Assembly (NCBI GenBank): GCA_951406725.2
Contig: OX597822.1
Span: 94,302,001-94,366,000, forward strand
DNA from: Octopus vulgaris
Lineage: Eukaryota
Direction of reading: 5' to 3'
DNA: 64,000 nt
In this document: one piece after another, positions 1 to 64,000 of the stretch
How the letters are laid out: each line of letters begins with the position of its first letter
Position numbering within the stretch: the stretch's first letter is position 1
The notes under the pieces: model-generated
Told to the model about the DNA's origin: nothing
The model's database searches: none
The model's input: the letters and a program-made list of their open reading frames with translations, nothing else
Position numbers and translations under genes: made by a program

Positions 1-37
1 GATAGATAGAGAGATAGAGATAGAGATAGATAGATAG

Positions 38-92
<55 letters not shown>

Positions 93-1206
93 AGATAGAT
101 AGACAGCCCAATAAAGAGATAAATAGATAGATAGCTATTCATTATCTCAACTATGTTTCTAAGCAAAGATCAAGATATAAGTGCACTATAAGCTCTTAAC
201 TGCTACCCACACATTACACTTCCTGTCAAAGAATACTAAAATATTTTATGGAAACATTCAAGCTGTGGATTGACACAACAAGCCTGGGAAGCATAAAATT
301 TAGAAGAAAGTAAAGAAAAAAGGAAAATTAAATATGTGGGGAAAAAATTTCCCATGATGCTTAGAAGTAGCTGAATGACCTTTTAGTTGCGTATCATTTC
401 GAAATGTCACTCCGTAAGTTTTGTATTATTCATTATAAATTATTATTTCAGGGTAAAAATCGTGAACGCGCGTGGCCTAGTGGTTGTGGTGGGTATTTGG
501 TTTATAACCATGAGGTTATGGCTTCCATTCCTGGATTGGGGAGTGCATTGTACCTTTGAGCAAAGCCTTTAATTTCACGTTCTTACAATCTGTCGAAGTT
601 GACTTCACGCACTTTTGATCTCTGAATGCCCAGAACTGTTACTAAATGGCGTTAAGACCGACTCTCTAACGATTCTACGAATCCACTACATACATACATA
701 CATACATACATACATACATACATACATACATACATACATACATACATACATGCATACATGCATGCATGCATGCATGCATGCATGCATGCATACATTCATG
801 TATATAGTGGCGCATCCATATACGAATGGTTCTCTAAACGAAACAATCGAATAACGAACGGGCTTTCTGAAGAAAATTAAATTCACATAAAGAGTTGAAA
901 TTTGATCAACGAACCTGCAGCAGACTATGTAAGCTTATAGATGACTGATAGTCCATTCGCTTAACGATTTGAGATTTAAACAGCAAACTACGAGTAAACT
1001 ACGAACACGTATAAATGTTGGGGAGAGCACATAGAAGCTGTACACTAAATAAACAAATTGTAGGGCGAACAGTTTTTTTTAAGAAGTTAAGCTGAAATGT
1101 GAACAACAAACTACAAGTGGACTATGGGTGTATATAAGTGGCTCAGAGAGTGTATACAAACAGTTACATCCATATTCGCATTTCATGTTGCTTGCAAACT
1201 TTCATA

Positions 1207-1723
1207 TCTGTATATATAAAACTGTAGTTGTGTGAGTGTCTGTCCCCTTCGATTTAGATTCCTAACTACTCCCACATTTTGCGGTGCAGTTTAACCAAAT
1301 TCGGATATCTTATAGTCGTGATTCATATCGAGCCCGTCTGGCTATTAGCGCGCGTCTACGATGAGTCTACGATTTTAAAAATAATTTAACATCATTTTTT
1401 ATTCCATTTTAATGCATAATTTTTCGTGTGTCGATAGCGGCGGAGTTGGCGTCCACGCTCAAACACCTGCACCTTTGTTTGCTTCTCCCCCTTCTTCCCT
1501 CCCTCGTGAAGCTGTGGGGAAGGGAGTGTAAGGAAATCAACGTCGTAAAGCGTTGTCAAGGAGACCAGCGTTCTTTTAGAACAACGACTTCATGGCTTGA
1601 AGACACCAAAACAGAAATGGCTAAGAAAGCCCGAATTGGCATCTATAAGGGGAGTAACTCTCTAAAAATGCTTATATAGTTATTTCCCTTACAAACCCGA
1701 ACAACGCCGGGCGATACTGCTAG
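1207..1723 (+). mobile_element. Non-autonomous Helitron
   Basis: A|TC 5' end (TCTGTATATATAAAA), 3' hairpin cccg-aacaacgc-cggg followed by CTAG|T, no TSD. Confidence 0.8.
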
Positions 1724-2024
1724 TTCTATATAGAAAACAACATTTTTCATATGTTTTGTTAAAAACATAAACCATGAATCAACAAAGGAAAAAACGCACG
1801 TGCGAGCACACATACACACTCGCGCACATACATGAAAATATGTATATACTTGTGTATTTGCGATGGACCAATTAAACAGCATTTCATGCCATTTTGTGGA
1901 GTTTCGGTATGGCCTGGAACGGATGACTTTTGTTAACATGTATGTATGTATGTATGTATGTATGTATGTATGTATGTATGTATGTATGTATGTATGTATG
2001 CATGCATGTATGTATGTATGTATG

Positions 2025-2055
<31 letters not shown>

Positions 2056-2222
2056 TGTATATGTATCTATGTAAATTTTGGATGGATGGATATATATCCA
2101 TCCATCTATCTATGTATCTATATATCTATATATCAGTCTGGATTTCTCTATCTAAACTAGCAGTTGCCAACATACGGGTTCCAACCCAAATGAATCTGTT
2201 GTTGTTGTTGCTATTATTATTA

Positions 2223-2300
<78 letters not shown>

Positions 2301-2305
<5 letters not shown>

Positions 2306-3916
2306 TAGTTTTATTTTTATAGCGTGCTTTCACTTCACTACCGAGCGCAGCTCTGTGTGCCTTGGGTATGTGCTGTGATTTGATGTGATGCTCTGATGGT
2401 TATTGTATGGAAAGTGTTCTGCGTAGGATGTGTGCAGTGCCTAGTAGTGCAATTTTCTGTATGTTATATGTGTTTGTAAGTCCTGGTGTTTCTGTTATGT
2501 ATTTGTCTGAATATTTTTTTATCATGCCTAATGCACCTACTATGATAGGAATTGTTTCTGTTTTTAGATTCCACATTCTGGTTACTTCTATTTCCAGGTC
2601 TTTGTATTTTGAAAGTTTCTCCATTTCTTTTAGAGATACGTTGTCATCTGCTGGTATTGATACATCAATTAGAAAGCATTTTTTTTCTTCATGATCTCTG
2701 ACAACTGTATCTGGTCTGTTGGCCTTAATTTCTCTATCTGTATGTATCGGCATATCCCAAAGTATGGTTGCTTTCTCGTTTTCTGTGACCTTTTCTGGTG
2801 TGTGCCTATACCATCTTTTTTCTGTTGTTATTCCATAATGTTGGCATAGCTTCCAGTGTATGTAGGTTCCAACTCTGTCATGTCTGTGAATATATCCCTT
2901 CTTAGCCAGGACTGGGCAGCCAGAGATAATATGATTTATTGTTTCTTGTCCATCTCCACATATTCTGCAGTTACTTGTTATATTTCTTTTCATTACATGT
3001 TTTTGGTAATTTCTGGTGGAGAGGCTTTGGTCCTGTGCTGCAATTAAAAATCCCTCTGTCTTTGCTTTGAGTCCTGAGCTTCTCAACCATTGCTGGGATT
3101 TTTCTTTGTCTATTTCTTTTGCGTTTAGTTTAGTCCAGTATTTACCATGAAGGGGCTTTTCTTGCCATCGTTTTATCATGGTTCGTTGCTGTTCTGTTTT
3201 TAGCTTGGATTTCATTTGTTTTATAGCTTTTGTTGCTTCTTCTTCTTCTTCTTCTTCTTCTTCTTCTTCTTCTTCTTCTTCTTCTTCTTCTTCTTCTTCT
3301 TCTTCTTCTTCTTCTTCTTCATATTTATTAGGTGGTATGATTTCTTGTTTGTATTTGTCAGCTTCCTTAGATACTGAGAACAGTATTTTGTTTTGCTCGT
3401 GTTTTGCCGCTATTTGTATCAGTTTTCCTTCCTTCTGAAGTAGATATTTTTACAGTCCTATGGTGGTTATTTTATAGTAGTTTTCCAGCTGTATAAGGCC
3501 TCTACCACCTTCTATACGTTGTATATATAGTCTTTCTATGTCAGATTTTGGGTGATGCATCCTAGATCCTGTCATTATTTTTCTTGTTTTCCTATCTATT
3601 TTGGTCAGTTCATTTAGTGTCCAGTTAAGGATATTGTAGCTGTAACTTATAACTGGGACAGCTAAAGTGTTAATACCTATTATCGTGTTTTTAGCATTGA
3701 GCTCTGTTTTTAGTATTGATCTAACTCGTCTATAATATTCTTTTTTTATTTTCTCTTTCATTTGTGTGTGTTGTGTCTTATCTAGTTCATGGATTCCTAA
3801 GTATTTGTAAGTTTGGCTTTGGTCTAATTCTTTTATTTCATTGGTTTTATCTAGTGTGATGTTGCTACTCTTAACTAGTTTTCCTCTTTTCATGGTTACT
3901 TTGGCGCATTTTTCTA
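2301..3916 (-). mobile_element. 5'-truncated R4/Dong-like non-LTR retrotransposon (RT C-terminus, CCHC, restriction-like endonuclease)
   Basis: Motifs YKYLG, RMHHPK, GGRGL, AAQDQ, CRIC-x8-H-x4-C, RHD, RPD..D..K..KY. Flanked on both sides by (TAA)n; one in-frame stop at 3450-3452. Confidence 0.9.
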
Positions 3917-3917
3917 C

Positions 3918-4077
<160 letters not shown>

Positions 4078-4085
4078 ATTATTAT

Positions 4086-5560
4086 TTCCCAATTGATTTG
4101 CATTTCACTTCAGCTACTGACTTTGTCTCAAGCATAGACTTCAGGCACGTATATATTAGATGGATAGAAACTTCCTGAGAATGTGGGTGGTTGATGTCAA
4201 CACAATTTTTCGAGTCTCATAGATAGCTGGTTTCCCAGGGAACTGGTCAAAACTTTTGTCACTATCTTTCTTGACCATTCCCAGGGCACTTACAACAACA
4301 GAGATGGTTTTGGTTTTTAAATTCCACGTTCTAGATATCTCAACCTCAAGGTCCTTATATTCCGATAGTTTCTAAAATTCCTTTGCTGAGATGTGTCTAT
4401 CTGTAGGCTCTGTCATATCAATTAACGTTTTTGTCTTATTGTTTGATGATGATGTCTGGTCTGTTATTTATTTGCTTGTCTGTATGTACCCCCTTGATCC
4501 CATTGGATAGTTGTGGCATTCTCTCCTTCAGTGACTGGCTCTGGATGGTGTTTATACCAGTTCTTAGGCTGTGGGATGTCATAGTGGCGGCATATGCTCC
4601 AGTGCGAATATCGGCCAACTCGATCATACCTGGTTTTATATTCTGTAGGGGTAAGGACAGCAGCCGGCAAGAATGTGGTCAATACACTCAAGTTTGTCAT
4701 TGCAAAGTTTGTACTTTGTGTCTACCTCATTGTGTGTGACATTAGCTTGATAGTTCCAAGTGAAGTAACTCTGATCTTGCACCGCTGTGATAAATCCCTC
4801 TGTTTCGGCTTTCAAACCAGCATTCTGCAACCACAGATGGGTTCTTCTCATATCTACATCAGCTTTCTCAGCTCGTTTGGGGCATTGTCCATGCAATAGT
4901 TTTTCTTGCCACAATCTCGATATTGCCTTCAAGCTTTCCTGTTTGGCTTACTGCCTTAGTGGGTGATGTGTCCTCTTTATCAACATCTTAATCAGGGGGA
5001 TTAAGCTCTCGCCTGTATTTACATGCCTCCTTTGAGGTTGAGCGCACTTCTTACTCTGTTCGTGTTGTCTTACCAGCTGTATCATCCAGTCGGTGTTACT
5101 TTGGATATACGGAGTTCTACCGTGGTCGTTTTATAGTTGATTTCAAGTTGGATTAGGCCTCTACCGCCTTCTTTTCGTGGGAGATAGAGCCTGTGGACGT
5201 TTGATTTTGGGTGGTGCATCCTGTTTAGCGTCAGTAGTTTCCTGGTTTTTATGTCCATACGCTGGAGTTCACTCGGATTTCTATTGATGATATTAAGGCT
5301 ATACTGGACAACTTGTACCGCCAGGGAGTTTATAGCTGCCATTCTATTTTGGGAGTTCAGCTCAGTACTCAGAACAATTCTGATACGTCTATAATACTCT
5401 TTTCTGATCTTCCCTTTCATTGATCCGTGTTAAATCCCTTTCCTTTCGTGTACTCCAAGATACTTATAAAAAGCTTCTTGATCCAGGTCCTTGATAAATG
5501 TATGATGATCAATTTGGGTCGTGGTATTAGCTGTCAGTTTACCACGTTTGAACGAAGCTT
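4086..5560 (-). mobile_element. Older degenerate R4/Dong-like element, tandem to the previous one
   Basis: ORF pieces EYYRRIR..LNSQN, RMHHPK, GGRGL, GLKAETEGFITAVQDQ, YDRVG..HW, RPDI, with multiple frameshifts. Confidence 0.85.
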
Positions 5561-5580
5561 ATTTGTAATTTAAATATCAA

Positions 5581-5808
5581 TTCTTTGAATTTGCGAGTAC
5601 GCTATAGCGGTCACGATTCTGTTTGATTTTATCACTAGAAGACGCAAAAACGAGTAATTACATCGTTATGTGTTTATGGCTTGCATATTGGCTGAAATAT
5701 CCTCATTTTCAACAGTAAACGCAAAATCCTTGCAGCCACTCGCTTTTGTATTTTCTTGTGTTATAAAATGAAATTACGCCCGCTAAAGCGTACTCGTAGG
5801 TTCACTGG
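5581..5808. mobile_element. Degenerate TIR element (piggyBac-like MITE?)
   Basis: tgaatttgcgagtacgctatagcgg (5586-5610) is an imperfect inverse of ccgctaaagcgtactcgtaggttca (5780-5804). The right end is followed by TTAA. Confidence 0.4.
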
Positions 5809-6367
5809 TTAAAAACAAAGTCTCAATGGATTCGATAAAGTGTCACGATTATAAAAGCTGTTTAATAGGATATTGTTTTCGTACATAAAATATATATTAT
5901 TGATTAGTTAGAATAACCTTTTTGTTCGTCACGAGAATGTTGACTCGTAAAGTCCCCTAAAAAGACATTGTATTTATTAAACATGTTCAAATTCAATCTG
6001 TAACCAAACTCCGATTAGCACGGCCGGTACATGCGTAGCAATAGCGTGCTAATTAGAAACTATGTTAATCAAACAACAACAAAGGAAGAAGCTGGTTAAA
6101 GAATTTTCCAGATAACTGAGTGACTTTTTATGGCTATTTTTAAAAAAAACTACTTTTCAAAGTAATTGAATAAGAAAGGTAGGCGAAAATGTGACCACAG
6201 TTTGGGAATGGCTGGAAGATTAAGAACCTTGTTTCACAACCACATGGCTTCGAGCTCAGTCCTACAGCACGACTTCCTAGAGTGTCTTCTACTATAGCCC
6301 ACGGCTGAACAAGGCCTTATGAGTGTATATGGTACGCGAAAACAGCTCTGAGAGATCATCGTGTGTG

Positions 6368-6915
<548 letters not shown>

Positions 6916-7834
6916 GTGTGTGTGTTTTCAGTAGAAAACGTGAATTCAGAAGAACACTTTTCTGCATGGCGTTTGAAAGTTACATCGTGTCAATAGAAGT
7001 TTAGATTCAATGGTTTTCAAGATTCAGTGGCAATTTTTGTAACCTACTGGACGGGAGAAGTGCACTATTCGAATGTGCGTTAATCGGGGTTTGCAATACA
7101 ACGAATATACAATATATATTGTTTAATATTTCACCAAAAGGGTTAACATTTGTTTTTGCAGATTTTACGAGTATAAACTTTGCAAAAAATAACTGATGAA
7201 TCAAACGTAAAGTGTAAATGCGTTGTACTGTTTTAGAATATTATATCTAAACCATATATTATTTATCCTTAAAATGTTACATAGAGAAACAATGGTTCAC
7301 AGAAACAAATGTTGTTATATAACACAGCTGAATGATTCTGTCTCCATTTCACAGCCTGATATTTTATTCAATGGCTCTTGTAATTCAAAGGGTCGTTAAG
7401 GATACCATTGAAGATTTTCTTTTTCATGTAATATATTTATGATAATTTCACTTGTATCTTGACAGCTGCACGTAAAAGGTTAGAAACAGAAAGGTCAGCT
7501 ATTTACATCCTGTTACTGGCGGTACATTATTATTTTCTTACGAAAGACAGTTGACTTTTGATGACTAGATTCATCTAACTGTAAATAGGCTACACGAAGA
7601 AAATGCTGTGCTTAATTCATCTGAGAGGCAGCAATGCATGGCATATCAGGCATGGTTGTGCGATTAAGAATTTCGCTTCGTAATCACGTTGTTCAGGGTT
7701 TCGTTACACTGCCTGACACTTTCGGCAAATATCTTCTTTTGTTGCTTTGGGTTAACCAATGCTTTGTGAGTGGAATTCGATAGACGTATTGAACAAGTAT
7801 TGTGTTAACGTGTTAATTTTAAAGAAAAAGAGAA

Positions 7835-8051
7835 ATGGTTCTTCAACCATGTTTTATTGACAACATTTAACATGTTCCTTCACAATATTTACAAATGTTA
7901 AATACATGATATATAAATGATGCAAGAAGTTATTTTCAGAGAATGGGAGGAACATAATTGCTAATGGCAACAGGAATAATTTTCAGTGAAGAAATCGAAA
8001 GATGAAAATGGTCTCATCAAACTCGAGTCCGAAAACACTCACAGCTTCCAG
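7835..8051 (-). other. Candidate 3'-terminal exon (..GSCECFRTRV*, 3'UTR, poly(A) signal)
   Basis: Acceptor cttgctttattgcag ends at 8052; TGA at 8019-8017; AATAAA at 7858-7853 followed by a U-rich tract. Confidence 0.3.
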
Positions 8052-8749
8052 CTGCAATAAAGCAAGTGTCCCCGAAGAATTGAATCTCAATATACATTCC
8101 ACAGAAAATTTTCGAATGTTCTTATGGCAATTTTACGAGGTGCAAAAATTAAAATTTGTCTTTAGGCAAGTATGCTTGACACCATCAGACGACGAAGATA
8201 TTTGGCTAAATATTAAAATATACTGTATAGCATTGCTATATATTTTACCACCAACAACCATCTTCAGTATATATTGCCAAACATAGCCGTCTACTAGCTA
8301 TTTTAGTTTGAGAGATTATACATTGAAATCTCAAGGAAAGCTAAATACAACTGACGGAGACTGTGCAGAAGCCTGTCGTATATATATATTTTTGAAAATT
8401 TGCCACAAGCCCAGCAATTTTAGGGGCTGAAATAAAACGATTACATCGACCATAGTGTTCAGCCGGTTATCATCCTGAAAAGATAAAAGGCAAAGTCGAC
8501 TTCGGTCGCGTTTAAACACTGTTGTTACTCTGTCTTCAAAATTACTTTTTTGAATATAAGAGACATTTTTTTACTATTAATTGGTCACTAAGGTGTTCAG
8601 TTTTTCTTCCTCTGCTACATTTAGTTATGTGGTTTGATTTTGCATTTTTTTTTGCTGGTGAAGTGTTTAGTCTTATCGAATAATTATGTGTGACAGCTAT
8701 TTTGGATGCAAAAATGTAATACGTGTGAATAAAATTTTGAAAATTTCTA

Positions 8750-9160
8750 GTAGGAGTGGCTGTGTGGTAAGTAGCTTGCTTACGAATCACATGGTTCCGG
8801 GTTCAGTCCCACTGCGTGGCACCTTGGGCAAGTGTCTTCTACTATAGCCTCAGACCGACCAAAGCCTTGTGAGTGGATTTGGCAGACAGAACCTGAAAGA
8901 AGCCCGTCGTATATATGTATATATATAAATATATGTGTGTGTATATGTTTGTGTGCCTGTGTTTGTCACCCCAACATCGCTTGACAACTGATGCTGGTGT
9001 GTTTACATCCCCGTAACTTAGCGGTTCGGCAAAATAGACCGATAGAATAAGTACTAGGCTTACAAAGAATAAGTCCTGGGGTCGATTTGCTCGACTAAAG
9101 GCGGTGCTCCAGCATGGCCACAGTCAAATGATTGAAACAAGAAAAAAGAATAAAAGAGAG
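8750..9160 (+). mobile_element. tRNA-derived SINE family A (CORE-like segment, internal microsatellite)
   Basis: Head ggagtggctgtgtggtaag..ggttcagtccc, ccttgggcaagtgtc, tail gaaacaag(taaaagag)n; many copies in window. Confidence 0.85.
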
Positions 9161-9201
9161 TAAACAAATATACTTTTTTCTTTTGTTGTATTCACCCTGG
9201 T

Positions 9202-9460
9202 GAAGGCGCGTGGCTTAGGGGTTAGGGTATTCGGTTTACGATCGTAAGATCGAGAGTTCAATTCCTGATGACGCGTTTTCTCCTTGACGAAGACACTTTA
9301 TTTCACTTTGCTCCAGTTCACGCAACTGGCAAAAATAAGTTCTACCTGCAATTCAAAGGGCCAGCCTTCTCACACTCTGTGTCACGCTGAATCTTCCTGA
9401 GAACTACGTTAATGGTATACGTGTCTGTGGAGTGCTCAGCCACATGCACGTTAATTTCAA
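9202..9460 (+). mobile_element. tRNA-derived SINE family C
   Basis: Head gaaggcgcgtggcttag..gagttcaattcc with A/B boxes; body shared with 37490-37795 and 42962-43283. Confidence 0.75.
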
Positions 9461-9479
9461 GAAAATATGAAAAGCAAAG

Positions 9480-9890
9480 TCGGCGTGGCTGTGTGGTAAG
9501 AAGTTTGCTTCGCAAGTACATTGTTCTAGGTTCAGTCCCATTGCGTGATACATTGGGCGTCTTCTACCACAGCGTCGTGAGGCTGAAGGAAGCCCGTCGT
9601 ATATATACATACGCGCGCGTGTGCGCACATACTTATGTGTTTGTGTGTGTGTGTATGTATCTTTGCGTCTGTGTTTGTGCCCGTACCACCGCTTCACAAT
9701 CGGTGCTGGAGTGTTTCCTTCTCCGTAATATTGCAGTTCGCAAAAGAAACCAATTAAATATGTCACAGGCTTCAAAAAAAAAAAAAAAAAAATTTTTTTT
9801 AAATAAGTGCTGGATTCTTTCGTTCCACTAAATTTCCTGAAGGTGACGCCACAGCATGGTTGCAGTCTTAGTGAAACATGTAAAAGACAA
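9480..9890 (+). mobile_element. Diverged SINE family A copy
   Basis: Degenerate match to 8750-9160. Confidence 0.7.
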
Positions 9891-9902
9891 AAAATGATGA
9901 AG

Positions 9903-10003
<101 letters not shown>

Positions 10004-10024
10004 AATAATGATGATGATGATGAT

Positions 10025-10456
10025 CATCATCATCATTGTTCGACCGTGGTCGAGACAATGGAATTTACCATGTTGCGCCAGACTTCACGGTCCATCATAG
10101 CATTACGGAGGTCCTGTTGCTGGATGCCTGTATCCCTGGAGATTAGATCAGGGTAGGAGAGTGTGCGCCCTCTGGTGTTGCGAGTAGATGGCTTCCAGAG
10201 GAGAAGAGTAGAAATTACTTCTTTTTCAGCTCTACAACAATGTCCAGCAAACTGGACTCTCCTACCTTTCACAAGAGATGACACAGGTGGTAATTTCCCA
10301 TATATTTGCATTTTAGTTGGATGGCGCCTCCACGAGAGATTTTGAGCTCTCATAAGGAGGCGAGTGTAGGTTCCATCCAACCGCCTCTCAAGCTTCTTTG
10401 ATAACGTCCAGGTTTCTGAGCCATATAGTAGAATTGGTTCGACTGTGGCTTTGAAT
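10025..10456 (-). mobile_element. RTE-clade LINE 3' fragment
   Basis: Open frame FKATVEPILLYGSETWTL..RRVQFAGHC..AMMDREVWR, stop, then (TGA)n tail; embedded in (ATG)n. Confidence 0.85.
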
Positions 10457-11410
<954 letters not shown>

Positions 11411-11509
11411 ATAAATAAATAAATAAATAATAATAATAATTATTATTATTATTATCATTATTATTATTATAGTTACGTAGATGCAGTTATATTCAATATA
11501 CTTATTCAA

Positions 11510-11808
11510 AGATTCTGTTGGGGAAATGACATAAAATTTGATTTTGAAAACTGCACCGCGCTAAGCTTGAAGAAAGAGAAAAAAAATCAATTAGATCAAA
11601 AACCGACGACTTACAAATATACCTAGGAATCAATGACTGGGCAGATTACTTCGTACACCAAAGAAAGAATTATAATATCTGCATTAGATTATTATTTAAT
11701 CTAATACAAAACGCAAACAACAACAACTACAACGATGATGATGATGATGATGGTGATGATGATGTTGTTGCTGCTGCTGCTGCTGCTGCTGCCGATGATG
11801 ATGATGAT

Positions 11809-11850
<42 letters not shown>

Positions 11851-12200
11851 AATAATAATAATAATAATAATAATGGTATCATTATTCTGGTTGTTCTACT
11901 AATAAGTTACAGTTTATATTCTGAACTAGAAGCTGAACGAATTGGCAAGACTAGATAGTAATGTAGAAAAATAATGGCTACATTTAGAAGACTTCACATT
12001 AAATTCGGTACATGAAAATTAAATTTACCATAAGTACAGAGATATTGGGATAATCTGCAATTGAATTATATAATATCTACTGCAAGACTACAAAAATATC
12101 TTGTAAAAAATAAAAAAAGAAGCTTATACGAATAGCTAGATAACACGAACAAAGCATAAAGTTAGGTCTTCAAGAAAGTAACAAATCAAAATAATAGCCA
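11510..12200 (+). mobile_element. Highly decayed R4/Dong-like RT fragment interrupted by trinucleotide repeats
   Basis: Residual similarity to the 2301-3916 element (YKYLGI- and ISYS-like segments). Confidence 0.45.
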
Positions 12201-12244
12201 ATATAATAGAAAACTTCCTAATACGAACACACAAAACTCCCTGC

Positions 12245-12680
12245 TTCTATGTAATTGCTACAACTTTATATCTGGTCCCTCTATCGATAGTATATGTCTT
12301 TCTAAATTCTTTATTTGTGGAGTTAAAGTTAAAAAATAGTAAAACGCTATACTGGATTTACTGAAAATCCCTTTAAAAATCGATTTTAGCAACATAAGTG
12401 TACATTCAGACTCAGAAAATACCGTCTCACACCACCGTTATCCAAATGTGTTTCGTGTTTTTGAAGGATGATAATATTAACAATTATAAATCAATTGGTC
12501 TATTAGAGGACAAGCACACCTCCCTCTTCATTTAATGCTTCAGATATTACGATCTTTGTCTCTCAACGAGGTATAATATCCTATTACAACCTTTTGCGAT
12601 GTTGAAGGAAAGACTCGAACAGGTGAAATCTTGCAAACAATACTATCGATATTTACTGATGTATTTCCAAATACCAATAG
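12245..12680 (+). pseudogene. Penelope-like element GIY-YIG endonuclease relic
   Basis: Frameshifted translation CNC..ICG..RYTGFTENPFKNRF*QHKCTFR..LSK..LKDDNI..INWSI..DLCLS..R.E.V.SC follows the PLE GIY-YIG/CCHH C-terminal pattern. Confidence 0.75.
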
Positions 12681-13324
12681 GAGAATACTTTATTTTACAG
12701 GCAAGGATGATCACATACTGAAAAGATTATCACTTACTGGAAAGATTACTACATACTGAAAAAAGTCACTCAGTTATTTTTCAACGCCAAAAACTTTATT
12801 AGCAATTGTCCCTTTACAAATATCATACTGAAGGCAAGGAAATACGCGCTTTGCGTGAGGAATAAGCTATGTAGTGTGCACATGAACATGTGAACGAGTG
12901 TAACATTTTGTCTGTCTGTTTGTCTATCTGTCTAAATGGTTTATTTATCAACGAATCAGAAGTAACAATGTCTGTGGTCTAGAATTTGAAAGTGTTACTG
13001 CTAAAGTAGCTGGGCATACAGGCATAGAAGAGGGGAGTCTTAAGGAAGACATACGAGGACAACTCTCGGTGATATCAATATTTTATTTAGCAGCCTCATG
13101 AAAGGTACTGGAGACTAATGCTTAGAAGAAAAAACAACAACAACAAAAAAAAGCCCAGAAACAAAACCAAAACATTTGTACGTTATAAGATTAGAATACG
13201 GTTTTGAAGAATTTGAGTGAGCGGATTTTCGTCGTGTACTTTTTTAGAGGGTGGATGAAGCAAAGAACACAGAAGTCAGAACCTTGTTATATGATGCGGG
13301 GTTAATGATGGATGAAAGATTAAA

Positions 13325-13671
13325 AAAAAAAAAGAAGATAAACACCCCCTTCGGTCATGAACAGGATTGCACCTAGAAAGTTCCCATCCGAGGCACAAAT
13401 CCGGGCAAAGTTGTTTGGGGAAGACCAACAGTCGCCCATTCGTACCAGCCTCCACTCTCCACGCCATTGATGTTATCTGAGAGAAAGGTAAAGGCCGATA
13501 CAGCTTGGCACCAGTCACGTCGCAACTCATTTCTACAGATTAGTGAACTAGAGAAAAGTGAAAATAACGTGTATTGCACAAGAACACAACACACAGCCCT
13601 GTCTGGGAATCGAACTATACTACCTGATGATTGCGAGCCCGACTCTCTAACCGCTGAGCCACGCGCCTTCA
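13325..13671 (-). mobile_element. SINE family C (long-tail variant)
   Basis: Reverse complement matches 44592-44926. Confidence 0.8.
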
Positions 13672-14124
13672 AGGGTGAATGACACTAACAAAAGAAATAA
13701 TAGAAGATGAAGTTCATGTGAGTGAATGCTGAGATAATGAGGATGATAAAGACAAGACATTGCCGAAGGAACACAAGCTCTCAATTATGCAAAAGTAGCA
13801 TCCCTTGATGTTATTTTGTACTTCGACTTTTGATCTTCAATAATATTATCGATATCGTAGAACCGTGAGGCAGTTCATTATATAGAAGCAAAATTAGCAA
13901 AGTAAAGAAATTCATACTAATTCATCGTGAACCTGATGTAGCTCTTAAACCTACAGTTGACTTTAATGGTCCATCTGTTGTTTATTCAATGACTTCTATT
14001 TTAACTCAAGTTTCCAGTCATTTTATATTCCATTTATTATTAATATTATTTTTCCGTAAATAGTATTTATTAATGTTTATTTTTTCTTAGTCAATTTTGA
14101 TTGTTTGCAGACGCTCTTCCCCTC

Positions 14125-14195
<71 letters not shown>

Positions 14196-14520
14196 CCCCT
14201 CTGCGAGGTAATTTTATTTTAATTCTCTCGCAGGAAGGATTAGTTTGGCGAGTCGTGTCCTGCCTTGCCTTCGAAACACGCTAGAGTCGAACTAGTGACC
14301 GCTGATGATAGGGGATTTTTCCTTGTGTAGTATGTCCTGTACTCTGTTTTTCTGTTGTAAAAAAATGGTTTTTCCGTTTTCGTTTCTCGTTGAGTTCTAC
14401 GTCTAGTTGTGGTGTCCTGTACTCACGTGTATATATTTATATATGCATGTATATACACATGTAGATGTAGGTACGTACATATATGTTTGTATGTATGCAT
14501 ATATTTTATTTTATTTATTA

Positions 14521-14556
<36 letters not shown>

Positions 14557-14560
<4 letters not shown>

Positions 14561-14830
14561 ACATGAGAAAGAAAATGGAAATTACTATATACTCTTCATT
14601 CACGATGATCGTTTCGACCCATCATCCACTGCTACCTTACAAATAAGATGCTGTACAAATATTTGTAATGCATTTGTGTCTCATCAGGTGATTTATTTGC
14701 CATTTTGCTTGTTTACATATGAATATTTTTATGCTTGGGATGCACCACAATTGTTTGTACAGCATGGGTCGAAACGATCATCATGAAAAAAGAGACATGT
14801 AAGTTCCTTTTTCTTTCTCGCATGTCTTTT
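14557..14830 (-). mobile_element. (TA)n-associated foldback element carrying a type I hammerhead
   Basis: Imperfect inverted arms 14557-14672 and 14740-14830; hammerhead core on the minus strand at 14600-14691. Confidence 0.6.
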
Positions 14831-26282: not shown

Positions 26283-28129
26283 GGGAGTTGACGAGGGCAA
26301 TAATCAACAATAAATGGTGGTTCGCCCCGAAAAAGGCGATTAGAATAGAATCGATAAGGTTTAGCAAAAGACAGGCAGTAGAAAGAAGCAGAGTAGAGGC
26401 AGGGCTGGTCAAAAAGTTAGTTGAGGCTTTTAGAAAAGGCATCGCGACCGACGTACTCGCAGCGAGAGTAGCACTCGACCAATTCTACAGCACGAAACAC
26501 GAAGGTTTGTCAGAGCAAAGCACGAGCACTTAAATATGAAGGGACGAAAGCCGTCCAATGGGATCGAGTGGAAGACGCACGGTGTGGCAATAAATTCACG
26601 ATCCGATCCTTACCGGACCACAATAGGCAAATGATAACTAATCCGAGACAGATGTGTGAGGCCTTTCAGCAACGCTTCGCTCAACTGTTCGGGAGCAGCA
26701 GTGATCCGGGTTGCAGGATGGATTTCACGTCCTACCTTGACGGACTGTCGCGGCTCTCGGCGCTGCGAAAGGCCGAAAATTGCATTTGAAATACGAGAAG
26801 CAATGGCTGGCTGAACGAGGAGTAAATCGCCTGGTTTGGATAATCTTCCCTGCAAACTTTACGCTTACATGCCACACTAGTTCAGCAACCTCTTAGCAAA
26901 CGTTTACTGCAGCTGGCAACAGAATGGGAGAATTCCCAGTTTTGTGAGCTGAGCAGCGGTTGCGTTCCTAGGCCCATAACTGCTGAATGCTGAGTTTAAA
27001 ATTTTGGTCAAGGTGTTAGCTACGAGGTTGGTGCTTGTCGTCTGGGATCTGGTAGGGAAACACAGACAACCTCCACCTCATGCGATACTCCATTGAGAAA
27101 GTGGCTAAAGAACCTGTCATGGGTGGGGCCCTGATCAATTTAGATCACTCTAAAGCTTTCGATAGGGTCGACCATTTACACCTGGCGGCGGTCCTCAAGG
27201 CAGCTGGTTTTGAGCCTGTATTCAGGGGCTGGATCGCTGAAATGCACAGCGACATCTGTTCAGTGGTCAGAGCGAACGGTCTCCTCTCAGAGCCGTTCAA
27301 CATCGTGCGCTCAGCCGGGTAAAGTTGCCCCCTCTCGTCTCTCTTGTATGTACTGACATTCGAGCAACTACTACACAACCTAGAGGCGTTGAGTGGCATC
27401 CCGCGTAACTTAGGGTGTGAATAAATGTGTGTCGGCATAGGCCGACGATATCATCGTAGTGGTGTCGGATCATAAACACATAGAAATGTTTGGCACCGCT
27501 GTCAGGGACAACGGGGCGGTTTCAGAAGCGACTCTTAACCAGGAAAAATTAATGGGCTTGCAGCTTTGCACCTGGAGAAGAAAGTCCATGCCGTCTAACT
27601 GCGTCATTGGGCGCTCGACGGAAGGACCGGTTAAACTGCTTGGGATCTGGTTCGGACAAAAACTGGAACGAAGTAATGAGCAAGGTGACTACTCTCAACC
27701 AGAAATGAACCGAGATGAAGCTATCCCTGAAAGGTCGGGCAGAGGTGGTTAACACGTATATCCCGTCCGTCATCTAATATCGCTTGACCGTCGTGTCACC
27801 TTGTCTGATTACGCTGGAACGTATAATCTTCCTCTTCTTGTGGAAGGGACGCGTCTCGTGGATCAGGCGGTCTATCTGCTGTCAGCACCCTCTGAGTAGT
27901 GGCCTGTGCATACCGTGGTTGATGACGCGCAGACATGCGCTGAGGCTACGACATTTCCAGTGCTTCCTTGGTGGTTAACAGGTGTGGTCGCCGTTCACCA
28001 AACACGTATTTCCGCAGCTAGTTTCTTTAACGGAGCTGCAGTCCTGGGTAAAACAGAGACCAAGAGGGAGCATTTGGAAAGTGGAATGTCTTCAAGCGCT
28101 CACATCTCAGCCAATCGGACACTGCAATA
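26283..28129 (+). pseudogene. L1/Tx1-clade LINE reverse transcriptase relic
   Basis: KSPGLD, RPITLLNAEFKIL.KVLA.RL, LD.SKAFDRVDH, (QG)CPLS.LLY, (Y)ADDI, KLLGIW, with stops and frameshifts. Confidence 0.85.
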
Positions 28130-28317
28130 GGGGTCGATAAATTAAGTACCAGTGAAACACTGGGATCGATGTAATCGACTAACCCCCTACCAAATTTCAG
28201 GCTTTGTGACTATAGTAGAAAGGATTATAATAATTATTAAAACGTGCCTCCTTCTTTTGCCGCGCAAAATGAGGAACCTAGTATTTCGATTCGCACGTTA
28301 ACTCGCGGAAACTATCT

Positions 28318-28541
28318 ATTCCTTTACTACCCACAAGGGGCTAAACACAGAGAGGACAATCAAGGACAGACAAACGGATTAAGTCGATTATATCGACCCC
28401 AGTGCGTAACTGGTACTTAATTTAATCAACCCCGAAAGGATGAAAGGCAAAGTCGACTTCGGCGGAATTTGAACTCAGAACGTAATACGTAACGAAATAC
28501 GGCTACGCATTTCGCCCGGCGTGCTAACGTTTCTGCCAGTT
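28318..28541 (-). mobile_element. SINE family B with 15-bp TSD
   Basis: TSD tcgcggaaactatct at 28303-28317 and 28542-28556. Confidence 0.9.
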
Positions 28542-28619
28542 TCGCGGAAACTATCTGTCGTGAAAACCTAGGGGCAGCTAAATTTCTGGTTCCTCTTTTT
28601 TGCTATAAATCTCAACCCT

Positions 28620-28956
28620 TTTTACTCTTTTACTCTTTTACTTGTTTCAGTCATTTGACTGCGGCCATGCTGGAGCACCGCCTTTAATCGAGCAACTCGA
28701 CCTCGAGACTTATTCTTTTGTAAGCCCAGTACTTATTTTATCAGTCGCTTTTTGCCGAACCGCTAAGTAACGGGGAACATAAACACACCAGCATCGGTTG
28801 TCAAGCAATGCTAGGGGGACAAACACAGACGCACAAACACACACACACACGCAAATATATATACATATATACGACGGGCTTCTTACAGTTTCCGTCTACC
28901 AAATCCACTCACAAGGCTTTGGTCGACCCGAGGCTATAGTAGAAGACACTTGCCCA
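28620..28956 (-). mobile_element. SINE family A, 5'-truncated
   Basis: Reverse complement of family A body and tail. Confidence 0.85.
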
Positions 28957-29175
28957 CATTCAACCACTCTTGCTCAAACAAACACTTCATCGAAGCCGTC
29001 TCCCTTGAGAACATCTCGGTTGCGTTTTTGTCATTATGCATCTGTCTACATTATCCAATGTCTGCCTCCCATTTTTGCTTCAAAAGAAGACAGAGAGTGT
29101 GATTTGGGATAATTTGGTTGTTATTTCTAGCGGGTATAGTGACTTCGCTGCTTCGTAGTCCTAGTTGTTGGACAA

Positions 29176-29367
29176 GGCGCAGGAGTGGCTGTGTGGTAAG
29201 TAACTTGCTTACCAACCACATGGTTCCGGGTTCGGTCCCACTGCGTGGCACCTTGGGCAAGTGTCTTCTACTATAGCATCGGACCGACCAAAGCCTTGTG
29301 AGTGGATTTGGTAGACGGAAACTGAAAGAAGTCCGTCGTGTGTATGTATATATTTGTGTGTGTGTGT

Positions 29368-29414
<47 letters not shown>

Positions 29415-29640
29415 GTGTATCTGTGTTTGTCCCCCAATCATCGCTTGACAACCGATGCTGGTGTATTTACGTCCCTGTAACTTAGCGGTTCGGCAAAAGA
29501 GACCGATAGAATAAGTACTAGGCTTCCAAGGAATAAATCCTGGGGCGGGGTCGATTTGATTCGACTAAATATGGTGCTCCAGCATGGCCGCAGTCAAATG
29601 ACTGAAACAAGTAAAAGAATAAAATAATAAAAGAATAAAA
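29176..29640 (+). mobile_element. SINE family A, full length
   Basis: Head ggcgcaggagtggctgtgtgg through tail (aaagaata)n; internal (TG)n. Confidence 0.9.
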
Positions 29641-30168
29641 GAAGATGGTGATATTACTGGCACAGTAGTGCAATCATAAGCAACCTTTTCCGAGAAACGG
29701 ACCGCACGAGAGAGACATGGCTCGCCATCAGATGAGACGCACTACTAATAAAATTTGAAGGTAATTTTTCGTTAGGTGTACCCCTGAGAAAATTCCGCAG
29801 GCTGCATGCGGTCCATGACAACAGGTTGCCCTTGACTGCAGTAGACAAAGGACGGCATGCTTTACAGTACAAAGTGCAATACGTCACTGTTTCCTATGTT
29901 CAAAACTTACCTTGTTTGGCTTTCATATCTGTCTCGCAATTATCAATATAATAATTAGCAATATACTTCTTGTATACCTCTTATATGAGCTTCAGTCATT
30001 GTACTGCTGTAGCCATACTGGACTATTGCTTTGAAAGGTTTTAAGCATCATACTGATCCCAGGAGAGCGTCTGATATTTATTTCATCATTCATGAAATAC
30101 GCGAAATGTAAAGTGGACACTTGTTTATGCAGAGATAACGCAGCTACACACTGGTATCCTAAGCTGAT

Positions 30169-30568
30169 ACATACATACATGCATGCATACATACATACAT
30201 ACATACATTCTTACATACATACATACATACATACATACGCACATACATACACACATACATACATACATACATACATACATACATACATACACACATACAT
30301 ACATACATACATACATACATACTTACATACATACGCACATACATAGATACATACACACGCATGCATACATACATACATTCATACATACATACATACATAC
30401 ATACATACATACATACATACAATACAATACATACATACATACATACATACATACATACATACGCAAACATACATACATACATACATACATACATACGCAA
30501 ACATACATACATACATACATACATACATACATTCACATACATACATTCACATACATACATTCATACAC

Positions 30569-30601
<33 letters not shown>

Positions 30602-30784
30602 CATACATACATACATACATACATACATACATACATACATACATACATACATACATACATACATACATACATACATACATACGCAAACATACATACATAC
30701 ATACATACATACATACATACGCAAACATACATACATACATACATACATTCACATACATACATTCACATACATACATTCATACAC

Positions 30785-30817
<33 letters not shown>

Positions 30818-30966
30818 CATACAATACAATACATACATACATATATTCATACATACATACATACGCAAACATACATACATACATACATACATACATACAT
30901 ACATACAAACATACATACATACATACATACATACATACATACATTCACATACATACATTCATACAC

Positions 30967-30999
<33 letters not shown>

Positions 31000-31231
31000 C
31001 GTACGTACATACATACATACATACACAAGCATGCATACATACATACATACATACATACTTATATACATACATACATACTTACATACATACATACGTACGT
31101 ACATACATACTTATATACATACATACATACTTACATACATACATACGTACATACATACATACATACATACATACATACATACATACATACATACATACAT
31201 ACATACATACATACATACATACATACATACA
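30169..31231. repeat. ~1.06 kb compound (CATA)n array with higher-order variant blocks
   Basis: Recurring variants acgcaaac, attcacatac and aatacaatac. Confidence 0.95.
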
Positions 31232-31858
31232 TGGTGGCTGCCTCCTCGTTATCGAGTATGGCCATTGCATGAAGCTTAATCAATATTGTTATCGTGCAAT
31301 GCCTGTGCAAGAAGATTTTTTTTAAGTGAGGAAAGGCTGTGCACTGAGTCAATCCCACTCACTAAGCAACACCAGCCATAATCCGAAAAGAAGAACAAGT
31401 CAACATCATCGGTAACCACTGAGCCGCAGGTTTTACGTCGGAGCTATCCCAGTTACCTGAGTTACCTTCTCCTAGAAGGATGCATCATTCTCCTAGAAGG
31501 ATGCTCCTAGAAGGATGCTCCTAGAAGGATGCTCCTAGAAGGATGCTCCTAGAAGGATGCCCTTCTCATAGAAGGCTAGGGGTCCTTCACTCCCAATGGT
31601 TTAACCTCGCGATCGGATATTCATTCCGATTATTTCTACGTCCCCGCGCATGATACATCCTTAAGACATTTATTGGATGGCCGTTGACTCTCAAGAGTTC
31701 CTCCGCCCTTTGACGGGTTCTGTTTTTCATCCCACAGGGTGTCCAATAAACACCCTCCTCACCAAGCAAGCTTGTGGGGTTGCCTGTTTAGTCACCGACG
31801 ACCCGACCATGCAACAGGTTGTACTGGGTTACATGTTACCAGTAGCACTCGAAAGTGA
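31232..31858 (-). mobile_element. Putative RTE-derived non-autonomous element in (CATA)n
   Basis: Minus-strand 3' end ctcgataacgaggaggcagccacc+(ATGT)n resembles RTE terminal stem-loops. Internal 14-mer tandem ctcctagaaggatg (about 31470-31575); no ORF. Confidence 0.55.
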
Positions 31859-31936
31859 CATACATACATACATACATACATACATGCATGCATGCATACA
31901 TACATACATACATACATACATACATACATACATACA

Positions 31937-31970
<34 letters not shown>

Positions 31971-32120
31971 CATACATACAATCATATTAGTTAGAAACTC
32001 GACAAAAGTTACAGAATAAGTCAAGTGCTGAGAGTTTCTTGCGTTGGACTCACCAAACTGGTTTCAAATCAAAGGCTCGCGTATTTATACACCGCTGATA
32101 ATGGCATATATGGCATATAT

Positions 32121-32390
32121 GGAGGCGCAATGGCCCAGTGGTTAGGGCAGCGGACTCGCGGTCGGAGGATCGCAGTTTCGACTCCCAGGCCAGGCGTTGT
32201 GTGTGTTTATTGGACGAAAACACCTAAAAAGCTCTACGAGGCTCTGTTGTACTCTTTCGCCACAACTTTCTCTCACTCTCTCTTCCTGTTTCTTGAGTAT
32301 CGCTGCGATGGACTAGCGTCCCGTCCAGCTGGGGAGAACACATACGCCACAAAAACCGGGAAACCGCGCCCATGAGCTTGAAAAGGGCGA
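32121..32390 (+). mobile_element. SINE family C
   Basis: ggaggcgcaatggcccagtggttagg..gtttcgactcc head. Confidence 0.75.
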
Positions 32391-33611
32391 AAAAGAAAAA
32401 AAAAACAAGAATGTAAATATATGACCCCTTGACTTGAAAGCAGTTACATAAATTCCAACGCACGAAACTTTCACCCCTTGACTTACTCTTTAACTTCAAC
32501 CGATTATCAATAAAGGCTGTATACATACGCAAGTTTTGAGTTCTATTTTCCTGTTTACATCACCAAACCTATATACAACCGACCAGACTAACCGTTGCTG
32601 TTACATATCACTGGTCGCAATGCACTTTGGATCGTTTTAGCCTTCGAAAGACCCACCCTGTTGGCTAGGCGAGCAGGACAATATACAAAGGGGGACTAAG
32701 GCAACGTGAAATGAAGTGCTTTGCTCAAGAACACAACACGCCGCACGGTCTGGGAATCGAATCAACGATCATGAGCGCAATAACCTAACCACTTGGCCAC
32801 GTGCCTTCATACACACACACAAACATTATACATAATCGCGAGCGCATACGCACCCACACACATTCAGTCGAACTTTCTCGTTGTATCTCTCAACAAATTT
32901 TATTCACAAAATATTTGGACAGCCCACAGTTATGATGGACAACAGAAGCCCAAGTTGCCACGAAAAGATATTGAACTTGGAACCATATGATTGCAAAAGG
33001 AACTTCTTAACCACACAGCCATGACTCTATCCCTGTTTTTACGTTCTGAGTTCAAATTACCCCCAGGTCGATTTTTTCCTTTCATCCTTTCGGGGTCGAT
33101 AAATTAAGTACCAGTTGTGTACTGGGTCGATCTAATCGACTGACCTCCTTCCCCGAAATTTCGGGCCTTGTGCCTAGAGTAGAAAAGAATATTTAAATGA
33201 GTCTGCACGAAAAGAAATTTGTTTCCCAACCATATGGTTCCGGGTTCAGTTCCACCGCGTGGCACCTTGGGCAAATGTCTTCTATAGCCACAATTTATTC
33301 GACAAAAAAATTCTTCAGGGCGGTGCTACAACCATAGCTGCGGTCTAATTAATGACTCAAACACGAATGACTCAGCATTTGAGGATACCACGAAATTAAA
33401 GAAAAAATATATATGCAAAAGAATTTGTGGCTCGAATACGATTACACCGTTCATTCAGTGATAGCCACCCGTTTAATTGCTTAGTTTGCAATTTTCAAGA
33501 GATTCCAGCATCTGTACATGAGGATGACTGCAGAATTTTATATTCAAACCACATTGTTTAAGAGGTTTCTTCGCTATCTCTCGTTTTAAAGATTTCGGTT
33601 ATTGAGCTTAC

Positions 33612-33785
33612 CGTTATTTCCGCATCTGCTGTTCTTATCAGTAAATATCCACCGACTATTTCGAGTCGCAGTTATCTTGGATAAACGTATATCAGTCGGA
33701 TTATGTAAAGTTCATCAGATAAGAATATCTTCATTCGCTTTTGTCTGTAATCTGGTCAATATTTAAGTACGTCGTCGTTTTTATA
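33612..33785 (-). promoter_or_regulatory. Candidate TATA promoter plus short non-coding first exon
   Basis: TATAAAAA starts at 33785, with an initiator-like CCAGATT about 30 nt downstream. The sequence is unique and CpG-containing and ends at a strong donor ACG|gtaagc (33612/33611). Confidence 0.3.
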
Positions 33786-34049
33786 CACAGCTGTTAATAA
33801 ATATATTTACAAAATCTTATGTAATAGTCTGGTGGAGTGGAATGGAGTTTAAGACATTAATTCAAATCTTTGTTGAACCTTGCACTTCGAATATACGATT
33901 TCCAACCGTGACCAGCACCAGAGAAAAAATATCTAATTGGACAATTTGAATTATCCACGACAAAACGTCGCGAGTTTTCGGCGATAATTTAATGGTCTCA
34001 TAGAACCCCCACCACATAACACACACACAGTCTTACTCTCTCTCTCTCT

Positions 34050-34138
<89 letters not shown>

Positions 34139-34371
34139 TCAACATTTGTGCTTACAAACTGCAAAAGTACTCAACGAATAGCGTACGTATAAATTATGTG
34201 AAGCTGATGATACTTGAACAACAGCTTTGAGTTTCACGCTATCAATTATTCAAACGACTGAAGTGAAAAGAAGCAGCGTGAGAATGTTTACAGAAAAATA
34301 TTCATAAATATACCAAATCGAGATTCAAGTAGCTGCCGAGAAAGAAAAAAAAACGGAGAAACATGCCCGTA

Positions 34372-35113
34372 TACTCTTTTACTCTTTTATTTGTTTCAGT
34401 CATGTGACTGTGGCCACGCTGGAGCACCGCCTTTGGTCGAGCAAATCGACCCCAGGACATATTCTTCGTAAGCCTAGTACTTATTCTATCGGGTCCTTTT
34501 GCCGAACCGCTAAGTCACGGGGACGTAAACACACCAGCATCGGTTGTCAAGCGCTGTTAGGGGGACAAACACAGACACACAAACATATATACACACACAT
34601 ACATATATATATATACAAGCGGAAAGTGTAACCTCTCGAAAGAGCTGTTCTTCACTCCTGCTCCAGAGCGTCGGCTGCGGGGTCACTCCAAAAAGCTCTA
34701 TCTGCGACGATTTCATCTCAATCGAAGGAGAAGGGCTTTCTCCGTCCGGGTTGCAGATCCGTGGAATAAGCTGCCGGACGAGATAGTGAAGATGCTGATG
34801 ACCGCTCGGTTCAAAGTCTCTCTTGACCAGAAATGGCCTGAACTCTTTGCATGAACACCACCCTGTACATAACTCCATGTCCCTCTACATGGCCTTACTT
34901 TTTGCTTTTTGAGCCAAAAAATTAACTTAACTTAACTTAACTATATATACGACGGGCTTCTTTCAGTTTCCGTCTACCAAATCCACTCACAAGGCTTTGG
35001 TCGGCTCGAGGCTATAGTAGAAGACACTTGCCCAAGGTGCCACGCAGTGGGACTGAACCCGGAACCATGTGGTTGGTAAGCAAGCTACTTACCACACAGC
35101 CACTCCTACGCCT
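34372..35113 (-). mobile_element. SINE family A interrupted by CR1 fragment
   Basis: The two halves of family A flank 34617-34941. Confidence 0.85.
34617..34941 (+). mobile_element. CR1-clade LINE 3' end
   Basis: LRGHSKKL..RRRAFSVRVADPWNKLP..FKVSLD, (TTAAC)n tail, 9-bp TSD tatatatac at 34608-34616 and 34942-34950. Confidence 0.85.
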
Positions 35114-35241
35114 AATAGGAGAAGACAGTTGCCCAAGCTGCAATGCAGTGGGCCTGAACTCGGAACCACGAGGTTTAGAAGCAACCTTCTTAGCTCACAG
35201 CCAATGCTGCGACTGATATTTAGATGATATTTTTTACTTTA

Positions 35242-35474
35242 GGCGGCGAGCTGGCAGAAACGTTAGTACGCCGGGCGAAATGCGTAGCCGTATTTCGTCT
35301 GCCGATACGTTCTGAGTTCAAATTCCGCCGAGGTCGATTTTGCCTTTCATCCTTTCGGGGTCGATTAAATAAGTACCAGTTACGCTTTGGGGGTCGATAT
35401 AATCGACTTAATCCGTTTGTCTGTCCTTGTTTGTCCTCTCTGTGTTTAGCCCCTTGTGGGTAATAAAGAAATAG
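35242..35474 (+). mobile_element. SINE family B
   Basis: Matches 16397-16627; gatattttttt-actt flanks on both sides. Confidence 0.9.
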
Positions 35475-36179
35475 ATATTTTTTTACTTGTTTGCGTAAAA
35501 AGTGTGTAATATTTTCATGTCTTCACTAACGGGTAAAAAGTCTCGTGAGAAAGGAAAGCGAGCGTTTCTGCTTACGTATTCTTACGATGCTTCGCTACTT
35601 CAACAGCTTAAAAATCGAAAATATCGAAACTCTCAGAGGAACGACGGAAGAAAGCTCAGCTCCATATATCTCCCCCCCCTCCTTCCCTGCCCCTTTATCT
35701 CATAAAAAATATACATTGTGTGTCTTATCCTTCATTTTATATTTTATATATTTCTTTATTGCCCACAAGGGGCTAAACATAGAGAGGACAAACAAGGACA
35801 GACAAAGGTATTAAGTCGATTACATCGGCCCCCAGTGCGTAACTGGTACTTAATTTATCGACCCCGAAAGGATGAAAAGCAAAGTCGACCATTTTATACC
35901 ACAATTCACCACGTAGTGGGGAAAATCTTCCTAATGAAGCTTTTCATTATATATATTCTTTTAGTCTTTTATGTTTCAGCCCTAAAGTTGTGGCCATGCT
36001 GGTTGTGGCCATGCTGGTTATGGCCATGTGTATACACACACACTCTCTCTCATACACACATTACATATATAAGCGCGCACTTACTCACACACAAACACAT
36101 TCAGTCAGATTTTCTCGCTCTATCTCTCACCAAATTCTATTCATAAAATATTAGTCAACCCAATCGAAAATGAAGCCAC

Positions 36180-36513
36180 TCCTCTCCCTCTCTCCTTCTT
36201 CCTCCTCTTCTTCTTCTTCCTCTTCTTCTTCTTCTTCTTTTTCCTCCTCTTCTTCCTCCTCCTCCTCCTCTTCTTTTTCTCCTCTTCTTCTTCCTCCTCC
36301 TCCTCTTCTTCTTCCTCCTCTTCTTCCTCCTCCTCCGCCGCCGCTTCCTCTTCTGCCTCCTCCGCCGCCTCCCCTTCTTCCTCTTCTTCTTCCTCTCCCC
36401 CCTTCTCTCCTCCTCCTCCCACCCCTCCTTCCCATCCTCCCCTGTTTCTCTTCTCCTTCCCCCTCCCCTCCCTCTCCTTTCATCCTCCCCCTCTTCCCCC
36501 TCCTCACATCATC

Positions 36514-36558
<45 letters not shown>

Positions 36559-36560
36559 TC
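36180..36560. repeat. Polypyrimidine (TTC/TCC)n tract followed by (ATC)n
   Basis: Direct inspection. Confidence 0.9.
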
Positions 36561-36948
36561 ATTTTACGCTCCCTTTCCACACTGATACGACCTGGTTAAA
36601 CAGGACCCAACGATTCGGAGAATCACGTATTGCTCTAATATTTTATCAAACATCATTTACTTTACATAGTGTATTGGGTGCACTTTTTTTCATGAGCACA
36701 GCACCGTAAGGTCGACTCGAGACTTGCTTAAGCTAAAGTGCAAAGGCGTAGAAATTAAAGTATGCTGTAAGGGAGAGATCTATTTTAATGAGATGATTGC
36801 AGAGGAGGAGAAAGTAGAGACGACGTTGGAGTGAGTGTGTGTGTGGGGGGTGGGGGGTGGGGGGTGGTAGAACTAATGAAGAGGACAAAAGAAAGAAAAA
36901 GAGTAGTTTCGGAGTGGGGGAAGCATTATGAAAGAGAAAAACAGACAA

Positions 36949-37368
36949 GGCGGCGAGCTGGCAGAAACGTTAACACGCCGGGCGAAATGCGTATCCGTAT
37001 TTCGTCTGCCGTTACGTTCTGAGTTCAAATTCCGCCGAGGTCGACTTTGCCTTTCATCCTTTCGGGGTCGATAAATTAAGTACCAGTTACGCACTGGGGT
37101 CGATGTAATCGACTTAATACCTATGTCTGTCCTTGTTTGTCCCCTCTGTGTTTAGCCCCTTGTGGGTAATAAAGAAATAGGTATTTCGTCTCCCGTTACG
37201 TTCTGAGTTCAAATTCCGCCGAGGTCGACTTTGCCTTTCATCCTTTCGGGGTCGATTAAATAATAAGTACCAGTTACGCACTGGGGTCGATATAATCGAC
37301 TTAATCCGTTTGTCTGTCCTTGTCTGTCCCCTCTGTGTGTAACCCCTTGTGGGCAGTAAAGAAATAGG
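36949..37368 (+). mobile_element. SINE family B tandem (full unit plus headless unit)
   Basis: The second unit restarts at gtatttcgtc (37181). Confidence 0.9.
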
Positions 37369-37489
37369 TTGGGTTCAGTAGGAGGACCCAGAGCTCTCCC
37401 AATCTATGTTGAATTCTCCACGTTGACAATCCATGTTGGCATGGATTGAACAAGTTGTCGGGATTCGAGTCAGTTCTTATTGATTAATG

Positions 37490-37795
37490 GCTAGGGGTAC
37501 TCGGCTCACGAACGCAAGGTCTTCAGTTCGATTCCCGGCGGCGCGTTGTGTCCTTGAGCAAGACACTTTATTTCCCGTTGTTCCAGTTCAGTCAGTTGGC
37601 AAAAATGAGTAGTACCTGTATTTTAAAGAGTCACCCTTATCACATTCTGTTTTCACGCTGAATCTCCCCGAGAGCTACATTAAAGGGTACGTGTGTCTAT
37701 GGCGTGCTCAACCATTTGCACGTTAATTTTGCGAGCGGTTGTTCCGTTGATCGGATCTCCTGGAACATTCGTCTCTTTAACCAACGGAGTGCCAG
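37490..37795 (+). mobile_element. SINE family C
   Basis: Shares body with 9202-9460 and 42962-43283. Confidence 0.75.
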
Positions 37796-37938
37796 ATATT
37801 GACGTTATAACCGTCATTGACAGGTCGTATGGTTACGTCTTTGTCAGACATCTCGGTTGTGGCATAGTTTCTACAGCTGGATGTCCTTTCTGACTAACAT
37901 TAACCATTTCACAGAGTGTATTGGGTGTTCTTAGTGTA

Positions 37939-38233
37939 CAGCAATCCCTCGACTATCGCGGGTGTTACGTTACAAAATCACCCGCGATAGGTGAAAATCC
38001 GCGAAGTAGAAACAGTACTCTCTTTTACTTGTTTCAGTCGGCTGGAGCACCATATTTAGTCAAGCAACTCGACCCCCAGAGCTTATTCTCTGTAAGCCTA
38101 GTACTTATTCTATCGGTCTCTTTTGCCGAACCGCTATGTTACGGGGACGTAAACACACCAGCATCAGTTGTCAAGCGATGTTGGGGGGACAAACACAGAT
38201 ACACAGACACAGACACAGACACAGACACACACA

Positions 38234-38319
<86 letters not shown>

Positions 38320-38635
38320 AACACACACACATATACGACGGGCTTCTTCCAGTTTCTGGCTACCATATCCACTCACAAGGCTTTGGTCGGCCCGAAGCTA
38401 TAGTAGAAGACACTTGCCCAAGATTCCACGCAGTGGGACTGAACCTAGGACCTTGTGGTTGGTAAGCAAGCTACTTATCACACAGCCATTCCTACGCCTA
38501 CAATACTGTATTTTTATTTTTATAATTTGTATATATTTATTTTATTATAAATGCAAAACAACACCACTGTGGAATCGACATAAGCTTAAATAATAAACCG
38601 CGATAGGTGAACCGCGATGTTGCGAGGGATTACTG
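37939..38635. mobile_element. Tigger/pogo-like MITE interrupted by SINE A
   Basis: TA|CAGCAATCCCTCGACTATCGCGG ... CCGCGATGTTGCGAGGGATTACTG. Confidence 0.75.
38016..38499 (-). mobile_element. SINE family A
   Basis: Family A reverse complement with expanded (CA)n. Confidence 0.85.
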
Positions 38636-39655
38636 CATTTGTAGAATCAGCGTTAGAGAGGCTGTTGTAATCGCGGTGTGTCCAAATAATCTTCTCAACC
38701 TTGTACTGTCACTGCTCGATTTGCTAACCACGTTATTAATTGTACTGAGTGCAATTATCATAGCACCAACACTTGTGGGGGTCACCTTGTAACTACCCAG
38801 ATTAAAGAGCGCCCGCACTTGAGAAGGAGAATAGGAGGCGGGGTGAAATATTTAAGCTGGATGTTGAGAAGTATGATAGGAGTAACTGGGTTATTGTTGT
38901 GGGAGGGGGTAATAGGAAAGATATTAGATACTGTAAAGTGTGGAGTCAGGGGTTAGAGAAAGAGAGGGAGAAAGAGAAAAGAGAAACAGAGAGACCGAGA
39001 TAAGAGAGGTAGAAAGAGGAGACAGTGAGAGGGAGGGAGAGAGAGAGGGAGGGAGAGAGAGAGAGAGATTCAGAGGGTAATAAGGAGCTGGTTGAATAGA
39101 ATGAGATTCCATGCTACCCCGCGTTATACATGTGTGGGTGCAGTGGTGAGTGAAAGAGAGATAAGGATGTTGGCAAAGAGGAACTAAAGCGTATCCTCAC
39201 GGTAACATGTGAAGAAGGTAAATATATATATATTTCTTTACTACCCACAATTTGAACTCAGAACGTAACGGCAGACGAAATACGCCTACGCATTTCGCCC
39301 GGCGTGCTAACGTTTCTGCCAGCTCAAGATCATGATGACAAGAATGAAGGAGCGTGGGTTAGGGTTGCCAGAGAACAATCACTCTCCATTCAAGCATTAT
39401 GATTCGGAAGGATAGGAAGAAAAAAAAGGGCATAGCACGTCATGGAAGATAGAGTTAGAGGGTTACTCAATATTCACATTTTGAGCGCTTGCTTTCATTC
39501 TTGATTACGATTGTCATGGTATAGAGAATAGGAGCAAAGATGATGGGGTGGCGAGGGAAGATAGATTAGGTACAGTGAACAGCAAAGAAAATAGTAGGGG
39601 GTATTTGAAGGCGGTCATGTGCCAAGAGGAGAAAGGATTATTATTATTATTACTA

Positions 39656-39707
<52 letters not shown>

Positions 39708-39728
39708 CATTATTATTATTATTATTAC

Positions 39729-39794
<66 letters not shown>

Positions 39795-39880
39795 CATCAT
39801 TATTATTATTATTATTATTGTTGTTGTTGTTGTTGTTGTTGTTATTATTATTATTATTATTATCATCATCATCATCATCG

Positions 39881-39935
<55 letters not shown>

Positions 39936-39936
39936 G

Positions 39937-40494
39937 ACGGTGAGCTGGCAGAATCGTTAGTGCGTCGGAAAAAATGCTTTGCGGCAATTCTTCTGGTTCT
40001 TAACGTTCTGAATTCAAATTCCGCTGAGGTCGACTTTGCCTTTTATCTCTTTTGGGGGTCGATAAAATAAAGTGACTGTCAAGTATTAAGGTCGATGTAA
40101 TCGACTGGTCCCTTTCGTCCCAAAGTTTCAGGCCTTGTACCTATAGTAGAGAGAATTCTTCTTCTTCTTCTTCTGCTATTTCTTCTTCTTCTTCTTCTTC
40201 TTCTTCTTCTTCTTCTTCTTCTTCTTCTTCTTCTTCTTCTTCTTCTTCTTCTTCTTCTTCTTCTTCTTCTTCTTCTTCTTCTTCTTTATCATCATTAATA
40301 ACAAGTCAGTTAACTACTGGCAGAATCATTAGCACGCCGGACAAAATGCTTAGCGGCATTTCGTTCGTCATCATTACGTTCTGAGTTCAAATTCCGCCGA
40401 GATCGACTTTGCCTTTCCTCCTTTCGGGAATCAAGGAATTATGTACCAGTGAAACACTGGAATCGATGTAATCAACTAGCCCCCTTCCCAAATA

Positions 40495-40495
<1 letters not shown>
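39937..40495 (+). mobile_element. Two diverged SINE B-related copies (alternative tail) separated by (TTC)n
   Basis: gagctggcagaatc..gtcgactttgcc..ggccttgtacctatagtaga. Confidence 0.7.
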
Positions 40496-40557
<62 letters not shown>

Positions 40558-41730
40558 TGAACTAGAAGTATTAAGAAGTATGAAAGATCAGCTGCTTTAT
40601 CGGAGAACAAAATATACTGAGTTTAAATGCTTCAAGCAACATAAACTGTCAACATAGCTATTTCTCGTTTATCTTTAACCATAGTATTGTAAAGCTGTCT
40701 GTATATGACGTCACGAAAGCCTTAAACTTATACCATTTTTACCCCTACTTTTCAGTAGTCGATTATTGAAGATCAGATTAGGGCACAACTACCATTAAGC
40801 AGCAAGTGATGAACTGGGAAACGTCTCTTAGCCTCTTAATAAAGAATACCTAAGTTTATTTATGCACACACAGTAATTACAACAGTATAAAAATAACACA
40901 TCTCTGACAGAGAGAAAAAACCTAACCACATTTAGAACATCATTCCTAGAGATAGAGGAATTTTTATGTGTAGAAAAAAGAAGCTGGCGATATGAGTTAT
41001 AAATACTTTATCGAACCATAGGACGAGAAAATAGTTGCTAAAATAAGAATTATTGAAAAGGTACTTCAAAGGCTTGTTGAAGAAGAACGATCACTTAAAG
41101 AATTCACGCTGGTAAAAGAGAAGAAAGAAAGAAAGGAAGATGGAAGGAAGAAAGAAGCTGAAATCAACCCCAGATGGTTTATTCTGTATAGCACGCGAAT
41201 CTCTTGTGATAAAATCCCAGATCACATCACTAACGTCAGAAGGAATCACACAGCAAGGATACATTAGAAGCATGCAGCACATTTTTCAAAGAACATAATA
41301 ATGGCGAGGAAATTTTCTTTCACCCCATCAAAATATATTAGCATCACGGCTATTTTCGGTAGTCAATCACAAGAAAGTATTATCGACATTTCGCTCACCG
41401 ACATAACCACAGCGAACAAAATGCTACGATATATTCTAGTAAGTGTCTCAGCTCCCGTACTCCAACTGTTGTTCTAAAAATGTGCATAACCTTTGAAGAG
41501 TACTTTGCAAAACTTCCCAAGATGGTTGTGTGGTTAAAATGCTTGCTTCGCAACCGTTGTGGTTTCGTATAGTTCCATTGAGCGGCACATTGGGCAAGTG
41601 TTTTTCATCAAGAGCCCCGGAGTGGCCAATACTTTGTGAGTGAATTTGGTAGAAGGAAACAGTGCTGAAACCCGTTGTGTGTGTGTGTGTGTGTGTGAAT
41701 TTGGTAGAAGGAAACAGTGCTGAAACTCGT

Positions 41731-41761
<31 letters not shown>

Positions 41762-42278
41762 GATGTACAATGATATTTCTGTACAATGGTATTTAACACG
41801 TTCGTGCACACTCAGTGAATAGAATGAAGCAACGTGAAACGAAGTACCTTACTCAAAGTTACAACTCAGCGTCCGCTCCAGGAATCGAAGCTTCAACTCT
41901 CTAACCCCTAGGCCTTGTGTGTGTGTATGTGTGTGTGAGTTTGTGAGTGTGTGTGTGTGTGTGTGTGTGAGTGTGTGTGTGTGTGTGTGTGCGTGTGTGT
42001 GTGTGAATATGTATATGTATTTGCATGTGTATGTATGTGTTCTGTTCAGCTAAATTTTTCCTTTATATTTGTTTACATATTTTTATCAGGTACTCCGGTA
42101 GTAGAAGTAACGAAGTGGGTCACAAGTTAACTCCATTTAGGAAAAATAATTTCAAGGGATTTTGTCAACCGTTATCATTCCCATATGAACCAAGCGACTA
42201 AACTGTTGGTAGTAAACTGAGCAGACTTTTCCCTCAGCCCTTGGTATAAAAATAACTTTTAATACATGTGTCACTCAA

Positions 42279-42590
42279 GGCGGCAAACTGGCGGAAACGT
42301 TAGCACGTCAGGCTAAATGCTTAGCGGTATTTCGTCTGCCGCTCCGTTCTGAGTTCAAATTCCGCCGAGTCTGACTTTGCCTTTCATTCTTTCGGGGTCG
42401 ATAAATTAAGTACCAGTTACACACTGGGGTCGATATAATCGACTTAATCCGTTTGTCTGTCCTTGTTTGTCCTCTCTGTGGTTAGCCCCTTGTGGGTAGT
42501 AAAGGAATAGGTATTTTGTCTGCCGCTACGTTCTGAGTTCAAATTCCGCCGATCTCGACTTTGCCTTTCATCCTTTCGGGGTCGATTAAA
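42279..42590 (+). mobile_element. SINE family B tandem
   Basis: The second unit restarts at gtattttgtc (42511). Confidence 0.85.
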
Positions 42591-42961
42591 TACGCGAGGC
42601 CTTGTAGCTCGCACTATAAGCACACTTTTCCTCACCGTGCAGCCACGACAGCAAGCCATATTCAACTGTAAACCGCTCCGACCATCTAGTCTTTAGGTTG
42701 TTCGCAGCCTCACTAAATCTAACTTGACACATTTCATAGATAAACGATGTGCTTGGTTTAGAAATCCATCTTTTAAGTCGTTAAAAGAGCGATTTTAAAA
42801 TTACACAAAAACCCTAATCTAGAGAAAACGAAACCATGATATCGTTGGTTCTGAGCCACTCTGTTCTTGTGCTAATGGCAAAAGTAGCTGGATGTTTGGA
42901 TGTGTAGACTACTAACGGTATCTTGAACTCTGTCGAGTTCTTTATAGCTTACACTCCAGTT

Positions 42962-43283
42962 CCCCAGACCGGGCGTTGAGAGTGTTTATTGAGCGAAAAC
43001 ACCTAAAAGCTCCACGAGGCTCCGGCAGGGGATGCTGGTGATCCCTGCTGTACTCTTTCACCACAACTTTCTCTCACTCTTACTTCCTGTTTCTGTTGTA
43101 CCTGTATTTCAAAGGGCCGGCCTTGTCACTCTCTGTGTCACGCTGAATACACCCGAGAACTACGTTAAGGGTGCACGTGTCTGTGGAGTGCTTAGCCACT
43201 TACACGTTAATTTCACGAGCAGGCTGTTCCGTTGATTCGGATCAACCGGAACCCTCATCGTCGTAACCGACGGAGTGCTTCCA
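42962..43283 (+). mobile_element. SINE family C, 5'-truncated
   Basis: Body matches 32190-32290; tail matches 37620-37795. Confidence 0.75.
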
Positions 43284-43910
43284 CGCTCCAGTTCATCGAT
43301 ATACTGCCCCTTACTTACTCACTTTGTATCTAGTGCTATTTTGTGTTTAGTGCCTATTTTCAGCGATGGGTCTTCATTATTTTGAATTTCTCGCTGCAGC
43401 AAAGTATAGATGATGCATTTTTGCATAAGTCGTTATAAAAGGGCAGGTAAAAGAAAAAGAGGAAAACAGTGGTAATTTTTTTCTCGCGTGGACTCTACTT
43501 ATATTGTTGCTACTGACTTCTGTGCGTGTAAATGTGTGTGCATGTGTGCGTGTGTCACTGTGTGTGTGTGCGTACATATGTGTGTCTGGATACGTATGTC
43601 TTTTTTAATATATACGTTCCATTTCACATACATATACATACATAGACACTCATACACAAACATACATGGATTTCGAAATATATACATATTAATCATGAAA
43701 GTATATACATAAAAGAGTCGAGACAAATACGACATAGCTCGCGGTCTTTCCATCTCACACTGCTTTTGAAAAAAATCATGAAATTATGAAACCTGTTAAT
43801 AAAATTTGAATAAAACTTTTAAAAACTGAGGGTATGTTTGATTTCTTTTCTGCTGATGTCTACCAGAGTAAAAAAAAATTAGTGTATGTGTGTATTGGGA
43901 GGGAGGGAGG

Positions 43911-43988
<78 letters not shown>

Positions 43989-44591
43989 TAGAGAGACATT
44001 GTATAAAGTTCAAAGTTTCTTTTGTTCCTACATCTCCAGAATATAGTGTTTTAGGAAAGTATCACTGAAACCCAATAACATCTTCGGAGATACAAGCCAT
44101 ATCTTTGAGAAACGCATACGGCTCACGAGTCACAGATTGACCACCATTTCAATAATTATGTAGATTATCATGGGGTATGTATGAACCCTAACTTCAATAC
44201 ATCACAATATGACGACAAATAAAGCAACCTGTTTGTATTTGCTTGACTTGCTAGAAATTATATGATCTGTCTCAAGTGTAATATTTATCCCCACTAAAAC
44301 GTGGATGTTCTATTAAAACAAACTACAGTGCAGTGAACTCTCATGTTGGCATTTTGGTACAAAATGCACTCTTGCAGCTCTCTTGTTGTACTCTTGTGCA
44401 TTTTGCACCCACAAAAAAAGCCAATATGAGAGTTTCTCTCACGGCAATTACTGCTGTATAGTTTGCATAAAACAATCACGTTTAAGTGGGGATAAATATT
44501 ACATCTCAGTAATAATACTGCCGCTGCTATCACTAATATACATGTCTCAAATGTGATCATGTTTTAATAGGAAAGCGTAGTATTGGCGTGT

Positions 44592-44926
44592 GAAGGCGCA
44601 TGGCTCAGTGGTTAGCGCATCGAGCTTACGATCGTGAGATTGTGAGGTCGAATCCCGGACCGGGCTGTGTGTTGTGTTCTTGAGCAAGACACTTTATGTC
44701 AAGTTGCTCCAGTTCACTCAGCTGTAGAAACGAGTTGCGACGTCACAGGTGCCAAGCTGTATCGGCCCCTTTGTCTTTCCCTTGGATAACATCAGTGGCG
44801 TGGAGAGGGGAGGCTGGCATGCATGGGCGACTGCTGGTCTTCCATAAACAACCTTGCCCGGACTTGTGCCTTGGAGGGTAACTTTCTAGGTGCGAACCCA
44901 CGGTCAGTCATGACCGAAGGGGGTCA
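44592..44926 (+). mobile_element. SINE family C long-tail variant
   Basis: tRNA head; inverse of 13325-13671. Confidence 0.8.
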
Positions 44927-45057
44927 CAAGTATTGTCCTAAAGAGGCAATTTAGCCATGTTTAAAGTAAACCTTTAAGTTTAAGCGAGGGCTAACAGCAA
45001 CAACAACAACAAAAACTACACCACATCTCACAACCGTTCTATCACACCAAATCATAC

Positions 45058-45288
45058 CTATTTCTTTATTACCCACAAGGGGCTAAACATAGAGGGGACA
45101 AACAAGGACAGACATAGGTATTAAGTCGATTACATCGACCCCAGTGCGTAACTGGTACTTATTTAATCGACCCCGAAAGGAAGAAAGGCAAAGTCGACCT
45201 CGGTGGAATTTGAACTCAGAACGTAGCGGTAGATGAAATACTGCTAAGCATTTCGCCCGGCGTGCTAACGATTCTGCCAGCTCGTCAC
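45058..45288 (-). mobile_element. SINE family B
   Basis: Reverse complement match. Confidence 0.85.
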
Positions 45289-45539
45289 CATCATTACTAT
45301 TACCACGTCCACAATCATTACAACCCATGCCACCACTACTACCCCCACCCCCTCATACCATCACCACCACACCGCCACCACCTTCACTACAACTACGGCC
45401 CCAGCAATCATTATTACCATCACTACCACTACCACTACCAATGCAACCAGCGACACTACAACCATCACTGCCTCGAATATTCTAACCACAGCTCAACTTT
45501 CTAAGTTACACCAAGCCCTCGTTACAGTTCACACCTTTT

Positions 45540-47500
<1,961 letters not shown>

Positions 47501-48040
47501 AAATGTGTGTTGAGTGTACAAAATCGTTCGTTTGAATTTTTCAGATTTTTATTAAATTATTTATTTGAAATTTTATTTTATTTTATTTTTTTTTATTTTA
47601 TTTTATTTATTTTTTAAGAGAAATTCATTCAATCTCTTCTTCTTTCTGTCTTTCATTCTGTCCTTTCCATTCTATTTCCTCTACTCATCCTTCTACTTAA
47701 TTAATACGTGCATGCTTGTTTGCGACTGAATAAACGTGCTCGTTTGTATATGTGCGCGTATGTGCGCCTATGTGTATGTATATGCGTGTATATGTGCGTG
47801 CGTGCGTGCGTCTGTGTGTTTGCATGTGCGTGTGTCTGTGTGTTTGCATGTGTGTGTGTCTGTGTGTTTGTGTGTGTGATGCCTCTCCTCTGCTACATCT
47901 TCATTTCTTCCTTCACTCCTGTTCTCCTTCTCTCTTTCTTTCCGTCTCTCCTTCTCTTTTCTCTCCGACAATTCGGTTCGCGGCTTCTCGACATCCGCAC
48001 AAGATAACCATTATTTTTGCAGATTGACAAACATTACGGA

Positions 48041-48106
48041 ATGGCGTCTTACTGTATCAGAGATGGAACCGAAGAAGATTTGCCGGAGCTACATCGCCTC
48101 ATGCAG
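48041..48106 (+). CDS. First coding exon of a diamine/spermidine-spermine N1-acetyltransferase (SAT1/SAT2-like GNAT); further exons not found in window
   Basis: Encodes MASYCIRDGTEEDLPELHRLMQ, resembling SAT2 [22 protein letters not shown] and SAT1 [22 protein letters not shown]. It is 22 codons long and ends at a phase-0 donor CAG|gtattc, as in vertebrate SAT1 exon 1. A possible upstream acceptor ttatttttgcag ends at 48022. Confidence 0.75.
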
Positions 48107-48371
48107 GTATTCTTCCGATCTTCTTTGAGTCCTTATCGCGTTCTTTGATTCTTCGACCGAGTTCTTAATATTTTCTTTTTTGTTTGGCTTTTTATTTTTT
48201 TTTGTTTTTAGTTTCTTTTTCTTCGCAATGCTGACGTTGTGGGTAGGGCAAGGGTGTCCTAATTTTTTGAAAAATATAATTTATTTACCTATTATTCCAT
48301 TGTTACCTATATCGATTATATAACTACCTAAGCCGTTTAATCGTCTACCAGCTTAACTACCCGTTTATCAG

Positions 48372-50222
<1,851 letters not shown>

Positions 50223-50391
50223 ACCGTCATTGATTTACCAACTCTCATCTCTCCCCCGACTCTCGTCCCTCTCTATAAACCCCATATTCGGTACAGCTAT
50301 ACTCGCATCTGCCTATACCTACTTTTTAATGCGAAACATCGTCAACCCCACCACGACAACCACCGCCAGCAATAACACCGTAACCCTCAGT

Positions 50392-50450
50392 ACCACCACC
50401 ACCATCACCACCACCACCACCACCACCACCACCACCACTACTACTGCTGT

Positions 50451-50495
<45 letters not shown>

Positions 50496-50546
50496 CACTA
50501 CTACTACTGTTACTACTACTACTACTACCACTACTACAGCTGTTGT

Positions 50547-50592
<46 letters not shown>

Positions 50593-50597
50593 GCTGT

Positions 50598-50649
<52 letters not shown>

Positions 50650-50654
50650 GCTGT

Positions 50655-50688
<34 letters not shown>

Positions 50689-50720
50689 GCTGCTGCTGTT
50701 ACTACTACTACTGCTGCTGT

Positions 50721-50760
<40 letters not shown>

Positions 50761-50774
50761 GCTGCTGCTGCTGT

Positions 50775-50819
<45 letters not shown>

Positions 50820-51700
50820 TACTACTACTACTAACGTCATAAATAGCATTATCAACATGAAAGCGAAAGCACACAACAGATCATCATCACAACTACAACT
50901 GTTAACAACAACAACGGCAACAACAACATCACAAGCCAATGAGGGAGCCTCACTGTGGTTGTTCGACCTTCTAAAATAGCAGCCAAACCTTCCCTCAAAT
51001 CGCATTTTGCAGTCTGACTTAAAGAACACGTTGCAATGATGCGGTGCTGGATTCGCTGCATGTAGGGGGAAAATGAAACTCTGGTGGCATGGTCATGAAT
51101 GGATTGCCTTTGATCTTATGCCTGTTTGATCAAGGCTGACTTTGTGCTAAAGAACTGCAGTAACAAGAACAACAATAACGCTATACATACAATACACCAC
51201 CACCACCACCACAGCCACCACCACAGCCACCACTACAACCACTATCACCACCACAACCACCACCACCACCACCACAGCCACCATCATCATCACCATCACC
51301 ACCACCACCACAGCCACCACTATCACCACCAACACTATCACCACTATCACCACCACCACAACCAATACCACCACCACCACCACAGCCACCATCATCACCA
51401 CCATAACCACCACCACCACAGCCACCACCTATCACCACCACCACCACCACCACCACAGCCACCATCATCACCACCACTGCTGCCACCGACACCGACCACC
51501 CCTCTCCCCACCATTTCTGCCACCAATCTAAGCGCCGCGACTACCACCATTATCGTGAACATCTTCGTTGCCGCCTATAGCACTAACTTCACCAACACCA
51601 TCACCACTACCACCCACCACCACCACCACCACCACCACCATCACCACGGCCAATACCACCATCAGTTCCACCACCACCACCACCACCACTACCACCACCA
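50392..51700. repeat. (ACC)/(ACT)n and (CAC)n trinucleotide arrays
   Basis: Direct inspection; source of the poly-T/V/S/L/H ORFs. Confidence 0.9.
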
Positions 51701-53368
51701 ATAAAATACATAATAATCGAACAATTTGACTTCTCTTGTAAATAGCATCGACTTAGGTGCTAGAATTATACACTCCCCCCTGGTAGGGGTGATATAATGA
51801 ATGGGATAATCAACACCATTCGACTCCGGTTGGGTTTGAACTCTGAGCATAGAGGCAGGAAATTCAATAATGTAAGCCATTTAGTGCGGCGCTCAACCGT
51901 TTCAAAGTAGTTTCTGATTTAGGCACAGAGGCAGGCAGGGGGTTAATCGATACCATCGACTCCTCTACTTGATTAGTATTTTATTTTATCGATTCCGAAA
52001 GGATGAAAGGCAAAATTGCCCTCGGTGGAATTTAAACTCAGAACATAAAAACGAGTCGAAATAAATACTGTTTAGCCATTTGTTCGATGCTCTGATTCTT
52101 CTAGTTACAATTATGATCGTGATCAACATTGGCCGTGGTTTTGATTCCCGGAGCGGGTGGGGCATTGTGTTCTTGAGCAAAACACTTCATTTCAAATTGT
52201 TCCAGTTCACTCAACTGTGAAGAGGTTCCAGCAATTACTGGGAAGTTAACCCTTCAATGGACCGGCACCCCGTTCAGTGTGACAGTGTTGTAATCTCAGT
52301 TACTTATACGCCATATACACTGGGTTAAGCTCCGGCTATGAAAGTCCAATCGCTCATGATAGCCCTCAGTAAACGCACACAGGTTTCCCATTTTACTTGA
52401 GGAATATGAATGGCCAATTCTATAATAATTTACAGTGAAAGTAAATTGAAATAGATTCAACAGAGAATCGAAACCGTGTCACAGAATTTGTCCACAGCAA
52501 ATTGTTTCTCTGTGGAGCTGTCAATCATACTTTCTTATATGTAACCACAATGATTATGTGAATTCAAGAAGAGGAGGTTGTTTTGAATAACACTCGTACT
52601 CCGGGACCTATGAGAGTACTTTGAGTTGGCGCTAGACGCGTGTGTCCCTAGCGTTTGTTCTATGTCCCCAATGTGTTGTGATGTATTTCTCTGTGTCGCC
52701 CCTAGTGGGTAATAAAGAAATAGTGTGTCCCTAGCGTTAATCTTCAGACAGAATCAGTTTGACACAATGTGCGAGAAAACTCCTTTAATTACAGATTTCT
52801 GTATAATCTATCAAAATAAAAATTAACAGCGGAAGAGAAGTGAAAGCGAAATCAACGAGGGTCAAGACCGCTACAAAATGGCCTTACGTTTATTTGCAGG
52901 CGCTTCTATCAGTAGGGAGAGATGAAAAACATTTGAACCCAAACTACCGGTTAACTAGCGCCCAAACTAATTCGCCTTTATGCTATCAGTTGTTCACCAA
53001 TGATAATTTTGATGGGACTTTCTGGAAGAGTAGCAGTTGTCCATGCATGCGATGCTCCTCTTTACTATAACACAGATGTTTGTTCAAAAGAGGGGCCTCC
53101 AACTGTGACCGATACAACTTGGAAACTTGCATGTGATCACAACCGTTGCTTTCAGAATGCATCTTGTCTGACCGTCAAACAGCACTTCTAATCTATCGCT
53201 CTGGATTTGTTCTTCATTAGAACTCCAAAAGGTTGAAAGTCAACGATGACCTCGCAGGGATTTGAACTCTCGGCGCAATGAGTCGGGATGAAGACGCAAG
53301 GTATTCTACTCAATACGCTAACGACTCGCCACTTTTGCAGTCATGTAAGGTCACAATTTATATATTTT

Positions 53369-53600
53369 GGAGGCGCGTGGTTTAGTGGTTAGGCTGTTGG
53401 TCTCATGATCGTAAGATTGTGATTTCGATTCCTGGACCAGGTAACGCGTTGTGTTCTGGAGCAAAACACTTCATTTCACGTTGTTTCGGTCCACTCAGCC
53501 GGCAAAAATGAGTAACGCTGCGACGGGCCGGCGTCTCGTCCAGTTGGAGAATTTATACGCCATGAAACCGGGAAACCGGGCCCTTGTAAGTCGACATGAG
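53369..53600 (+). mobile_element. SINE family C
   Basis: Matches 25043-25270. Confidence 0.8.
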
Positions 53601-56600
53601 AAGGTAACTTTAAAAAACAATTTATGTAAGTTGGGACACTTTTAACTGTAAATACCTCATTGCATTAAGGTTGGTCTCAAACCTTGAAATCGAAAATGGA
53701 AACTACCTGTAGATTATACAGAAATCTATAATTAAAAGAGTTTTCTTACACATTGTGTTATGCTGAATCTATATGAAGATTAGCGCTAAAGACACACACA
53801 TCTAGTACCATTTCAAAGTAGCTTTTATAGGCCCTGGAGTACCGTGGCTCAGATAAGAATTATGGTTTTCACAATAAAATTTCGTCATGAAAGTTGTGAA
53901 GTCGAGGCCACTTCAGTATTACAGTACCCGGGTCTGTGAGCATCTACATCTTGTCCTCAACGATTTACACTGTAATTTAATGAGGAGGTATTGTTTCGTT
54001 GTGTGAACATTTACAGTACTGACTGACGAAACTAACGGATGATCCTTTTTCTTTTTTTGTTATTGATTGGAGCTAATCGGTCCCAAGAGAATAGAAGACA
54101 GCCAATAATAACAAGATTTGAACAGAGACTAATAATGGTTGTTTTTTTATTTTTATTCTTACAATGGAGTTGAAAGTCGACGCGAAGGGCCACTCAGCTA
54201 GGTATAGCAGAACCGTTTGGTCAGACACGCCATCACCGCCACCATCGTTGGTGTTGGCGCCGGCGACGGTGTTCCCACCACTTTCATTTTCTAGTGTAAA
54301 GCCACAACTTTTGGCGGGAGAAGTGTAATCGATTATATCGATCTTGCTACTACACTGGTACTTATTATATCGATCGCGACATAATTTAAACTCAGAGAGC
54401 GTTCAAATCATCTTTCTCATAGACATAACTAAGGAAATTGGCTTTTTGTCCACCATTCTGCGACAAATTCTTCCAATTCACCGCCCTTAATCTGACAAGA
54501 GAATCCCAGAGAAACTCCACGCTTAATAAATGTTCTCGTTTCTATCTTGATGCAAAAGATCCATAGTTCTTCATCGTTTTGGTTTATTCTGTTAAAGAAT
54601 TCGATTAATTTGAATTTGTTATATTCTATTGATAGTTCAAGACGGTGAGCTGGTGGAATCGTTTGAGTCAGTAAAAAATGCCTTGCGGTGTTTCTTCGGG
54701 CTCTTTTCATTTCGGGTTCAAATCCAGCAAAGTCCAAATTTAGCTTTCACCTTTCCAGAGTCGATAAAATAAAGTGCCAGTCAACTATACTAGAGTTGAT
54801 GACACCGACTCGCCCCTTCAGATCACAATGGATCTGATTATGGTGGGTGGATTGGCAAAATCAGTAGAGCGTCTAAAAAGACGTGCTATGTTGTGTTTCT
54901 TCCTCAATCTTTATATTCTGAGTTCAAATGCCACCTAAGTCAGCTTTATCTTTCATTCTTCTAGGGTTGAGTATTCTGGTTGGTGGTATCGATTAGGCCC
55001 CTCTCCTCAAAACTGCTGACCTTCTGCTTAAATCAATGATTTTGAGCATTGTGGATGGGCTTTGTGTAAATATTTTATATATGTCGTTGATTTCCTTCCA
55101 CAACTTAGCTTGTTAAAAGCTTCACACTCGAGCCTGTTTAACTGTTAAATATTTTCATTATGTCGTCGATTTCGTTTCAAACTTAAGCGCAACACTCGAA
55201 CACATATTGTGACAAGCAGAATAATAACAATTCTTTCTTCTTATAGGCACAAGGCCTGAAATTTTTGCGGGAGGGGGCTAGTTGATTGCATCAACCCCAG
55301 TGCTCAATTGGTACTTATTTTATCGACCCCCGAAAGGATGAAAGGCAAAGTCGACCTTGATGGAATTTGAACGCAGTATTTAAAAGGTACTTAGAAAACT
55401 CTTTAATGCATTTGTATGTGGGTGGAAGGCGCAAAGTAAGCGGTTAGTTGATACCGTCGACTCCAGTACTGGCCAGGTACTTTATTTTATCGGCCCTGAA
55501 AGCCTGTAAGGTAGAGTTGACTTCAGCGGGAGTCAAAATTGCGACGCCAAGAGCTGGAACAAATACTGCAAAGTATTTTGTGCATTGTTGTGACGATTCG
55601 GCCAATCTACTGCCCTCACTTAACTTAATAATGGCTTCTAATTTAAGCAGTGGGTCAGCAGTTTTGAATAGAGGAGCAAGTAGTTACCATCGACTCCAAT
55701 ACTTTATTTTATCGACCCCAAAAGTATAAAAGACAAAGTTATCTCCGGCGGGATTTGAGCTCCTGGTGCTTGAGCTGGAGCAATCTGCAGACCATGTTAG
55801 CCGACGCTCCAACGATTTTGCCATTTCTCCAGCCTCACGTAATTTAACAATTACACCTGCTTACGCTATCACACGATGAGTAGATATTTATTTAGCAGAA
55901 TGAAGTATAAAATAGACTCAGGCATTACTAATGCTTTCATCGTTTTAAGGCACTGAAAGTTAACTCAAGTTAATTCAAAAAGTTAATTCAAGTAGCAGAT
56001 GGCCCGATTAATTCCTTCAAAGATTTTAGTTTATAATTTTATAATTTCCCAGTTCGTGGTTCTCGCTCGAACCAAGAAAACAGATTTACAGTGACACAGC
56101 GGAGCACAGAGGTGGCTAGGAGGCTTTAGTGAGATGTAACGATGCTAATACATAAGTCTGTGAGTTTGATAAAGTTGGCACGACATGAAGGAAAGAAAAT
56201 CTGATGTTTTCAAACTAGTAGTAGTAGTTTGTATGGGGGCATGCGCTGTAACAGTGTCTCGCTGGTGAGGGTTTTACGAGGTCGTAGAGAAAATCCTAAC
56301 TCGACTTCTTTTAGTTGTCTTTTTATGACACGGAGAGGAAACTTTGGGTCTATTCTTTGATATACCAGCCCCCACACAGCAGTAGAGCAACGTGAAATGA
56401 AGCATTTTGTTCAAGAGCACGACACGCTGCCCGGTCTGGGAATCGAACCCACGATTTCGCGATTGTGACTGCAACACCTTAACCACTAGGCCATACGCCT
56501 TCACAAGGTCTGAAAGAAAAAACAAACTTACTCTGTCCACGATATACTAACTTATCCTAACACATGAACTTCACTCTATCGTTTTTGACCACGTTGACCA

Positions 56601-57791
56601 CCGCCAATTTTATCAAACTGTTTTTTTACTGCTGTGATTGGCTATCTTTGGTCGGTCAGTGATCCCTTTCACTGAATGGCATTTTACAAATGTCCCCTAT
56701 CTAGACCCTTCTTCCAAAATTTCATTATTTTGATAATTTTAATCAAACGGAAGCTAATTTTGCTTTGTAGTTTATTTATCCGTATTTGATTACATCAACC
56801 GACCTATTTTAGATATCTGTATTGGACAGCACCTTCTCTAATAAAGCTTTGTGGAAATTGCTAAAGAAGTTGAGGACTTATATAATGAAATTATGTTGGG
56901 TCTTGGTACATCATCAGTCATGTTTTCAGCTCATTGGTAATAAAGTTTTACTCGTTTTTATCCTGACAAAAACTTCTTTTCTTTTTTTTTTTTTGAAAGT
57001 GTGTTGAAAATATAAGTACTGTATCTGGGTTAAATATTTTATTTGTAATAAAACTCACAACTTCCCTCTGAGAACCCCGCACTCTTTTGACATTTCCGTC
57101 CCCTCGTTGAATTCACACTGCCCCCAAGGGACACTGCTCCCTAGGTTGAGGACCAGGGGTTTACTTGTACATAAGTTTATGGAAATGTTCGTAATCGAAT
57201 TTAGGGACCAAAGCAAATACTTTTGAAGATGTACCAGCATACAATTTCTGCCACCATCGACCGCGCCATCCAGTATTAATGTGAATATTGGAGCATTGCA
57301 GTTGTAGATAAATTAACATGGAAGTGGCTGTGTATTCCGCAGATATGTGTACCATTAATGTAAGTCTCATACGGACTCATCGCTAGTATATGACAAGGCT
57401 TTATATCTTTTTTTGTATTTCATGTACAATCCACCCGACAGACCTTTGTTCGGTTTCTGTCTACCCAATTTCACTGACAAGATATGGGGCTATATATGGT
57501 TTCTAACATTGAGATCAAATAATATTACAAAAATTTCAGGATAACAAAGTTTTATTAACAGACAATCGATGTTGGTTCGGGACTTTAATATATTACGGTG
57601 TATGCAAGAGTTTCTCAACCTTTTTCACCTCAACCCAACTCTTAGATTTTCCAAGGAAGCGTGAACATAACTTGTTCAGAACGGACAAAATCAGTATACT
57701 GCATATAAACATATACACATACATACATACATACATACATACATATGTGTGTGTATGTATGTATGTATGTATGTATGTATGTATGTATGTA

Positions 57792-57832
<41 letters not shown>

Positions 57833-58579
57833 TCTGAAGTAATCTATGCCCCACTAATTCTGGTATGAGATACCGTTATGGTTAGATGAGATGACAGAGA
57901 TGGGTTGATATTAGGGCACAAATAGACAGGCAGGCAGGCAGGCAGACAAACAGACAGACAGACAGACAGATAGATATTAAGAAGAGTACAAAGCCACGTG
58001 GTCTAGCAGAATTGTTAGAGCATCTCACGAAATGCTTCGCAGTGTTTCTTTCGGCTTCTCTCGTTCTGGGTTTCAAATCCCACAGAGGTTAACTTTGTCT
58101 GCCATCCCCCTCCTGGGGCCAATAATAATAAAGCACCGTACAGTTACTGATGGTGGGCGGGAGGGTGGAATTTAATCGACTAGCTCTTCCACTCCACTCC
58201 ACTCCACTCCACATTCCGATTTCAATCCATGTGCCTATGTCAGAAAATTATATTCGCACATTGTTACAAACCACATGCAACTGCAATGATCAATATCCAC
58301 AGCATAAACATACTGTTTGAGATTCTCCAGCAGATTGTGTCGACAAAGAATGGTTTGAAATTTTTGGCACAAGTTCAGTAATTTTGAGAGGGGGCGGTAA
58401 GTCGATTACACACTGGCTTCAGTACTTGACTGACTTTATTCTATCGACTCCGAATGGATGAAAGGCGAAGTTGACTTCGGCTGAATTTGCACTCAGAACG
58501 TAAAGAGCCGGAAGAAATGCCACTAAGTATTTTATCCGAAGCGGCGCTAACGATTCTGCCAGCTCGTCGCTTTAATAAT

Positions 58580-59002
58580 TCTCTTTACTCTTTTACTCTT
58601 TTACTTGTTTCAGTCATTTGACTGTGGCCATGCTGGAGCACCGCCTTTAGTCGAGCAAATCGACCCCAGGACTTATTCTTTGTAAGCCTAGTACTTATTC
58701 TATCGGTCTCTTTTGCCGAACCGCTAAGTTACGGGGACGTAAACACACCAGCATCGGTTGTCAAGCAATGCTAGGGGGACAAACACAGAGGCACAAACAT
58801 ATACACACGCATACATATATATATATATACATATATACGACGGGCTTCTTTCAGTTTCCGTCTACCAAATTCACTCACAAGGCTTTGGTCGGCCCGAGGC
58901 TATGGTAGAAGACACTTGCCCAAGGTGCCATGCAGTGGGACTGAACCCGGGAACCATATGACTGGTAAGCAAGCTACTTACCACACGCTCACTCCTACGC
59001 CT
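58580..59002 (-). mobile_element. SINE family A, full length
   Basis: Reverse complement of 29176-29640. Confidence 0.9.
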
Positions 59003-59819
59003 GTTAAAAACTACTCCTCTCTGTAAAAAAATATTTATTGGATGATTTATTTATTCATTTATTTAATTAATTGCTTTTGTCTTTGGTCATTGAGCGTCAT
59101 TTCCTATTTGCTTCTGTCTAGAAATCAAAGGAATTGATTACCATTCCCTTAAAAATTTGCTTTTGTGACGTGAGCATCAATGTTTTGAAACTGATTTATT
59201 TTCCATTACATTTCAGACTGATTCAGCGCCGAGTTGCTGAAGCAGAAATATCGTTATAACAAATATTCTGCTCAGTAACACAGATTTGCTTGTTAGTTGC
59301 TTGACCTTAACCACTTGAGCATGTCCCTTAGTGACTAACAATATGTGCCTCTCTGATCATGAGCAGGAGTAGCGAGGTTTCATCATAACTATGTATTGAG
59401 AGGGATTCTTTGGGGTTTGAATAAATGTAACAAAAGCAAAATCTGAAGGAAATATTAGGCATTTTTTCATATTTTCTAGGAGTAAGGAAATAAAAAATAG
59501 CAGCTGCTACCCAGGGACAAAAATTGTGTTACACTATGCAGTAACCCTTTCTACTATAGGCACAAGGCCTGAAATCATGGGAGAAGGAGCTAGTCGATTA
59601 CATCGACCCCAGTACTCAACTGGTACTTATTTCATTGGCCCCAAAAGGATGAAAGGCAAAGTCGGCCTCTGCGGGATTTGAACCCAAAGGGTAAAGACGG
59701 ACGAAATGCCCCTAAGCATTTTGTCCGGTGTGCCAACGATTCTGCCAGCACGTTTCTTTAATAATAGTCATAATTCTTTCTGCAATAAGCAGAAGGCCTG
59801 AAATTTTTGTGGGAGGCGA

Positions 59820-59919
59820 NNNNNNNNNNNNNNNNNNNNNNNNNNNNNNNNNNNNNNNNNNNNNNNNNNNNNNNNNNNNNNNNNNNNNNNNNNNNNNNNN
59901 NNNNNNNNNNNNNNNNNNN
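59820..59919. other. Assembly gap (100 N)
   Basis: N run. Confidence 1.
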
Positions 59920-60090
59920 CTCTCCTTGTTTCTTTCTGTGTTTCTTTTCTGTGTATCTTTCTGTTGAAGAGCGTGGGCTCGAAACGTAAAAGACTTGTTT
60001 TATTTATATTCCTGAGCGCCATACTAATACAATTGTTTGTTTGTATTCCACCTGCCTTCGTCTTTTGTCCATTTTCATAAAGCTTCCCGT

Positions 60091-60092
<2 letters not shown>
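59920..60092 (+). mobile_element. Hammerhead mini-element family H
   Basis: Ends cttcccgtt+(TA)n; a handful of substitutions relative to 61887-62058. Confidence 0.8.
59956..59993 (+). ncRNA. Putative minimal variant type I hammerhead ribozyme
   Basis: UCUUU-CUGUUGA-A-GAGC-gugg-GCUC-GAAAC-GUA-AAAGA. Confidence 0.55.
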
Positions 60093-60187
<95 letters not shown>

Positions 60188-60569
60188 GAGCAAAACGCCC
60201 CCCGTCCAATGGACGGTGTTGAGTTGTCAAACATTTAAACCAAATTTTCTCAAAACAACTTGTCCGACCGTCCCATGGGCCTCCCCTTTGAGAAACACTG
60301 ATTTAACCTAAATTTGAGACACCAGCAAAAGAAGAAATAAAGATAGAGTTTTTTTCTATTCCAAGAAAACCGATTTTACAAATGCACGTTTCCATGGCTT
60401 TATCGATCGCATTCTCACCTGGAATCGATTTTTGTAATTCTTTCAAGACTTATACACGCCTTGATACCGTCGGTATCTACATTATCAAATTTGAGCACAA
60501 TTGGATGGAGGATGCCCTAGATCCTAGAAGACACACATACGGACAGACAGAACGGATTTTATATTTTAC

Positions 60570-60636
<67 letters not shown>

Positions 60637-60957
60637 ATATAAGAAGACAAAGAAAGGCTTTAACACATCTTCAATGATCAGCTACAATTGTTTCTGTATA
60701 ATCTCTGCTTTCAACGTCGGTTCACGGACTGGCGTTGAAAGCAGAGAAGCAGAGATGGTATAGAAGCAACTGTCACCGATCATCCTTTGCAGCATTTCTT
60801 ATGGCTTTATGTCCACTGAAGTCGACTTTATCTTTCATCCTTTCGGGTTGATAAAATAAGTACCAGTTGAAGATTGGGTCGTTGTAATCGAGTAGTCCTC
60901 TCCCCTAAGTTTCAGACCATGAGCCTATAGTTGAAAGGATTATCATTATTATTATTA

Positions 60958-61605
60958 ACGAGGCGAGCTTGCGGAATCCTTAGCACGGCGGGCAAAATGC
61001 TTAGCGGCTTTTCGTCCTTCTTTACGTTCTGAGTTCAAATTCCGCCGAGGTCAACTTTACCTTTCATCCTTTCGGGATCGATAGAATAAGTACTAGTTAC
61101 ACACCGGGGTCAATGTAATCGACTATCCCCCTCCCCACAAATCTCAGGCCTTGTGCCTATATTAGAAAAGGATTAAATTTTGCTTTCTCTTACAAAGGCG
61201 GCGATCTACCAGAAACGTTAGCACGCCGGGTGAAATGCTTAGCGGTATTTCGTCTGCCGCTACGTTCTGAGTTCAAATTCCGCCGAGGTTGACTTTGCCT
61301 TTCATTCTTTCGGGGTCGATAAATTAAGTACCAGTTACGCACTGGGATCGATGTAATCGACTTAATCCGTTTGTCTGTCCTTGTTTGTCCCCTCTGTGTG
61401 TAGCCCTTTGTGGGTAGTAAAGAAATAGGTATTTCGTCTGTCGCTACGTTCTGAGTTCAAATTCCGCCGAGGTCGACTTCGCTTTTTATCCTTTCGGGGT
61501 CGATAAAATAAGTACCATTTGTGTACTGGGGGTCGATCTAATCGACTGGCCCCCTCCCCACCAAAAAGATTCCAAGCCTTGTGCCTATAATAGAAAGGAT
61601 TATTG
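60958..61605 (+). mobile_element. Cluster of SINE B-related units, including a tandem junction at 61428/61429
   Basis: Three consecutive bodies with two tail types. Confidence 0.85.
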
Positions 61606-61839
61606 CTTTTAACGAGGCGAGCTGGCAGAATTGTTAGCGCATCGGAACAAAATGGTTAATGGCATTTCTTCCGGCTTTTAACGCTCTCAGCTCAAATCCA
61701 GCCGGGGTCAACTTTACCGTTCGTTGTTTCAGGGTCGATAGAATAAAGTACAAGTCAATTACTGGAGTCGATATAATTAATTTATTTCCTCTCCAAATTG
61801 CTGGCCTTGTTAAAAAATCTGAAACTATATTCTGGCCGG

Positions 61840-62056
61840 AATCAGATCGCCATGTTGATTCGCTAGCTTCTGCACGCATTTTTTTTCTCTCCTTGTTTCT
61901 CTCCGTGTTTCTTTTCTGTGTATCTTTCTGTTGAAGAGCGTAGGCTCGAAACGTAAAAGACTTGTTTTATTTATATTCCTGAGCGCCATACTAATACAAT
62001 TGTTTGTTTGTATTCCACCTGCCTTCGTCTTTTGTTTATTTTCATGAAGCTTCCCG

Positions 62057-62058
<2 letters not shown>
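61840..62058 (+). mobile_element. Hammerhead mini-element family H
   Basis: Inverse of 18927-19128; followed by (TA)n. Confidence 0.8.
61923..61960 (+). ncRNA. Putative minimal variant type I hammerhead ribozyme
   Basis: UCUUU-CUGUUGA-A-GAGC-guag-GCUC-GAAAC-GUA-AAAGA; predicted cut after 61955. Confidence 0.55.
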
Positions 62059-62094
<36 letters not shown>

Positions 62095-62243
62095 TTTATG
62101 CTATTATCTTACTTATTGATGTATATTGTTTTATTCTGTTTTATTCTGTTGGATTTGGATGTACCTATTTAAGCAGTTAATAAATAATATGAATTGGTAT
62201 TATCTGTAAGTCGATGATTGAAAGGAATCTGTTCCTCCATTTT

Positions 62244-62285
<42 letters not shown>

Positions 62286-62411
62286 TAAAAACGGTAAGAT
62301 AACAAAAGAAAGAAAGAGACGTCAATATTATGTAAATAGAGGAAATTTATCTGTAAAATAATATGTGACAATTATTCAATAGCCAAGATAAATGAGATAA
62401 ATGGGATGGCC

Positions 62412-62478
62412 AGATAACCGAAGAGATGGTGGTGTGGATTTCCACCTCGGCATCCGAAACTCGGAGTTTTATCTTGGC
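62412..62478 (+). ncRNA. Putative type I hammerhead ribozyme with long stem II, in a (TA)n-flanked foldback element (62283-62512)
   Basis: AGAUAA-CCGAAGA-[stem II, 12 of 14 pairs]-C-GAAAC-ucgga-GUU-UUAUCU. Confidence 0.55.
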
Positions 62479-62509
62479 TACCGAATAACTGTCACATATT
62501 ATTTTACAG

Positions 62510-62654
<145 letters not shown>

Positions 62655-62742
62655 AAATTTAATAAGGGTAGAAATTGATATTAATCAATTAAAACCAGTG
62701 GCCCAGCATATTAAAAAAATCCGAAGATTAAAATATTTTTAC

Positions 62743-63041
<299 letters not shown>

Positions 63042-63104
63042 TAGATAGATAGATAGATGGATAGATAGAGAGAGAGAGAGACAAAATGAGAAAGAGAGAG
63101 AGAG

Positions 63105-63159
<55 letters not shown>

Positions 63160-63509
63160 AGGAAGGAAGGAAAGAAGGGAAGGAAGGTAATGATCGTTTA
63201 CGCGTGAATGCACTTATGTGTGTTCTGTAGTTATATGTAATTAACTGCACATTTCTCACTTCATTCGGAACATTTTTACTCTTTTTGTAGGTCTTCCTTT
63301 TATCATTTTATCAAAACCTCCCACCCACCCACACAAATTCACATACATATTCCACATATTTCAACCCTACGTTATCTTTCTCTCTCTCTGCTCACTTACC
63401 TGCACCCCTTAAAAGAAAACAAAAGGGTCATCAACAACATGAATATATAAGTTTCAAATTTTGGCAGAAGGCCAGCAATTTCGAGGAGAATCCAAGACGA
63501 TTATACCAA

Positions 63510-64000
63510 TTTCTTTACTACCCACAAGTGGACAAACAAGGACAGACACACGGATTAAGTCGATTATACCGACCCAGTGCTCAAAGGGTTACTTACTTTG
63601 TCGATCCCGAAAGGATGAAAGGCAAAGTCGACTCCGGTGGAATTTGTATTCAGAACGTAAGGACAGACGAGCTGCTGTTAAGCATTTCACCTGGCGTGCT
63701 AACGATTCCGCCAGCTCGCAGCCTTTACAATATTAGTATCTTTTTCTTTACTGCCCACAAGGGGCTAAACATAGAGGGGACAAACAAGGACAGGCAAAGG
63801 GATTAAGTCAATTACATCGACCCCAGTGCGAAACCGGTACTTTATTTATCGACCCCGAAAGGATGAAAGGCAAAGTCGACCTCGGCGGAATTTGAACTCA
63901 GAACGTAACGACAGACGAAATACCTATTTCTTTACTACCCAGAAGGGGTTAAACACAGAGGGGTAAAACAAGGACAGACAAACGGACTAAGTCGATTATA
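63510..64000 (-). mobile_element. SINE family B units (tandem, continuing past window end)
   Basis: Reverse complement matches; junction gacgaaatac|ctatttc at 63923/63924. Confidence 0.85.

Follow-up and report, generated by a model that had tools for sequence, protein, structure and literature searches.

Introduction

To our knowledge, the descriptors used to find hammerhead ribozymes treat A6, a base of the CUGA turn, as fixed. The closest described ribozymes to the one considered here are the minimal hammerheads of Penelope-like elements, in which a base between positions 9 and 10.1, a G10.1-C11.1 pair and a palindrome at 15.2-16.2 are conserved (PMC4209133, accessible part). All 56 representatives in Fig. 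S3 of that paper have A6, and 54 of the 56 have the extra base. Cleavage was none for monomers and low for dimers, and canonical minimal hammerheads are weak. Most minimal hammerheads are single motifs, probably from truncated elements, and functions other than cleavage are left open in the accessible text.

Non-autonomous derivatives that carry hammerheads, termed retrozymes, are also described (PMC7229834, 10.64898/2026.07.22.740005, accessible parts). In the second of these sources, one of nine retrozyme dimers cleaved and eight did not. Penelope-like elements themselves show a (TA)n insertion bias, head-to-tail arrays and one-ended tails, and have non-autonomous derivatives (PMC8557442, accessible part). 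The core search in that study used CUGANGA, and Naiad elements are reported at very high copy without a canonical hammerhead. Penelope-like elements make up 6.83% of the O. vulgaris genome (PMC13282606, accessible part), and its supplement does not mention hammerheads.

As for position 6, the initial annotation of this locus considered A6 normally invariant. Strictly it is not: A6C is a natural variant, found in phage Bcep176, that is weakly active or slow in Mg2+ and rescued by Mn2+ (PMC3088659, PMC7151607, accessible parts). According to PMC7151607, a natural change at position 6 can remain active. In a mutational scan, hammerheads altered in the CUGA region had low activity unless the alteration was a C3-G8 swap (PMC9901934, accessible part).

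Results

Copies of the repeat and their flanks

Five copies of the repeat were found in the window, the whole 64-kb stretch of O. vulgaris DNA analysed here, with nothing else above background when the element was the query in blastn and nhmmer. These are the five copies reported initially, recovered at approximately the coordinates of Table 1 and named by the starts first given for them. Each copy opens with a leader rich in U, which is followed by the 38-base motif and then by a 3' part that is rich in AU and stops at (TA)n. In all five copies the 3' end lies directly at (TA)n, with a chance of about 0.003 per copy (52 runs of at least five units in the window). The statement that copies always abut (TA)n is therefore correct for the 3' end. 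It does not extend to the 5' side, which is not constant: the 18927 copy has (TA)n there, the 61840 copy has the tail of another repeat (a SINE tail), and the 59920 copy runs into a 100-N gap. The run at the 3' end of the 61840 copy is likely its insertion target, and some 10-15 bases 5' of 61848 may also belong to this copy.

The 19145 copy immediately precedes the 18927 copy, and both are on the minus strand. The two are arranged head to tail over a short (TA)n, with about 208 bases from core to core, and both motifs are damaged. The 19145 motif has six differences in total, G12A among them. In the 18927 copy, the U-G pair and the ACAU are both changes of the CpG type, and the ACAU disrupts the palindrome.

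Table 1. Coordinates of the repeat copies and of the parts of the motif in the window.
Feature	Position	Strand	Evidence or remarks
Subfamily A copy (61840 copy), motif intact	61848..62058	+	Sequence; read depth up across 61835-61864, down at 62045-62059
(TA)n run at 3' end of 61840 copy	62059..62092	+	Sequence
Subfamily A copy (59920 copy), motif intact at 59956-59993	59920..60091	+	96.5% identical to 61840 copy; other 3' flank
Subfamily A copy (18927 copy), (TA)n on both sides	18927..19125	-	Motif 19025-19062: C7, stem II U-G pair, ACAU for ACGU
Subfamily B copy (19145 copy), motif 19233-19270 damaged	19145..19340	-	G12A, C15.2U, one stem II pair broken; U6 kept; H17 = U
Subfamily A copy (18097 copy), 23-base deletion	18097..18271	-	A9 to start of stem I 3' strand gone; U6, C7 remain
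Candidate Penelope-type tail, 15-base 3' segment	62044..62058	+	Absent from one junction contig (run X8); weak
Minimal type I hammerhead motif	61923..61960	+	Sequence; fit to PMC4209133 Fig. S3 consensus (accessible part)
Stem I UCUUU/AAAGA, 5 bp	61923-27/61956-60	+	
Stem II GAGC/GCUC, 4 bp	61936-39/61944-47	+	
Core positions	C3 61928, U6 61931, N7 61932, G8 61933, A9 61934, extra A 61935, G12 61948	+	
Palindrome ACGU; H17	61951-54; A61955	+	Predicted cut 3' of A61955

The window contains other repeats as well. A SINE cluster lies at 59500-59819 and 60740-61830, between the two intact elements. Three short fold-backs are found near (TA)n or (CA)n, at 18551-18683, 19367-19468 and 62345-62515, with arms of 52, 42 and 48 bases that are 79-92% complementary. 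They have no mutual match and are either MITE-like or Penelope-type inversions. Two LINE fragments, at 2400-4109(-) and 10033-11081, have zf-RVT matches and relatives at 50-90% identity, and their frames are broken by expanded trinucleotide runs (poly-Glu, poly-Ile). A search with a neighbouring LINE protein pointed to distant marine invertebrates only. A Mariner-type transposase fragment at 24689-25027(+) matches PF01359 with an E of 0.00045, below the cut-off.

The hammerhead motif

The layout of the motif at 61923-61960 is as first described, with its two stems, the CUGUUGA core followed by an A, the GAA, the ACGU and the predicted site at A61955. Among the core positions of the hammerhead (C3 U4 G5 A6 N7 G8 A9, G12 A13 A14 and H17), all are as expected except A6, and U is found at position 6 in all five copies of the window. 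The features of the Penelope minimal hammerheads are also present, namely the extra A61935, the G61936-C61947 pair (10.1-11.1), the palindromic ACGU at 15.2-16.2 and the lack of a loop 3. The consensus of PMC4209133 (U-rich, CUGANGAH G...C GAAAN palindrome NUH, AU-rich; accessible part) is fitted everywhere but at position 6, and it bears out the view that a loopless palindromic stem III is a Penelope-associated trait. Together with the (TA)n at 5/5 ends, this fit supports the initial proposal of a short non-coding repeat, associated with (TA)n, that carries a minimal hammerhead of the Penelope type.

The copies do not all carry the full motif: it is complete in only two of five (the 59920 and 61840 copies), two others are damaged (the 18927 and 19145 copies), and the 18097 copy is without 23 of the 38 motif bases. 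The three-way junction (stem I of 5 bp, stem II of 4 bp and A61951-U61954) is likewise present in 2/5 copies, with 91.7% of cells paired. A descriptor that allows any base at position 6 has two matches in the window, both U6, and none in 60 shuffled windows. A fourth match to a relaxed motif, at 867(+), was discarded, being without stem I and without the stem III palindrome.

The comparison with Rfam, proposed initially as a check, gave no match to hammerhead families at E up to 10 on 61838-62056. On the element alone there is one Rfam match, with an E of 7.9, judged to be chance. The scan of the whole window has microsatellite-driven matches only, among the 150 of 352 listed.

Family size and spread

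The repeat was found in 20 of the 24 listed sequencing runs, which come from four organisms and 11 studies, one of which may be where this DNA was obtained. None of the matching runs listed is on record as RNA, although several may be. Contigs of the four organisms, one run each (4 of the 20 matching runs), were aligned to 61640-62060 at 80% likeness, a level at which families that have diverged too far are invisible. The aligned contigs number 11,434, 27,659, 7,442 and 11,692 per run. Relative to a unique flank contig, the summed depth in run X1 is about 6 x 10^4-fold over the element and 2 x 10^5-fold over the motif, a ratio that is no copy number and is to be read as an order of magnitude only. 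The family to which the repeat belongs is of very high copy number.

In each of the four runs, coverage goes up near 61848 and down near 62050, which speaks for a unit whose 5' end is fixed. Across the runs, the 61940-54 bin is 3.2-5.9-fold deeper than the 61895-909 bin and 2.2-4.8-fold deeper than the 61970-84 bin, and only 1.3-3.4-fold deeper than the highest 3' bin; this peak on the motif could be inflated by the way contigs break.

Two subfamilies and the base at position 6

Many contigs match only part of the element: 217-332 per run match only from 61924, and 264-400 only up to 61963. The consensus of these loose ends agrees with the flanks of the 19145 copy at 27/30 and 12/14 letters, compared with 10/30 and 5/14 for the 61840 copy. 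By this resemblance, the 19145 copy belongs, in decayed form, to a second subfamily (B) that has the motif in common with subfamily A. Between the 19145 (B) and 61840 (A) copies, the motif is identical at 32/38 positions and the 3' part at 60/89 (one-sided Fisher p = 0.04, for one pair). There are thus two subfamilies with a common U6 motif and differing flanks.

N7 and H17 are the two core positions that the hammerhead leaves free. Among the 40 of 102 variants listed, the only ones in the motif are at N7 (C 15-30%, A 13-23%) and at H17 (U at 19-33% of depth). H17 is A or U, and no G is found among the variants listed. The chance that two random places of 38 are exactly N7 and H17 is 0.0014, or 0.03 if the loop and 9.1 positions also count as free. 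The motif does not vary less than the rest of the element, with 2 of 38 places variable among those listed against 13 of 173 (p = 1.0). The argument for selection therefore comes from which positions vary, not from how many.

At position 6, there is no A among the 40 of 102 variants listed, the lowest shares of which are around 15%. T-to-A changes at shares of at least 2% occur at 5, 6, 5 and 5 places per run, and four of these places are already listed, which leaves at most one or two others where A6 could sit. The window copies supply other candidates for such T-to-A places, at 61785, 61787, 61855 and 61859. A small A6 minority, below about 15%, may exist and is compatible with the contig data.

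The initial reading of U6 as a family trait and not as decay is upheld by its presence in 5/5 copies, by variation at N7 and H17 only among the variants listed and by the two subfamilies. Such variation is the pattern expected from selection on a hammerhead core in which U6 is the norm.

Predicted folding and covariation

The 38-nt hammerhead first proposed as the fold can be drawn, but it is not the minimum-energy fold. In the two intact copies this is an alternative pairing, in which U4-G5-U6-U7 pairs with A14-A15.1-C-G16.2, and neither copy is more stable than shuffles (z = -1.20 and -0.39). The predicted probability of an open hammerhead with U6 is 0.007 (U7), 0.115 (C7) and 0.162 (A7), compared with 0.233 (U7), 0.038 (C7) and 0.370 (A7) for an A6 control. 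From these values, the closing effect of U6 is valid for two of the three N7 states. In folding of the whole element, stem II has a probability of 0.75 and stem I of 0.06-0.08.

Two motifs can form a double hammerhead with standard pairs throughout, at -14.7 kcal/mol. The best dimer fold, at -26.8 kcal/mol, is well below this value. All of these energies and probabilities come from folding models that leave out tertiary contacts and ions. As for covariation, which the initial annotation had put forward as a check, it was not seen: 0/11 pairs changed on both sides, in only five close copies.

Links to Penelope-like elements

The repeat is non-coding. No Penelope protein (RT, GIY-YIG) was found in the 209 ORFs of the window scanned against Pfam, which are 207 of the 273 listed and two long ones. 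What did match was zf-RVT in the two LINE fragments; the other matches are to a transposase fragment and to a stretch of low complexity, one of each.

At least one head-to-tail junction contig is present, in run X8 (one of four runs), where the 3' part is joined to the next 5' start. The unit in this junction has 195 bases, and its last 15 bases are left out. This could be a Penelope-type tail, or a second insertion into a truncated copy. The link to Penelope is therefore drawn from the motif type, the (TA)n bias and the X8 junction, and not from a partner element.

A search of the published Naiad, Chlamys and Hydra sequence files (PMC8557442, accessible files) with the motifs of the repeat gave no match, although line breaks in these files could mask matches. 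A derivation of the repeat from the 3' end of published octopus Naiads was rejected for those families, with no motif match in the accessible part of the PMC8557442 supplement and a Naiad_Obim end that looks unrelated by eye. Two 3' ends in that supplement were also inspected by eye for their own features. The Naiad_Obim end has CTGTTGA, a GACACC/GGTGTC stem and GAAAC, in a register that is not clean for a hammerhead. The 3' end of the record before Naiad-3_Nbra contains CTGACGA, a long insert enclosed by a GTCCC/GGGAC stem, and GAAAC, after which comes a stem formed with upstream sequence. The element is described as having no hammerhead, but this could be a complete one whose stem II is long or permuted.

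A metagenome scan for the U6 core, covering 1 of 64 parts, gave 118 loci, of which six have a stem II of at least 3 pairs and a palindromic stem III. None of the six has more than one stem I pair, and they were treated as chance. In viral contigs, eight matches were inspected by eye and none has the stems of the motif; four matches to a body motif of the repeat were also found there. Prokaryote genomes gave 0 and 0 matches, and phage records five short ones with an E of 0.2-0.7.

Comparison with known systems

The Penelope minimal hammerheads (PMC4209133, accessible part) resemble the repeat in the U-rich leader, the short stem I, the extra 9/10.1 base, G10.1-C11.1 and the GAAA. Further likenesses are the palindromic 15.2-16.2, the lack of loop 3, the NUH site, the AU-rich trailer, a mostly solo occurrence and large families. 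The repeat differs in having U6, where A is found in 56/56, in a stem II of 4 bp, at the short end, and in having no linked coding element.

The non-LTR retrozymes (PMC7229834, preprint, accessible parts) are also non-coding with a type I hammerhead, and the repeat, at around 195-210 bases, is within their 170-400. Mobilisation by Penelope-like elements has been proposed for them, as for the repeat here. In contrast to retrozymes, the repeat is mostly found as dispersed monomers in (TA)n and not in tandem arrays, has a minimal and not a canonical hammerhead and shows little predicted self-pairing, and its U6 core would fail the retrozyme descriptors.

The A6C hammerhead of phage Bcep176 (PMC3088659, PMC7151607, accessible parts) shares with the repeat a pyrimidine at position 6 of a natural hammerhead. 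It is a rare phage case with a full hammerhead, whereas in the repeat U6 is the norm of a very large animal family with a loopless stem III. Finally, the Neptune, Hydra and Naiad clades (PMC8557442, accessible part) are alike in the (TA)n insertion bias, the head-to-tail junction and a short one-ended tail, for which the repeat has a candidate. Unlike them, the repeat encodes no protein, and its motifs have no match in their published sequences, in the accessible files.

In terms of novelty, the inserted A and the palindromic loopless stem III are already described (PMC4209133, accessible part), so that of the undescribed variant proposed initially only U6 remains unusual. The accessible parts of PMC6765202, PMC6155905, PMC12192606 and PMC10085705 do not mention a U6 core, and no natural U6 hammerhead was found in the literature compared here. 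A U6 class could already stand in Lunse et al. 2017, the largest catalogue of these variants, and the family itself in the repeat library of O. vulgaris or the supplements of the preprint. What may be new is that a very large family, present in four organisms, has U6 as its norm.

Discussion

We consider that the repeat is likely a non-autonomous Penelope-like retroelement, with slow cleavage predicted only for paired copies that meet through their ACGU palindromes. To this reading we assign a probability of roughly 0.5. We give the slow dimer cleavage, taken by itself, about even odds. From its sequence, the motif appears to work like a Penelope-type minimal hammerhead. One of its defining bases fails strict membership, so it is filed here as a variant and not as a proven ribozyme.

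The mechanism would start with read-through transcription of source copies, after which two motifs, in tandem or in trans, would form a double hammerhead. By analogy with Penelope biology, a cut after position 17 would then free a unit-length RNA. The RT and GIY-YIG nuclease of some autonomous Penelope-like element would copy this RNA at a nicked (TA)n site. With U6, cleavage would be slower, as it is with A6C, and a predicted pair between U6 and A15.1 would keep the monomer closed. Only N7 and H17 have changed in the core, so that selection would have acted on the source copies after U6 arose, and the inserted copies would then decay. Tandem copies look rare, and most copies are seen solo. 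The rarity of tandems speaks against activity, as do the slower cleavage published for changes at position 6, the weakness of canonical minimal hammerheads and the eight retrozyme dimers that did not cleave.

A possible, if doubtful, alternative is that the hammerhead is dead or nearly dead: A6 would have changed to U once in a source, and the fold would be kept as a handle for the partner RT or nuclease, or simply carried along by successful masters. Its predicted monomer fold is an alternative pairing, none of the 11 pairs covaries in the five copies, and the solo state of most copies also points this way. Naiad elements reach their very high copy number without a canonical hammerhead (PMC8557442, accessible part), and non-cleavage functions are left open by PMC4209133 in its accessible part. 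A protein-binding role, however, does not predict variation confined to N7 and H17, with A or U and no G at H17 (among the variants listed), nor a core common to two subfamilies whose flanks have diverged.

It is unlikely that the copies derive from autonomous Penelope-like elements as 3' ends (pseudo-LTRs) that have lost their 5' part, with full-length U6 coding elements elsewhere in the genome. Single motifs probably come from truncated elements in PMC4209133 (accessible part), the motif lies about 100 bases from the 3' end, and such an origin is compatible with the ribozyme part of our preferred reading. Against it, the accessible published Naiad, Chlamys and Hydra files gave no match to the motifs of the repeat, although line breaks could mask matches there. 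In 4/4 runs there is also a steep drop in depth at one 5' boundary, near 61848, and the 18927 copy and the X8 junction contig begin at the same place.

Lastly, it is very improbable that the hammerhead likeness is chance, or that the GGCTCGAAAC stretch is what remains of the Pol III B box in a tRNA-derived SINE. In favour of this, Rfam hammerhead families gave no match at E up to 10, the fold is no more stable than shuffles and GGCTCGAAAC differs by one base from what we take to be the B-box consensus. Against it, the sequence agrees with a hammerhead at twelve core positions, in two stems, at the 9.1 base and in the palindrome, the descriptor has 0 matches in 60 shuffles, no tRNA was found (ARAGORN 0 genes, no tRNA match in Rfam on the element), and no T-arm stem surrounds GGCTCGAAAC. 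A tRNA-derived SINE as such was also rejected, as the repeat does not have a tRNA-like head with A and B boxes (ARAGORN 0; boxes judged by eye).

Returning to the non-autonomous Penelope-like retroelement, a bolder and quite tentative extension of this reading, which we would not expect to hold in full, is that an active and so far unreported U6 hammerhead is the standard ribozyme of a mobile family that ranks among the most abundant in this animal lineage, on the order of 10^4-10^5 copies. U6 would both weaken the core and lock the monomer through A15.1, which would make it a dimer-gated switch. Searches with CUGANGA miss U6 cores, so that counts of animal hammerheads would be too low, and some "hammerhead-less" Penelope-like families may have off-consensus cores.

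A U6 family with varying N7 and H17 offers a direct test of the amount of catalysis that a Penelope-type element needs. If the U6 motif cuts, relaxed descriptors should reveal many more genomic ribozymes. If it does not, this would be good evidence for a non-catalytic job of the fold in retrotransposition.
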